Shown here piece after piece: positions 1 to 64,000 of a stretch of 64,000 bases of DNA. Source of the stretch: Verrucomicrobiota bacterium (GTDB lineage Bacteria > Verrucomicrobiota > Verrucomicrobiia > Opitutales > Cerasicoccaceae); assembly GCA_039818205.1 (NCBI GenBank), contig JBCBUK010000016.1, positions 37,613 to 101,612 on the forward strand, read 5' to 3'. Every line of letters begins with the position of its first letter. Within the stretch, counting starts at the first letter, position 1. Both the position numbers and the translations under genes were made by a program. The notes below the pieces were generated by a model that did no database searches, had not been told where the DNA came from, and worked only from the letters and a program-made list of their open reading frames with translations.

Positions 1-183
1 AGCCGTGAGGCCGACCTGCGATCAGCTCGAGAACATTTCCAATCCGTGCTCAACTGGCTGGAGGGACATTTACGCGAAAATCCTTATCAATGGTTCAATT
101 TTTTAAAGTTGAATCCGATTGCCACAGCGGACACTGATTTGACTACATGCAATCGAGTGCCGCATCAAACGAAGCGCCCCTAG
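1..183 (+). CDS. C-terminal part of an LpxL-like (lipid A lauroyl) acyltransferase-family protein; gene starts upstream of the window
   Basis: Frame +1 reads SREADLRSAREHFQSVLNWLEGHLRENPYQWFNFLK...KRP*, with TAG at 181-183. PYQWFNF is the typical C-terminal motif of this family in aryl-polyene-type clusters. Absent from the ORF track because it has no start in the window. Confidence 0.75.
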   Translation, partial: SREADLRSAREHFQSVLNWLEGHLRENPYQWFNFLKLNPIATADTDLTTCNRVPHQTKRP

Positions 184-944
184 GACGGTATATCATCTAT
201 TTGGGTCTAGTCCTATTTTTCGGACTAGGAGCACTCGCCTACAACCTCCTTTGTCTAATCAACGGGATTCTTCCATTTCGAGAGCGGCGGCGAGCGGTGA
301 TGCGTCGCCTAATGATCGGCCTGCTAAAACTCTTCATCGCAATGATTGAGTTCGGTGGAGTTGGTAAGGTCTCGTTCAAAGGTCTGCGAGAATCCATTCC
401 GGAGGGGCCATCGCTCATTGTGGCCAATCACACCGGTTTACTGGATGCACTTTTCCTCCTTACTGAGCTGCCCGACGCCGTCTGTGTTTTCAAATCTGGC
501 CTACGCAATAATCCGTTCTTTTGCGGAATTATTCGCGAAAACGGATTTATAGCCAACGATGAGGGGCTCGATCTTTTGCATGCCATGAACGATGCACTAG
601 CGACTGGACGGCCCGTACTCGTATTCCCCGAAGGCACTCGCACCGATGCACCGCCACTTAACGAATTCCATGGCGGTTTTGCCCTGGTGGCACGCCGTTC
701 ACAGGCCCCGGTTCGGACAATTATCATTCGAAACTCCTGTGGACTTTTGGCCAAAGGCGGTGGGCTCCTCCGCCGCTATGCCATTCCGTTTCGATATACA
801 TTCGAACCTGGAGATGTATTCTTCTATCAGGATGGCGAGCGAGCAGTTACTTTTAGTCATCGCATCGAACACTTCTTTCGAGAAATACTATCCATTGACG
901 ACTTTGCTCCATGGCAGATAGCACGAATCAATCACTCTTCGTAG
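147..944 (+). CDS. Lysophospholipid / 1-acyl-sn-glycerol-3-phosphate acyltransferase family protein
   Basis: NHTGLLD (HX4D) and FPEGTRT motifs; N-terminal membrane segment. Confidence 0.9.
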   Translation: MQSSAASNEAPLGRYIIYLGLVLFFGLGALAYNLLCLINGILPFRERRRAVMRRLMIGLLKLFIAMIEFGGVGKVSFKGLRESIPEGPSLIVANHTGLLDALFLLTELPDAVCVFKSGLRNNPFFCGIIRENGFIANDEGLDLLHAMNDALATGRPVLVFPEGTRTDAPPLNEFHGGFALVARRSQAPVRTIIIRNSCGLLAKGGGLLRRYAIPFRYTFEPGDVFFYQDGERAVTFSHRIEHFFREILSIDDFAPWQIARINHSS

Positions 945-1210
945 ACGCCACAAACTCCTACAGCGACGGCCACTTTCCGGGGCATCCGATTGTTCCGGCA
1001 GCAGCGCAGGTTGAATGGATCATGAAACAACTCGAAGCTCAACAGCCCCAGATTCGATCGTGGAAGATCAAACAGCTCAAGATGATTCGCGAACTCAAAC
1101 CTGAACGAGAAGTCAACATTCGGACCGGGCCACACAAACAAGGTTGGCTTGGTAAGGTCGAAGATTCCGACGGTCCGTATGCGGAACTATTCCTGGTTCC
1201 CCATGAGTAA
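911..1210 (+). CDS. Small FabZ/ApeI-like hotdog-fold dehydratase
   Basis: GHFPGHPIVPAAAQ motif; overlaps both neighbours in the operon. Confidence 0.8.
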   Translation: MADSTNQSLFVDATNSYSDGHFPGHPIVPAAAQVEWIMKQLEAQQPQIRSWKIKQLKMIRELKPEREVNIRTGPHKQGWLGKVEDSDGPYAELFLVPHE

Positions 1211-1988
1211 GTCAGGCAGCCACGTCCTCGTGATTCCATCGTATAACACGGGACGCATTTTGGAATCAACCATTCGCGAGGCCATTGCCGAGTGGAATCC
1301 AGTTTGGTTGTTTATCGACGGATCAACGGACCAGGCCCATAAACGCTTCCTAGATGAGCCCGATAATTGGCCTGGCTTGAAGGTATTCGTCAGCGAATCC
1401 AATCGTGGCAAGGGAGCGACTAGTCTTTGGGCGGCTGACGAGGCTGCACGTGCCGGATTCACCCATATGCTATTGATGGATGCCGATGGCCAGCATCCGG
1501 CCAATCAGATTCAGGAGTTCATGGATCTATCGGCCCGATACCCAGAAGCACTCATCATGGGCCAGCCCGACTTTGGCCCAGATGCACCATGGATCCGGCT
1601 AGCAGGAAGGCAACTGAGCGTTGCGCTCACCCAGATAGAAACGCTTTGGGGCGGACTGGCCGATCCACTGTTCGGCTTCCGGGTCTATCCCGTAGAGCCC
1701 TTGCGCAAAGCCTTTACAAATACAGACCTTGGGCGCCGATATGACTTTGATCCAGCCGCAGCCGTGCACTTGTACTGGCAAGGAATTCGACCCGTTCGGC
1801 AGCGCGCAACGGTGCGCTACGTTTCAACGGAAGCCGGTGGCATAAGCCACTTTCATTATGTGCGAGACAATGTGACGATGGTCAAACTGCACCTGCGTTT
1901 GTTGCCGCATTTCCTGGCCAAGTTGCCGAAAGTCTTCCGATTAAGTCGTCAATATCGCGCGGCCGCCCGAGCAGCAGAGGCTCGATAA
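1203..1988 (+). CDS. Glycosyltransferase family 2
   Basis: VIPSYN, DGSTD, NRGKG and DADGQH motifs. The ATG at 1203 (MSKSGSHVLV) is preferred over the track's 1149 start. Confidence 0.9.
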   Translation: MSKSGSHVLVIPSYNTGRILESTIREAIAEWNPVWLFIDGSTDQAHKRFLDEPDNWPGLKVFVSESNRGKGATSLWAADEAARAGFTHMLLMDADGQHPANQIQEFMDLSARYPEALIMGQPDFGPDAPWIRLAGRQLSVALTQIETLWGGLADPLFGFRVYPVEPLRKAFTNTDLGRRYDFDPAAAVHLYWQGIRPVRQRATVRYVSTEAGGISHFHYVRDNVTMVKLHLRLLPHFLAKLPKVFRLSRQYRAAARAAEAR

Positions 1989-2061
1989 ATAGTAACGAAT
2001 TTCACGCACCCCAAAAGCTTAGATTGAACTCGCCCGGCATCGTTGTATAACCAGAGCCTTT

Positions 2062-2655
2062 GTGAGATTATCTAAGATCATATTGGCACTCGGTGCGATG
2101 TTCGTCGTTTCTTCCATATCTACCTGGGCAGAAAACGATGCGCTAACGCCCTACGTATCAGCGCTAGAATGGCCAGCCGACGCCCCGGTTATGATGATTG
2201 CTTTTTCGGAGGAGCGGCAGTTCCCATTCCGCAAATTCCCAAAGCGCTTTGCGGGCACGATGTATCGTTCCCCAAAGGGCGAGCTTGCTATCTGCTATAA
2301 CTCACCGCGAGCGATGCGAATTTTGCTAAATAAAGATGAAATTCTGATCGAACGCGATGGCCGCCTAAGTCCGTTGCCAGCAAGCTCGGTTGACGCGGGT
2401 GCGATGTATGATCTCCTAGATGGCAACTTGGAAATGCTCCGAGCGAATTGGCAACCTGAAGCGCGAGACGATGGATTCCGGCTTCGCCCCAAAGCGGATT
2501 CGTTGCGGGACGCGGTCAAATGGATCGATGTAAGCATCGTGGACAATCAGGTCAGATCCGTGGCAGTCCACCAATCGAACCAAGCCATTCGACGCTATGA
2601 ATTTGCGGATTCGCGGCCTGCAGATTTAGCCGGATGGGATCCATTTTCTCGCTAA
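2062..2655 (+). CDS. LolA-like outer-membrane lipoprotein carrier protein
   Basis: Signal peptide and an 'FSEERQFPF...GTMY' LolA-like N-terminus; lies directly before the MMPL exporter, as in aryl-polyene clusters. Confidence 0.65.
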   Translation: MRLSKIILALGAMFVVSSISTWAENDALTPYVSALEWPADAPVMMIAFSEERQFPFRKFPKRFAGTMYRSPKGELAICYNSPRAMRILLNKDEILIERDGRLSPLPASSVDAGAMYDLLDGNLEMLRANWQPEARDDGFRLRPKADSLRDAVKWIDVSIVDNQVRSVAVHQSNQAIRRYEFADSRPADLAGWDPFSR

Positions 2656-2656
2656 T

Positions 2657-4954
2657 ATGCAGGGATCCAATTCCTCAATGAAGAATCTGTGGATCGCCCT
2701 CATTCTGCTGTTGGGTTTTCCGATTGGCTATCTACTCACCGTCAATTGGCCCACGGCTTTCAACAGCAACATTCTCGAATTACTACCTGACGCAAACGAT
2801 TCTGCGGCTGCGCGCGAAGCACGCCAACAAATCCGCGCCCACCTATCCAATCCGGTCCTCGTTAAGGTTAGCGGTTTTGATGCGCCAAGGGAAAACATGG
2901 TTCGCCAACTGCGTACGGCAATAGACAGTCAACCAGAATTCGGGGCCCCTTTCATCGTCGGTGATCCCAGTGAAGCGGCATCAGTTTTCGAGACCTTGCA
3001 ATCCAACCAGGAAACGATTTTGGCTGCTTCATGGATCGATTCGCAGTTCCAGAGATTTGAAGAAGCTCAGCCCGAAACATCATTTCCAGAGTGGCTTGCA
3101 AGGGAGAGTGCCGACAACTTGGATACCTTTCTTGAGCAGCCCATGAGCGTTGCTTACTCAGAGCACATCCCGGCAGATCCGTTGTTATTGCTGCCTGGAC
3201 TCTTCGCAAAACTCCCTCAGCTCGAAGCAACGCAATCCGAAGCTATTTATGCTTGGATTCCTACAACCCATGATCCGATGTCAGCTGGTAGCAAGGCAGT
3301 CATTGAGGAATCACTCGACCTAGTCCTTGAAGCCCTGAAGCGAGCCGATGAAAAAACGGTGCTCAAGGCCAGCGGTGTCTATCGGCTCGCCGGAGTCAGC
3401 GCCGAACGAACCCAACAAGAGGTATCGCAGCTAAATATTGCTATGGTTGTTGGGATCTTTGGATTGCTGCTGCTGCTTGCTGGTCGACCAGGCTTTCTCT
3501 TGCTCACTTTTATTCCGCTGCTGGTTGCCGCACTTTGGAGTATCGTGGGTGGCTTGTTGGCATTTGGACAAATTCATGTCATTGCGTTGGCGGTCGCATC
3601 AGTCGTGCTAGGTCTAGCAGTGGACTATGGTGTTCACCTTTCGACACAGCGGGGAAGTAGCAGTCTAGAAGCGACTTGGCCGAAGGTAAGGCTTCCGCTG
3701 ATCACCAGCTGCATATCAACCTGCTTTGGGTTCTTTTTTCTACTGCTGTCCCCGAGTGCAGCGCTACGGCAAGTCGGAATTATGGCTCCCGCTGGATTGG
3801 TCGGGGCGCTGTTGGCGGTTCGGTGGCTTCTGCCGCATTTAGAACGTTGGGCGGGAGCCTATCGCATCCGCCCATTCTTGGAGCGGCCTGCACCGAGACT
3901 CCCGATGAAAGTGCGACTCGTGATTCCCCTCTCGACGGGTGCCATTGCCTGCATCATCATCGTCGGCCTTGGCTCCTTTGACGATGACGTTCGAAGTTTT
4001 CAGATCCCCATCCAAGAGGAACTCGAAGGCTACCAACAACTCGTGAGCGAGATCAGCCCAGGCGCGACTACCAATCGTTGGCTGTGTTTTGCCTCAAGCC
4101 CGGCTGACCTGATTGACAATCTTAAGCAAACTCGTGACCAACTCGGAATCGACCCCTTGTTACCGATTGCCGCAATCGATCCCCAGGCGAAGTCATGGCA
4201 GACATTCATCGCCGAACAGGAAACGTTTACCGATGCCTTCCGCACGGAACTCGAAGCTCACGGGTTCGAGTCCACTGCCTTTCAGCCATTCTTTGACAAG
4301 CTAAGTAATGCGAGTCGATGGCAATCACCCGAATCAGTCGAAAAAGCACTTACCGAACTTGCGAGTGAGCTACCACCCCCGCTGGCACCCGTACTCCTCA
4401 ACAAAGGAACGACATGGCTGTCGGTTTATGAGGTTCCCGATGGCACAACTCTACCTGACAGCCTGCGCGATTTCACCCTCGAGCTTTCCGAACGAAATTC
4501 ACTAAATAGTGCACTTATGACGGCACGAAACGCTATCATCAACAGTATGCTCTGGGGCGTGATCGGGATGATGGCTTGTGTATTTTCTCTCTATGGACTC
4601 AGTCGTGGCACACAGGCACTCGCAGTACCTTTCTGGTCCGTTTCTCTCGGCTTAGCCACAATCGTGATCACCGGCCAGCACATCGGATTGCTCGCGATTA
4701 TCGGCGTGGTGCTTGCATTTTGTCTCGCTCTGGACTACGGCGCCTTCGCTGCCAGCTCTCGCGAACCACCAGCATCGATTCGAATTTCTTCCATCACTAC
4801 CGTCTGTACGTTTTTGATTCTATCGCTGTGTAGTATTCCCGCAATCGCCCAATTAGGAAAGGTCGTGGCGTCGTCGGTATTTTTTGCATGGATTGGTGCT
4901 GAACTCCTGTGTATGCAATCACCCATTAAATTGAGCAAGACCGCCCATGAGTGA
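2657..4954 (+). CDS. MMPL/RND-family lipid exporter
   Basis: Two hydrophobic multi-TM halves with GLAVDYG and CLALDYG motifs, each following a large soluble domain. Confidence 0.85.
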   Translation: MQGSNSSMKNLWIALILLLGFPIGYLLTVNWPTAFNSNILELLPDANDSAAAREARQQIRAHLSNPVLVKVSGFDAPRENMVRQLRTAIDSQPEFGAPFIVGDPSEAASVFETLQSNQETILAASWIDSQFQRFEEAQPETSFPEWLARESADNLDTFLEQPMSVAYSEHIPADPLLLLPGLFAKLPQLEATQSEAIYAWIPTTHDPMSAGSKAVIEESLDLVLEALKRADEKTVLKASGVYRLAGVSAERTQQEVSQLNIAMVVGIFGLLLLLAGRPGFLLLTFIPLLVAALWSIVGGLLAFGQIHVIALAVASVVLGLAVDYGVHLSTQRGSSSLEATWPKVRLPLITSCISTCFGFFFLLLSPSAALRQVGIMAPAGLVGALLAVRWLLPHLERWAGAYRIRPFLERPAPRLPMKVRLVIPLSTGAIACIIIVGLGSFDDDVRSFQIPIQEELEGYQQLVSEISPGATTNRWLCFASSPADLIDNLKQTRDQLGIDPLLPIAAIDPQAKSWQTFIAEQETFTDAFRTELEAHGFESTAFQPFFDKLSNASRWQSPESVEKALTELASELPPPLAPVLLNKGTTWLSVYEVPDGTTLPDSLRDFTLELSERNSLNSALMTARNAIINSMLWGVIGMMACVFSLYGLSRGTQALAVPFWSVSLGLATIVITGQHIGLLAIIGVVLAFCLALDYGAFAASSREPPASIRISSITTVCTFLILSLCSIPAIAQLGKVVASSVFFAWIGAELLCMQSPIKLSKTAHE

Positions 4955-5363
4955 CACGCTTCCGACAGTGCCTGAATTGATCCCCCATCGCGATCCGATG
5001 ATCTTCCTTCAGCATTTAACCCAGCTCTCGTCAGAGTCGGTTCAGGCCAGAACATACTTTCCGCAAGGTGCTTTGGGGCGTGATGGAATTGAGCCCTCGA
5101 ACGCCTGGTCCCTCGAAATCGTGTCGCAGGCCTGCGCGGCCTTCATTGGGCATAATTGTCAGGAGGAGGGCTATCGCCAAGGGCGACTCATCAAGGCAAC
5201 CAATTGGATCCTCGAACAAACGACGATTCCGCTACACGAGGAGCTCACAGTCGAAGCAACACTAACGATGTCGAGTTCGTTGGGTTTATTTGTTTTCACT
5301 GGCACCCTCGCCAGCAACAGCCAGCGGTTAGCGCACGGCCAAATTTCCATCCTTGCGCAATGA
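4947..5363 (+). CDS. ApeP-like hotdog-fold dehydratase
   Basis: ELIPHRDPM and LEIVSQACAA motifs. Confidence 0.8.
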   Translation: MSDTLPTVPELIPHRDPMIFLQHLTQLSSESVQARTYFPQGALGRDGIEPSNAWSLEIVSQACAAFIGHNCQEEGYRQGRLIKATNWILEQTTIPLHEELTVEATLTMSSSLGLFVFTGTLASNSQRLAHGQISILAQ

Positions 5364-6712
5364 GCCAGCCTTCCATCTTAATCAACCGATGGGAAGCGGT
5401 CATTTCCGAGCGGGCAGACCAGCCGGCGATCTTCGAGGGCGAATCCGATCGAGTGTGGACTTTCAACGAAATCGAAAAGCGTTCCTTGCACTGGAAGAAA
5501 TCACTCTCGGGAGAAAAGATCGACCGCCACGCAGTTGTGCTCGATATGCCCAATGGATTAGATTGGGTCGCCGCATTGTTGATGCTTCTCCGAGAGGATT
5601 CCGTTGTTGTGCCAGTTGACACTGGCATAACCAATGAGCAGCGTATTGAGATCGGTGAGATGGTTGGCGCACGGGGTAGACTAAGCCTCGATGGTTGGCA
5701 GAAAGGAGTCACCAAGCCTCGCCAGTGGGATTCGGAGCTTTGCTTACTCAAGGTAACCTCCGGTTCGAGCGGCTCCCGCCAAGCAATCCCATTTACAGGC
5801 AACGAGCTATGTGCCGATGCCGACAACATCCAAACCACCATGGCGTTTGGACCAAATGATCGCAACTATGCCCTGCTACCCTTTGGACACTCCTACGCTC
5901 TGGGTAATTTGATCGTTCCACTACTCACCAATGGCGTGCCTTTAGTTCTCGGAAGTAGCGCGTTTCCCCGGGCAATTGCCGAGGAAGTTCGTCGGCACCA
6001 GGCAACGGTGTTCCCTGGCGTACCAGCAATATTTGAAGGCCTAGCGAATACGGACGACGTGCGCCTGGACTCGCTTCGGCTTGCAATTACTGCAGCTGCA
6101 CCGCTGAAGCCTGAGCTTGCAAAGCGATTTCTTGCCCGGTTTGGACAACCCTTGCATAACTTTTATGGAGCCAGTGAGTGTGGAGGCATCGCCTACGACC
6201 GCACGGGTGATTGTGGATTCGATAGCCACGCCATCGGGACCCCCCTCAAGAATGTGGAGCTCGACACCGATGGCGACGGCCTGCTCAACGTTCGATCTGC
6301 GGCCGTCAGCAGTTTTGGCCGCAAAAAAGACGCTTTGGGAAATGCATCGATCTGGCTCAATGACCGTGTGCATCTTGGACCGAATTCCGAAGTAAGCCTT
6401 CTCGGAAGAGCTGATCGAGTGGTCAAGTGCATGGGCAAACGCATTGATCTGGAGGCTATCGAGAGTGTAGCCAGTAAGATTCCATACGTTCGGAGTGCGG
6501 CAACCATCTACTTGGAGGATTCAGATCGACTTGCCATTGTATACTCCGGCTCGGCGAATTCCAAAACGGTGCTAGAGTCCATTCAATCGCACTTTCCAGA
6601 ATACCGGGCGCGGTTTCGCGTAAAACGCGTCGATACACTTCCTCAAACGGAACGTGGAAAGATCGATCAGGCGAAACTGCGCCGGATGTTTAGCATGTCG
6701 CCATCGGCATAG
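5360..6712 (+). CDS. AMP-binding acyl-CoA/acyl-ACP ligase (ANL superfamily)
   Basis: TSGSSG P-loop, FYGASECGG, GRADR and LPQTERGKID motifs. The ATG at 5360 overlaps the upstream stop (ATGA). Confidence 0.85.
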   Translation: MSQPSILINRWEAVISERADQPAIFEGESDRVWTFNEIEKRSLHWKKSLSGEKIDRHAVVLDMPNGLDWVAALLMLLREDSVVVPVDTGITNEQRIEIGEMVGARGRLSLDGWQKGVTKPRQWDSELCLLKVTSGSSGSRQAIPFTGNELCADADNIQTTMAFGPNDRNYALLPFGHSYALGNLIVPLLTNGVPLVLGSSAFPRAIAEEVRRHQATVFPGVPAIFEGLANTDDVRLDSLRLAITAAAPLKPELAKRFLARFGQPLHNFYGASECGGIAYDRTGDCGFDSHAIGTPLKNVELDTDGDGLLNVRSAAVSSFGRKKDALGNASIWLNDRVHLGPNSEVSLLGRADRVVKCMGKRIDLEAIESVASKIPYVRSAATIYLEDSDRLAIVYSGSANSKTVLESIQSHFPEYRARFRVKRVDTLPQTERGKIDQAKLRRMFSMSPSA

Positions 6713-6752
6713 CCCAACAACCTAAAAGAACGATTCGACTCGAGTCGCTTTC

Positions 6753-7787
6753 CTAGAACTCGACCTGGTGACGCTGAAGTGTCTGTTTCACAACCAGGCT
6801 GATTTCAGCCATCTGATCAGGCGGGAACTCATGTTCCTGACTCGCCCAGTCGCGTAGCGAAGACGGATCCTCAGCCGCCCAGTTGTGAAAGAGCATCACC
6901 AGCGAAGTCGAACGATACATGGGGTCGACCGGTGCGGCCGCAAGGTCCACCAACTCAGAATAGGGATATCCTTTGTCAATACCCAGACTCACGATGCTAG
7001 AAATCGCTCCATCAAGATCCGGCGTCTCTTCAATCGAGTTGATATAGTCGATTGCGGAATTTACGTCGCCCGCGGTTGATTCGACTACAATCGCGGTAAA
7101 AGCCCGAGCCCGAATCGGTCCCTCAGGGAGGTCGACGGCTTTGCTCCAAGCAACCTCAGGGGTAAAGTTGCTAAGCATCGTACCAATCGTTGCACCCGAT
7201 CTCAATGAGGCAGCGTCCTCGGGATTACTCATGATCCAATCGTAGGCGACATCGGCGCTTTCCGCCCCGCTACCGGCTAAGAAGAAGTCTCCAACAACAC
7301 TACTGAACAGCGGCCCAGTTGCTCGAAGCTGCTCAATTTTCTCGAGATTCTCAGCCAACGGCTTCTCACGGTAAAAATCCATCATAGCCCGAGTAATCAT
7401 CTCAATCTCCTCAAACTCGGGGTCCTCAACTTCCATAGACTCTGGATATCGGCGCTCAGCAAGGTATGCGAGCACCTCTGCTTCGTGCGTGCGCAATAGC
7501 TCGACGAGCAGAAGGTATTTGTCGCTGGAGACATGTGCATCCGTAAGAATAAAATCTAATTGCTCCGCCACCGTTGGAGGCGGCACGTAGTCTTCGATAT
7601 TGAATTGGAGTTCTTCGGGCAGATATTCAATCGAATGGCCATCGGCTTTTGGCGAGTCATCTGTCGGCTCAACGGCGATCGATTTAACCTCAATGGCACC
7701 ATCGGGCTGGGACGTCTCCGGCAGAAACGTGATCACCAAAAATGCCGCAAGACAAAGAACAACAATAGTGACGATTTGGGCTCTCAT
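6753..7787 (-). CDS. Membrane-anchored alpha-helical repeat protein of unknown function
   Basis: N-terminal TM helix, acidic composition and repeated 'A..W...P' / 'WAAEDP' helical units; similar in style to 60430-61839. Confidence 0.6.
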   Translation of the reverse strand: MRAQIVTIVVLCLAAFLVITFLPETSQPDGAIEVKSIAVEPTDDSPKADGHSIEYLPEELQFNIEDYVPPPTVAEQLDFILTDAHVSSDKYLLLVELLRTHEAEVLAYLAERRYPESMEVEDPEFEEIEMITRAMMDFYREKPLAENLEKIEQLRATGPLFSSVVGDFFLAGSGAESADVAYDWIMSNPEDAASLRSGATIGTMLSNFTPEVAWSKAVDLPEGPIRARAFTAIVVESTAGDVNSAIDYINSIEETPDLDGAISSIVSLGIDKGYPYSELVDLAAAPVDPMYRSTSLVMLFHNWAAEDPSSLRDWASQEHEFPPDQMAEISLVVKQTLQRHQVEF

Positions 7788-7803
7788 GGTGTGGGGGTAT
7801 CGT

Positions 7804-8928
7804 TTAGTTGTCGCTGGAAGGGCTTAGTCGCTCAAACACGAGCATTTCATCGTAATTGATCAGGAAGTCGTCCATTTTTGGACCATTGACCAGATAGGTC
7901 CGCCCCGAATATGGCGGCTCGTTTATTGGCGGTTCAATGCGTTCAGTCAGCCACTCAATAAATGCATAGCGATAGGCACCAGCACGAACCTTCTTAAGCA
8001 CACCCGTTGCGCCCTCCTCGCTTAGTCGCTCCTGTTCTGACATCTCGGTCTTACCGCCGAGATAGATTCGTTGGGTAAATCCATCGAGTGCCTCGAGTTC
8101 GAAATAGTGCTCGCCCGTGACTCCACCGTTCTCGCGCTCAAAGGATCCCGGTAAGACGTCCTTAATAAACATCGAAGCGAATGCGTAATCAACCGTTTGA
8201 GTCAGATTGAGCAACTGATTCTTCCGCCCAGACTGGCCATCAACAATCGTATAAGGCTCCTCTCGGCTGCTCCGGTTTAGTACCCATACTGGCTCGCCAT
8301 CGATCACATAGGTAATGCGGCGGTAGGCGTAAGGGTTACTCAGGATGTTCATAATCCAATGAGAAGGTATCGTATTGAAAAACGCTAATGAGCTTCCCAC
8401 GAGCCGAACCTCATCGCTATCCGCAATCCGCACAAAACTTCGCCCATCGAACTCGTCCCCGAACATGATCGAAGCCTCACTGTCTGATGCCTGAAGCGTG
8501 CCAACGATCAAGCTGGCATGATAACCATTGGCACCAAAGAGATCGACGCGACAGCCTTTCCCTGTGCCGCCGTTGGCCATCGGATCCTCCACGCCAAGCC
8601 GTTCCCATTGACTCTCATCAACTTCAGTTTTTTGGACAGACTGAAGCTCGGCCAACAAACTGAATATATCATGGAGTCTCGCCGCGTCAGCCAAGTAATT
8701 GTCTTTCTCAAGAATCACCCAATTGTTACCTTGCTTCAAGAAGGTCAAGGTTCCGAATCGATTGCTGACAACGAGCTTGTTTAGTTCGCTCACCGGCAAG
8801 CCTGGAAACACGAGCTTCTCATTGTGGCTCACCTCTTCACTGACGAACTGACGCTCCTGCAACATGAAGAACGCGACTCCGGCCAATAAACCAAGAAAGA
8901 TCAGGATAACTAATGCTTGTTTTTTCAT
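7804..8928 (-). CDS. DUF4340-like membrane-anchored protein of the Gld-type ABC operon
   Basis: N-terminal TM, 'W...EKDNYLAD' and 'LGV' motifs; ATGA overlap with the GldG-like stop at 8925-8928. Confidence 0.7.
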   Translation of the reverse strand: MKKQALVILIFLGLLAGVAFFMLQERQFVSEEVSHNEKLVFPGLPVSELNKLVVSNRFGTLTFLKQGNNWVILEKDNYLADAARLHDIFSLLAELQSVQKTEVDESQWERLGVEDPMANGGTGKGCRVDLFGANGYHASLIVGTLQASDSEASIMFGDEFDGRSFVRIADSDEVRLVGSSLAFFNTIPSHWIMNILSNPYAYRRITYVIDGEPVWVLNRSSREEPYTIVDGQSGRKNQLLNLTQTVDYAFASMFIKDVLPGSFERENGGVTGEHYFELEALDGFTQRIYLGGKTEMSEQERLSEEGATGVLKKVRAGAYRYAFIEWLTERIEPPINEPPYSGRTYLVNGPKMDDFLINYDEMLVFERLSPSSDN

Positions 8929-10751
8929 CGTGCTCTGGAATGAGAATTTCGACGGAAGATGACTACCGCTCCAACAACGAGGACGCCGATAGGCACCGCC
9001 AAAGTATTCCCCCACTGATATTGGTTCTTAACTTGTTGCAGTGCGTAATCGATCTCACGGTCTATCGCGAGCAGGTCCTCTTCGGCACTCGTTCGATCGG
9101 CCAGGAGGCCATTGAGCGTTTTCTTTTGCTCTACAAATTGGCCGGCATCTTTGGTCACCTCTCTCCTAGAAAGCTTGAGTAGATCTTCTTCAATCTGTTC
9201 CTGGCGCTCCTGCACCTCTAGACGGCGCGTCTCGAAACCTTCTTCGATGCTCAACTTGATATCAGACAGCCCGACCAAGGGATACTGAACCGAACCTTTT
9301 CCCCGGGCCGCGAGCAAATTCCGCTCCCCAATCAGAGAGTCAACCGTATTGGAAAAAAGGGCCAAATTGCCGTTGTATGGGCGAACGGTCGATTCCGATT
9401 CAGATAGTTGAACAGACTCGCCAGCAAAGGGATCAAAAACAAAGTCTGCGTCAGCAAACAAGACCACCTGGCAATCATCCGGATTTGCCGTAAATGACTT
9501 TGTCGTCTCTGCATATACGGATTTAAGATCACCAAGCAATTTTGCGACAATTACTCGCCGGTGTCCATCCGGCTCGAAGCCTTTCATCAAGGCTTCATTC
9601 TTTTCACGGCCAATCCGGTAGATATCCGCCGATGCCACGGTCGATACCGCCTCAGATGTACTGACGAGCGGCACCAATCGTGAGGCCATTTCAGCGGTCG
9701 GCCAAACGTGTCCGGCATAGGGGAACCCAAGGTTGTTGATTCCGGCAGTAATAGGGTCATCTTTGTGGATATAACGCTGCGGGATATTCAGTACCGTATG
9801 CATGATTTCCGGACCAAAACCACGATCAACCTCCGACCGCAAATTCATATCAGCAACGACCTCATCCGCGCGGTAATTCACTCCCCAAGCATTCAACAGC
9901 TTAAACGCGTTTGAACTCGCTAATCCTTTCTGCAGTCCAGGATTGATCATTTCGATAGCTCCCGAATGGGGATCGAGCATGACTATCGCCTTGCCTCCAT
10001 TCGCGAGGTATTGATCGATCTTCCGCAAAGCAGCATCTTCTAATCCTATTGGGTGTATAATGACCATTAGTTCCGGTGGCACGGTACTCAGCGTTTCAAT
10101 GTCTTCATTGAAAGAAACCACGTGATAGCTTTTCTGCAGTTCATTGACAAACAACCAAGGTGGGAAAACACCGGTCCCTTGGTCATTCGTATATTCTCCC
10201 CCGAAAACCGGCAATGAACTGAGGATACCAATGGTTTTTCGGTCCTGATTAGTTACCGTTGAGATAGCCTGAAGCATATCATACTCCAACAAATCCTCAC
10301 GATCAGGATGCAAGAACGGGATCTTTACTTTGCGATCCAAACTACTGATTGATAGCCCAAAATAAAACCGTCCTTGATTCCGATTGAAATTGCTGGTGAT
10401 GCTATCGAACTCCGCGGTTTTTTCCGCATCGCTACCTGGCTTCGGGTCATAGCGAATAACCTCGATTTTCCCTCTTCCAGCTCGCTCGAGAACATCCAAA
10501 AAGTATTCCACCTTCTCGCCATAAACGCGAAGATTGTAAGGAATCGTGTTCTCGCTGACGCTCGCATAGTAACGGATCGAAACCGGCTGCTCCAGCTCAT
10601 TTAACGTTTCCTTGGTCGCGCTTGAGATTGAGTGCTGGCGAGACGCAGTCATATCCCATTGAAACGCCAGATTCCCGGCCACAAAGTTAACGAGAATGTA
10701 TACCAGAACGGCTGCTACTAACAACAAGTATTGATTTCCAGATTTCATCAC
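8925..10751 (-). CDS. GldG-family ABC transporter auxiliary component
   Basis: WDMTASRQHSIS, LEYD, IDQYLANGGK and ADADF motifs; N- and C-terminal TM helices and a coiled coil. Confidence 0.85.
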   Translation of the reverse strand: MMKSGNQYLLLVAAVLVYILVNFVAGNLAFQWDMTASRQHSISSATKETLNELEQPVSIRYYASVSENTIPYNLRVYGEKVEYFLDVLERAGRGKIEVIRYDPKPGSDAEKTAEFDSITSNFNRNQGRFYFGLSISSLDRKVKIPFLHPDREDLLEYDMLQAISTVTNQDRKTIGILSSLPVFGGEYTNDQGTGVFPPWLFVNELQKSYHVVSFNEDIETLSTVPPELMVIIHPIGLEDAALRKIDQYLANGGKAIVMLDPHSGAIEMINPGLQKGLASSNAFKLLNAWGVNYRADEVVADMNLRSEVDRGFGPEIMHTVLNIPQRYIHKDDPITAGINNLGFPYAGHVWPTAEMASRLVPLVSTSEAVSTVASADIYRIGREKNEALMKGFEPDGHRRVIVAKLLGDLKSVYAETTKSFTANPDDCQVVLFADADFVFDPFAGESVQLSESESTVRPYNGNLALFSNTVDSLIGERNLLAARGKGSVQYPLVGLSDIKLSIEEGFETRRLEVQERQEQIEEDLLKLSRREVTKDAGQFVEQKKTLNGLLADRTSAEEDLLAIDREIDYALQQVKNQYQWGNTLAVPIGVLVVGAVVIFRRNSHSRAR

Positions 10752-10763
10752 GAGGTCATCATC

Positions 10764-11504
10764 CTATTTCCGCTTGTTATTAATCAGCATCTGCGCGACG
10801 TATAGCCCCAGTGCGCCGGTTGAAACGAAATAAACAATTCCAGAAAACGAGATAACACCGCGTTGGAAGTGTTTGTAGTGGGCCGTAGAATTCATACTAC
10901 CAAACCACTCGGAGACCCAACTGATTCCCGAAAACAGACGAATAAACGCGTCCATGTTCGCCACCGACCCGAAAACCAGAATCAAAGAACAACAGCAAGC
11001 TCCCAATATATAGGAAATAAACTGATTCCGCGAAAAACTGGCGGCCGCAATTGATACTCCGAGCAGCGCACCAGAGAGCAATGAGCTGCCAACGTAACCG
11101 GAAACCAGTGGGCCAATGTCGGGCGGGCCAAGATGATACACCGTGAACACCAACGGCAACGTAAGCAACAAGGCGACAAGCAAGACTGTCCAGGATGAAA
11201 GGAACTTCCCTAGGACGATCTCCCAGGGCTGAAACCGCATCGTGAAGAGTAGCTCTATCGTTTTTTGACGATACTCTTCTGACAACAAACGCATCGAGAT
11301 GGCTGGAGCGAAGAATGCGTATAGCCAGGGGTGCCAGCTGAAGAAGCTACTCGCCAGTGACGCTTCGTTGCGCTGGAAGAAATGCCCCAAAACAAAATTC
11401 AGGTAGTTCGCGAAGAAAACGAAAAGTGCGAAGCATACGTAGATCGTCGGAGTATAGAAAAAGGTTAGCAGCTCTTTCTTATAAATAACTCCAATTCGAT
11501 TCAT
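10764..11504 (-). CDS. GldF-like ABC-2 transporter permease
   Basis: IYKKEL..FFYTP, PAISMRLLSEEYRQKTIELLFT and VLGKF motifs. The ATG at 11504 is preferred. Confidence 0.9.
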   Translation of the reverse strand: MNRIGVIYKKELLTFFYTPTIYVCFALFVFFANYLNFVLGHFFQRNEASLASSFFSWHPWLYAFFAPAISMRLLSEEYRQKTIELLFTMRFQPWEIVLGKFLSSWTVLLVALLLTLPLVFTVYHLGPPDIGPLVSGYVGSSLLSGALLGVSIAAASFSRNQFISYILGACCCSLILVFGSVANMDAFIRLFSGISWVSEWFGSMNSTAHYKHFQRGVISFSGIVYFVSTGALGLYVAQMLINNKRK

Positions 11505-11559
11505 CGCTTTTGAAACCGGTAATGCACCCATTATGGAACTCCTTACTGAATCCGAACAA

Positions 11560-12504
11560 CTATCCACACGTTGCTTCGGTAAATATATCCTTCAAGCTGG
11601 CTTCGATCGCTTTAATCTCAACCACCCGCCAACTGTTGTCATGGCAGAGGCTGGCTATTCCCGTCAAAACGCTGGAGATATTGGACGTATCGCCTGAAAC
11701 CGAAACGACGAACCCAAGCTCAGTCCCAGAATGACTTTGCTCCTCAATACTGGATACTCCGGGCACCGCCTTAAGCTTTGGAAGGACCTCAGCCGCCGAT
11801 ACACCGGCCAATTTCAAAACTATCCGTTCCTCGTCACCAAATCGCTTTCGGAGCTCTTCCATAGTTCCATCGGCTACCGCACTTCCATGGCTCAACAACA
11901 AGATTCGGTCGGACATAAACTCCGCCTCCTCCATAATATGGGTCGACAGCAAGATGCTCTTATCTTGGCTCATCTCCCGAATCATCTCCTGAATGTCTTG
12001 CTTCTGATTAGGATCCAATCCATCAGTCGGCTCATCAAGGACTAACACCGAAGGATCGTGAATAATGCTTTGAGCCAAGCAGGTCCGCTGACGATAGCCT
12101 TTCGATAAGGTGTCGATCAACTGGTGCTGAACCTCTTTCAAACCACAACGATCGACGACGCTTAACACCGCATCGTTTTGCTTCTTAGCAGGCACCTCCC
12201 GTGCCGCGGCAGCAAAGCGGAGGAACTCAGTCACCGTAGCTTCTGTATACAGAGGCGTGCCCTCTGGCAGATAACCAATTCGGGATTGCGCCAATCCGGC
12301 ATCCTTTCCCATGTCGAAGTCACAGATTGAGATCGACCCATCTGAGACCGGAAGAAAGCCGGTTAGCATCTTCATCGAGGTCGATTTACCCGCACCGTTA
12401 GGGCCGAGAAGAGCCAAAACCTCCCCGGGCTTAACCTCGAAGGAGAGTTCTTTAACCGCGACCTTTTGTCCGAAGCGTTTCGTTACGTTTGAAAACGTGA
12501 TCAC
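11560..12504 (-). CDS. GldA-like ABC transporter ATP-binding protein
   Basis: Walker A GPNGAGKS, LSKGYRQR signature, Walker B LVLDEPT. Confidence 0.95.
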   Translation of the reverse strand: MITFSNVTKRFGQKVAVKELSFEVKPGEVLALLGPNGAGKSTSMKMLTGFLPVSDGSISICDFDMGKDAGLAQSRIGYLPEGTPLYTEATVTEFLRFAAAAREVPAKKQNDAVLSVVDRCGLKEVQHQLIDTLSKGYRQRTCLAQSIIHDPSVLVLDEPTDGLDPNQKQDIQEMIREMSQDKSILLSTHIMEEAEFMSDRILLLSHGSAVADGTMEELRKRFGDEERIVLKLAGVSAAEVLPKLKAVPGVSSIEEQSHSGTELGFVVSVSGDTSNISSVLTGIASLCHDNSWRVVEIKAIEASLKDIFTEATCG

Positions 12505-12579
12505 CCAGTAAACTCAAAAAAATTTGCACCGTGGCTCTCATGGCAGCACCTGCCAATTCGGCCAGTCTAGGAAAGAAGT

Positions 12580-12613
12580 GAGCGCCCTAACCCCTCAAAT
12601 AGTTAGGGCGCTC
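12580..12613 (-). terminator. Probable intrinsic terminator after the GH16-like gene
   Basis: Perfect 12-bp stem GAGCGCCCTAAC/GTTAGGGCGCTC with a 10-nt loop, followed by ACTTCTTTCC on the minus strand. Confidence 0.65.
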
Positions 12614-12654
12614 GATTGGTGATAGTCGTTAGGAAAATAAATTCCCAACACTTC

Positions 12655-13494
12655 TTACGGGATGTGAGTTTCTACCCAATCAATGCGGAAGTCGGGATAG
12701 CTTCCTGGTGCTGGGAGGTGATTCACGTGGGGTGAGGACGTGAACAACATCTCCATGTTTGTATCAACCCGAGAAATCGTTGAGGTGTGCTCCAACTTAC
12801 CGTTGATATAGAACGTTGGGTTGGTGTTACGCGTGGTGCGAGCTGCCCAGTGAGTCCAGTTACGAACCCGTTCCATCGCCCAGGTATGGTGCCAGCGAGG
12901 CTGCATCCATGGGGTCCATTGACGCTTGGAACTCTGGGTTGGGTTGGCCGCTTTTTCGTGGTGAGCGTGGTTCAAGATATCGCTCTGGTATTCCATGATA
13001 TCAAGCTCATCGGCACCACCTTTATCCGTCCAGAACGTTGGCCAGATATCAGCGAAATTCCACTGAACCTTAGAGTGAGCCTGGAATTGACCTTCAGTTA
13101 GCCAGTTTGCCTTCGAAGAAAGCACACCACCAGAGTAGTCAAAGGTGCGACCATTTTCAGTAATTGGCGAAGAGTGATACCAGTTGATGATACGCAGGTG
13201 CTGGCCAGTCATCTGAACGTTCTGGGTCCGGAAACGGGTCCAGGTTTGGGAGCCATTTTTGCGGGTTGAACGTTCCCAGTTGTAAAACGGATGGACATCT
13301 TCCCATTGCCAGCCAATGGAAGTGTCGTTAAAGTAATCAGTTGCCCAATTGTAAATCGACCAGCCACCTGGTTTTCCGAGTTTCTGGGCATTAAGAGACA
13401 GGGGAACAACGGCAAGGATGCCAAGCAACGCAATACACTTGATGGAACCAAGCTTCGCGGAGTGAAGGGGTATACTTATACTAGGGATATTCAT
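12655..13494 (-). CDS. Secreted GH16-like glycoside hydrolase (single domain, divergent)
   Basis: Signal peptide; YSGG, WPTFWT, ELDIME (ExDxxE catalytic motif), FYING and IDWVE motifs. Confidence 0.75.
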   Translation of the reverse strand: MNIPSISIPLHSAKLGSIKCIALLGILAVVPLSLNAQKLGKPGGWSIYNWATDYFNDTSIGWQWEDVHPFYNWERSTRKNGSQTWTRFRTQNVQMTGQHLRIINWYHSSPITENGRTFDYSGGVLSSKANWLTEGQFQAHSKVQWNFADIWPTFWTDKGGADELDIMEYQSDILNHAHHEKAANPTQSSKRQWTPWMQPRWHHTWAMERVRNWTHWAARTTRNTNPTFYINGKLEHTSTISRVDTNMEMLFTSSPHVNHLPAPGSYPDFRIDWVETHIP

Positions 13495-13756
13495 TCTTGT
13501 TTGGGATTACACAACGAGCCAAGTGGGGTGAGAAGGCGCCTAAAGTTAGGTCACATAGAACTACTAAAAGCAGTGTGCGGTAAGATGCATTCTCCGAGAC
13601 TGAGTTGTAGGGTATTGGGGGTTGGGGTTGTTTACACAGTGTTGGACTAGTAGTAACTTAACTAACCTAACAAAGATTACTTTATACAAATTCCGTCTAT
13701 TGCGCAATTGACATTCACGACAAAAAATTGTCACTACTGAACATGACTTCTACCCC

Positions 13757-14629
13757 ATGAGCAAACAAGTGCTGATCAACCTGTCTGAGCGACCCCGAAT
13801 ATTGTGGGCTGGATACGACAACTACAACCGGCTGACCAAGACGTCATTCCAACTGAAGGACGTCTGGTGCATGCACTACTACAAGTATTCGGCACGAATC
13901 TCTCACAATAACACCCCACTCTCGATTCAGCCTGGATCGATCGGCATGTGCGAGCCCTATGCGCGGGTCAACTATGACAAATTCAGTGAGGGAAACCGCG
14001 AACACCTGGCCTTCAATTTTCACTTACCGGAAGCCGATGGCGACTTTCAATGGACGATTCCACTAGTCGCTAAACCCGCAGAAGATGATCTTGGTGATGC
14101 CCTGCTTCGGTTTGAGCGGGCCATAAGACTTCACCTCGAAACCACCTGGGATGAACCGGTGTCTCTGAATGCCGAAGTCGAGCTTTGGGCCCTGCTCCTC
14201 GCAATGGCAAATAAAGTCGGCACACCAGCTGAGATCAGCGCTGTTGATCGACAGGGGCGCGATCATGTTCGCAATGCCCTTCGAATGATTGATGCCCACC
14301 TCAGCTCGGATATCTACGCAGAGAAAATTGCGAAGCACATCGGCATTTCGGTAACTCACCTAGGAAGGCTCTTCAACAAGCATGTCGGCTGTCCGGTCGC
14401 CACGTTTATTCGCCGCAAACGCCTGAAGCTAGCCCACCGTCAACTCGCCTATTCAAATGAACCCATTCGCGAAGTCGCTGCGTCGATTGGTATGAACGAC
14501 CTGGCAAATTTCAATCGCTTTATCCGGCGAGAATTTGGACAGTCCCCCAAACAAATTCGTGGGCGCAAACGGGACGGCTTCAACGTATGTGAAAACGACC
14601 AAGAGGCACACAACGAACATCAAGATTGA
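13757..14629 (+). CDS. AraC-family transcriptional regulator
   Basis: C-terminal double HTH (IAKHIGISVTHLGRLF...VAASIGMNDLANFNRFIRREFGQSP); divergent from the GH16-like gene. Confidence 0.9.
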   Translation: MSKQVLINLSERPRILWAGYDNYNRLTKTSFQLKDVWCMHYYKYSARISHNNTPLSIQPGSIGMCEPYARVNYDKFSEGNREHLAFNFHLPEADGDFQWTIPLVAKPAEDDLGDALLRFERAIRLHLETTWDEPVSLNAEVELWALLLAMANKVGTPAEISAVDRQGRDHVRNALRMIDAHLSSDIYAEKIAKHIGISVTHLGRLFNKHVGCPVATFIRRKRLKLAHRQLAYSNEPIREVAASIGMNDLANFNRFIRREFGQSPKQIRGRKRDGFNVCENDQEAHNEHQD

Positions 14630-14846
14630 ATCTTCGGGATAGTATAACGAATATTCTTTGAACAGATCCGACAAACAGCTAGGGGCAATAGTCCCTTTGG
14701 GTAGGATTGACGAAATCCATCGAACTACATCGACTCCTGATTCGGACCACCATTGGTTGATATAGGCCACCTTGCAGTGCATCGCCTCTTTTTGGCTTAG
14801 CGATCGGAGAACGCAGTGGAAGAAAAACATCCTCTGTAGCAAAAAG

Positions 14847-14876
14847 AATGGAGCCACTCCGAAAAGTGGCTCCATT
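14847..14876 (-). terminator. Intrinsic terminator after the spondin/PEP-CTERM gene
   Basis: 12-bp stem AATGGAGCCACT/AGTGGCTCCATT with a 6-nt loop, followed by CTTTTTG on the minus strand. Confidence 0.75.
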
Positions 14877-14909
14877 AGGTTTCTCTGTGGCCTTGGGGCT
14901 TAAGACCGC

Positions 14910-15701
14910 CTACTTACCTGCCTTGCGGCGACGCAAAACCATTACAGTACCGAGCACTAAGCTGCCGAATATCGCTGCATAGGTCGATGGCTCCGGGACT
15001 ACGTTGACCGTAATCGTTGCAATCGGAGCAAGCCCATTGTCCAAGGCAACTCCAAGGATGTTACCATTACCGAGCGCAGTTCCGACGAAATTATCTAAAC
15101 CAGCGTGAAGCGCTACCGTACCGCCTTCATCGGTACTGGTGCCTCCGATCATTGAGAATGGAGCACCAAAGGTGTCGTTAACCTCTGTTCCGGCATCCCA
15201 AACATTGGCTCCGAAAATCGTGATTGTTTGTTCGCCATTGAAATTACCAAGGGCATCGAAGAGTTCAATCGCGGTTGGGTTGCCATTCGCGAAGAATGCG
15301 TCATTCGATGGCAAGATCATGGACGCATAGCTGAAATAGCGATTGTCGGTCTCATCCACCATAATTTGGACCGAGTTACTTGAACCGGGGCCGAACAAGC
15401 CAGGACCAGGACCACTCGGATTGTTGACGGTTTGCGAGAGTCTTCCGCTAGCCGTTCCAAAGGCGGAATCAATTACACCGTTGTTTCCATCCTCGGCCAG
15501 GGCTTCCAATCCAGCGGAAGCAGCAACACCTGGATCAAAGATATCGAAGCTACCATCGTGGAACGCAGTCCAAACCGGGGTAAAATAGACGCCATCGGAG
15601 GCTGCGTTGCTGGTAATGGTCACCTCAAGGTTAACCACCGCGTGAGTCGTCGAAAGCGCACATAGACTCAATAGTGCGGTACAATATTTGACGTTTTTCA
15701 T
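14910..15701 (-). CDS. Spondin_N-domain surface protein with PEP-CTERM sorting signal
   Basis: Signal peptide; FTPVWTAFHDG, LEALAEDG, SMILPSNDAF and WDAGTEVND spondin motifs; C-terminal VPEPSTY-TM-RRRK. Confidence 0.9.
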   Translation of the reverse strand: MKNVKYCTALLSLCALSTTHAVVNLEVTITSNAASDGVYFTPVWTAFHDGSFDIFDPGVAASAGLEALAEDGNNGVIDSAFGTASGRLSQTVNNPSGPGPGLFGPGSSNSVQIMVDETDNRYFSYASMILPSNDAFFANGNPTAIELFDALGNFNGEQTITIFGANVWDAGTEVNDTFGAPFSMIGGTSTDEGGTVALHAGLDNFVGTALGNGNILGVALDNGLAPIATITVNVVPEPSTYAAIFGSLVLGTVMVLRRRKAGK

Positions 15702-15743
15702 AATAAGTAGAGTTTTGTGTTAAGTTCGCAAGAACACACATGG

Positions 15744-15767
15744 GACGAAGGATGCTTCCCATTATTC
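15744..15767 (-). promoter_or_regulatory. ECF-sigma-type promoter for the spondin/PEP-CTERM gene
   Basis: Minus strand reads GAATAA-tgggaagcatcc-TTCGTC (GAAT-N16-CGTC), ending about 40 nt upstream of the ATG. Confidence 0.65.
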
Positions 15768-15787
15768 GGAAAAATTTAAAATATTCT

Positions 15788-15811
15788 GAATAAAGTCTCT
15801 GACGGTTCGTC
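15788..15811 (+). promoter_or_regulatory. ECF-sigma-type promoter for the sigma/anti-sigma operon (autoregulatory)
   Basis: Plus strand reads GAATAA-agtctctgacgg-TTCGTC, with the same boxes and spacing as the divergent copy. Confidence 0.65.
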
Positions 15812-15962
15812 ACATCTCTGGACCAACGCTTTCGGACACCTGAAACCAAAGACAGATGCTAAGTTCTAATTCACCTTTCGCCAAATCGGCACGCGCACGA
15901 TTCGAGCTGCTGCGTGCCCTAGGGGCTGGGCGAAAAGCAAGGGGACTTACATCGCCACTACC

Positions 15963-16487
15963 ATGATCGCAAACCTGGAAGAGCACATCAACTCCAACTA
16001 CAAAAACCTGTACTACTTCGCTCTGAGCCTAACCAAGAATGAAGCAGACGCCTGTGACCTTACCCAACATGCCTTCTTAAAATTGGCCAAGAACGTAAAC
16101 AAAATCCGTGACGACAAAAAGGTGAAGAGCTGGCTTTTCTCCACCCTTTACCGTGATTTTATCGATGGCAAACGACGAAGCCGTTTTCAGGCAGACCAAC
16201 CTTTTGAAGAGGCGGCTGGAAACATGCATTCGGAATCGCCGCCAAGCGACAACCGCCTGGACAGTCAAGCAGTCCTGAAAATTCTGATTAAACTGGATGA
16301 CGACCTGCGCATCCCGCTTACCTTATTTTACCTCGAAGATTATTCCTACAAGGAAATAGCAAAACTACTGAAGATACCCATGGGAACCGTCATGTCTCGA
16401 CTCCACCGGGGAAAAGAACTTCTTTACCAAACCCTCATCCAGCTCGACAACCCAAACCGACCAATATCAGGCGTGAGTCAGATCTAA
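15963..16487 (+). CDS. ECF RNA polymerase sigma-70 factor
   Basis: Region 2 (DACDLTQHAFL...SWLF) and region 4 (YSYKEIAKLLKIPMGTVMSRLHRG). Confidence 0.95.
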   Translation: MIANLEEHINSNYKNLYYFALSLTKNEADACDLTQHAFLKLAKNVNKIRDDKKVKSWLFSTLYRDFIDGKRRSRFQADQPFEEAAGNMHSESPPSDNRLDSQAVLKILIKLDDDLRIPLTLFYLEDYSYKEIAKLLKIPMGTVMSRLHRGKELLYQTLIQLDNPNRPISGVSQI

Positions 16488-16535
16488 ACCGCAGAAAGCC
16501 ATCTTACAATTTTTCAATAGGAACGAAGAATAGCC

Positions 16536-17225
16536 ATGAATCACTCGAACAACCCAGAAGATCGCTCAGAGCGAGTGGTACCTTTTGATCGCCGTCAACA
16601 GCTTGACCAGGAGATAAAAGACAGTTTATCAGACCTGCCACCGCCTGGCGGACTGAGAGAGTCAATCCTCCTTGGTTGCCAGGAGGTCAAGCCGAAGCCG
16701 AGGCACAATCCCGCCCTAATGAGTCTTGCGGCGGCGGCCACGCTCATTCTGACCCTGACCGTCCTGAGCATTGGCTACATGAGCTATTACAACAGCAAGA
16801 TATCCAAGCTAACGAGCTTTCGGGACGCCATGGCCTACTACGCTGCTGGAGCCTACTTCTCCTTGGATCATCTCAGCACTGAGCTTAGTACGATTTCCAA
16901 TTGGTTGGACGAGAACAACTCCCCCAACTTTCAAGACATTCCGGAAGGCCTGCTTGCGATGGAGCCAATCGGGTGCAAGCAGATTGATTGGCGCGGCGAG
17001 AGCGTGTCGCTGGTGTGCTTTCACCGAGACGACGGCAAGATCGTCCATCTTTTCATTATCGAGAAACGAAATGGCGGCAGTAATTCATTTGTCGAGATTG
17101 AACGCATCGCTGAATCACATGGCTTACAAACTGGCGGTTGGAGCAATGAAGACTCCGTGTTCTTGCTTTCAGGCTCAGAACCCGGTGTCCGCATCGATTC
17201 GTTTCTTCCGTTTCCAGCCAGCTAG
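16536..17225 (+). CDS. Putative transmembrane anti-sigma factor
   Basis: Directly downstream of the ECF sigma; single TM, then a periplasmic 'GCK...VSLVCF...HLF' domain. Confidence 0.7.
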   Translation: MNHSNNPEDRSERVVPFDRRQQLDQEIKDSLSDLPPPGGLRESILLGCQEVKPKPRHNPALMSLAAAATLILTLTVLSIGYMSYYNSKISKLTSFRDAMAYYAAGAYFSLDHLSTELSTISNWLDENNSPNFQDIPEGLLAMEPIGCKQIDWRGESVSLVCFHRDDGKIVHLFIIEKRNGGSNSFVEIERIAESHGLQTGGWSNEDSVFLLSGSEPGVRIDSFLPFPAS

Positions 17226-17413
17226 TTTGCTGACACCGCTCAGTCATTCCGCACTGCCATTAGATGCGAACACGTATGGCCCGAGTCCGCCCTACGGTTC
17301 TCCGGTTGCTAGAGAAATCACGACCCGACTTTGATAAGCAGCAGAATCACAGAACGCGGTAAAATTGTCGTTCCCGAGTCCTTCCGCGGTGTCTATCTTA
17401 CCGGTCGTGTGGA

Positions 17414-18145
17414 TTAGCGCTTTCCTTTAGAATCCACTGAACCTAACGGATGTATATTGACGTCAACCGCATCGGCGAGAACAACGTGATCCGGGCTTCG
17501 CCCCGGGTCCTCGAAGCCGTTTAGTTCGAAGAGATGGCGGCTGTAATCACTCACTTCCGCTGGAGAAATATTATAAGGTTGGTGGCTCACCATTCCCGAA
17601 TAAAGCCGCCCACTGTTCTCTCGGAAAGAATACAACCGGTAGCGCTCGACCAGGAAATGGTCAAGGCTACCGTCCTCGGCAGGCGCAAAGTCTCCGCAAC
17701 TCCGATAGCCGAAAAACTGCTCAGCATCTGCTGTTCGTTGTGAACGAAAAAGTATCCAACCATCGTCCTGGTCAGCTAGCTGCATTGATGCATGCTGGTA
17801 AGGCAGCGAGAAAAACTTGCGGGCTATCCATACTGCGATCGCTTGATTTGCATCCAATGAATAAAACCAAACTCCAGGACGCCCACTGCGATCGCGCACG
17901 TAAGTCCTCAAGTTCAACTCCAGGAAATTGGACATTAGCGGCATGGAACACAAAAAACGCGGTCTGACTTGGCGCATTTTGAAAGGCACGATACCGAGGA
18001 AGGCTTTTCCGTCATAGGTATCAACTTCTAGGCCCGTCGGCAGGGTCTCTTGAATGCGATGGGCAGCAATCTCCCAGTGCAGAAACAAGAGCGATTCCCA
18101 TCGCTGATACATGATCACGGGACCTAAGGATTCAGGCTTTGGCAT
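17414..18145 (-). CDS. YqjF / DUF2071 family protein
   Basis: MYQRWESLLFLHW, FLELNLRTYV, GVWFYSLDA and FLVERY motifs. Confidence 0.9.
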   Translation of the reverse strand: MPKPESLGPVIMYQRWESLLFLHWEIAAHRIQETLPTGLEVDTYDGKAFLGIVPFKMRQVRPRFLCSMPLMSNFLELNLRTYVRDRSGRPGVWFYSLDANQAIAVWIARKFFSLPYQHASMQLADQDDGWILFRSQRTADAEQFFGYRSCGDFAPAEDGSLDHFLVERYRLYSFRENSGRLYSGMVSHQPYNISPAEVSDYSRHLFELNGFEDPGRSPDHVVLADAVDVNIHPLGSVDSKGKR

Positions 18146-18482
18146 AGTGCGCGCGTAGCTTGGGGATTACTTTTTTGAGTTTGAAGAAGCCTTCAGTGGC
18201 AAAGGGATAGAAACTGTCGTCCCAGGACCGGCGAAACACACTTACGCGGAGCCCCTGCTCCTGCAATTGAGACTCGATCAAGGGCCATGAATTCGACCAG
18301 AAACCAACCGCGAGCTCGGCAACTACAGTTTGCTCCAAACGATTTCTCTCGGCCCAGCCAATAACGTGGCGGGCCAAATCATAATCGAGCGCAATGGTTT
18401 CCTCCGCATTCGCCAATTCATCCAGTGAATCTTGCAACGCAGCTAACCGTGTTGGTGTCCAGATCGATGAAGAAACCATCAT
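18132..18482 (-). pseudogene. Internally deleted photolyase/cryptochrome-like FAD-binding-family gene (N- and C-termini only)
   Basis: 116 aa. Begins WTPTRLAAL and ends RRSWDDSFYPFATEGFFKLKKVIP, which resemble the two ends of a much longer photolyase-related family; the central domain is absent. Confidence 0.5.
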
Positions 18483-18723
18483 GCAGATTCCGCCAATTGC
18501 TTACAGTTGTCAAATAATGTGAAAGGAGTTTCGGCGACAAACGACAGACTCACTAGAGTTAATAGATCGATGCACTAATCGGACCAAAACAGCTGATGCT
18601 GCGATAAATGTAAGGAACTATTTTCGGATCTACCGGTCACTTGCTGAGCTCATTTTTAGAAAACGTAGGGTTGCTTATGGCCGTATTTTCGCTTAAGGTC
18701 CTCTTCCTAAAAAACCACTGAAT

Positions 18724-21700
18724 ATGCATTACAAAGCTTGGCTATTGTTCCTATTTCCCATACTCACATTCCTGTATGCGAAAGCCTCACCAACGCTAGA
18801 TTCACTGTCGCCAACTCCCGTCTCCGCGGGCCAAACCTTTTCCATCATTGGCAGTGATTTCGATCCCGACAAGACCTACACCGCGAGCGTCGGTGACGAA
18901 GAATTGACGGTAGTCGGCACCACGCCTACCGAATTACAAGTTCAAGCTGGGTCTCAGTCCGGATTATTGCAAGTTGTCGAGGACGGCGTTGAGGTTACCA
19001 GCGATCTTTATGTCTCGGTCGTCACCTCGGTGCTTGGGCAGCTTGTCGCACCCCCTGGAGTCAATGTTGACGGCTACCAGGTAATGAACGGCGATTCCAC
19101 AACGGCTGTCGCCTCCGATGGGACCTTTAGCATACCCGTATCGGCCGATCGAACGACGGTCTTGTGGGCGTTCCGGGACGACGCCGATCCCGTATTCTTT
19201 GCGGTTCATCTTCCTGGAGATTCGTCGGTCCTCATCGATTCCGCATCAACCGCAATCACTTCAGTCTTTCTGTCCCCACTCTTAACGACTCGCAACGCAG
19301 AACTCGCCCAACAGCGCGTAGATGCCATTGCAGCCAGCGAGGAGACCGACGAGCTTGCCGCTTTTATCGAGGTCGCAGCGGCTGATAGCCGGGATCACCA
19401 ACAAGATGGACGGTTTGACGAACTCTATTTAGCTGCTCTCGAATCGTCACTAACAGAGATTTCTCAGTTGGTTCCCACTCAGTCAACCCTCACGGCACCG
19501 CTTCGATTGTCAAGGCGCACAAATGAACCGAACCTGCCGATCATAATCAAGAGCCTCAATCGAGACGAGATCCCGAATAGCCCAGAGTCCGATGGAGCGA
19601 TGAGCTGGATGAAGCTAACCGCAGAGCTCAAAGGCGACCGCTCAAACGGATCCGATTATTATCTAGTGAGTCTTGTAAACAAACAGTCTCGCCCCCTCCA
19701 AACGGACAATCCGCTGACCTGGATGTTTTCCGTGTACGAGATTAACCCCAATCGATTTAACGACCGTCAAGCAGTTGCCGATTTTGACCAAAGTGATTCC
19801 GTGTTTCAATTCGTTGAACCGGGCTTTTCTCCAAACCCCGCAGTTGGACCGATCTATCAAGGTTCCGTTGATGCAGACCTCGGGGCGGCCGATGTCGATG
19901 TTGGCGAACTGTTGGTCAATGCAGTCTTCAGTCAGTTCGAGTCGGCGGTCGCAAATGACCACCAACTCATTACGGGAGCAAAGCCAACGTTCACCCCAGC
20001 AAAGAATCAATTTTTGCTCCCGGGCGATCGCGAAGGAATCTACGTCATCCAAGCATTCAGCGGTAACCTCGCGTTCGGCTACGAGTATTGGGATGATCCA
20101 GGAAGTGTTAGCCAAATTCGAATCTTGGAAGCCCAAGACCGGCTATCTCAGTGGGAAACCGCTCTGGCGCTGAACATCGTCATCCTTTCTGTGGACCTGC
20201 TTTCCATTGCGAATCTTCCAGATCACTTTGGCGATATTGCATCAGAAATTTTTGTCGATGTTAGCCAACTGCTGACCGCCGAGTTCGCCCAGCAAAAGGA
20301 GCTCAACGCGCAGTTGATGTATGTGGTTCTTCGACAAACCGTCATCTCGGCATTGGAAGCTACTCTAAAAACGAAATCTGCGTCGCTGACTGACGCAATC
20401 TTTGCTGGCACGAAACTATTCGGAAAAAGCCTAGTTAAGTTCTTCGACATCACGAGTAAGGTCAGTGCATTTGCTGAATTCGGTCAGCGCACGAATGGGC
20501 TGCTGCTCAAACAAGCCTTCGCGACGGAACGTTTCCTTTTGATCGTCGGAAATCCATTCAAACCAAAGATATCGAACTACAGTCCTCGTTCCGGTCGTGC
20601 TGGAGATGTGGTAAACATCACCGGGTATAACTTTCCAGCAAACCCGAAGGTCAGTTTTTGCCGGAATCCTCAAACCACTACTAACGACAGTGATCCCGCT
20701 TTTGATTCCAAGGCCGAGGCAACGATTCTCCGATCCAATGAGACGAGCATTAGTGTAACCGTTCCCGAAAACTGGGAAGGTGAACTGGGATCGGGAAACT
20801 TCGACGCGTTTATCTGCATCGAAGAGGACGGGGAGGATCACATCGCTACGACTCAAGGACGCATCGACATTCCGGAGTCATTCTTTTTCATTCCTCGACC
20901 CGTCATTACGAGCGTATTTCCCGACCCAATTTATCCTGGCTCAACCGTCACAATAAATGCCGAACACCTAACCGGCCTGAATCCCGAGCTCTATCGAATC
21001 CTTATTGATGACAGCCCAAGTGGTGATGTGATTAACTCCAGCGGACTAAGCGTTACCTTCGAGTTGCCCGATACCATCCAAACGGGCTTTCACAACTTGA
21101 AGGTGCGGATCGAACCCAACCCGAACTACACCTCCGACTCGTTCTCGTTCGTGGTCAGCCCTCGCCCGGAAGACAATCGCGACCGAGGATTCCAAATTTC
21201 CGTGTCGACCGATTCCGACTCCTCAACCATCAGTGATGGCGTCGTGAGTCTACGTGAAGCAATTTTGATCCTGCGGGGAGAGCGTGGCTTCCAACAGCGC
21301 CCCGACGGAGTCGAGGGAGGACAGTTTGAGTCGGACTTCATCAGTGAGACAATTGGTCGATTCGCGATCGAGGCCCACGAAGACATTGAGTCCGAAACAA
21401 TCACCCTGAACAGCCCCCTACCCGATCTTCCTTTGGGCACTCAGTTGAGTTTGGACGACGTCACGATCAACGCGACCAATGCAGGAGATCCAACATTCGA
21501 CATCCGCAACAATCTGGATACAAGCCTAAGCGGCTTTGCGATCGAAGATGCTCCGGGTATCGGTATCAACATCCAAAACTCCGAGCTGGTCACCGTCTCC
21601 AAAGTTACCGTTCGCAATAGCGGAGGCACTGGCATCAAGGTTACCGATTCGCCTAGTGTCCGCATCAACGGTGCCATTATCGAATCTCCGGGTGCGCATG

Positions 21701-24700
21701 GCATCCATCTAACGGGTCCCTTGACTCGAGGGGCGATCGTCAAGCCGGGCGTATTTATTAATCCCAACCCATTCGGTCGAGTTTTGAATGCGACTAGTGG
21801 CTACGGGGTGCTGGTTGACAATGGCGTAAAAGATAGCCGTATAGATCCTGGCGACGTCCGCAACTGCTCAATGGGGGGTATCTGCGTGACCGGCAACTCA
21901 ACCGATGGAATCGTTGTGGGTGACGCAACTTTTGTTCGCCCAGCACTCCGGGCAATCGTCGACAATGGTGGCCATGGTGTTCACATCAAAGACGGCGCTG
22001 ATCGAGCAATTGTTCGTTGGCTACTCACCGCGGGCAACTCTGGCGACGGCATTCGCATCGATGGTGGCTCCGGCCATCGTGTCGATAGCGTATTTAGCGG
22101 CATCGATATCTACGACACCTCGCCATCAGCCGATACCTATGGCTTCCCGCGCGCTCGGGCCTTCAACCCGAACCAGAATACGGGGCACGGTGTCGCTTTC
22201 ATCGACGTTTCCGATTCCATCATTGGCGGCAATTTTCCTGCACATGCCATTCGTGGCTTTGGTGAACGCTTCGGTCTTTTAAATAATGGGAAGAGCGGCA
22301 TCTACCTACAAGACAGTAACGATGTCACCGTCGCCAGTGGTCATCTCGGCGATGTGTTTTCGCTAGACTTCGACGGAACTCTGCTCAGTCCCGCCCCGGT
22401 CATCCCCAACGGTGAGAACGGAATTCACATCAAAGGCGGTGGTCAGCACACTATCGGAGAGTTTCACAGTTTCTACGACCTGCATATCAATGGAGCACCC
22501 AATGGGGCTGGCGTTTTGATTGAAAACTCGGATGGCAACCAAGTTATCGGTAATCAAATTGGCATCGACCATGGATTTATTTTCACCGATTCGAACCATC
22601 GTCTCAGATACGGTGTGCATATTAAAGGCACCTCGCGAAATAATAGAATTGGCGAGCTGGGAAGTTTCTTCGAGATTCCATTTCTACCCGGAGACTCTCC
22701 GCCATTCACCGGCCCGTATCGCCCCTATAACGTGATCTCAAACTGCCTTGTCGCCGGCGTATTTATCGAGAATGCAGGAGGCAATCCAGATTTTGGAAAC
22801 CCCGCGCTAGCCGAACGGCCAAACATTGTGCAAAACAACTTTATCGGTGAGGATGAATTTCAGTTCAGCGAATTCGGCAATGCGGTTGGCATCCTAATTG
22901 AAGGATCGTCCTTTGTGAACGTCATTGGGGGCCCAACGAACGCTCATGGTAACACGATTCGCTACAACGACGATGCCGGTATTCGATTCGAGGACTTTAG
23001 TGTAGCCGACCTCGAAGACCGCTTACCCTTTCGAGTACGCATCGGAGGCAATACGATCATCGACCAAGGAAAAAACAACCAAGACCCGGTTCAGCCCTTG
23101 CTAGAAGGGTTTCCCGGCGGTGCTGGCATCCATGTGCACAACTGCCGTGGCTGCGTGATCTCGTCTCTACCGCTTGCTACCAACGTGATTGAATCCAACA
23201 ACGTTGGTATCTACGTCGAAAACAGCGAGCACGGCATCATCGGCCAACAGACCATTAAAGATAACCGCGAGGCGGGTATCGTCCTGCGAGCAAGTGACAA
23301 CAACCGCCTCGCGGTTGAAAAGCTCGGTGCCCGCACAACCGTCGAGCTCAATGGGCAACAACCCGTTACTCAGACTGGCGGGATTATTCTTGCAGACTCC
23401 AACAATAATCGGTTGTCCGACATCGATATTACTAGCAACAGCGGACCCGGCCTTCACCTGCACGACTCGGCAAACAATCTTATAGGAACCGTCAACACAC
23501 GATCGCTCAAGATCAACCAGAATACCGGCGATGGAATTCTCGTTGAAGGCGGTGGCTCGAACGGTAACCAAATCAATGGATTCATTGTTGGAATCGACGG
23601 CTTGAATCCAGCGGGTAACCAAGCCAACGGCATTCACTTTTCCGATGGGGCCCACAGCAACCAGGTCGGTACGGCAGGCGGTAGTTTCCGAATCGGATTC
23701 AACAACGGGGCCGGTGTGCTGGTCGACGGCTCAAGCACAGTCGGTAATTCGATCAACCGTACGGCAATCTATCAAAACGCCACGGGAATCACCCATCAAG
23801 GAGGCGGCAATCGGGATCAGGTCGCGCCACTCATTTCCACGGTCAGTCCGTCTGCTCGTGAGATCACAGGACTGGTTGCCAATACCACAACGATCCCAGC
23901 TGGCAGCACGATTGAAGCATTTATCGATAGTGCTTCACCACCGCAGGGGCGCCGTTTACTGGGCCGGACGACGACGACTCCCGGTGGCGAATGGACACTG
24001 TTTGCTCCAGCTCTGGGCGTCGTTACGGGCAACGTTACCGTTACCGCAACCAACGCGACTACCAACGACACGTCCGAGTTCTCGACCGAGTTTGGCATCG
24101 CCCGCGGCTTTTCAATCGAGCGCACCGACTCCGACGCACCGAGCACCCGTACATTCTCGAAATCGAGACCAAGCCTCATTCTGGACCGCTATACCGTCAG
24201 CACAATCAATGCCCCGGTAACGATGTTGTCGGTTGATGTCAACTTGTCTGGAACGATCGATGACAGTCAAGTTTTTCAACAGATCGAAATCTGGCTCGAC
24301 GCCGATGAAAACGGTTTAGTTTCTGACGCCGACATTCTCCTAGGCTCCGAGGATATAATCACCGATGATGGAAGCATCAGCATTGAATTCGCGGAACACT
24401 TTCTCGGTGAAAACACCAGTGAGTTCTGGCTACTAAACAGTGTCTTCAAATCCGAACCAAACGAAGGAACGACCGTTACCGCGTCGGTCGTTGCAGCGAG
24501 TGATGTGATCATTGATACGCCTTCCCAGCAATCGACCTTGGCGATTATTGGAAGCTTCCCCCTCGATGGAGACACCCATGAGGCCACGAGCTCAGACCTC
24601 TATTCGACTTTCCAGCAAGATGAGTTCGGCCCCGACGCAAATAACCCATTGATCGCGGGTCGTTTGGTCGACACGGACTTTGATAACGTCATCAACATAT

Positions 24701-24999
24701 TCGAATTGATTCGCGGCCTCGACCCACAAACCGCCGACAACGGAACCTTCCTCGAAGGTATGGTGATCAACGGTTTCTACCAGTTCGAGTATGACCGGAA
24801 AAGTGGGATTGCGTCCGGCTTCAGCCTGCTACCCGAACTTTCCTCCGACTTGATCTATTGGTTCAATGACCCAAACCAAATCGATGAGATTCGGGTGACC
24901 GATAACGGCGACGGGACAGAGAAGGTAACGATTGTTACTGCAATTCCTGACAGCACGGCATTACGCCTGTTCTGCCGAATACGAGTGGCGGAACTCTAG
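18724..24999 (+). CDS. 2091-aa secreted surface protein: IPT/TIG repeats, CSLREA-like motif, right-handed parallel beta-helix, C-terminal verrucomicrobial-type domain
   Basis: Signal peptide; SPTPVSAGQTFSIIGSDF and SPRSGRAGDVVNITGYNF IPT starts; VSLREAIL; many 'N.G.GI.I' beta-helix turns; tail DTDFDNVINIFELIRGLDP...SSDLIYW...RLFCRIRV. Confidence 0.8.
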   Translation: MHYKAWLLFLFPILTFLYAKASPTLDSLSPTPVSAGQTFSIIGSDFDPDKTYTASVGDEELTVVGTTPTELQVQAGSQSGLLQVVEDGVEVTSDLYVSVVTSVLGQLVAPPGVNVDGYQVMNGDSTTAVASDGTFSIPVSADRTTVLWAFRDDADPVFFAVHLPGDSSVLIDSASTAITSVFLSPLLTTRNAELAQQRVDAIAASEETDELAAFIEVAAADSRDHQQDGRFDELYLAALESSLTEISQLVPTQSTLTAPLRLSRRTNEPNLPIIIKSLNRDEIPNSPESDGAMSWMKLTAELKGDRSNGSDYYLVSLVNKQSRPLQTDNPLTWMFSVYEINPNRFNDRQAVADFDQSDSVFQFVEPGFSPNPAVGPIYQGSVDADLGAADVDVGELLVNAVFSQFESAVANDHQLITGAKPTFTPAKNQFLLPGDREGIYVIQAFSGNLAFGYEYWDDPGSVSQIRILEAQDRLSQWETALALNIVILSVDLLSIANLPDHFGDIASEIFVDVSQLLTAEFAQQKELNAQLMYVVLRQTVISALEATLKTKSASLTDAIFAGTKLFGKSLVKFFDITSKVSAFAEFGQRTNGLLLKQAFATERFLLIVGNPFKPKISNYSPRSGRAGDVVNITGYNFPANPKVSFCRNPQTTTNDSDPAFDSKAEATILRSNETSISVTVPENWEGELGSGNFDAFICIEEDGEDHIATTQGRIDIPESFFFIPRPVITSVFPDPIYPGSTVTINAEHLTGLNPELYRILIDDSPSGDVINSSGLSVTFELPDTIQTGFHNLKVRIEPNPNYTSDSFSFVVSPRPEDNRDRGFQISVSTDSDSSTISDGVVSLREAILILRGERGFQQRPDGVEGGQFESDFISETIGRFAIEAHEDIESETITLNSPLPDLPLGTQLSLDDVTINATNAGDPTFDIRNNLDTSLSGFAIEDAPGIGINIQNSELVTVSKVTVRNSGGTGIKVTDSPSVRINGAIIESPGAHGIHLTGPLTRGAIVKPGVFINPNPFGRVLNATSGYGVLVDNGVKDSRIDPGDVRNCSMGGICVTGNSTDGIVVGDATFVRPALRAIVDNGGHGVHIKDGADRAIVRWLLTAGNSGDGIRIDGGSGHRVDSVFSGIDIYDTSPSADTYGFPRARAFNPNQNTGHGVAFIDVSDSIIGGNFPAHAIRGFGERFGLLNNGKSGIYLQDSNDVTVASGHLGDVFSLDFDGTLLSPAPVIPNGENGIHIKGGGQHTIGEFHSFYDLHINGAPNGAGVLIENSDGNQVIGNQIGIDHGFIFTDSNHRLRYGVHIKGTSRNNRIGELGSFFEIPFLPGDSPPFTGPYRPYNVISNCLVAGVFIENAGGNPDFGNPALAERPNIVQNNFIGEDEFQFSEFGNAVGILIEGSSFVNVIGGPTNAHGNTIRYNDDAGIRFEDFSVADLEDRLPFRVRIGGNTIIDQGKNNQDPVQPLLEGFPGGAGIHVHNCRGCVISSLPLATNVIESNNVGIYVENSEHGIIGQQTIKDNREAGIVLRASDNNRLAVEKLGARTTVELNGQQPVTQTGGIILADSNNNRLSDIDITSNSGPGLHLHDSANNLIGTVNTRSLKINQNTGDGILVEGGGSNGNQINGFIVGIDGLNPAGNQANGIHFSDGAHSNQVGTAGGSFRIGFNNGAGVLVDGSSTVGNSINRTAIYQNATGITHQGGGNRDQVAPLISTVSPSAREITGLVANTTTIPAGSTIEAFIDSASPPQGRRLLGRTTTTPGGEWTLFAPALGVVTGNVTVTATNATTNDTSEFSTEFGIARGFSIERTDSDAPSTRTFSKSRPSLILDRYTVSTINAPVTMLSVDVNLSGTIDDSQVFQQIEIWLDADENGLVSDADILLGSEDIITDDGSISIEFAEHFLGENTSEFWLLNSVFKSEPNEGTTVTASVVAASDVIIDTPSQQSTLAIIGSFPLDGDTHEATSSDLYSTFQQDEFGPDANNPLIAGRLVDTDFDNVINIFELIRGLDPQTADNGTFLEGMVINGFYQFEYDRKSGIASGFSLLPELSSDLIYWFNDPNQIDEIRVTDNGDGTEKVTIVTAIPDSTALRLFCRIRVAEL

Positions 25000-25174
25000 A
25001 CTGTACATCAGTCAAAAAGTAAGATGGCTCCAATCGGTCGGACGCGTAGAAGGCCAGCGAGCCTCATTTCCGCAGTATTATAGAGGGTGCTAGATTAATC
25101 GTTGTCGACATCCGGCATTGCGATTAAGAAACTTGAAAAATCACCACCTAGAAAATCGAACACCCCCCAATACT

Positions 25175-27019
25175 ATGAATTTTGGTTTCACAGCCAAAGG
25201 CATCTTTGTGATCGCCCTATCCGCAACTGTCAATTGTCTCGGCGTTGATCCCGCTTCCGTTACCGTACACCTTCTCCAAGAACAAGTGATCGGAGAGACG
25301 TCTGAACTCGACCGGAGCAAATTTTTCAATGTACACAGCACTTACACTGGAGCTGGATTGACCAAGGACGACCTTGATCAACTCCAGTCACTCAACGTGG
25401 GATTTGGCCGGTCTTTTGATGGACCGTTCAGTGGGCATAAGAACGGAACTCCCTATCCAGACAGCGAAACGATCCAGGAAAAATCTGCCGAAGTAATCGC
25501 GAAGGCCAAAGCAGACCCTCTTTTTCCCTACCGGACAACACGACGCATTGTCACGACTGAGCCAAAGGCTGCATTCAACATGGAGTCTGATCCCAAAGAG
25601 ATGGCACGATACGCGGTTGACATCTTGGAGTTCAACTATGAGGACGATTTTCGACCCGATTTCTTTTCGCCTATTTCAATTCCGTTCGTTGCCGCTGGTA
25701 GATACGGAGATGACCAGGCGGTCGTGCGTGAGCGAATGACCGACGTGATTGCCGAGGTCGGCAAAGAGATTGATCGCCGAGGCCTATCTACAAAAGTCAT
25801 TGGCTACACCAGCGCCTGGCCCATGCCACACTATTGGGATTTCGGCCATTGGCGCAGTCGGATGCAGATGTTCATGGATAGAGCTGGGCCCCATATTGAC
25901 GCCATTTGCTTCCTCATGATGGATTCAACCCAAATGAAAGAAAGTGATCGCTGGCGCAGCGGAAGCAGAGTCGAGGCGATCATGGACCTTATTGAGACTT
26001 ATGGGGCGCAGAAATGGGGTGAGCCCAAGCCATTTGCTATTAGTGAGTATGGTGACGTTTCCTATGATTGGCCAGACGGTGATACCTATTCGCCCGCAAG
26101 GGCATCCGCGGAGCTCAACTCGTATAATCACTTCTTGTTTTCTTTACTTGATCGCGAACATCGACTGCTCATTGCCGTTCCATTTATCACAACGAAAAGC
26201 CCATGGTTTTTTAAGAGCCCAATGAACCAATGGCAGCCATTTTCGGCCGACCTTTGGCGACCTGACCCAGAAAGCATCATAGATGGCGCACCAACCCGAT
26301 TTCTCGAAACCGAAAAGATGGAGTTCTACCGTCTTTGGCGGGATGTAAACGGCAATCGGGTTCTGACTGAGTCCACCGATCCAGACATTGCCGCCTTCTC
26401 GTTTGTCAGTGGCCCAGACGCGTTCATCTGCTTAAATAACTTTGAGGACAACAACCGAACGGTCCAGCTCTCACTTCCCGGTGATCTTCCAGATATCGAT
26501 TCCGTCGTGATCAAGCGAATGTATATACCCAAGCAAGAGGCAGTTCTCTACACAAAAAACGCAACCAAGACCATCCCCGAGGAGATGACAATGCGACCGC
26601 ACGAAACGGTCGTACTGCATCTGAAATATAAATCGCCATTGGATCCGCAATCCGCCGTGAAAACCACCAATCACTACAGCGACAGTCTCCTCCAACCCAT
26701 TCGTGCTAACGAACCAATTACTTTCAACATTGATGGTGTCGACTTTTCCCAACAGCCAAATGGAAGCCTTCGGGTCGCGCTGGCACGGGAACATAACCTG
26801 AGCAAGAAACCGCAACTAACTCTTAACGGCAATGCAGTTGAGTTTCCCGACGACTGGATGGGATATGACCAGTCAAATCGCAAGGGCGGCTTTTTCGGAA
26901 CCATTCGTGTGCCGGTTCCAAGCGAGTACATTCAGACCAGTAATCAGATCGTTCTCACCTTTCCCGACGATGGCGGGCGCGTAAGCACCGTTATTCTCGA
27001 CACCACCGAAAACCAGTGA
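25175..27019 (+). CDS. GH86 beta-porphyranase/agarase-like protein (acid/base residue apparently lost)
   Basis: Signal peptide; LDRSKFFNVHS, SGSRVEAIMDLIETY..KWGEPKPFAISEYG, and C-terminal DWMGYDQSNRKGGFFGTIRVPVP...FPDDGGRVSTVIL, typical of BpGH86A-like enzymes. The ATG at 25175 is preferred. Confidence 0.8.
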   Translation: MNFGFTAKGIFVIALSATVNCLGVDPASVTVHLLQEQVIGETSELDRSKFFNVHSTYTGAGLTKDDLDQLQSLNVGFGRSFDGPFSGHKNGTPYPDSETIQEKSAEVIAKAKADPLFPYRTTRRIVTTEPKAAFNMESDPKEMARYAVDILEFNYEDDFRPDFFSPISIPFVAAGRYGDDQAVVRERMTDVIAEVGKEIDRRGLSTKVIGYTSAWPMPHYWDFGHWRSRMQMFMDRAGPHIDAICFLMMDSTQMKESDRWRSGSRVEAIMDLIETYGAQKWGEPKPFAISEYGDVSYDWPDGDTYSPARASAELNSYNHFLFSLLDREHRLLIAVPFITTKSPWFFKSPMNQWQPFSADLWRPDPESIIDGAPTRFLETEKMEFYRLWRDVNGNRVLTESTDPDIAAFSFVSGPDAFICLNNFEDNNRTVQLSLPGDLPDIDSVVIKRMYIPKQEAVLYTKNATKTIPEEMTMRPHETVVLHLKYKSPLDPQSAVKTTNHYSDSLLQPIRANEPITFNIDGVDFSQQPNGSLRVALAREHNLSKKPQLTLNGNAVEFPDDWMGYDQSNRKGGFFGTIRVPVPSEYIQTSNQIVLTFPDDGGRVSTVILDTTENQ

Positions 27020-27074
27020 GCGTTTCAGAACGAAGGGCGCAAACACCCTCCAACTATGTCTCAACAACTTTCTA

Positions 27075-27821
27075 TTAGCGCAGAACCACACGAACGAAGG
27101 ACTGGACATCGGAACTGGGTAATTCGATAGTCACCGTCGTTTCGTCACCGGAAAAATTGCCAAGGATAAAAAGGCCATTGTTGCTAACAAAAACATTTGG
27201 ATCATCACTCTGCAGAACTGGAATGTAGTCCCAATAGAGAAGGTTTGTGCTGTATTGAGCGCTGTAGACGGTGCCCGAAACACTTGGGAATGTCACTGAA
27301 ACCAGTTCTGATTGCTCCAAAATCTCCAATGACATTTCCGTCACCGTAAAAGGATTTGGATCCAGTGCGAGCAGTGGTTCGGTTTCGGCTGACGGACCGT
27401 CAGCCCCGACGGCAACGACCCAATAATAATAGTTCCGCTGTTGGCTCAAACTCGAGTGGGTAAAACCAGTGCTATTTGCTGGCAGCGTCGTGACCAATGT
27501 TGGACGATGATCAAACTCGCCACTAGGAAATATATCCCGACGATAGACTTGGTATTCCGTTTCATTGTCCGCCGCATCCTCCCACGACAGAATCGCTTCG
27601 CCGGCTTCGCCGCGGACAACGTTAAAGTTCGTGGGCGTTGCTGGCAGATCTAATGCAGTAACGGTCAAAAGGTTTCCAGCCGCATCGTAGGTATAGGCAA
27701 TCCCGCCACCAGGTAGATAGGCTACGCGAATCAGTCTGCCGTCATCGTCAAACTCATGCGTTCTGGCATCTGCAAGAATACAGGCCAATGAAATCGATAG
27801 AAGTGCGTAAAATTGTTTCAT
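27075..27821 (-). CDS. Secreted single-YD-repeat + FN3 protein with a C-terminal verrucomicrobial-type domain (RHS partner)
   Basis: Signal peptide; HEFDDDGRLIRVAY..GGIAYTYDAAGNLLTV; FN3 (PTNF...LSWED...YYYWVVAV); tail QYSTNLLYW...FVRVVLR. Starts 14 bp after the RHS stop. Confidence 0.75.
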   Translation of the reverse strand: MKQFYALLSISLACILADARTHEFDDDGRLIRVAYLPGGGIAYTYDAAGNLLTVTALDLPATPTNFNVVRGEAGEAILSWEDAADNETEYQVYRRDIFPSGEFDHRPTLVTTLPANSTGFTHSSLSQQRNYYYWVVAVGADGPSAETEPLLALDPNPFTVTEMSLEILEQSELVSVTFPSVSGTVYSAQYSTNLLYWDYIPVLQSDDPNVFVSNNGLFILGNFSGDETTVTIELPSSDVQSFVRVVLR

Positions 27822-27835
27822 AGTGAGCCTCAAGA

Positions 27836-30800
27836 CTAGAAGTTATCCAAGGTTTGGTTTGGGTGCGTTGGTGTTGGCCGCCCGGCCCGCTCAAGGGCTT
27901 CGATATAGAAGTTCCAGTATAGGTCCGCTCCGTAGACGCCGCTCAGGCTTCTCTGCGGCTCGTTCACCGATCGCAGTATGATCGTGGAGTTACCCGGCGG
28001 CAGTCCATCATCGGGTGGACCGCTCTCAGAACCCCCTCCCGGAGAGGAATCATTGCCCCCGTTGATCAGTGCCGTACGGAATCCCTTGGCCAGCAAACCG
28101 CCCGCACGGGCACCGGATTTTATCGCCAAGAACTTTGCTTCTTCCTTCGCTTCGACCTTGAGGATCTGCCCCCAGCCGTTGACCGCACGACGCTTGGCCG
28201 CATTCTTCGACGCACCGAAGAGCTTAGACTTCACAACGTTGACACCCTTCTTCCCAGCGGGACCAATTTTACCCAGAGAACCGCCAATGAGAGCATCAGT
28301 CGCCAATGATTTAACGGATAGCTCCTTGTTCGGATCAAAAATCCCCTGATACAGACTCTGTGCCAATCCCCCGGCTGCACCCGAGGTGAACAACAGTCCA
28401 GGATTAAAGGTTATGATCGCCCCGGTTACGGCCCCCCCGATCGCCGCCCCAGCGTAATCCGTGAACGGCCGATTAAACTCGCCGTCTTCCACGTAGTCGA
28501 CAATCGCGGTCGAGACGATACCCACAGCGGCACCAACAGTTGCCCCGATAAACGGCGCGAGGAATGCTAACTCTCCGCCTGGATCGATTCGTGAGATCGG
28601 ATTGTTATTGGCAAACGCATAGCGATTCATCGAGTCCGCACGGTAGATATCGCCACGGTGTGCATCAGCGCTGATGAAGCGACGCAGCTCCGGTGAATAC
28701 CAACGGAACCGCATGTTGACTAATCCCTGTGGAGCCGTGATCACTCCGAAAAGGCCGTTAAAAAGGAAGACCGTATCGGTATCACCAGTGCGGCTACCAA
28801 TCTCTCCAAACGGGCCGTAGGAGATGCGACCAACAGTCGATCCCAGATCATTGGATAGCGCAACCGTGCTTCCGCGAACGTCATAGTGCATCGTCCGGGT
28901 TTCCCCCTCCGTTTCCTGGTAGATTAAGCCAATTCCATATACGTAATTCGTCGTCGTACCGTCGGGGTTCTTTTTAACCAGCGTCTGCCCCTGCCCTCCG
29001 CCAGGATGAACAACAAACTCCGTTTCATCGCCCTCAAAGGTCCAGCCAACTAGGCGGTCAGCCGCGTCATATTCAAAGACATTTGACCCCTCACTTTCCA
29101 AATTGTTGAAGGTATCGTAATCCAAGGCACCCAGCGAAAGCGTCGCGGGCGGACTGGTCATTCGTCCATCAGTATCAACCGTGACAGGATCGCCGCCATA
29201 ATTCGTCAACCGATCAAGCCGATCATAGGTCATCGTGACGCTCGTTGGGACATAAGGCGTTTCTTGATGTAAAGGAAACTCTCCAGCAAGCTCGCCAGGG
29301 AACGTGTAGTTGTATTGATAGCCGACGATAAGGGTTCCGTTTGGCTCTCGATCATAGCGGTGATCAATACTTCCATTGCGGTTGTAAAATAGCTCGCGAT
29401 AAGTGCCATTGGGAAAATCAATCCGTGAAACGGTGCCAACTGAATTGTAAGTGTACCGTGTTGTTCGCCCATTCCAATCACGCACGGTTTCCAACTGTCC
29501 CGCATCGTTGTATGTGTAGGAAACTGTTTTGTTATCCGGGTAGACAATCAGTGCCAATCGGCCTGCCAAGTTGTATTGGAAGCGAACCCGGTTATTGTCA
29601 GCATCAGTGTAGGTTACTAATCGATCCAAGGCATCATACTCCTGGATGACCTCCGTCGAATCAATTTTGTCTCCAGTGCCACCCATTGCAAAGGCGGTCG
29701 AGATAATGTTCCCCTTGGCATCGTATTCGTAGTATTTTCCGTTTTCGGCGGAATCACTGGTCAATACGGTTTCCAAACGCCCCAGTTCATCATAGGAGAA
29801 CTGGAGAAAGCTGTCGCTCGGATAGATTTCCTTATCGAGCAAGCCATCGTCGTTGTACTCCCATTCAGTTACTGGGAACTCCTCTGCATTTACGGTGGCA
29901 CTTGTAACTCGTCCACTTGTGTCAAAAGCGAATCTCGTTTGAATATTCGCAGGATTAATAAGTCCCGAAACCCCATAGGTCGAGCGAATCAAACGTGAGC
30001 CACCCGGCCCGGAAAGCGGTGTATCGTCGCTGTCGACTGATTCGACGCCGGCAATTATCTTACCATTAACTGTCGCTTTTAAAGGCGTATATAGGCTCGT
30101 GTAGGAATACGAGGTAACGAAACCATTAGCGTCCCGCTCTCGGATCGGCACACCAACAATATTATATTCGGTACGAAGGATCAGTTTCTGATTGTTGTCG
30201 TAGCGCTCGATCTCGTTACCAGCCAAATCGTAGCGAATGTAAGTTCGGCGTCCTTCACGGTCGATATCCTCTACCACTCGACCGACTTCGTCATAGACCT
30301 GCCGCTTCTCGAATCCAGCTGGATCGATTGTCGCTGTTGGGCGATCTTCACCGTCATATTCTATCTTTGTCGTCAGCGATGTCGTCTCATCCAGATAAGC
30401 AATGCGCTCGATCATGTTACCATTGCCATCGTAGACGAATGAGACGCGGTTGCCATTCTTGTCGATCTCAGAAATTAAGCGGTCGCGATAATCGTAAGCG
30501 AAGAACTTCGTGTTCATCATCGCGTCACTCGAAGATGTAATTTTCCCAGTTTGGGAGTAGGTGCTCGCCGAGGTCTGTCCGTCGTCATCACGAACTTCTA
30601 CCACTTGACCGATGGCATCATAGACGGTGGTCGTTGTACCGCCGTCGGGCAGCGTTACGGTTCGTTCCTTACCGGTGGATCCATTCCACAGGATAAACGT
30701 GGTTTCGCTTAGGGTATCATCAACATCGTCGAACCGGAAATCCCGGGCGGAACTCAATTGGCTGTTTGAGTCGTATTCATTGGTGCGCTCGTTCCGACTC

Positions 30801-33800
30801 GGGTGGCGTAGACTGGTGGCGTTGTCATGCTCATCATAAGTAAGCACTGCCTTGCCGTTGTTGATATCGATCAGGTTGCTCTTTTCGTCATATTGGAACG
30901 TCGTTGAAATCCCACTTGGATCGGTCATCAGGGTGATGTTGCCAAAATCGTCATAGATAAAATTCCAGGTATTATCGAGTTCATCCGTCATGCTTACTCG
31001 ATCACCCAATTCATTTAACTCGAAGCTAACCGTGGCACCCAATGGGTTCATCAACGAAAGCAGATATCGATTGGCATCGTAGAGGAACGTGTAATCCTCA
31101 CCGACACGGTCGGTGTAGACCGTCGTAAATGTTCCGCCATTATCCTGATAGGCGAAACGGGCAATTTCATTGGTCGCGACCCCATCGTCCTGGGTCAAGG
31201 TCCGACCCAGGCTATCGTAGGTATTAGCATAGAGCTGCAGGCCAAATAGATCGCTTGCACGGGCAATCCGTCCTGCCACTGGGAAGTCTCCATCTTCATA
31301 TTCCAGATTGGTCGGATTCGTTGAGCCGGTGTATGACATACGCCAATCCAGAAGCGAGCTAGCACCGTTACCCGCTTGATCTTGAATGACCAACTGCCAG
31401 GTACCGGCTAAACTCTCACCGTCAAAGCCTTCAATTATCGTTCCGGCGAAATCGTATCCGGCCGGAGTGCGATCATGGATCACCTTGGAAAATCCTGAAG
31501 GAGCGATGACGGTTATCGTGACATCGCTCATATCGGCACCTGCGGTCAAAACCCCTTCTTCGACCCGCAGGTCACCAACGGCGCCTTCCAAGTTAACAAT
31601 CATTTCATGGATAAGCGGTGCGCCGCCATCGGGAATAACCTTGGGAGCACCAATAGGATCACCGATCAAAGCCTGACCAAACAAGAGTGGATCCGTGACT
31701 GAGACCAAACGACCACGGCTATCGTAGCTAAGGCGCACCTCCCGCAAACTATCGTCGGTAATTTTGCTGATAAATTCCTGGTCGTTGTACTCGAGGAGCA
31801 ACGATTTCTCCGCAATAGGCTCCTCCAAACGAATCAAACGACCACCGGAGTAATGTACCAGCAACCATTGAAATACTGGATTGCCCACTCGAATCAACCG
31901 GCCATCGGTATTGAACTCATAATAAATTCGGCCAGGTGTTCTTAACAACCAAGAGCCATCATCCTGCCGCACCAATAAGTGGTCGACCATCGAGGGTTCA
32001 TCCGATTCGTACGGTGTGCCCAGTCCGGCATAGTTAAAGGTGTTACGACGAGTACTATCCCAACGAACAAACATGGTGCCATTCGGGTCACCGGCTAGGC
32101 GAATTTCGTAGGCATGCGCCCAGCCGATGCCAATCTCCCCAATTGCGGATGTAAAAAGCGACCGGTAATTGATCGGGAAGTTGAGCCCACGAACGCCCTG
32201 AACATCGATCAATGACTGAAACGGAGCGAATTCGCCCGTTGCTGAGTCGACGCTATTGCCAATGTAACTATCCGGTCGGCGATGATTGAGCCGCGCGAGA
32301 AAATCGTATTCGCTTTCCAATGCGGTTTGAAACGAAAAGCGATTGCCCGCTAGCGAAATGTTCCCATCGGATCGTGCGTCGGTGGTGAACGTAATGCGGA
32401 CAGTCTCTCCAAGTGCAAGCGGGCTATCAGGGGTAAAAGTGATCTGGCTACCTGACACCGAAATCGATCCACTTACCGATCCACTAATGGAGCCTTCCAC
32501 CAACATGGAGCTCGCTGTGATTGTTGAAGCGTCGATATCATCGGCGAAAGTCAGCACGATTGGCTGGTCGACATCATTGTCGATGGATTTCGCCTCGGGG
32601 CTTGTTGCAAGCAGCGCTGACTCGTTGGTAACCGCGAACGTGACCTCATCAAAGTATGCCGTCGTATCTGGCTGGCGATTTGTCAGGACAACAATAATTG
32701 GTTTGCCCAAAAATGTGGCATGCTGACCGGCATTGTAGACGTAAGATAGGACATTGGGGACCCAGAGGCCCTCTTCGGGCTGAAAGGCACCCGCAGAATT
32801 ACGGTCGAGCGAAGCGAGCTGGGCGTCAGCGCTCGCCGGATCAAAGTCACCGTCCTCATCCACATCGATCCATAATTCCAGGCTCCAACCTTCTGAATCG
32901 ACTGCTGCGTCTCCACCAATGGCGGCGGACAGCTCGTAAACCGTGTCTTCCGCCAATACAACTTCAGGAAATCGATAGATGTAAGCTTCGTCCGCGGCGA
33001 TATACAAGACGTGCTCCCCGTGCGCTGGAGATGGTAACGGCGTTGTTTGAGAGAATCGGCTCGGACTACCGCTGGGACCGGGGCGCCAAACTATATTAGC
33101 CGGATCTCCAATGTAACGCCACGGTTGCGGAAGGAAATCGGTAATCCCGCCATCGCTAAGCCCGACTTCCCAGGATTCAACAAAGAGAGAATTATCCAAC
33201 CCTGAAAGTGGCTTTTGATACTCGTAGGCACCGAGGTCAACGAAGGTCCCGTTCAAGCGCCAAAAACCGAACCCATCAGAGGGAATCTCTTCTTGGAAGT
33301 TACCATCCATGTCCGTATCGGCGGCATCTATTCCGCGGTCACCATTACCACCTGCATCAATCGCAGGCGAGGTCGCGGAAAGTTCGTAGCTAGGCAGTTG
33401 AATCTCGGGGTCAACCGCTCCTGGTTCACCTTGGATGATGTTTTTGAATCCTTGAAAAAGAAACACGTCGTGTACCGGAGTCGAAGAACCGGTATTTGCC
33501 CACATGATCGAATTTCGAAGGGTCGCTTCGGAACTGATCTCGCCCCAGAAAGCGCTTCCGTTTGGCGATGAGTTGCCGTAAACTGTCCCGTTCGCCATCC
33601 GCAGGTTTCCGTTGATCATGTAGAGGGCGCCTCCGCGGAGGGTCGCGTGATTCTCTGCCATGAGCACGTTGACCATGCTAAAAAAGTTATTCGTCAGCGA
33701 TGCTCCCCCACCGGTCGCGGATTCATTGTTGCGAACTTGGGAATTTACCAAAGTGAGGCCGCCTCCCATCGAAATACCTCCGCCCTCTGCACTCGCGTAA

Positions 33801-35530
33801 TTGTCCTCAATGATGACATTACTGACCAATGGATCTGGACCGTTACCAAATGATCCGTAGATGCCCCCGCCCCGCGAAGTCGCCGCAGAACCGTCAGCAT
33901 ATCCGCCACGGATCTTGAACCCATCGATCCAGGCTTTGCCCAATGTGCTCCCAACGGTGACGACGTGGTAGGCATTGTCCAATCGATTGCCAAAACCCGG
34001 TGTATCGTCACCATTTAAGTCACCACTCAGGATGGTGTTGTTCGACAGAGGATTGTAGTCGCGGGATTCGAATCCGCGACGCCCCCCTCCCGGTGGGAAC
34101 CCACCAAAAATGCTTACATCGCTAGGGACCAAAAACGTGTCACTCCGAGACGTGCCTGGAGTGTAGGTTCCCTCGGCCACCCAGACCTGGTCCCCTTCGC
34201 GGGTCCTCGCCAGTGCAGTGCTCAGCTGCTGGTGCGCCGTTTGCCAACTCTGGCCATTGCCCAAATCGTTTGGACGGGAGGAATCGACATAAATGATGGG
34301 CTCATAAAACTCAAACGCTCCGACATCGATAAACTCGCCGTTGTGGCGCAGCCGGCCCGTAATGTCCAACGGAAGCGACTCGTCATCGTCAAAGTCGTTG
34401 TCGAGATCGGAAAAGTCGGTGCCAAAAAACAGGTAAGTGCTGGCATCAATAGCGTTCGATGTCTCATGAAGGCGCAGGTCACCATAAAAATTGTCTTCGA
34501 GCGTGAACCAATCTCCGTCGCCGGAATCGGCTTCGAACCGAAAGCCGGGGTCAACTCCCACAAAATTGCCTTGCGAATGCGACGTTAGTGGTGGGTCGAC
34601 GTTGGTATCCGATGGGGCAGTATTTTTCCAAACAATGGAGTGGATCAATCGCGTTTGTCCTCCGCCAAAATTACTGATGGCTCCGCCGTCAGCCGTCGCC
34701 TCGTTTGCGGTGAAGGTACAGTGATTCGTCCAATACTCCCCCGCTGAGGCTTCCTGTTCATTGTTTGACCCAAAAGCATAGGTCGCGCCTCCGGCATTGG
34801 AGGTATTGCCGACAAACACACATCCATACAGACGCACCCGCCCAGGAGCATCAAATAGGATTGCGCCGCCGCGGCTACCGGACTTGTTGGCATAAAAATA
34901 ACTATTGTTGATGCTCGTATTCGCATCGCTAACGTAGATAGCGCCGCCACCAAAGGAAGCTTGGTTGCCAATAAAGCGCATCGAGGCAAGAAGTGGCCTA
35001 CTAAAGTTGATAATCAACATTCCGCCACCTAGGTGCTGGTTATTACCTATGCCGTTGGCATTTCCGCCAGTAATGGTGAAGCCTTCCATCAGGCAGTCGT
35101 TGAACTGATCGGTGATAGAAACCACATGGTAACTATTGTCTGAATCGTCACCTTCGACGCCAATATCGCCCGACAAAATACATCCGTTCGACAAGGGATC
35201 GAAATTGCGCTCAGACCTCAGAGTCTCCCCGCCTTCGAAACCCGCATAGAGAGATGTGGAGTCCAAAACCGCGAACGTCGCAGTGCGATCGGTACCGCTC
35301 GTTGGTTTATAAACACCCCGAGCGACCCAGATCTCGCCGGTGCCCTGAAGAGCGTCTTGTAGATCGGTGAAGGCATCCTCCCAACTCGTCCCGTCATTGG
35401 CACCTGAGGCGTCCGCATCGACATAGGTAATCGCGTTGAGGGTTGAAAGGAAAAGAAACGATAGAAGTAGCGTCGTGAGGCAAACGCTTCGTTGCCGAGA
35501 CAAGTGATTACAGCCCATCCGACAATACAA
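27836..35530 (-). CDS. 2564-aa signal-peptide RHS/YD-repeat protein with Pmp-like beta-helix domains, an Ig-like domain, an inserted proprotein-convertase P-domain and a ~245-aa C-terminal extension
   Basis: Two 'YVD...GxSWxxA...GGA(I/L)' beta-helix modules; 'IVLTFADDIDASTI' Ig-like domain; GIGWAHAY; many YD repeats; RHS core RWYSPELRRFISAD...NRYAFANNNPISRIDPGG. The start may be the ATG at 35518. Confidence 0.9.
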   Translation of the reverse strand: MYCRMGCNHLSRQRSVCLTTLLLSFLFLSTLNAITYVDADASGANDGTSWEDAFTDLQDALQGTGEIWVARGVYKPTSGTDRTATFAVLDSTSLYAGFEGGETLRSERNFDPLSNGCILSGDIGVEGDDSDNSYHVVSITDQFNDCLMEGFTITGGNANGIGNNQHLGGGMLIINFSRPLLASMRFIGNQASFGGGAIYVSDANTSINNSYFYANKSGSRGGAILFDAPGRVRLYGCVFVGNTSNAGGATYAFGSNNEQEASAGEYWTNHCTFTANEATADGGAISNFGGGQTRLIHSIVWKNTAPSDTNVDPPLTSHSQGNFVGVDPGFRFEADSGDGDWFTLEDNFYGDLRLHETSNAIDASTYLFFGTDFSDLDNDFDDDESLPLDITGRLRHNGEFIDVGAFEFYEPIIYVDSSRPNDLGNGQSWQTAHQQLSTALARTREGDQVWVAEGTYTPGTSRSDTFLVPSDVSIFGGFPPGGGRRGFESRDYNPLSNNTILSGDLNGDDTPGFGNRLDNAYHVVTVGSTLGKAWIDGFKIRGGYADGSAATSRGGGIYGSFGNGPDPLVSNVIIEDNYASAEGGGISMGGGLTLVNSQVRNNESATGGGASLTNNFFSMVNVLMAENHATLRGGALYMINGNLRMANGTVYGNSSPNGSAFWGEISSEATLRNSIMWANTGSSTPVHDVFLFQGFKNIIQGEPGAVDPEIQLPSYELSATSPAIDAGGNGDRGIDAADTDMDGNFQEEIPSDGFGFWRLNGTFVDLGAYEYQKPLSGLDNSLFVESWEVGLSDGGITDFLPQPWRYIGDPANIVWRPGPSGSPSRFSQTTPLPSPAHGEHVLYIAADEAYIYRFPEVVLAEDTVYELSAAIGGDAAVDSEGWSLELWIDVDEDGDFDPASADAQLASLDRNSAGAFQPEEGLWVPNVLSYVYNAGQHATFLGKPIIVVLTNRQPDTTAYFDEVTFAVTNESALLATSPEAKSIDNDVDQPIVLTFADDIDASTITASSMLVEGSISGSVSGSISVSGSQITFTPDSPLALGETVRITFTTDARSDGNISLAGNRFSFQTALESEYDFLARLNHRRPDSYIGNSVDSATGEFAPFQSLIDVQGVRGLNFPINYRSLFTSAIGEIGIGWAHAYEIRLAGDPNGTMFVRWDSTRRNTFNYAGLGTPYESDEPSMVDHLLVRQDDGSWLLRTPGRIYYEFNTDGRLIRVGNPVFQWLLVHYSGGRLIRLEEPIAEKSLLLEYNDQEFISKITDDSLREVRLSYDSRGRLVSVTDPLLFGQALIGDPIGAPKVIPDGGAPLIHEMIVNLEGAVGDLRVEEGVLTAGADMSDVTITVIAPSGFSKVIHDRTPAGYDFAGTIIEGFDGESLAGTWQLVIQDQAGNGASSLLDWRMSYTGSTNPTNLEYEDGDFPVAGRIARASDLFGLQLYANTYDSLGRTLTQDDGVATNEIARFAYQDNGGTFTTVYTDRVGEDYTFLYDANRYLLSLMNPLGATVSFELNELGDRVSMTDELDNTWNFIYDDFGNITLMTDPSGISTTFQYDEKSNLIDINNGKAVLTYDEHDNATSLRHPSRNERTNEYDSNSQLSSARDFRFDDVDDTLSETTFILWNGSTGKERTVTLPDGGTTTTVYDAIGQVVEVRDDDGQTSASTYSQTGKITSSSDAMMNTKFFAYDYRDRLISEIDKNGNRVSFVYDGNGNMIERIAYLDETTSLTTKIEYDGEDRPTATIDPAGFEKRQVYDEVGRVVEDIDREGRRTYIRYDLAGNEIERYDNNQKLILRTEYNIVGVPIRERDANGFVTSYSYTSLYTPLKATVNGKIIAGVESVDSDDTPLSGPGGSRLIRSTYGVSGLINPANIQTRFAFDTSGRVTSATVNAEEFPVTEWEYNDDGLLDKEIYPSDSFLQFSYDELGRLETVLTSDSAENGKYYEYDAKGNIISTAFAMGGTGDKIDSTEVIQEYDALDRLVTYTDADNNRVRFQYNLAGRLALIVYPDNKTVSYTYNDAGQLETVRDWNGRTTRYTYNSVGTVSRIDFPNGTYRELFYNRNGSIDHRYDREPNGTLIVGYQYNYTFPGELAGEFPLHQETPYVPTSVTMTYDRLDRLTNYGGDPVTVDTDGRMTSPPATLSLGALDYDTFNNLESEGSNVFEYDAADRLVGWTFEGDETEFVVHPGGGQGQTLVKKNPDGTTTNYVYGIGLIYQETEGETRTMHYDVRGSTVALSNDLGSTVGRISYGPFGEIGSRTGDTDTVFLFNGLFGVITAPQGLVNMRFRWYSPELRRFISADAHRGDIYRADSMNRYAFANNNPISRIDPGGELAFLAPFIGATVGAAVGIVSTAIVDYVEDGEFNRPFTDYAGAAIGGAVTGAIITFNPGLLFTSGAAGGLAQSLYQGIFDPNKELSVKSLATDALIGGSLGKIGPAGKKGVNVVKSKLFGASKNAAKRRAVNGWGQILKVEAKEEAKFLAIKSGARAGGLLAKGFRTALINGGNDSSPGGGSESGPPDDGLPPGNSTIILRSVNEPQRSLSGVYGADLYWNFYIEALERAGRPTPTHPNQTLDNF

Positions 35531-35774
35531 ACACTGCTTCGCTTCTGATTCAACATCTAACAGTAATTCGCCCTAGAGCAACCATCCTATATTGCCTAGG
35601 GCAAAACAGACCAAAAATTCTCGCAAGTCACTAATCATCAGCAATTTAAATTCCATTAGAATATTCATTAGCATACTGATTGTCGCCAAGGAACGGCTTC
35701 TGCAGTCGTGTCTATTCCAGTTCAGAAGAAGCCCGATCCGAAGAGCAACCTTAAGATCTAATTAAGTTCTTAGT

Positions 35775-36929
35775 TCAACCGACCAACTGCGTGTTCTTGC
35801 AAAATGAATCTGCGGCTGCAATCACCTGCTCGGTTTCTCGATCAAAGAGCATGGCACTCGCTTGCTGAAATCGAAGGTGCACGGTTTGGCCGATGCGGAA
35901 TGTATGCTGAGCAGCGACTCTGGCAATGAATGTATGCTCGGCTTGAGTATTCAAATAGAGATAGGTTTCTGATCCCATTGGCTCGGAAACCTCGATCTCA
36001 GCTGGGATGCTTTCCGAATCCTCACTATGGGTGACCTCAATGTGCTCTGGGCGAATACCAAAAACGGTTGATTGAGAACCCTGCAGCAACACAGCTGATT
36101 TCATCCGATTCGCCAACTTCAGCTCAAAGCCGCGTTCGCCATCTTCCTGGAAGTAGGGCATGCCATTGATGATCGTGCCCCTTCCCGGGAAAAAATTCAT
36201 CGGTGGGGAACCGATGAAGCCCGCAACAAACATGTTCTGGGGATGATTATATAGTTCAAGCGGTTCATCGACCTGCATGATATTGCCATCCTTCATCACG
36301 CATATGCGATCCCCCATCGTCATAGCCTCCACCTGATCATGGGTAATGTAGATCATCGTTGCATTGAGGCGCGTATGCAAACGGGCAATTTCTGTCCGCA
36401 TCTGCACGCGCATTTTGGCATCTAGATTGGACAGCGGCTCGTCGAACAAAAAAACGTCTGGCTTGCGCACAATTGCGCGGCCAACGGCGACACGTTGCCG
36501 TTGGCCACCCGATAACGCTTTGGGTTTCCGCTTGAGCATGGAAGTCAATCCGAGGATTTCAGCGACCTCGTTGACCCGGTGTTTGATCTCATCTCGCGGC
36601 ATCTTTGCCAGTTTCAAGGCGAAAGCCATATTATCAAAAACGCTCATGTGTGGGTAGAGCGCGTAGTTTTGAAAAACCATGGCAACACCTCGATTCTTCG
36701 GCTCAATTTCATTCATTGCCTGGCCACCAATCTGTAGCGACCCATTGGTAATGTCTTCCAAGCCCGCGATCATACGTAAGGTCGTTGATTTCCCGCAGCC
36801 GGAGGGACCCACCAGGACCATGAACTCGCGGTCCTGGATTTGGAGGTCGATGCCCTTGACGGCGTGAAATTCGTCCTTCTTACCGGCGTTATAGATTTTG
36901 TGAATGTTGCTGAGCGTTACGTTTGCCAT
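35775..36929 (-). CDS. MalK/MsmX-type sugar ABC transporter ATP-binding protein
   Basis: GPSGCGKST, LSGGQRQR, FLFDEPLSNLD and FIGSPPMN motifs plus a TOBE tail. The ATG at 36929 is preferred. Confidence 0.95.
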   Translation of the reverse strand: MANVTLSNIHKIYNAGKKDEFHAVKGIDLQIQDREFMVLVGPSGCGKSTTLRMIAGLEDITNGSLQIGGQAMNEIEPKNRGVAMVFQNYALYPHMSVFDNMAFALKLAKMPRDEIKHRVNEVAEILGLTSMLKRKPKALSGGQRQRVAVGRAIVRKPDVFLFDEPLSNLDAKMRVQMRTEIARLHTRLNATMIYITHDQVEAMTMGDRICVMKDGNIMQVDEPLELYNHPQNMFVAGFIGSPPMNFFPGRGTIINGMPYFQEDGERGFELKLANRMKSAVLLQGSQSTVFGIRPEHIEVTHSEDSESIPAEIEVSEPMGSETYLYLNTQAEHTFIARVAAQHTFRIGQTVHLRFQQASAMLFDRETEQVIAAADSFCKNTQLVG

Positions 36930-36933
36930 AGGT

Positions 36934-39828
36934 TCAAGGTTTGAGATACGCGCCGTCAACACCGATCTTTCCGGGACCGTTTAAGACATAAACCTTCAGG
37001 TTGCCTTTGCCATTAACCGTCGCAGTCAGACCACCGTTGCTGACATTCTGGACGTCGCCGGTGATCGCATCCACGTAGGCCCCGTTGGGGATGCCGCTAA
37101 ATGTGGCGCCACCGCTGACGGCAATGAGTGCGAAACTATCAGTTTCGGCATCGGTATAGCGTCGTTTGAACGCCATCCCACCGAAGACTCCGTCGGTTGA
37201 ATACTGTCCCTTCTGCAATGCAGGAATCGCACGTCGGATCAAATTCAGGCGACGAATGTGCTGGGCCAACGGATGGCTAAGGGTCGATGCCAGGGCTCCG
37301 CTTGCATTGGAGTATTCTCCAAAATCGGTAACCGTTACGTTGCCTTCAATATGATCGCCAAAATAAGCGCGACCCGTGTTGGCAAGAGGCGCATTGGGAC
37401 CAACATCGATAACCATTCCCTTCTGAAACTCGATCTCGCTGCCATAGTATAGGCAAGGAATCCCGCGGAAGGTAAACATTAGGCTTAGATTTTCTGCCCA
37501 AACGTCTTGCGGCTGGGCAAAGCGTTGATTTTCCGGAGCCCCATCCGGCGAATAGTCGTGGGAGTCCACATAGGTAACGTTATAAGTCGCATCGTTATAC
37601 CAGAGGTCCCCACCAAGCGCGACATTGTAGGCATCAAATGCATTCTGAAAGTTCCAGTGCATTGGGAAGTCGATTACCGCCATACCCGAATTTAGCGTGT
37701 GATCAGGTTGGCGGTAATCGTTCCCCAAGAGCAGGTGATTATTACTCGTCGGTTCATTGTCGACCGTGTCATTGTCCTGCCAGTGCTGAAACGTAGACGC
37801 CTCATTCTCCAAGCGTGTCCCCCATGGATAGGCCTGGGTTTCCGCCCACGTATAGAATGGTGTCGAGATTGCCGGAATGTTGCTGTTCCAGACTTGGCGG
37901 TAGCGAGTTGCCACTTCCCCAAAGATGAAGAAATTCTCACCTCCCCGAGCTTTGAATGCTGGGACAAAGTAGTTGTTGAACGTCAGTCGTGAAATATGCT
38001 TTACCGTATCGACCCGGAATGCATCGACGCCCATATCGATGTATTGGTTGTAGGCATCGATAAGATACTGAGCAGTCGTTGGGTTTTCCGTATTCAAATC
38101 AACCGTATCGCCAGCAATCTGAGCAGTCTGAACGGTATAGCCTTCCCACTGTAGAGACTTCTCGTGATGGTAGATAAAGTCCACATCATTGAAGTCTTCC
38201 TTCATCGCATCAATTCGGGCACCGAACTGCGCTTGTGGCACCAGATCAAAATAGTCGGCGGGCAGAACTCCCATTGGATCCGTCAATGTCAACGCTGTCT
38301 CTGCGGTCTCATCAAAATCGATCATCACAGATCGCTCAAACAATGGGTAAAGGTTTTCCTCACCATTGTTACTGGAGTGATTCAAGACAATGTCCTGAAT
38401 AATCTTCATGTCTCGCGCATGGACCTCGTCAATGAGAGTCTGGTAGGTCACACCGTTTGACTCATAGCGGAAGTCGACCTCGCTATGGTCAATGGCATGA
38501 TAGCCGTGGTAGTCGTAGCCACTGGCGTTTTTAACCACCGGAGTAATCCAGATTGCTGAGAATCCAAGCGCTTTGATGTAGTCTAGTTTTTCAATCAGTC
38601 CTTTGAAATCGCCACGCCAAGCTGGATCGCCCGCTGGATTTAGATTCCCATCCCAACACTTCATATTGTTGGAGGTGTCGCCATCATAGAAACGTGTTGT
38701 GATTACAAAGTAGATCGTTTCCTCACGAAAGTCACTTCGCGACGCCCCGACTTCGTTGACTTCGATATTTTTCGTGACGACATCGAAGGTGATCCGGTAG
38801 GTCTTATTGTCGGTTACCTGAAAATCGCTTGCTGGGTAGCGTTCTGAGAAATCACCAAATCGATCGATCAAGAATCGCGCGGGCGACTCTTCGCCATTGA
38901 ATGTTGCAACATACTCAAAAAAACCATTGCCGATGTGGGTCATCTCAGCCGTGTTCCAACCATTGGGAGTTCCGCGGAAGTACCAGGGTTCGATTACGCC
39001 AATTTCTTCGGTGGTGATCTCTTTCGAGTCGCTATTGAATGTGATTCGATAGACTCGATCATCGGTTACTTCTACGTCATTCAACACGGGATAGCGTTCC
39101 GAGAAGTCCCCAAAATGATCGATTAAGAAACGGGCGGGAGACTCCTCGCCATTGAACGTTGCAATGAACTCGTAGGTATTTGCCGAGAGCCGCGTCATTT
39201 CCGAGGAATTCCACCCGTTTGATGTGCCTCGGAAGAACCATTGGTCTGCGGGCCACACTTCTTCAACCGCAATGTCCTTGGTGACTTGATTAAATGTGAT
39301 GCGATAGGTTTTATTGTCTTCGACTACAATGTCTTCAACGGGATATCGCTCCGTGAAATCGCCAAAATGATCGATTAGAAACCTAGACGGAGTTTCTTCA
39401 CCATTAAACGTAGCAACATATTCGAACATATCCCCGCCTAGGTGAGTCATCTCTACGGTGTTCCACGCATTGGGCGTACCGCGAAAATACCACAAGGCCG
39501 GATACTCGGTGACGCTGATTTCCTTGGTATCGCTTTTAAACGTTATCCGGTAAGTCTTGAAGTCATCGACTACTAAGTCCTGTGCTGGATAGCTCTCAAT
39601 CCAATCCGCATTGCGGTCGATCTTAAACCGAGCGGTCGTACCTTCCCCATTGAATGTTTGGATGATTTCGTAGGTCGTGGCATCGACCATCGTCAACGGA
39701 GTGCTCTCCCAGTTGTTGGGAGTTCCGCGAAAGAACCATTCGGACTGCGCCGAAAGACTGGTCGAAAGGAGGACTGATGCAAGCAACAGCCCACCGAATA
39801 TTTTTCCAAGGAACGGTCGTTTTTTCAT
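36934..39828 (-). CDS. Secreted GH13 alpha-amylase with four N-terminal putative starch-binding repeats
   Basis: Signal peptide; 4x W(F/Y)FRGT(P/S)N.W modules; catalytic DAFRVDTVKH, FGEV and DSHD regions intact. Confidence 0.9.
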   Translation of the reverse strand: MKKRPFLGKIFGGLLLASVLLSTSLSAQSEWFFRGTPNNWESTPLTMVDATTYEIIQTFNGEGTTARFKIDRNADWIESYPAQDLVVDDFKTYRITFKSDTKEISVTEYPALWYFRGTPNAWNTVEMTHLGGDMFEYVATFNGEETPSRFLIDHFGDFTERYPVEDIVVEDNKTYRITFNQVTKDIAVEEVWPADQWFFRGTSNGWNSSEMTRLSANTYEFIATFNGEESPARFLIDHFGDFSERYPVLNDVEVTDDRVYRITFNSDSKEITTEEIGVIEPWYFRGTPNGWNTAEMTHIGNGFFEYVATFNGEESPARFLIDRFGDFSERYPASDFQVTDNKTYRITFDVVTKNIEVNEVGASRSDFREETIYFVITTRFYDGDTSNNMKCWDGNLNPAGDPAWRGDFKGLIEKLDYIKALGFSAIWITPVVKNASGYDYHGYHAIDHSEVDFRYESNGVTYQTLIDEVHARDMKIIQDIVLNHSSNNGEENLYPLFERSVMIDFDETAETALTLTDPMGVLPADYFDLVPQAQFGARIDAMKEDFNDVDFIYHHEKSLQWEGYTVQTAQIAGDTVDLNTENPTTAQYLIDAYNQYIDMGVDAFRVDTVKHISRLTFNNYFVPAFKARGGENFFIFGEVATRYRQVWNSNIPAISTPFYTWAETQAYPWGTRLENEASTFQHWQDNDTVDNEPTSNNHLLLGNDYRQPDHTLNSGMAVIDFPMHWNFQNAFDAYNVALGGDLWYNDATYNVTYVDSHDYSPDGAPENQRFAQPQDVWAENLSLMFTFRGIPCLYYGSEIEFQKGMVIDVGPNAPLANTGRAYFGDHIEGNVTVTDFGEYSNASGALASTLSHPLAQHIRRLNLIRRAIPALQKGQYSTDGVFGGMAFKRRYTDAETDSFALIAVSGGATFSGIPNGAYVDAITGDVQNVSNGGLTATVNGKGNLKVYVLNGPGKIGVDGAYLKP
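38760..39742 (-). repeat. Four ~250-bp intragenic tandem repeats encoding the amylase N-terminal modules
   Basis: Recurrent YE(Y/F)(V/I)ATFNGEE(S/T)P.RFLID(H/R)FGDF(S/T)ERYP units, with visible DNA-level similarity. Confidence 0.85.
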
Positions 39829-39911
39829 GAGGGGGTTAATAGGTCGAGATTAGCGATTGAAAAACAGGGCTACTATAGCCGGGGATGATCAGTCGATTAA
39901 GCCCAGCCTTG

Positions 39912-39924
39912 TTTTACAGTTTAA
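39912..39924. promoter_or_regulatory. Operator-like site upstream of the GH13/MalK operon
   Basis: TTTTACAGTTTAA; 2 mismatches to the palindrome TTAAACWGTTTAA. Confidence 0.55.
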
Positions 39925-39964
39925 CTACCCGCTGCTATTCCCTTCTTCTTCATGCGTTAAAACC

Positions 39965-39999
39965 AAAAAAGCGCGTAGCGGTAATCCGCTACGCGCTTT
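39965..39999 (-). terminator. Intrinsic terminator after the GH31 gene
   Basis: Stem AAAGCGCGTAGCGG/CCGCTACGCGCTTT with a TAAT loop and a T6 tract on the minus strand. Confidence 0.8.
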
Positions 40000-40021
40000 G
40001 AAAGCTGACTAATCGATGTTT

Positions 40022-43000
40022 TTAAGGAGCACCCGCGGTAACGGTCCCGTTCTCAACCGTGTAGATCCCCTTTCCGGTAACAGAGTAGTTCAGGCCTCCG
40101 TTACTATCCCAGGTTCCATTGTTGTCGTTGAAGGCGAACTCGATATCGGTGCCATCGATCGTGATAACTTTGTATCCTGAGATAGAGCTCGTATCCATGG
40201 CAACACCGGGAACAGCTGTCCAACCCGTATTGTCCGCGTTGTAGTGAATGTTCGCTGCATTCCACTGAGTGGAATAGTAGAGGGTCACTGCAGGATAACC
40301 CGAGACAACTGCGTTGGTCGACGAATCGATACTATAGGTACCCGGGCTGGTTATCGTGTAGTTGGTGCCACCGTTATCATCCCAAGTGGTGCCATCGTCA
40401 GTAAAGGCGAACTCAATCGAAGCGCCTTCAATGACGATATATTCATAGCCTGGGAATGCCTCATCCTCACCCATCAGATCGCCAGGAATCGTCGTCCAGC
40501 CAAGGCCATCCACGTTATAGTGGATATGTGTTTGCGGGCTAAACGCCGAGTCATAGTAGATCTCGATTCGGATCGGGTTGTAATCCGGCAACAGGTTTCC
40601 GCCAAAGCCGATCGTATAGAGACCCGGCTGGCTAATCGTATAGTTGCTGCCATTGTTGCTATCCCAGGTCCCTGCCCCATCGTTAAACGCGAATTCCAGG
40701 CTATCAGCGTCGATTTCGATGAACTTGAAGTTCGGCGCAATCGTCGACTGCATCTGATCACCGGGAACGGTTGTCCATCCAGCGCCGTCAGCATTGTAGT
40801 GGATGAAGGCATTTGCCCAGGTCGTTTCGTAGAACAGGCTAATGCCTCCCGGAGGGCCGTTGGAAACCGAATTGTCCGTTGATTCGATGGTATAGACACC
40901 GGGTGTGGTAACTGTATAGTTCGCGCCGCCATTGTTCTCCCAGTTGGTGCCGTTGTCAGTAAAAGCGATCTGGGTCAACTCATTCGCATAGACGCTCAAC
41001 TCGAAGTAGTCGGCATCCGAAGAACTCACACCCATGCTCAAGCCTGGAAATGGAGTCCAGTCTCCGCCGTTTGCGCTGTAGTGCATCAGCACAGTGGTCC
41101 ATCCTGCCGGCGGCAGATAGTGGATGGTGAACTCCTGTGGCGTTCCACTGACGATCGTTCCCGAAACGGGATCAACGGTGTAGGTGCCCGCTGCATTGAT
41201 CGTGTAGTTGCTACCACCATTGTTGTCCCAATTGGTGCCATCATCGGTGAAGGCGAACTCAACGCTTGTCGCATTCACAGTGGTTGTTTTCACGCCAGGA
41301 TAGATACTAGTGTTCAGCGCTACTCCGGGAAACGTTGTCCATGAGCCGTCGATACCAGCATCATAGTGGATCAGGTTTGCGAAGTCCGTGATGTAATAGA
41401 GCGTAATCTGACTAGCAGAATTATCGCCCGCGCTGATCGTCACCGCTTGATTGGTTTCATTCGTCCGAACGTAGAGCGAACGTTCACCGCTGTCATAATA
41501 GTAACCCGAATTTGCTGCCTGCAATGCACTCAAACTATTGAACGCTGCGGCTGGCGCATTGTTGATCTGAACCGTTGTTGGCGAATCGATTGAGTGCCGG
41601 ACCACCATATAGAAATTATGACCGTGATCATAGGTTCCTTGTTTCGCACCAATGTTAAAGGTCCACTGGCCGTTAGTCGTCTGATTTGTCAGCTCAGTTA
41701 CCGCAAACTCGCCCGACTCATAGTCAAATGTTTCACCATCGTCGTCGTAGAGCGTGAAGCTGGTTTGATCCTCACTTGGCCAGGCATGAATAGTCAACTC
41801 AGCTGGTTTGAACTCATTGGCGTATTGAAGCACTGGGCGCATCGGAATAATCGCACCCTCTGCGACATACATGGGCATGACACTAATCGGGGTGGACTTA
41901 GTGACGGTGGAACCTCCGCTGTGGAAGGAGTCATCGTGCCAGTAGTACCAATTAGTCCCACTGGGCAAGTAAGTGCTTCGCTGAGTGGCACCGGTCTGCG
42001 TTACTGGAGAAGCCAGCAAATAAGGCCCAACCATGAAGTCCAAATCGCTGCCAGATTGGTGAGTTTGCGGGTCGTTCGGGAATGAGAAGAACAGTGGATT
42101 GTTGAGCGGGAGGCCAGTCGTCGATGCGCGGTATGCCAAAGAGTAGAAGTAAGGCATGATCGCGGAGCGCAATTCTATCGCCGACTTGATCTCGGCGGAG
42201 TTGGCATACAACCAGGGCTCACGTAGTTGGTCCCATTTACCCGAGTGGTTACGGAAGAATGGCATCAAGCTACACCATTGGGCCCAGCGGGCCATCGACT
42301 CGCTAGATACGTTTCCGAGGAAACCACCAAGGTCGTGACCGAAGTAGACTTGGCCGGAAATCATCGTGCTCAAACCAACGCGTAAGCTTGGAGCCTGACC
42401 ATAAGCGGATCCGGCACTCTCGTTAACGTTATCGCCGCTCCAGTTAAACGCGTAGCGCTGGATACCAGGCCAACCTGCCCGAGACAATACGAACGGACGA
42501 GTATTCGGATACTGCTCGGCCAAGGTGTCATAGGTGTTGCTGGCCTGGTAGACGTTGTAGGTGTTTTTCAAATAGATCTGCTGACGTCGGTAATCGGAAT
42601 TACTCGACCCATAGCGACCATCGGCATCATACAAACCATTCAGCGGGATTGGCTGGGAATCGGCAACCGTGTCCCGCTCATCTGCTTGTTCGTTCAGGTC
42701 GTTCCAAACACCATCAAAGGCGTAGGTATTCAGGTAGCTCTTTTGCTTTGCTTTCCACCAATCGGTTGCCGGAGTACTCGTAAAGTCGATGAACGACACG
42801 TCACCAAAAAACAACCAGGAGACGGCTGAATTACCACCGTTGTCGGTGATCAGGTGCGACAGGCTATTTGCTTCGCTCCAAAGGGGATCAGCCGTTGCAA
42901 ACCAAGCTTCGATTAGCGGAACTGCTTTCACGTTGTTGGTGTGCAGGTGATCGATGAGCGCCACGCCGTCACGGAACCAGTAGTTGCCGTTGTTTGGGTC

Positions 43001-44191
43001 GTCTTGAAAGGTCAACTGACGCATGTCGTTATTGCCGCGGTATTCGTCGTCCTGGAAGGTTCCCCCTGGCGGAACGATGTGCGGATCGCTGTCCATATAA
43101 TCGATGTCGAAGTAAATGGCATCCAGCGGGTATCCCTGTGAGCGTGCCGTCGCGACAATGTTACGCATCTGATCCTCAGTGTAGGTCCAGCGAGAGAGGT
43201 GGTGCCCGAGAGCCCAACGAGCTGGTAAGGTTGGCAAACCGGTCAATTCCGAGTAGCGGCTTAAGACGCCTTCAGGCGTGTGGTCGGAACCACCACCAAA
43301 GAAAAAGTAGTCAACGTAACCCTCAGTTGCCTCGAAGGAGAACTGATCGTTAACTGTGTTCAACTGGTTGCGCTGAGCGCCGCCAAATGGGCGTTCGCGC
43401 TGAAACATGAAATTTGGACGCGCCGGATTATTCCAAAAGACACCGTAGGTAAATCCCGGGTGGCTCGCAGTTGGACTCTGCACGCCATACATGAACGGCA
43501 GTGTCATATACATGGGATTCTTCTGATCGTTCCAAAAGAACGAATCTGAGTTCCAACCTTGAACGACTTGGTTCCGACGGTTCAGTTGGAATGGCACCTC
43601 ACCCAATCCGAAATATGACTCATTGCTCGGGCTTTCCTTAACGACTCGCACACGATACCACGCAGCGATGTCGTTACTGTTCTTCAACAACTGGAAGGTG
43701 CTGTCGCTATAGGGATTGTATCCTGTGTCATACTCCATGCGCTTATCGCGGAGCAGGTATTGACCGCTTTGGGTCTTATCGACGAAATCGATTTTGATCG
43801 TCGGGCTCTTTGTCACCTCAACAATCAACTCATCGGTCTCGATTGTATAGATCGCACCATCGGTGAAGGTGGCCGAAAACGCTGGCCAATCACCAAGCGA
43901 CTTATCAATCGCGACATCTTCGTGGGATTCGATACTACCCCAGTCGAACTTTACTCGAATCACGTCCGGTGCATAGGGAATCACTTCGCAGACTCCTCCG
44001 GTGCTCAAGCCAAAAACGGCTTTCTGCTTCCCGTCTTCGATCTGTGTAGTCGCTGAGGTAACCTCACCGACGGTTATCGTTTGACTGAACAATGGGGTCG
44101 TCCACCCCACAAACAGGAGGAGCATCAATGCGCTGGCCCTCCCGATCGTTGTGCTGAGAAAACTTCTCGCGTTCTTTGGATATTGTTTCAT
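40022..44191 (-). CDS. Secreted GH31 alpha-glucosidase/transglucosylase with five C-terminal CBM25-like modules
   Basis: Signal peptide; WALGHHLSRW, GVWNDLNEQ (nucleophile), WSGDN (acid/base) and PFFRNHS motifs; 5x 'HY...WT..PG...EFAF.D...WD.N.G.NY' modules at about 40030-41410. Confidence 0.9.
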   Translation of the reverse strand: MKQYPKNARSFLSTTIGRASALMLLLFVGWTTPLFSQTITVGEVTSATTQIEDGKQKAVFGLSTGGVCEVIPYAPDVIRVKFDWGSIESHEDVAIDKSLGDWPAFSATFTDGAIYTIETDELIVEVTKSPTIKIDFVDKTQSGQYLLRDKRMEYDTGYNPYSDSTFQLLKNSNDIAAWYRVRVVKESPSNESYFGLGEVPFQLNRRNQVVQGWNSDSFFWNDQKNPMYMTLPFMYGVQSPTASHPGFTYGVFWNNPARPNFMFQRERPFGGAQRNQLNTVNDQFSFEATEGYVDYFFFGGGSDHTPEGVLSRYSELTGLPTLPARWALGHHLSRWTYTEDQMRNIVATARSQGYPLDAIYFDIDYMDSDPHIVPPGGTFQDDEYRGNNDMRQLTFQDDPNNGNYWFRDGVALIDHLHTNNVKAVPLIEAWFATADPLWSEANSLSHLITDNGGNSAVSWLFFGDVSFIDFTSTPATDWWKAKQKSYLNTYAFDGVWNDLNEQADERDTVADSQPIPLNGLYDADGRYGSSNSDYRRQQIYLKNTYNVYQASNTYDTLAEQYPNTRPFVLSRAGWPGIQRYAFNWSGDNVNESAGSAYGQAPSLRVGLSTMISGQVYFGHDLGGFLGNVSSESMARWAQWCSLMPFFRNHSGKWDQLREPWLYANSAEIKSAIELRSAIMPYFYSLAYRASTTGLPLNNPLFFSFPNDPQTHQSGSDLDFMVGPYLLASPVTQTGATQRSTYLPSGTNWYYWHDDSFHSGGSTVTKSTPISVMPMYVAEGAIIPMRPVLQYANEFKPAELTIHAWPSEDQTSFTLYDDDGETFDYESGEFAVTELTNQTTNGQWTFNIGAKQGTYDHGHNFYMVVRHSIDSPTTVQINNAPAAAFNSLSALQAANSGYYYDSGERSLYVRTNETNQAVTISAGDNSASQITLYYITDFANLIHYDAGIDGSWTTFPGVALNTSIYPGVKTTTVNATSVEFAFTDDGTNWDNNGGSNYTINAAGTYTVDPVSGTIVSGTPQEFTIHYLPPAGWTTVLMHYSANGGDWTPFPGLSMGVSSSDADYFELSVYANELTQIAFTDNGTNWENNGGANYTVTTPGVYTIESTDNSVSNGPPGGISLFYETTWANAFIHYNADGAGWTTVPGDQMQSTIAPNFKFIEIDADSLEFAFNDGAGTWDSNNGSNYTISQPGLYTIGFGGNLLPDYNPIRIEIYYDSAFSPQTHIHYNVDGLGWTTIPGDLMGEDEAFPGYEYIVIEGASIEFAFTDDGTTWDDNGGTNYTITSPGTYSIDSSTNAVVSGYPAVTLYYSTQWNAANIHYNADNTGWTAVPGVAMDTSSISGYKVITIDGTDIEFAFNDNNGTWDSNGGLNYSVTGKGIYTVENGTVTAGAP

Positions 44192-44370
44192 GGCGGTTTT
44201 CTTACTGCGTTAGCGTTGATCGGAGTTATCGAACTGTCGTCCCGGAATCTCTTGGGATACCTAACAATTTCGTTTGCTGCAGCACCATTGGGGTTACGGG
44301 AATTCGATCGAAGAGTTAATCTTCAATTTCAACTATATGTCGATCAGCTCAAACGGGAAGGGACAAGCCG

Positions 44371-44411
44371 TTGGACAGTTTAACAGCCCGATTTGTTTAA
44401 AACATGTTTAG
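44371..44411. promoter_or_regulatory. Operator-like site(s) in the GH31/pullulanase divergent promoter
   Basis: TTGGACAGTTTAA at 44371-44383 (2 mismatches), plus a related TTAAAACATGTTTAG at 44397-44411. Confidence 0.55.
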
Positions 44412-44599
44412 ACATGGCCAGTAGCTAGCCAACGCAAGGCTTACACCGAGCCCCATTGAATTCGCAGCGGCGTTCAACTGTCCAAAGACAAAGGAATTAC
44501 CCCGGGGCAGATACTGAACTATACCATCGTTGTCTGTGCGTGTTGGAACCACAGACACGAACCCGTCAAATCAGACGAAACCCTCAACGCCATAGTTCT

Positions 44600-47482
44600 A
44601 TGATTAGAAACTTAATCTACCATACCCTCGTTGTGAGCATTCTTTGGACCGGGAGCCATGCCTTCGGTCAAGCGAGCAACTTTACTCAGCTACATTTTCG
44701 TGGCACCTCAAACGCATGGGGAACCCAGCCAATGACCCTTGTCAGCGATCATTTGTGGCTTACCGATGTAACGTTTTCTGGCCTTGGCGACGTCAATGGA
44801 CCCGACCGATTCAAATTCGACACTTCCTTCGATTTCTCGGGTAGTTTCGGTGACTTGGATCAGGATGGCATTGCCGAAGCCGGCGGCCCCGACATTCCCG
44901 TTCTCTTGGGAGCGGGCGGCTACCGCGTCACATTCGATGATTCGATTCTGGAATACACCATCTACAAGCGAAACCTTAACGACGTGTTTTTTCGCGGAAC
45001 GCCAAACATGTTTGATCTGAGCATGCGGATGGAACTCGTCAACAACCATACTTGGATGGCTAACGTTACCTTTACCGGTGCGCCGAACGAACGATTCGTT
45101 TTTGACTCTTCCACCGATTGGTCCGGCAAGCTGGGTGATACATCCTTGGATGGACTCCTCGAACCCAACGGCGGCGACATACCGATAAATGAAGCCGGAG
45201 AGTACATTATTCTTTTAGACGACGAAACTCTCGCCTATAGCGTCACGAATATGAGCGCAAAGAATTTTGACCAAGTCTTCTTTCGGGCAAGCATCAATGG
45301 ATGGGGCAACGCTGAGATGACTTTTGTTGGAAACCATACGTGGGAGATCGAGGCTAACTTTGTCGGCCAGCCCAGCGACCGTTTCAAATTCGATCGATTC
45401 GGTGACTGGTCCGAGTTCTATGGCGACAACAACCTCGATGGCACCACCGAACAAAGCGGCAATGACATCACCATCTCCCCGGGACGCTATCGGATCTCCT
45501 TCAACGACGCGACGCTCGCCTACACGATCGAATCCCTTGGAGCCGGAGAACCGATCCTACTCGGCCATACCTACAGCCGGGAGCTGACCAGCTTTGCGAT
45601 CTGGTCCCCTGATACGAGCGATGTCAAGCTCACGATTGGTGGCGATAGCTACACCTTGTTGCGGCAACCAGACGGCAATGGATACACCGACGTCTACGCG
45701 ATACAAGTCTACGGAGACCGCTTACTTGAAGAGTATTTCTTCCGTATCAACGACGTGCAAGTTCGCGATCCCTACGGCCGCATGGTCATTCCAGGAACAG
45801 ACACCAACATTGTCGTCGACATTAGCCTAACCGATCCAGTCGGTGGTCGGGTCGCCCCCCCCACCCTCAATGAGCGGGAAGATGCCATCATCTATGAGGT
45901 TCATGTTCGGGATTTCACGATCCACCCAACATCGGGAGTCGATGCAGACAAGCGCGGAAAGTTCTTGGGCATGGTCCAACCAGGCACAAGTCACTCGGGA
46001 GTTAGCACGGGTCTTCAGCACCTCAAAGACCTCGGGATAACCCATGTTCAACTACTCCCAATTTATGACTACGGAACGTGCTCGGCGAAGGATCCCGTAA
46101 ATGGCCCCGACTGCTATAATTGGGGGTACGACCCAGAAAACTTCAATGTGCCAGAAGAACGCTATGCCGTTGACCCGAACGACTACTTGGGTCGAATCGA
46201 AGAGCTGAAAGCCATGATCGATGAGTTCCACGCAAATGGAATCCGAGTTGTAATGGATGTTGTCTATAACCATACCTGGGTGATCGAGACTCAAGACGGG
46301 AACGGCAATATCCAGTTCTCGCACCCCGAGGGTGAGCGAATGTTCTCCGACATCACAATGGACTATTTTAACCCCAACGCGCCGGGCACCGTTGGACTCG
46401 CCGGCACTGGAAACTCCGTCAATCCACGGGTTGCTATGGTCAACCGAATGATTCTCGACTCCCTCGAGTACTGGGTCGGAGAGATCGGGGTCGATGGGTT
46501 TCGCTTCGACCTGATTGGAATCTTCGACTACGAAGACGTCGCGGGATGGGCCAATCATCTCAACACAAAGTTCCCGGATCGGAATCTGCTCATCTATGGC
46601 GAGCCTTGGAACGGCAATGCTACCGACCCGGATGAAGCTGACCGTGTGCGTCTTGGTACCGTTGGGCTCCTCGTTGATTCCCATGTCGGTTGTTTCAATC
46701 CCAAATACCGTGATGCGATCAAGGGTAACAACGACAACGGCACCGGCGGGGGCTTGGCGTTTAACCAAGTTGGCAACATTTGGGAGATTCAAGTCGGCAG
46801 CCGTGGCGGCATCCGTTTCAACTATACACCGGATATCGCCGTGGGCACCTGGGACTCAATGTTTGCGAACGACCCGGAACAATGCATCAACTACGTATCA
46901 GCCCATGACAATCTCTGCCTATGGGACAAGATCGAAGCATGGGCAGCCCTTAACGGCGCAAGCAACAACGACACCTACAAACGTCGCATTTCTTCCTTTG
47001 CAAACGGCATCGTTCTTACATCGCAGGGCATCCCCTTTCTGCACGGCGGCGAAGAGTTCCTCCGCACCAAACAGGGGATCAAAAACAGCTACAAGTCGCC
47101 AGACAGCGTTAACCAGTTCGATTGGCAGTTCAAAGTCGATAACCTCGACATATTCCAATACTACCAAGATGTCATCGGCTACCGCCGCGACCATCCTGGC
47201 TTTCGAATGACAACGTGGAATGCGATCAACACGAACATCAACACCTTCAGTCCTGCGGCCGGCGTCCTAATCAACCACATTCATGGGGCTGCCAATGCTG
47301 GAGATACCTGGAGTGAAATCTACGTCATCTATAACTCGGGAGGAAACACCACCCTAACCCTTCCATCCGGTACTTGGAAGGTGGCCATCGAGAAAGCTAA
47401 TCCAAGCGAAGGCAATGACCGAATCGTCAACGGTAGCATTCTCGTAGAAGGAACCGCAGTGACCGTTCTCTACAAAGACTGA
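44600..47482 (+). CDS. Secreted type I pullulanase (GH13) with three N-terminal RGT.N.W-type modules
   Basis: YEVHVRDF, YNWGYDP, DVVYNH, DGFRFDL, YGEPW and YVSAHDN motifs. Signal peptide begins at the ATG at 44600. Confidence 0.9.
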   Translation: MIRNLIYHTLVVSILWTGSHAFGQASNFTQLHFRGTSNAWGTQPMTLVSDHLWLTDVTFSGLGDVNGPDRFKFDTSFDFSGSFGDLDQDGIAEAGGPDIPVLLGAGGYRVTFDDSILEYTIYKRNLNDVFFRGTPNMFDLSMRMELVNNHTWMANVTFTGAPNERFVFDSSTDWSGKLGDTSLDGLLEPNGGDIPINEAGEYIILLDDETLAYSVTNMSAKNFDQVFFRASINGWGNAEMTFVGNHTWEIEANFVGQPSDRFKFDRFGDWSEFYGDNNLDGTTEQSGNDITISPGRYRISFNDATLAYTIESLGAGEPILLGHTYSRELTSFAIWSPDTSDVKLTIGGDSYTLLRQPDGNGYTDVYAIQVYGDRLLEEYFFRINDVQVRDPYGRMVIPGTDTNIVVDISLTDPVGGRVAPPTLNEREDAIIYEVHVRDFTIHPTSGVDADKRGKFLGMVQPGTSHSGVSTGLQHLKDLGITHVQLLPIYDYGTCSAKDPVNGPDCYNWGYDPENFNVPEERYAVDPNDYLGRIEELKAMIDEFHANGIRVVMDVVYNHTWVIETQDGNGNIQFSHPEGERMFSDITMDYFNPNAPGTVGLAGTGNSVNPRVAMVNRMILDSLEYWVGEIGVDGFRFDLIGIFDYEDVAGWANHLNTKFPDRNLLIYGEPWNGNATDPDEADRVRLGTVGLLVDSHVGCFNPKYRDAIKGNNDNGTGGGLAFNQVGNIWEIQVGSRGGIRFNYTPDIAVGTWDSMFANDPEQCINYVSAHDNLCLWDKIEAWAALNGASNNDTYKRRISSFANGIVLTSQGIPFLHGGEEFLRTKQGIKNSYKSPDSVNQFDWQFKVDNLDIFQYYQDVIGYRRDHPGFRMTTWNAINTNINTFSPAAGVLINHIHGAANAGDTWSEIYVIYNSGGNTTLTLPSGTWKVAIEKANPSEGNDRIVNGSILVEGTAVTVLYKD

Positions 47483-47510
47483 TCAGAATCAATTCGAGAA
47501 ACCTGTTCAC

Positions 47511-47548
47511 AAAAAAAACCTCCAGCCGAGATCCGGCTGGAGGTTTTT
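47511..47548. terminator. Bidirectional intrinsic terminator between the pullulanase and PEP-CTERM genes
   Basis: A8-CCTCCAGCCG-agatc-CGGCTGGAGG-T5, between convergent genes. Confidence 0.85.
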
Positions 47549-47557
47549 GTTATTTAG

Positions 47558-48331
47558 TTAGAGTCGGCGTCGGAGCAATAATAGTCCCAGTAAGCTTGTT
47601 CCAATCATCAAACCAAAATGGCCAGGTTCTGGAATCGTAGACAGATTATTGAAAAAAAGCGCATCTGCATCGGTGCCTGTCGTGCTTCCGACATAGAGCT
47701 TAATACTGCTCGGCACACCGGAATAGGTCCCGGTGTCAAAATCGCTCACTCCTCCGCTACGAGTGATTGACCAAACCCCACCGTTCAACGATGTCTGCTC
47801 AACCAAAACGGTGAATAGCGAGTTGTCGCTATAAGTGCTACCAATACTTCCATTCCCAGTGGTAGCGTCATTCACCACGTAATCATCTCCTCCAACATTG
47901 AAGTTGAGCAGGTTACTTGTATCCGCATCGCGAATATCGATTCCCTTGAATCCGTTCCGGAAGTTTACCGCCAAGTCGATCGAGAAGCTCTGCCCAACGC
48001 TCAAACCGCTCGGGTCAATAAAACGAAACGCGGTCGATTCCTGACCATTGCTACCGGCCATACGAAAGGACAAACCGCCCGTATTGAGATTTGGTGGATT
48101 ACTACTGAGGCTACCGACCGAGGCTACTTCATGGATAATGTCTGCGGTGTCCGCATTCAGAAACCAAAGCCCATAGGCCCCAGGCCCGGTGATTGAACCG
48201 TCGGTTCCGTCAACCCATCCCGATTGATAGGCGGTTGCGCTCGCGTTGTCGGTTCCTAGGTTTGCAGCAAACGACGCGGATGTAAGGGTAACGCAGCCGA
48301 GAGCCAGCGTGAGGTAGTATCGATTATTCAT
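47558..48331 (-). CDS. PEP-CTERM surface protein
   Basis: Signal peptide; C-terminal IPEPGHFG-TM-RRR. Confidence 0.9.
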   Translation of the reverse strand: MNNRYYLTLALGCVTLTSASFAANLGTDNASATAYQSGWVDGTDGSITGPGAYGLWFLNADTADIIHEVASVGSLSSNPPNLNTGGLSFRMAGSNGQESTAFRFIDPSGLSVGQSFSIDLAVNFRNGFKGIDIRDADTSNLLNFNVGGDDYVVNDATTGNGSIGSTYSDNSLFTVLVEQTSLNGGVWSITRSGGVSDFDTGTYSGVPSSIKLYVGSTTGTDADALFFNNLSTIPEPGHFGLMIGTSLLGLLLLRRRL

Positions 48332-48374
48332 TGTTGGATATAGTTGTATAGGATAAATTCACCAGAGGTAGTCT

Positions 48375-49076
48375 TCAGTGAATCTGGAGGCGATTAAAGA
48401 AAAGAGCATTGCTGTCATGCATCCCCTGTTCCCCGGCGTACAAACGCAGACTCCGCGCCTGCCCCTTGTAACTCCCCCGGGCAAGGACACCATGCCGGCC
48501 GCGCTGGAGGATGATCCAGTGTCCCACCGATTCAGTAACCTGAAAGAACTCAAGACAGAAAACGGCTCGCTCATTGAACTCGATGTCGAGCGCCCCATTG
48601 CCGGCAGCCGCCTGGCTGACTTCGTAGGGGCCTGCGCCTCCATTGAGATTAAAGATTGTCTCATTGGCTTCGTCGCGTAGATCGAGACCTTGAAAGCCCA
48701 TTTCACCATTTATTATTACCTCAATCGAAAGGGCTTCTTCTACCGCCAAGCCGCTCGGATCAATGAAACGGAATAGCTCTAGGAAACGACCGTTACGATC
48801 ATGCATTTTGAAAGCTGTGCCATCGGTATCGATATGCTCCGCACGTCGAGAGGTTGCTGAAGAATCAATACCAATATTGTAGCCGTTGCTTAAGGCTCCC
48901 TCATCGAATACCCAGCCGCCGAGTCCGTCGACCTGGGTCGAACCGTCATCCAGGCGGTCGAAACCATCCATATAGGCCGCTTGGCTGGCATCGTCGTAGT
49001 CGGCTCCACAAAGGGCGATCGGTGCGAGGCAAAGCCAGATTAACCTTGATGGCTTTCGTTCAAATTTAGTTTTCAT
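48375..49076 (-). CDS. Secreted paralogue of the adjacent PEP-CTERM protein, lacking the sorting tail
   Basis: Shares D.AS..AY..G, FRFIDPSGL, GF.G.D.RD and ALFFN.L with 47558-48331. Confidence 0.75.
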   Translation of the reverse strand: MKTKFERKPSRLIWLCLAPIALCGADYDDASQAAYMDGFDRLDDGSTQVDGLGGWVFDEGALSNGYNIGIDSSATSRRAEHIDTDGTAFKMHDRNGRFLELFRFIDPSGLAVEEALSIEVIINGEMGFQGLDLRDEANETIFNLNGGAGPYEVSQAAAGNGALDIEFNERAVFCLEFFQVTESVGHWIILQRGRHGVLARGSYKGQARSLRLYAGEQGMHDSNALFFNRLQIH

Positions 49077-49138
49077 CGGAAGGGGCATTTCCAATCTCAG
49101 TTTGTTGAGGATGGGGTCTCAAATCCAGAGTGCCTGCG

Positions 49139-49151
49139 TTAAACAGTTAAC
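49139..49151. promoter_or_regulatory. Operator-like site upstream of the paralogue/PEP-CTERM pair
   Basis: TTAAACAGTTAAC, identical to the copy at 53942-53954. Confidence 0.6.
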
Positions 49152-51310
49152 TATTGCCGTTCATATACAGCGATAATACTGCCATGAACAATGAGCTCGG
49201 GAATCGTGAATGAAATCCGGCCGGACACCTCTGCAAACTCGATACGAGTGGGCGAATGGTAGGCGGGCGTATCCGGTGTCGCATAAAAGACTTCTTTTAC
49301 TGAAACATCATCGGGCAGATTAAATGAAACCTCTAAGTTGTGTGCAGGAGATATCGATGCCGGAGCATCCGACCAATCCGGACGATCTCCAACCCGCAAC
49401 AACTGGAGACACATCGCATTCTTTTCCGGCGCATGAAAAGCCCGTGTAATACTCCCCTCGACAGGGACTCGCAGATCCAGATTTTTCACACCATCGCCAT
49501 GACTATACTCATAAAGCATAGCATCGTGCTTGTAATAGCGCCGGAGAAGATCCGTGTTTGCTGCGCTCATTGCTTGATGATCCGGATAATAGAGTGAGTT
49601 TAACGCGTGCATCGTCGAACTTGCCTCATCGGGTTCACCGGCAACCATGAGGGAGCCACCTCCAGTCATGGTCGCCCCTAGCACTCGTGCCAGTGTCCAC
49701 TTAGGCCAAGATTTATGCGCGGGCTCCATGTCGGCTGGATAGAGTTTCAAGATTACTCGCTGATTGCTGGCGCCATGGTGAAAATAGCAAATATCAACCA
49801 AATCGCTGAGGCGCTTCGCCTGCCAGCGCCAGATCTCAAGGAACAGAAAATCTGTCACCTCGTACATGTTCTGGACTCCAAACTCGTTGACGCTGTTAAA
49901 CGAAACCAACCCGTGCGGTTTGACCTCGCGTGTCATTGACACGACGTCTGAAACAAATCCCTGCAAAACCTCTGCCAACGGCTCTTCGCTAAGCCGGCTG
50001 TTCTTCGCATAGAAGCGTGCATCCGCCGGATCGCCATAGGTATCGATCTCAAAGCCGTCGAAGGCCACCAGGTCATCGTGGTTTTCTTCGAGGGTACGTC
50101 GGAGCTCATCCATGATGTAGGTGCGCCACTCGGCTCCCTCCGAGATATTCATCAGCCAAAACCACTTAGGCTTCCCGCGCTTGTCGGCATCCTCCTCAGC
50201 CATGATCTCGCCGTTGAACACCTTCGGTCGCCCATCCGCATCGGTCATCGGGTCAGTAATCTGCCGGTAGATACTTTCCGATGCCGCGTAAGCCGAAATA
50301 TACGCTAGCGCGAGTATACCCTTCCGTTGGCAGGCTTCGATTTTGGCTTTAACATCAAGACCATTAATCGGAACACCGAAGGGTTCAAAGCTATATTGAG
50401 ATTGGTTCGGCGCATACTTACCGTGGGCTGGAAAGTAGTCATAGAACTCCACTGCATTTACATAGAGATCCGCCAGCATCGTAGCCTTTGCATCGTAGTC
50501 TTTGGAGTCATCAGGATAGCTCGCGAAAAACCCATACCGTAGGTCATCAGCGGGACGATCGGTGACCGATAAGATGATTGTCTCCGTCGCCAAGGATCTA
50601 CCCGATCCAACCAACTCTACCTCGACGATATAACCGCCCGTCGCCTCCATCGGCGGAAGCAAAATCTGGTTCAGACCGTTCTGAGCAAGTATCGATCCTC
50701 GATAGACCTGCTCACCCAACGCAGTCAGCACTCTAACCGTTAAACCAAGGTTGGTTAAGCGAGATCCCACATCCACGTTTAACGTATTGGCAACCGACGG
50801 CTCGACCCAAACTCGATCAAGTGAGAGTGCGAGGCGGTCCTTCCGTGTTGATGCCACTACTTGAGTGGATTCGGTCCTTAAAGGGTCGAGGTCCGATAGG
50901 CTAAGAACGGAGTTGTTCCCGCTACGGGCATCAACGCTCGGATCTGGCATCCAAATCATCTCTCCGTTCTTCGTTCTAAGAACGAATTGGTATTCAAAGG
51001 TAGGCGAAGGTGTGTCAATAAACGCATACCGTACCCCGGACGGAGCCTGTCTCATCAAAAAACGAGGGTTGTTGACGACCCCATCATCATTGTTCGCCCA
51101 GCTATTAAACGAGCCTGCAAGGTAAACCGCCTCGACTTCCTCGTCGTCTAGGTTGCTGAATCGAAACAAAACACCGGAGGCATCTCGCAACGGTGGGCCA
51201 GCTTTTCTCAATGCAAAATCAAACTCTTTGTCGGAAACAGAGAGCTCATCGGCAGACAGGACATTTGCCGACAAAATGACGGTGAGAGCGATTAACTGAC
51301 GGAGAGACAT
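49151..51310 (-). CDS. Secreted GH66 (dextranase/CITase-like) enzyme with an N-terminal CBM48-like domain
   Basis: VYLAGSFNSW...YQFV...W.PDP (CBM48-like); LRYGFF, VEFYDY, FDGFEIDTYG and LEIW GH66-type motifs. Signal peptide begins at the ATG at 51310. Confidence 0.7.
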   Translation of the reverse strand: MSLRQLIALTVILSANVLSADELSVSDKEFDFALRKAGPPLRDASGVLFRFSNLDDEEVEAVYLAGSFNSWANNDDGVVNNPRFLMRQAPSGVRYAFIDTPSPTFEYQFVLRTKNGEMIWMPDPSVDARSGNNSVLSLSDLDPLRTESTQVVASTRKDRLALSLDRVWVEPSVANTLNVDVGSRLTNLGLTVRVLTALGEQVYRGSILAQNGLNQILLPPMEATGGYIVEVELVGSGRSLATETIILSVTDRPADDLRYGFFASYPDDSKDYDAKATMLADLYVNAVEFYDYFPAHGKYAPNQSQYSFEPFGVPINGLDVKAKIEACQRKGILALAYISAYAASESIYRQITDPMTDADGRPKVFNGEIMAEEDADKRGKPKWFWLMNISEGAEWRTYIMDELRRTLEENHDDLVAFDGFEIDTYGDPADARFYAKNSRLSEEPLAEVLQGFVSDVVSMTREVKPHGLVSFNSVNEFGVQNMYEVTDFLFLEIWRWQAKRLSDLVDICYFHHGASNQRVILKLYPADMEPAHKSWPKWTLARVLGATMTGGGSLMVAGEPDEASSTMHALNSLYYPDHQAMSAANTDLLRRYYKHDAMLYEYSHGDGVKNLDLRVPVEGSITRAFHAPEKNAMCLQLLRVGDRPDWSDAPASISPAHNLEVSFNLPDDVSVKEVFYATPDTPAYHSPTRIEFAEVSGRISFTIPELIVHGSIIAVYERQ

Positions 51311-51363
51311 CAAAGGGGCGTGAAAATTAAATATCATTTGAGCGGGCAATATTCAACCGGGAT

Positions 51364-53913
51364 TCAGCCTAAAAAGCTGAAGCGGATGTTAGATATGTTT
51401 ACGAGATTGTGGCATTCAGCTCCTCCACCAGGCAGAGCGGTGTAGTTTTCATTGCTGGCGAGAAAGCTCATATTCCTTGAGTAGCTATCTTCGAAGATAC
51501 AGAGGGTATAATCTTTGGTGTGATCCAGCTGCACGACCACCGAATTAGACAACTGATACTGAGTCCAACTGCCAGTCTGAGGCATAATCAAGTATCCCAT
51601 CTCGATGCATTCCGAGCTATTGGATCCGATCTCAAGCCTTTTTACCGCACAAGCGATACCGGTATTGATCGGCCCAGCGCCATTGGCGTAGCTCACCTGG
51701 ATCGCATATCTTCCGGAATAGCAAACCCGAATATTTGGCACACGGATCTCGTGTGCTGGCAACCCCCAACCTTCAATGTAGCGTTCGACGAACTCGGCAC
51801 CGTTTAGCACCATCTCAGTGGTGTTCAGAATTATCTGTTGGTTGGGGGCAATGTAACGCCGCCCGCGGGTTGGATGAGAGACAAAGCCCTGCTTCAACGA
51901 CCGAGCGACTACATTGTAGACATAGCCGCGTTTTTCATAATCAGCCGAGTATGGATCTTGCCAGTCATCGGTGTTGTGAACCGTGGTGTAAAGTTTCCCA
52001 TTGCGGTAGATGTCAAACACGAGTCCGTCCGGACACGGATGATTAAACGACAGAGTGAGCAAACCACTCGTGCAACGCACACCGCCGTCGGACGCATCCC
52101 ATTCTGGTTGAGCCGGCGAATAAATCGCTTCGGGACATTGAACATCCACGTTCGTCAATGAACGATCTTCCCTGGTAGAATCCGAAGCTTCCAAATATAC
52201 CTCCCAATGATTCTCATCCTGCAACAAACTGGCCGCTACGGTTTCTCCCGTTACCTGCGACCCGTTTAGTACGATACGCCTCACGGCAGCAGTTCCGGAA
52301 ATAGCAGCCGTGGCTTCCGGAAGATGGAGTGTTATCGTGTGTAAGGTATTTAAACAAGGCGCATTGAACAGCACCACACGTTCAGATCCGGCAAATAGCT
52401 CACGACGCATCCACTGCGTAACGAATGGCGCAATCCGAATGCCTTCTGTTTCCGCATTGAGCCCAAATATGGCATTTTGCACCGAATACAGATAGCCCGC
52501 GACTGACCACAACTGGCGGCGTGAATTAATCACCGGACCTTCTTGCTCCGCCAACTTGATGTAGGCTCTGCCGGAAACAAAATCGAAATTCTCCATGTTC
52601 GAAAGATTCGCTGCTGCTAGATCCATCAATGATTTGACTCCAGCATCAACTACCGAGCTATGCCCTGCCTTTACCCCGGCTTTGATCCAATACGCCGTAA
52701 CGAAGGGCCAGATACCTTGGTTATGGTAGATCGCGACACCTTTTTCCTGAGGCCAAACCACCGCGGGACCATGGAGCCCAGTTGGATAGTTTGCCAATAT
52801 ACGTTGGGTCCGTTCTTCGTTCGCTATATTGAACAAGATAGCCAAACACTGCCCTAATAGGTCAAATCGGGGCAACGCGAGGTCATATTCACCAAACTCA
52901 GACAGCAAATAGGTTCGATACAAGCCAGCATCCTCATCATAGAACTTTTCGTTTATGACAGATTGCAATTGGTCTGCCCAAGACTCGTAACGTTCGGCTT
53001 CAACTGCATGGTTCAACTGACGACCGCAATCTGCTGCCATGCGTAACAGGAACACATTGATGGCATTCACCGACAGCGCCTTTGACATCGCAATAGCCAG
53101 CGTGTCGTGCTCGGTCCATTGAGGATAGGTCTGCTCGCGCCAGTCTAGAAACGACTGCTCGCCTCGGTATAGTCCGCTAGCGGAATCAAATACCAAAACC
53201 CGATCCTGCTCGATCGTATCGCGAAGGATCGGAAAGATCTCTTTGATGAACTCCTGGCGCTCATAGGACGATAAATGAAGCGACGTCTCATAGGCACCAA
53301 GTGCCCAAACTACACGATCCGTGGAAACCGGATAGCTTCCGCCAGATCCGGTGTCCTGCACAATCTGCTGCTGAAAGCCCTCTTGAATTCCGGATTTCAA
53401 GCGAGAGGCTTTGAATCGAAGCGAATCAAGCGCACGGCCAGTATCATGGGAGGCGAGGCCCAAGTCCAAAGCATACGCCAAATCGCGAGTCCAAACGAAG
53501 TTCCATTTCTCTCCGGTCTTGTATGCATTGATTTCGATCGACTCGCCATCTGCATAGTCAGCGTCCTGAATAAACGAAACTGAGTTCTGGTGGGCTTCTT
53601 GAATCGCGAGTGCAAAAAGCCCATCGAAAAGAAGATTGCCTGAGCGGCAACGAGCCTGCATCGGAGTTTCAGTAATCGTGACTTGCTTGTCCTGTGGCAG
53701 ATCGTCGCGAAGATCGCAATCGGTCGTCATCCGATAGGTGCGGGTCCCTTCGGTAGACTCCGATTCAAGTGAGATGCCTTTCGTATGGCTGGGGGATTTT
53801 TGCGGAGCAACGGTCGCAGCAGGGCTGCCATTTTTTAGAATGGGGTTATCCACGGGCAATTTATATTTGGTAAAAGTGTTGTTTCCTGAGTTGGTGCCTG
53901 GATAAGACCTCAA
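51364..53913 (-). CDS. Six-hairpin (alpha/alpha)6 glycosidase (amylo-alpha-1,6-glucosidase/MGH1-like) with a C-terminal CBM-like domain
   Basis: VWTRDLAYA, GEQSFLDWREQTYP, YHNQGIWPFV and QLWSVAGYL motifs; C-terminal YANG beta-sandwich. Start codon uncertain; no clear signal peptide. Confidence 0.7.
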   Translation of the reverse strand: MRSYPGTNSGNNTFTKYKLPVDNPILKNGSPAATVAPQKSPSHTKGISLESESTEGTRTYRMTTDCDLRDDLPQDKQVTITETPMQARCRSGNLLFDGLFALAIQEAHQNSVSFIQDADYADGESIEINAYKTGEKWNFVWTRDLAYALDLGLASHDTGRALDSLRFKASRLKSGIQEGFQQQIVQDTGSGGSYPVSTDRVVWALGAYETSLHLSSYERQEFIKEIFPILRDTIEQDRVLVFDSASGLYRGEQSFLDWREQTYPQWTEHDTLAIAMSKALSVNAINVFLLRMAADCGRQLNHAVEAERYESWADQLQSVINEKFYDEDAGLYRTYLLSEFGEYDLALPRFDLLGQCLAILFNIANEERTQRILANYPTGLHGPAVVWPQEKGVAIYHNQGIWPFVTAYWIKAGVKAGHSSVVDAGVKSLMDLAAANLSNMENFDFVSGRAYIKLAEQEGPVINSRRQLWSVAGYLYSVQNAIFGLNAETEGIRIAPFVTQWMRRELFAGSERVVLFNAPCLNTLHTITLHLPEATAAISGTAAVRRIVLNGSQVTGETVAASLLQDENHWEVYLEASDSTREDRSLTNVDVQCPEAIYSPAQPEWDASDGGVRCTSGLLTLSFNHPCPDGLVFDIYRNGKLYTTVHNTDDWQDPYSADYEKRGYVYNVVARSLKQGFVSHPTRGRRYIAPNQQIILNTTEMVLNGAEFVERYIEGWGLPAHEIRVPNIRVCYSGRYAIQVSYANGAGPINTGIACAVKRLEIGSNSSECIEMGYLIMPQTGSWTQYQLSNSVVVQLDHTKDYTLCIFEDSYSRNMSFLASNENYTALPGGGAECHNLVNISNIRFSFLG

Positions 53914-53954
53914 TTAGACTGTTTAATCAAAATGGCAGCGTTTAAACAGTTAAC
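53914..53954. promoter_or_regulatory. Paired operator-like sites in the LacI / glycosidase divergent promoter
   Basis: TTAGACTGTTTAA (53914-53926) and TTAAACAGTTAAC (53942-53954); the second lies 6 nt before a TTGACA at 53961. Confidence 0.65.
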
Positions 53955-53995
53955 CGGCTGTTGACATTTCGTCGTCTTCTATACAAATAAATATT

Positions 53996-55021
53996 ATGCC
54001 ACCAACGATACGTAGCGTAGCAAAGATCGCTGAAGTATCCCCCGCCACCGTCTCGCTTGCCCTAAGAAACGATCCCCGAATCAGTTCGAAAGTTCGTCAA
54101 AAAGTTCAAGACATTGCCGCGCGCGAAGGATATAGACCAAACCCGATTGTTTCCAAACTCATCGCCCAAGTTCGTGCCAGCAAAACGACGAACTACTTAA
54201 GCACCCTTGCGGTCGTGAACACCGCTGAGGACCTGAAGGACGTCGAGGAGCGGACCGTTCGCTGCTGGGTAGAGGCAAGTGTCGACCGAGCCACTCAACA
54301 AGGCTATACCGTCGACCACTTTGTCCTAGCAAAAGAAGAACTGCGCCCCGATCGCCTATTGGGAATTCTGGACTCTCGTGGAATCGAAGGAATTATCGTA
54401 ACCGGTCCTTTTCGCGACAACATCATCGACGAGAAGTATGATCCAATCTGGCAACACCATGCCGCAGTGATCTTGGGAGAACGCCCGATTAAGCCTTCGC
54501 TATCATGTGTCGTAAACGATCAATACAACACGGTTCGACAAGCCATGGTTGAGGTTCGTCGATTGGGCTACCAGCGGCCCTCGCTGTGCATTCACCCTCA
54601 CATCGACCAACTATTGGAGTATCGACTGACTGGCGGTTTCTTAGTTGAGCAGATGCAGAACCCGAAGAAGTCGGCCGTGCAGCCGCACGGTTTCTCAAGC
54701 TTAGCCAAAGACAAGTTCTTCCAGTGGTTTGATCGCTACCAACCAGATGTCATCATTACTCTCCACACCGAGATCAAAGACTGGCTGGAAGAGAAAGGTG
54801 TCAACGCCCCTAAGGACGTTGGCCTGGTCCATCTAGATCATAAACCCTCGCTAGCTGCTTGGGCCGGGATGAACCAGAACCACGAACATGTCGGCAAAAC
54901 CGCCGTCGATATGCTGGTTGGCAAACTAAACCGAAATGAATTGAGCCTACCACCCTTCCCCGAATGCGTCACGATCATGAGCGACTGGGTTGATGGCCCG
55001 AGTGTTGCCAAACAGAAGTGA
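53996..55021 (+). CDS. LacI-family transcriptional regulator
   Basis: N-terminal HTH TIRSVAKIAEVSPATVSLAL...GYRPN, followed by a sugar-binding-fold C-terminus. Confidence 0.95.
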   Translation: MPPTIRSVAKIAEVSPATVSLALRNDPRISSKVRQKVQDIAAREGYRPNPIVSKLIAQVRASKTTNYLSTLAVVNTAEDLKDVEERTVRCWVEASVDRATQQGYTVDHFVLAKEELRPDRLLGILDSRGIEGIIVTGPFRDNIIDEKYDPIWQHHAAVILGERPIKPSLSCVVNDQYNTVRQAMVEVRRLGYQRPSLCIHPHIDQLLEYRLTGGFLVEQMQNPKKSAVQPHGFSSLAKDKFFQWFDRYQPDVIITLHTEIKDWLEEKGVNAPKDVGLVHLDHKPSLAAWAGMNQNHEHVGKTAVDMLVGKLNRNELSLPPFPECVTIMSDWVDGPSVAKQK

Positions 55022-55065
55022 GCGCTAACGCTCGTGAAGCCAGTTAGGCCTAAAACTTGAGCACG

Positions 55066-55773
55066 CTAGTATTGGTGAGTCGCAGTGACGATGTCTCCCA
55101 TATCTCCATTACCGAATATTTCTTCATTCGGGAGGAACTCAACATGGCCATCCACAAAGCCGATATGGGCCTTGCCTGAATAGCGCGTCGTCGGGCGGTC
55201 AATAAACCAAACACAAAACGAATCATTTGGCGCTTCTTCCTCGTAAACCAAAGCTTTGGATTCTGGCCCGACAACGTAGTTCAGATTCACCGTCCCCAAG
55301 GCCTTTTCGAAACCGCTGGGAGATGAAGAACCCGGCATCAGCTCGCCCTTATTAATCAGAAAGTTGAACGAGTAACTGAAGTTGCGTCCGGATTGTCCGC
55401 CTTCCGATATTTCGTCATCGCCGGGCGCCATGAGCACTTTTTCAGAAGCACCAAGATAACGATCTAGGACGGTATTTTCAATCTCGGCAACGCCATTGCG
55501 GGTTACAAAGAAAAAGTCGGTTGGATCGTCCAGACCCACGTTATCTGCCGCAACCTTGGGGAGATGCCCACTGTGTTCGTTGGCGTACAATCGAGCTGCC
55601 ATACATATTTGGCGAATCTGAGAGGCAGACTCAACGGCGTCCGCGCGGCTCCGTACTTTATCGACGCCGACAATCACTAACGACGCCAGTATCGCAACGA
55701 CAGCGATCGCCGCGACCAATTCAATTAAGGAGAAGCCAGACTGAGGCAAACGGACACGATTGGGGTTCATCAT
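55066..55773 (-). CDS. Prepilin-type N-terminal cleavage/methylation protein with an H-X9-DG-type C-terminal motif
   Basis: GFSLIELVAAIAVVAILASL; C-terminal RYSGKAHIGFVDGHVE. Confidence 0.9.
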   Translation of the reverse strand: MMNPNRVRLPQSGFSLIELVAAIAVVAILASLVIVGVDKVRSRADAVESASQIRQICMAARLYANEHSGHLPKVAADNVGLDDPTDFFFVTRNGVAEIENTVLDRYLGASEKVLMAPGDDEISEGGQSGRNFSYSFNFLINKGELMPGSSSPSGFEKALGTVNLNYVVGPESKALVYEEEAPNDSFCVWFIDRPTTRYSGKAHIGFVDGHVEFLPNEEIFGNGDMGDIVTATHQY

Positions 55774-55818
55774 ATTCTTGGATATCGTATGGAGGTGAGC
55801 GCGTCGAACCGGAATAAG

Positions 55819-55831
55819 TTTAACAGTTAAC
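55819..55831. promoter_or_regulatory. Operator-like site upstream of the pilin-like gene
   Basis: TTTAACAGTTAAC; 1 mismatch to TTAAACAGTTAAC. Confidence 0.6.
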
Positions 55832-55851
55832 TAAATGAAGTGTTGCGTTCC

Positions 55852-56694
55852 TCAGCCCTTGCCACCGGTGGTCGCGATTCCTTCGACAAAGTATCGCTGA
55901 GTGAAGAAAAACAGCACAACAACCGGCAATACAACCAGCGTCGAAGCCGCCATTAAGTAGTGCCAATCGGTTCCGCCCCCCTTGCTTTGGTAGGCCTGAA
56001 GGCCAAGTGCGAGGGTGAAATCCGATTGATCTGTGAGGTATATCAAAGGCCCGAGAAAGTCATTCCAGGTCGCCATGAACTGAAACAAAGCAACGACAAT
56101 TAGGGCAGGTTTTGCCAGTGGAAGAATCACCCGCCAAAATATCTGCAGCTCACTCGCTCCATCGATGCGAGCCGCTTCTTCTAAGTCCTTTGGTAGCGTT
56201 AAGAAGAACTGGCGCAGCAAAAATACATTGAATGCGCCGGCAAAGAAACTCGGGACCCAGAGCGGCTTGTAGCTTCCAATCCAACCAATCTCACGGAACA
56301 ACGTGTACAGCGGAACCATAATGACCGGAAACGGGATCATCATCGTTGCCAGAACCAGGACAAACACCTTGTCCCGCCCAGGCCATTGAATTCGGGAGAA
56401 ACCATAGGCCGCCAATGAACTGCTCACCACGCTTCCGACAACCGTCATCACACAGAGGTAGAGCGTATTTGCCGTGTAGCGCCAAAACAACTTCATCTCG
56501 TCGACCGCCTGCGGATAGTTATCCCATTGAATTTCGGTGGGAAGCCAGCGTGGCGGTAGGGACATTGTTTCGTTGAGCGGTTTCAACGAGGTCGATACCA
56601 TCCATGCGAACGGCGCAACAAACACCAGCGCACCAAGTATCAGTAGAACATAGATGCAAGCCCGCTGGATCAGTTTGGCATTCTTGGAGATCAT
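55852..56694 (-). CDS. Carbohydrate ABC transporter permease (MalG-type)
   Basis: EEAARIDGAS (EAA loop) and WNDFLGPL. Confidence 0.95.
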   Translation of the reverse strand: MISKNAKLIQRACIYVLLILGALVFVAPFAWMVSTSLKPLNETMSLPPRWLPTEIQWDNYPQAVDEMKLFWRYTANTLYLCVMTVVGSVVSSSLAAYGFSRIQWPGRDKVFVLVLATMMIPFPVIMVPLYTLFREIGWIGSYKPLWVPSFFAGAFNVFLLRQFFLTLPKDLEEAARIDGASELQIFWRVILPLAKPALIVVALFQFMATWNDFLGPLIYLTDQSDFTLALGLQAYQSKGGGTDWHYLMAASTLVVLPVVVLFFFTQRYFVEGIATTGGKG

Positions 56695-57620
56695 TTTGCA
56701 GCGTAGTATACGTGGCGTTCAGAAAGGTAGGTGGCCAATAGGGTAAGACCGAGGACGATAACAAATAGGATCAATGCCACGGCGCATGCATAACCCATGC
56801 TCCACGATTCAAACCCTTTGTTAAAAATGTAGGTGGCACTAAACAACAAGGAGCGCCCGGGCCCTTCCCCTCCGTTGGTCATCACATAGGGTACCGCAAA
56901 TACTTGGAACGAGCCGATCAACGACATGATACCATTAAAATAGATTACCGGAGAAATCACCGGGAGTGTGACATGGACGGTCTTCTGCCAGAAACTGCAA
57001 CCGTCGAGACCGGCAGCTTCATACAAGGTACGCGGAACGTCCTGCAAACCAGCTAGGAATATGACCACCGCGTTGCCAACGCCCCACATGCTCGCGAGAA
57101 CCAATCCAGCCTTTGCGTAAGCCGGATTCGCCAGCCAATTCGGTGGCGCAAGGTTTGTACCCGTCATCCAATTGAGAGCATCACAGATCGGCCAAAGCAC
57201 CTGGTTGATCAAACCGACTTGCCCATTCAACATCCATTGCCAAAGGACCCCCATGCAGACCATCGGAACGAGAGACGGTAGAAAATAGATCGTACGAAAG
57301 ATCTTCTTTCCCGTCAGATCAAAATTGAGCAAGACAGCTAGGAAAATCGCGGTGATCAGATTTATCGGAATCGACAGAACCGCGAAATAAAATGTGTTCC
57401 AAAGCGACTGCCAAAAAAGCTGATCCGTAGCAAGGTGCTTATAATTGTCCAATCCGATGAATACTGGATCGGCCAAGACGGAGTAATCAGTTAACGAGAG
57501 GTACGCCGAGCTAACCAGCGGATATAAGGTCAGAAAGATAAATCCGGCAACCCAAGGGCTGATGAACAGAAGCCCCGCAATGATTTTTCGTTTTTCAGAT
57601 CGACTCACTCCTGGTCCCAT
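56691..57620 (-). CDS. Carbohydrate ABC transporter permease (MalF-type)
   Basis: FIGLDNY, FRTIYFLP and LYEAAGLDG motifs. Confidence 0.95.
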   Translation of the reverse strand: MGPGVSRSEKRKIIAGLLFISPWVAGFIFLTLYPLVSSAYLSLTDYSVLADPVFIGLDNYKHLATDQLFWQSLWNTFYFAVLSIPINLITAIFLAVLLNFDLTGKKIFRTIYFLPSLVPMVCMGVLWQWMLNGQVGLINQVLWPICDALNWMTGTNLAPPNWLANPAYAKAGLVLASMWGVGNAVVIFLAGLQDVPRTLYEAAGLDGCSFWQKTVHVTLPVISPVIYFNGIMSLIGSFQVFAVPYVMTNGGEGPGRSLLFSATYIFNKGFESWSMGYACAVALILFVIVLGLTLLATYLSERHVYYAAK

Positions 57621-58954
57621 TCCTTTAGCCGTTTGTCTTGAATTTTAAGCCAGGCTTCGTGCTTCCGAGTAAAGAGCGCTTGCTGACGTTTCTGCACCTC
57701 TTGAGCAGCCTCTAATGCCTGCATTTTATTTCGCATAACGTTATCAATGGCGTTCACCATATCGTTGCTGAAATCATTATAGGTAACCATCTGCGGACGA
57801 ATCTGCGCTAGCGGATGCTCAGCAAGTTCGCGGTAAACATGAATGTGCGGATTTGGGTGGCGCTCGTAAAAGTCCTCACTGACCTCCTTTAGTGGGCTGA
57901 ACTTGAGCTGAGCCAGGCAAAGCGCCTCCATCTGCTCGGGCTGTTGAAGCCAGGATATGAACTTAAATGCCTCCTCCGGATGAGCAGCGCCCCGGGGAAT
58001 CACGAGGCAGTCGGTCTCGACCAGACTTGCCCCGTAGTCTTCCTCATCAATCGTAGGAAAAGGCGCCACGCCGTATTCAAAGTCTTTAGGGGCAAAGTTA
58101 TTGATAAAATTGTACATCCACGGGCCTTGCAGAACCATCGCAACCCGACCGCGAAAGAATGGATTCTCCGGCGAGGCAAAGACACCAGAAAGCTGACGAA
58201 AACCCATGAGCGATTCGGCTCCATAGCGCTCCGGATAACTCTCAATCCATTTCAATGCGGCAACGTTCGCATCACTTGTCGCAGTCACTCGACTATCCCC
58301 ATTCCAAATGGTGCCACCAAACCAGATGCTCCAGCTCGCACTCCACCAACCAGGTTCAACTGGCAAGTGGCCCATGGCTTGAATCTGCCCATTGTCGCCA
58401 AACTGTGTCAACTGATCGTTGTACTGCTCCAATTCCGCAATCGTCCTCGGCGGTCGGTCCGGGTCCAATCCCGCCTGTCGGAACATCTGCTTGTTCCAAT
58501 GCAGAGCATTCGTTCCGGGTGTAGCCGGGAGAGCCCAAACGCGATCATAGACCACCAGTTGACGCCAAACCGACGGCAGGTAGCCCTGCTCGCCCAACGA
58601 TGACTCCGACAATTGCACGTCCAGTGGAGTTAACGCACCGTTCGATGCGAACACCGGCAAATTTGAAGACCAGATACCAGCCACATCGGGCGGATTTCCA
58701 CCTGCTGTCGCGAGCATGAGTTTGCGGTCAATATTGCTGACGGACAAAAACTTTACATATACCTGATCCTGAGACCGATTATATTCGGCTACTAGGTCCT
58801 CCATGGCTTCACGCTCAAAGCCTGTCCACTTCTCCCAATACTCAACCTCGATTCGACCGTCCTCGCGCACCTTATCATCTTCGTCCCCAATCGTGAGGAG
58901 GAACAGAACGCCAATCGCGATGATGGATACAGATACCGTGCTGAGGGGAGACAT
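57605..58954 (-). CDS. Sugar ABC transporter substrate-binding protein
   Basis: N-terminal anchor; GGNPPDV, WNKQMFRQAGLDP.PP.T..EL and F.GRVAM..QGPW motifs. Confidence 0.9.
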   Translation of the reverse strand: MSPLSTVSVSIIAIGVLFLLTIGDEDDKVREDGRIEVEYWEKWTGFEREAMEDLVAEYNRSQDQVYVKFLSVSNIDRKLMLATAGGNPPDVAGIWSSNLPVFASNGALTPLDVQLSESSLGEQGYLPSVWRQLVVYDRVWALPATPGTNALHWNKQMFRQAGLDPDRPPRTIAELEQYNDQLTQFGDNGQIQAMGHLPVEPGWWSASWSIWFGGTIWNGDSRVTATSDANVAALKWIESYPERYGAESLMGFRQLSGVFASPENPFFRGRVAMVLQGPWMYNFINNFAPKDFEYGVAPFPTIDEEDYGASLVETDCLVIPRGAAHPEEAFKFISWLQQPEQMEALCLAQLKFSPLKEVSEDFYERHPNPHIHVYRELAEHPLAQIRPQMVTYNDFSNDMVNAIDNVMRNKMQALEAAQEVQKRQQALFTRKHEAWLKIQDKRLKEWDQE

Positions 58955-59407
58955 TGACTAGTCGGGCAAAGGAGTCACAAGGGTTTCAATACACCAATCC
59001 TCCCAAATTCATTCTCGATTACGAACAGTCCCCCGTTGATCAGTTAAATAGGCCGACTTCATTCGTCAAATATCCTAGCGAGGATGCAAAGTGCCCGGTC
59101 TACCCAATCCCAACCGCACAATTTCACCGTCCTCCTCCATAAGGTTCAACTCCCAGGCGCACGCCGCAATAATGCATATTTTATACGCCCTCCAACCTAG
59201 TTGTTTCTGAGCAACTCGGTTACCATAAATGACCTCCAAAGATATCCCTATTCCCCGTCTGTAAGTTCCGAACGATCTTTTTACGAACCCAATCCCCTTG
59301 GTTTGTTTACGATCCAATTCGGTCATCACAATTCACCCCATATCAGATTCAACACGGTCAGTACCCGTTGAATAAGATCCTCGTACACACCCATAACTAC
59401 GTACCCC

Positions 59408-60310
59408 ATGAAAATAGGCATCAATCGACTAACGATATGTATTGCTGCATTCTCGCTTGCAGCCTCCCTCCAAGCTCAACGAGAAGGTCCCCTTCCACCC
59501 TCAAGTGTGAGCAATCTATACAACGGCTACAACGCCCAGCTATCCGACAACTTCAATGGCAGTGACGTCAACTGGTCCAAATGGACTCGACGGCAAACTA
59601 ACATCTCGTCAAAAGGCTCCCTGCAAGACTGGCGCCTCAGCAATGTCAATGGTGGCTGGGCGCGTTTAAATGGAAAGAAAATCAACGGTAACTGGGTCGG
59701 CAACGGCCTTTGCGCTAAGCCAAACCAAGTCTACAACACCGGATTTATCGTGTCTCGGTGGAAGTTTTCCGGGCAACCAAGCCACAACAGAACCATCTTC
59801 CATCCATCCATCTGGTCTGCCAATTGGAATAACGGCTACGACAGTGGAGTAATTCCGACGGGTCCTAGCTGGCTAGAGATTGACATGATGGAATATGAGT
59901 CCTGGCCGCACTACGCTCCCGCAAGCCACCTTGTTCCTCGAGTTAACGGATCAATCCCATCGGGTAGTGCGAGACCCAAAATGTATCAGCCGACTTCCAA
60001 CACCTGGTATACGGGTGTCCCTGCCAACTGGTCCGACCAGATCTGGGGACTAGAATACCACGTTAACTATATTCAAACTTGGAAATACGTTAATGGCACG
60101 TGGAACACGCACGGCCAAAAGGTTTGGACAAGCTGGCAGGTCAATTGGGATAACAATCGATATTCTCACGCAGCCAGGAAGAAGATGTATTGGATTCTTT
60201 CCAATATCACTCCGGATTGGCAACGTGCGTCATCCAACAACGTGAAAGGCGATACGTTCTTCGCGGTCAACTATTTCGAGTATTATCCTGCAAAGTCTTT
60301 GCTACCCTAA
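59408..60310 (+). CDS. Secreted GH16-like glycoside hydrolase (single domain, divergent)
   Basis: Signal peptide; LSDNFNG, HPSIWS, EIDMME (ExDxxE) and VNYFEYY motifs. Confidence 0.7.
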   Translation: MKIGINRLTICIAAFSLAASLQAQREGPLPPSSVSNLYNGYNAQLSDNFNGSDVNWSKWTRRQTNISSKGSLQDWRLSNVNGGWARLNGKKINGNWVGNGLCAKPNQVYNTGFIVSRWKFSGQPSHNRTIFHPSIWSANWNNGYDSGVIPTGPSWLEIDMMEYESWPHYAPASHLVPRVNGSIPSGSARPKMYQPTSNTWYTGVPANWSDQIWGLEYHVNYIQTWKYVNGTWNTHGQKVWTSWQVNWDNNRYSHAARKKMYWILSNITPDWQRASSNNVKGDTFFAVNYFEYYPAKSLLP

Positions 60311-60350
60311 ACGTATCTATACACTTCGTGTGCTAGCTTAACGGTTAATC

Positions 60351-60383
60351 AATACGGTTCCGGGCATAGCCCGGAACCGTATT
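60351..60383 (+). terminator. Probable terminator/stem-loop after the GH16-like gene
   Basis: Perfect 15-bp stem AATACGGTTCCGGGC/GCCCGGAACCGTATT with a 3-nt loop and a short U tract. Confidence 0.65.
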
Positions 60384-60429
60384 TGCCCATTCATTGATCC
60401 AATAAAAAACAACCCCAGTCCCTTCATCC

Positions 60430-61839
60430 ATGGTCAGCTCGAAATTGATCCTTTGCCTCCTCTCTGCTTGCTCTATTTCCTTTGTCGCCGGATACCTCTT
60501 TAAACCATCTTCTCCACCCACTGCAAAGACTTCTACATCGCAAATTGCCCACCCTATCGTTCAATCCCCAACGGTAGAGAACGAATCATTTCTAAACGAC
60601 TTTGAAGACCAATTGCCCGCCTCCTTCATCGAACTTGCCGAGGAGTTTCCGGAACTGGTCTTGAGTCAGCTCCAATACAACCAGCTGCTTCAAGGTATGA
60701 CGATAGAACTGCTGAAGACCGATCCGGCCGCGGCCGCGGACCTTCTAGATCGTTTCACCGACGAGAACACATTGCTGGGAACCCAAGAGTTAGTAATCTC
60801 GATTTGGTCGGAAGAAGACCCGGAACAGGCAATCAAATGGCTGGAAGAAAGGAAAGCACTTTACGGTGAAGAAAGATACCAAGGCTACTATAGCTATGCC
60901 CTAAACTCACTCGCGATGGTCGAACCAGACAGGGCCGTGCAATACTTTGAGGCGCTGGAACCGGGCGATCCTGCGAGGCTCGCAATTATGCAAGGCGTTA
61001 GTCAAGGCTGGGGCCAAAGCGATCCTGTAACTGGATTCCAGTGGCTTGAACAGATCGAGAGCCAACCGGATATCGAACCCTACATGGTCACCCAGGTGTA
61101 TTCAGATCTGATGATGGGCTATATGCACCTGCATCGCGAGGAGGCAGCCGCAACCATCGCCGAACTGGAGTCTACCCAACTCAAAGCTGAACTCATAAAG
61201 CCGCTCGTTCTAAAGTATGCCGACAGCGGGTTTGGTGATGCCGCCACGTTCATTCAGAACCTAGAGGACCCCGACATCCAACGAGTCGCCGCTGCCCACT
61301 TTGTCGAGATCAACGCTGCTCGATACCCAAGCGAAATGATCGATTTTGCGATCAACAACATGGATCTCGACACTGGAAAACAAGACTTTCTCAAACAAGC
61401 ATTCCTGTCCTTATCCTACACAGACTTTGACCAAGCAATCCAACAGTATGATCGACTCGAAGGCCAATCCAAAGATGCAGCCATGGAAGCGATTGCACTA
61501 TCAATGTCGCATATGAAAGGACCAGATGGAGCTGCCCACTGGGTTGCCAGCCTCAACGATCAACAAGATCGCGATACCGGATTCGCTGCCCTCGCAATGA
61601 ACGCAAGCTATGACACAACCAAGATGTTCAATTCGCTGTCTCAGATCCAAGACTCAAAAAAGCAGACGGCTACTCTTAAAGCTATCGTTGCCCAGATCCA
61701 ACCACACAAACTTTTTGACATTCAGAGAATGCTTCAAAGTGGAAATCTCGCTGGCGTCGAATCGAATCAAGTTATCGAAGACATAAATACCCGAATAAGC
61801 GATGAATACGGAGACCTACTCCTACCATCGGGCGCCTAA
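60430..61839 (+). CDS. Membrane-anchored alpha-helical repeat protein of unknown function
   Basis: N-terminal TM and repeated WSEEDPEQAIKWL / WGQSDPVTGFQWL / GPDGAAHWV units. Confidence 0.65.
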   Translation: MVSSKLILCLLSACSISFVAGYLFKPSSPPTAKTSTSQIAHPIVQSPTVENESFLNDFEDQLPASFIELAEEFPELVLSQLQYNQLLQGMTIELLKTDPAAAADLLDRFTDENTLLGTQELVISIWSEEDPEQAIKWLEERKALYGEERYQGYYSYALNSLAMVEPDRAVQYFEALEPGDPARLAIMQGVSQGWGQSDPVTGFQWLEQIESQPDIEPYMVTQVYSDLMMGYMHLHREEAAATIAELESTQLKAELIKPLVLKYADSGFGDAATFIQNLEDPDIQRVAAAHFVEINAARYPSEMIDFAINNMDLDTGKQDFLKQAFLSLSYTDFDQAIQQYDRLEGQSKDAAMEAIALSMSHMKGPDGAAHWVASLNDQQDRDTGFAALAMNASYDTTKMFNSLSQIQDSKKQTATLKAIVAQIQPHKLFDIQRMLQSGNLAGVESNQVIEDINTRISDEYGDLLLPSGA

Positions 61840-62094
61840 AATTCGGTTCTGATTTTTCATAGCTGGAGTGTCGGTTTAGCGATTACTCGCGCTTGGCAAC
61901 TCCTCCCATGCCATCTTCTGGCTCTCCGTGCTCTCCCTGGGCCTTCTGCGACTGCGCGTGGGATGCAAACAAGGGTTCAGCGAAAATCAAAAATGTTAAT
62001 CCGAAAAGCCTGGTCCCTTCCCTCTCCTTTTTTTATTATCCTCACCTTCAGGTTCAAATTAAGAAGCGAAATTCGATCACGATCTCTATGGCTA

Positions 62095-62606
62095 TGCTTG
62101 AACCCCACCTTTCGGCCCAGATTATTTGACTGTATTTGGCCGGTTACTGTTTGGGTTGTTTAGTTGGTTTTGTTTGAGGTTCTGGCGTAATGAGGGCGTA
62201 GCCCGATCGGAGCCGGAACCTAGGTTACTGATTTGGCAAACTGTGCTGGTGTGAGCAAGCCCAGAGAGCGGTGCGGTCTTTGATTGTTGTAGAAGCTGAG
62301 CCATTCTTTGAAGATAAACCTGGCTTCAGATAGCGTGTAGATGAGCTCGCGGCTGAGGCATTCGGCACGGAAGCGTGAGTTAAAACTTTCGACATAGCCG
62401 TTCTGCCAAGGACAACCGGGGTCGATGTAGAGCGTATTGATCTCGTTGTCGGCAAGCCAGCGTTGGATCATCTTGGCAATGAACCCTGGCCCGTTGTCGC
62501 TGCGGATATAAGCGGGTGCGCCATGCTTGGCGATGGCTGACTTGAGAACAGCGAGCACATCGTCTGCTTTGATCTCACGAGCAGCATGAATGGCGTGGCA
62601 TTAACA
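62095..62606 (-). mobile_element. IS3-family insertion sequence remnant (3' part of the orfB transposase and right end only)
   Basis: Minus frame from about 62600 reads CHAIHAAREIKADDVLAVL...IRSDNGPGF...PGCPWQNGYVESFNSR...YNNQRPHRSLG, stop at 62220. The terminus-like TGCTTGAACCCCACC at 62095 fits the 5'-TG..CA-3' IS3 end. orfA and the 5' part of orfB are absent. Confidence 0.85.
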
Positions 62607-62772
62607 GATAAAAAACACCACCACCAATCAAGACTGAAATCTTCTTTCCTTCATACAAATACCAGATTTCGTATTCACCGGAACAATTTCCTCCGCAACA
62701 TGGACAATCGTCATCATACCTCAATATCGATTGCTGTCCATCATCAGCGTGCGTGGGTTTCCGATTTTTCAT
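62575..62772 (-). pseudogene. Integron cassette 3 ORF, truncated and fused to the IS3 remnant
   Basis: ATG lies 1 nt after the GTTGAAG core site. Its last ~9 codons read IS3 sequence out of frame, and no attC follows. Confidence 0.6.
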
Positions 62773-62773
62773 T

Positions 62774-62844
62774 CTTCAACGTAAAGCGTGATCGCGTAGT
62801 GGAGGCGGAGCCGTAACGGAGTTGATCACCGCGACTTGATCTGC
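62774..62844 (-). mobile_element. attC recombination site (cassette 2), degenerate R'' box
   Basis: Minus strand: GCAGATC-AAGTC-GCGGTGATC-N30-GATCACGC-TTTAC-GTTGAAG. 5-nt spacers; the L''/L' arms pair with one extrahelical G; 71 bp. Confidence 0.8.
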
Positions 62845-63131
62845 CCCCCAGCGCCCAGTCGTGTTCTGATTGATCGAGGTATGTCCATTCGGATGTTATG
62901 ATTCTTTTCCCAGTCTAGAATAGCTTTAAGTATCCTGTCCTCTTCGTCTTTCGTCAACTCAACCCCCTTTGGTTCATTCCATTACTTTAGGTCCTCGATC
63001 CAAACCAACGCGTCATATTCCGGATTTCCTGACATTTCGACAAAGACTTCGACAACTCGATCACCATCCTTGCAAACCAGAGTAGCTGTTCGACCCGATG
63101 ACTTCCATTCAACTGTTAGATGTTCTTTCAT
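62826..63131 (-). pseudogene. Integron cassette 2 ORF with an in-frame TAA at codon 50
   Basis: MKEHLTVEWKSSGRTATLVCKDGDRVVEVFVEMSGNPEYDALVWIEDLK*WNEPKGVELTKDEEDRILKAILDWEKNHNIRMDIPRSIRTRLGAGGQIKSR*. The TAA is at 62984-62982. Not in the ORF track. Confidence 0.7.
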
Positions 63132-63141
63132 TCATTCTTTT

Positions 63142-63202
63142 GCAGAACGTAGAGCTGTCACGACGCGGGCTTGCCCGCGTTGTGACCAGCGCCTTGTTCG
63201 GT
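63142..63202 (-). mobile_element. attC recombination site (cassette 1)
   Basis: Minus strand: ACCGAAC-AAGGC-GCTGGTCAC-AACGCGGGC-AA-GCCCGCGTC-GTGACAGC-TCTAC-GTTCTGC. 61 bp, with AAC/GTT cores, 5-nt spacers and an extrahelical G. Confidence 0.9.
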
Positions 63203-63610
63203 GGTAATTTCGATTAGCTTCGCTGTTTTGCCAGTGCGATCTACTGACTTCCGAACGAAGGCACCATCAATGTCTTTCAGTCCAACGACACAAAAAGTCG
63301 CATATTCACTTTTTGGATCAGTGAATCCAAATCTTATGAATGCTTCCGTAATCTCATCGAATCCAGAATAGCCTTCTGAAACGAGAATATCTTTCAGCTT
63401 TTCCTTCAACGCCTCGAGCGAGAGCCGAAGTGGTTCTATTTTTTCGAATTCCTTTGGGCAGGGCTCTTTTGCTAGGAAATCGATAATGTATCCATTCATT
63501 CCAATGTTCCTGCATGCCTTACTGAGATGCTGTGAGACATAGCAAAGACCGCTCACAGCGTGGTGTGCGGTGCTTTGTGCTACGCTGGTTAATCTCTTCT
63601 TCGAGGGCAT
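63158..63610 (-). CDS. Integron cassette 1, hypothetical protein (150 aa)
   Basis: ATG lies 10 nt after the GTTCGGT core site; the ORF runs into and stops inside attC. AT-rich compared with the rest of the window. Confidence 0.75.
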   Translation of the reverse strand: MPSKKRLTSVAQSTAHHAVSGLCYVSQHLSKACRNIGMNGYIIDFLAKEPCPKEFEKIEPLRLSLEALKEKLKDILVSEGYSGFDEITEAFIRFGFTDPKSEYATFCVVGLKDIDGAFVRKSVDRTGKTAKLIEITTEQGAGHNAGKPAS

Positions 63611-63620
63611 TTCTATTATT

Positions 63621-63664
63621 ACCGAACAGGTTAGTATACGCGCACGATGCGATTGTTACAGGTT
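63621..63664 (-). mobile_element. Putative attI site
   Basis: Minus strand ...AACCTGTaacaatcgcatcgtgcgcgtatactAACCTGTTCGGT. The core GTTCGGT is exactly complementary to cassette 1's ACCGAAC. AACCTGT direct repeats lie 32 bp apart, and no attC-like hairpin precedes the core. Confidence 0.65.
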
Positions 63665-63961
63665 TTTCGAATGGTTTGTGTTGGGCGCATGGAACTGACC
63701 ATAAATATTCCCTAACCGACTCGGCAACACTATTTTGTGATTGTCTGTTACAATATAAACTCATTTTTAGTCCTCGGACCATCAACCGGCCCAAAATTGC
63801 CAAAAACCTCGCAATACACAGGGATTGCGGGCGATTGAGCTGGCGCGTATATCAAAACCAACAAACACAACATCAGAGATTCATTCTCAAAAACCAAAAA
63901 GGTGTACATTTGAGTACATTTAAAATTGACATTCACTCACTTGCTTACCATCCCAGAGGAT

Positions 63962-64000
63962 ATGAGCTACTACGTATCATTTCCCGATTGGATTGATCAG
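63962..64000 (+). CDS. 5' end of a divergent gene, candidate integron integrase (runs off the window)
   Basis: ATG preceded by AGAGGA and a TTGACA at 63926; reads MSYYVSFPDWIDQ... Position and orientation relative to attI match intI, but no catalytic residues lie inside the window. Confidence 0.4.
   Translation, partial: MSYYVSFPDWIDQ

Follow-up and report, generated by a model that had tools for sequence, protein, structure and literature searches.

A decayed sedentary integron at an Opitutales contig end and the dispersed, mostly intI-less copies of its attI leader

The window analysed here, the whole 64,000-nt stretch of DNA (G000:C16:37613-101612, C16 being the contig and G000 the genome), reaches the end of its contig, and the terminal part carries the remains of an integron. 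On the minus strand, a leader is followed by the core GTTCGGT, the ORF of cassette 1, attC1, cassette 2, attC2 and cassette 3, and the start of an integrase gene (intI) lies on the leader's other side, on the plus strand:

63962..64000, plus strand: first 13 codons of intI, divergent from attI; the contig ends here
63628..63890, minus strand: leader ending in attI, ~270 bp, with the last ~35 nt best conserved
63810..63829, minus strand: conserved hairpin and T-run within the leader, a terminator-like match (block identity 0.67-0.84, 14 copies)
63621..63627, minus strand: attI/cassette 1 core GTTCGGT, with the crossover G|TT at 63627/63626
63158..63610, minus strand: cassette 1 ORF, 150 aa, with its stop codon within attC1
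63142..63202, minus strand: attC1, 61 nt, R'' ACCGAAC and R' GTTCTGC
62826..63131, minus strand: cassette 2, an Imm74 immunity-protein pseudogene with an in-frame stop; its R'' ends ATC, not AAC
62774..62844, minus strand: attC2, 71 nt
62603..62780, minus strand: cassette 3, 5' part only, without attC
62095..62602, minus strand: 3' half of an IS3-family element (NF033516), cutting the array

The initial annotation had claimed integron cassette architecture here, and this identity is supported: the N-terminus of an IntI starts at 63962 in divergent orientation to the attI-like site, the genome has related attC sites elsewhere, and a search of 200 other genomes of the order found cassette 1 in none of them. 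Three cassettes had been proposed; cassette 2 has its ORF interrupted by a TAA at 62984-62982, and cassette 3 lacks an attC and is broken at 62602 by the IS3 3' half, its ORF ending within IS3 DNA. The proposed spacing of 1-10 nt between core and ORF holds, with start ATGs 10, 10 and 1 nt past the cores of cassettes 1, 2 and 3, as does the AT-richness of the cassettes (bodies of 42-45% GC versus 52.7% for the genome); a stop inside attC is found for cassette 1 and not for cassette 3. The IS3 remnant is 91.5% identical over 508 nt to a copy on C26.

The product of cassette 1 falls in a small family without a name (11 matches including itself, the closest named relative being from Pelagicoccus) and has 0 matches in Pfam, NCBIfam, PADLOC, PHROG and Atlas. 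The C-termini of the family members look like translated attC arms, and two metagenome homologues (39%) have no clear attC, as judged by eye. An intact 101-aa homologue of cassette 2, P0012, matches its first half at 92% and its second at 81%, and is an Imm74 immunity protein (PF15603 above the cut-off). A search for a longer homologue of cassette 3, in itself weak evidence, found none. Runs X2-X4 contain no more than small shares, and one depth-2 contig of run X4 spans 63399-63627 with 20 unlike letters ahead of the core, a coverage too thin to build on. Two Pfam-less ORFs (300 and 469 aa; window 59408-61839) lie between a sugar-transport block and the integron; the syntenic block stops near 58870, and these two ORFs have no close match in congeners.

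In attC1, R'' is followed by a 5-nt spacer, L'' with an extra G, L', a second 5-nt spacer and R'. The common geometry claimed for two attC sites was found, with boxes at 63202-63142 and 62844-62774, and attC2 pairs L'' with L' at 8/8 positions plus the extra G. Folding of the bottom strands bore out one site and not the other: attC1 reaches -19.2 kcal/mol (z -4.24, with 0/200 shuffles as good; top strand -15.5), and the free fold of attC2 (62777-62844) matches shuffles (z 0.55, 131/200), its canonical fold coming at a small cost (-7.0 versus an MFE of -7.6). A scan of Rfam gave two chance matches only. The leading core is complementary to the cassette's own R'' at 7/7 positions in cassette 1 and 6/7 in cassette 2, just as had been noted.

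Further attC copies in the genome and its relatives, for which the initial annotation had proposed a search, were looked for with a model, R1, built from 17 attC sites, five of them from G000; it replaced an earlier heuristic scan that was unspecific (7 matches in 2.2 Mb of shuffled DNA). R1 scored 150 candidates per genome, and its counts are lower bounds: at least 23 matches in G000, at least 18-24 in each of four congeners, and 0 in G009 among the 150 candidates scored. Covariation of the L boxes over the 17 aligned sites beats 500/500 shuffles and all slid controls. The core statistics draw on 40 sites, 25 from G000 and 15 of the 23 G003 matches (those in fetched regions); the former comprise 22 of the 23 R1 matches, a contig-end duplicate having been dropped, and three sites from the heuristic scan, with C14 and C45 being one site counted twice and C6 possibly false. 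At the 30 junctions of G000 and G003 with a known leading core, a cassette's own R'' complements 98/120 variable core positions, against a permutation mean of 45.2 and a maximum of 68 in 20,000, and 18/30 junctions are perfect at all four variable positions. That the hairpins are terminators or REP-like repeats, with core matches arising by chance, would suit an attC2 that folds no better than shuffles, but this junction statistic refutes it, and the L-box covariation, the breakpoint of the leader, the R'' matches in closed genomes and the adjoining IntI stub leave it practically no chance.

Lineage-specific cores had been suspected, and the departure from the textbook consensus proves to be a real bias: RYYYAAC fits 4/40 sites and GTTRRRY 5/40, and a G precedes the triplet in 26/40. 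R'' ends AAC in 29/40 sites and ATC in 9/40. Among the junctions of G000 and G003, four are compensated GAT/ATC pairs, all in G003, three are GTT/ATC, including that of cassette 2 in the window, and three are GAT/AAC; three further GAT/ATC junctions occur in G242 and G111. A crossover after the second base was considered, and the four GAT/ATC junctions fit G|WT, with the three GTT/ATC and three GAT/AAC junctions mismatched. Of the core, PMC2811028 and PMC4792948 describe the triplet alone as conserved, and attC x attI1 recombination tolerates a T2-to-A2 change or is raised by it (Frumerie et al., PMC2811028), so GAT/ATC cores would be expected to work. That tolerance of the second base was a laboratory result, whereas the GAT/ATC cores here are in natural cassettes, where they would matter for attC search models. 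Several cores have one-base indels at the crossover (G-TCTAC, GATTCGCC; G000:C1:91240, C5:76670, C9:210600, C14:1500 and 2050), possibly slipped recombination products.

The leader is a multi-copy element. Six copies are found in G000 and nine in the congener G003, with different cassettes behind each and mostly without intI; the other G000 copies lie on C1, C2, C5 (shortened), C9 and C39, with a partial one at the C9 end. In 15 copies the similarity stops at the G|TT crossover, and among the 14 copies other than that of the window identity to it falls from 12-14/14 at 63640-63625 to 3-7/14 at 63624-63621. Because the similarity breaks at the triplet and the intI start adjoins, we regard the site as attI. 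Over the last 38 nt, 12/14 of these copies are 82-97% identical, compared with 43-93% over the whole leader, a conservation of the attI end that is partly built in, the copies having been collected with a motif from that end. No sigma-70 promoter match was found in 63600-64000. Upstream of the intI start, window 63902-63917 holds a perfect palindrome, TGTAC-N6-GTACA, with a TTGACA hexamer, a possible regulator site. A putative LexA-box motif for Verrucomicrobia had no match near intI in G000, G005 and G036, and in G001 and G003 it gave 2-mismatch matches only, at cassette junctions.

From its ATG at 63962, the intI frame runs via a 77-nt overlap of C16 and C39 into C39. The assembly offers two continuations of the gene, C39 (a 181-aa stub) or C48 (about 63 aa), each truncated ahead of the catalytic domain. 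The C39 stub has an IntI SAM-like domain (PF13495, 2.9e-11) and scores 33 bits with TIGR02249 against a cut-off of 265, its closest named relatives being Cerasicoccus and Puniceicoccaceae records, and there intI is joined by a deletion to a truncated HAD cassette from another array. Together with the Pelagicoccus relative of cassette 1, these records make an Opitutales verrucomicrobium the likely host, a marine bacterium. Over 180 aa, the stub and the N-terminal part of the G003 IntI share 71.7% identity; the G003 gene, with one in-frame TGA of its own, likewise lies divergently before this leader. The position of intI differs among congeners and is not syntenic. In G001 an intact IntI reaches 329 bits with TIGR02249, over the cut-off, and aligns gap-free to VchIntIA 2A3V across the IntI-specific segment, so that a full-length IntI with this segment adjoins the array in G001 and does not in G000.

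No full IntI or IntI catalytic domain over the cut-off was found in the G000 assembly, and the integron is therefore non-functional as assembled. The tyrosine recombinase implied by the initial annotation is thus there in part, as an adjoining N-terminal stub, with the IntI-specific insertion and the catalytic domain missing from G000. Matches on C4 and C17 were rejected as full IntI as they skip the IntI segment, and a motif match on C10 is out of frame inside another gene. At G000:C7:95401-97676 an unrelated IntI-like N-terminal stub (123 aa) heads an array with another leader and at least three attC matches.

It is very improbable that the integron is intact and active, with intI merely missing through the contig break. 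C16 does stop 39 nt into intI, and run X1, which may be the source sample and hence not independent of the assembly, has a depth of 47 from 63854 onward versus about 20 for the cassettes, equivalent to about two copies. However, the two truncated continuations on C39 and C48 account for both copies, a profile of 17 IntI C-terminal halves found no IntI-specific segment in six frames of G000, and the genome is rated 99.97% complete.

We use the term satellite for an attI leader copy without intI. Leader matches number five in G001 (one with a full intI), three in G036 and three in G005, and attC matches follow the satellites in 3/4, 1/2 and 2/2 cases, respectively; no intI piece was found at the four G001 and two G005 satellite loci. 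To exclude assembly artefacts, five genomes of the order, each closed or near-closed, were picked for having intI, and in these an attI-core 12-mer taken from intI-linked sites has 19 matches, its reversed control 0. Eight of the 19 adjoin a full intI; upstream of the other 11, at least 3.1 kb is free of any intI piece. An exact complementary R'' lies within 500 nt of 8/11 intI-less sites, against 12/3570 for wrong 4-mers, and in G242 one satellite is followed by an array whose attC matches extend over 12 kb. In G005 one cassette, identical at 77/77 nt from the core, takes second place in the intI-linked array and first place after the attI of a satellite, and in G003 one cassette stands third and second in two arrays, these again being an intI-linked and a satellite array; both of these common-cassette cases sit at contig ends. 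Among the arrays of G000 no common cassette bodies were found beyond one assembly branch.

These sites bear directly on how the arrays were loaded. Each satellite could once have been a complete integron that was loaded in cis and then lost its intI, with no shared service in trans, an explanation that we consider unlikely. It draws on the intI remnants in G000, where C1 has an internally deleted intI, and in G036, whose satellites retain 15-17 intI codons, and on the closed genome G111, with three complete near-identical integrons whose leaders are 97-100% identical; the C7 array, on a reading of the sequence, is headed by an unrelated truncated IntI-like ORF, and multi-intI genomes are common in the order, as is intact IntI itself, which 58/251 genomes have over the cut-off. 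Against it stand the 11/11 satellite sites of the closed or near-closed genomes and the six loci of G001 and G005, all without an intI piece, as well as the same cassette in master and satellite arrays and an attI end that is far more conserved than the remaining leader. The last two features also speak for loading in trans. Loading in cis prior to decay can account for some of the pattern, some copies being decayed whole integrons, and the G003 satellites, which form a clade apart from the intI-linked leader of that genome (support 93/97, rough tree), may stem from an earlier integrase.

The copies appear to have spread by several routes, one being the whole-platform copying seen in G111, G000 C1 and G036. 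In G000, tRNA-Ser 3'-end repeats bound the C2/C14 and C1-end arrays, which are accompanied by a phage-type recombinase ORF, a label based on a reading of the sequence and a weak PF13495 match, and the same 18-mer precedes the C39 and C9-end leaders. These tRNA-Ser island arrays are at G000:C14:2041-3759, C1:625627-626949, C45, C9:211290 and C39:5111, and the same 81-nt element closes two of them. In G003, 4/8 satellites start about 90 bp past a GTAG-type palindrome with 18 copies in G003 and 0 in G000; this REP-like palindrome sits beside the satellite leaders at L045 (G003:C3:125292-128232), L043, L048 and L049. The G003 C3 satellite is flanked by inverted copies of the palindrome, in a ~5-kb stretch that is absent between the orthologous G000 genes.

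Other observations concern single sites. Behind dnaX, G005 (L052, C38) has a complete integron and G001 (L097, C25) an intI-less leader belonging to a different attI type, and in G000 the site is empty. In G005 an ORF-less cassette of ~290 bp opens the intI-linked array (L010:2870-3160) and is repeated more than 10 times in the arrays of that genome. At L073 and L095 (G036) and L131 and L132 (G111), a repeated element breaks attC at the same position each time, much as an attC-targeting IS would. At L090 (G005) and L092 (G002), a 530-aa ORF that reads as reverse-transcriptase-like lies just upstream of a satellite attI.

With a directly observed divergent intI start, G|TT breakpoint, attC boxes and core complementarity, and a leader whose copies head different arrays, the locus is a real, decayed sedentary chromosomal integron, a degenerate member of that class and not a complete integron. 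Our preferred reading, to which we give a probability of roughly 0.7, is that it is a chromosomal integron head without its catalytic half, and likely the former home platform of dispersed attI-headed arrays that its integrase would have loaded in trans. From the sequence comparisons, one integrase likely once served many scattered capture sites. By established IntI biochemistry, the cassettes would have come in as circles, by recombination between attI and their folded bottom-strand attC. The leader copies would have arisen by copying of the platform, through whole-integron duplication and on tRNA-Ser islands, followed by loss of intI, and would have gone on taking up cassettes for as long as the cell had an intact IntI. 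The decay is visible in the stop in cassette 2 and the IS3 cut in cassette 3, and the arrays are now likely frozen unless intI is re-acquired.

A broader proposal, which we make tentatively and at a little under even odds, is that of a distributed integron, in which Opitutales attI platforms are copied to sites around the chromosome as non-autonomous modules, are maintained by selection as capture sites, and receive their cassettes in trans through one integrase, from a pool with both GTT/AAC and GAT/ATC cores. The modules would lie on small tRNA-Ser islands in G000 and in REP-bounded units in G003. If this were true, many CALINs would be live satellite integrons, not relics. By itself, the locus is an ordinary decayed integron; its value is in tying the multi-copy module to a real intI, so that the module can be called attI on evidence.

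Integrons have been reported in Verrucomicrobia (Cury et al. 2016, PMC4889954), and the 11 taxon models of PMC8352920 include none for this group. Sedentary integrons of the Xanthomonas type with inactivated intI (10.1101/2025.06.18.660453, PMC4889954) are alike in their divergent intI, promoterless attC cassettes, integrase broken by deletion and IS damage in the array; they differ in that here congeners do not share a syntenic intI position and the attI leader is present in multiple copies. CALINs, mobilisation of their cassettes in trans, attG insertion, exchange between attI sites and cassettes containing a truncated attI have been described across PMC4889954, 10.1101/2025.06.18.660453, 10.1101/2022.09.11.507474, PMC9668308, PMC8352920, PMC9892861, PMC4792948, PMC2811028 and PMC12901181. 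We found no description of genome-wide multi-copy intI-less attI in the main texts of a mainly open-access literature; the per-genome supplementary tables of PMC4889954 may list such arrays. What is new here is the satellite attI organisation and the natural GWT cores.

The insertion of cassettes at attG, giving SALINs (Loot et al., 10.1101/2022.09.11.507474), is alike in its GWT core and in the dispersal of cassettes round the chromosome, but its target is a 3-nt genomic motif, whereas here a copied 130-330-bp leader heads ordered arrays; identity of the window locus with a SALIN (single attC, no attI) was rejected, two attC sites and an attI leader being present. CALINs have two or more attC sites with no complete intI close by (Cury et al. 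2016, PMC4889954), and the window has two attC sites and no IntI over the cut-off, with a recognisable intI stub adjoining. Where CALINs originate is left open by Cury et al. (2016, PMC4889954) and Loot et al. (10.1101/2022.09.11.507474). Cury et al. (PMC4889954) reported intI pseudogenes near only 5% of them and could not search for attI, which is unknown for most integrons, and mobilisation of CALINs in trans has already been proposed (Cury et al. 2016, PMC4889954; 10.1101/2025.06.18.660453). The arrays described here differ from CALINs in keeping a cognate attI, and could gain cassettes, not only lose them; if the attI of intI-less arrays still works, one genome would offer several points of capture, and each of these would have a first-position slot of its own.
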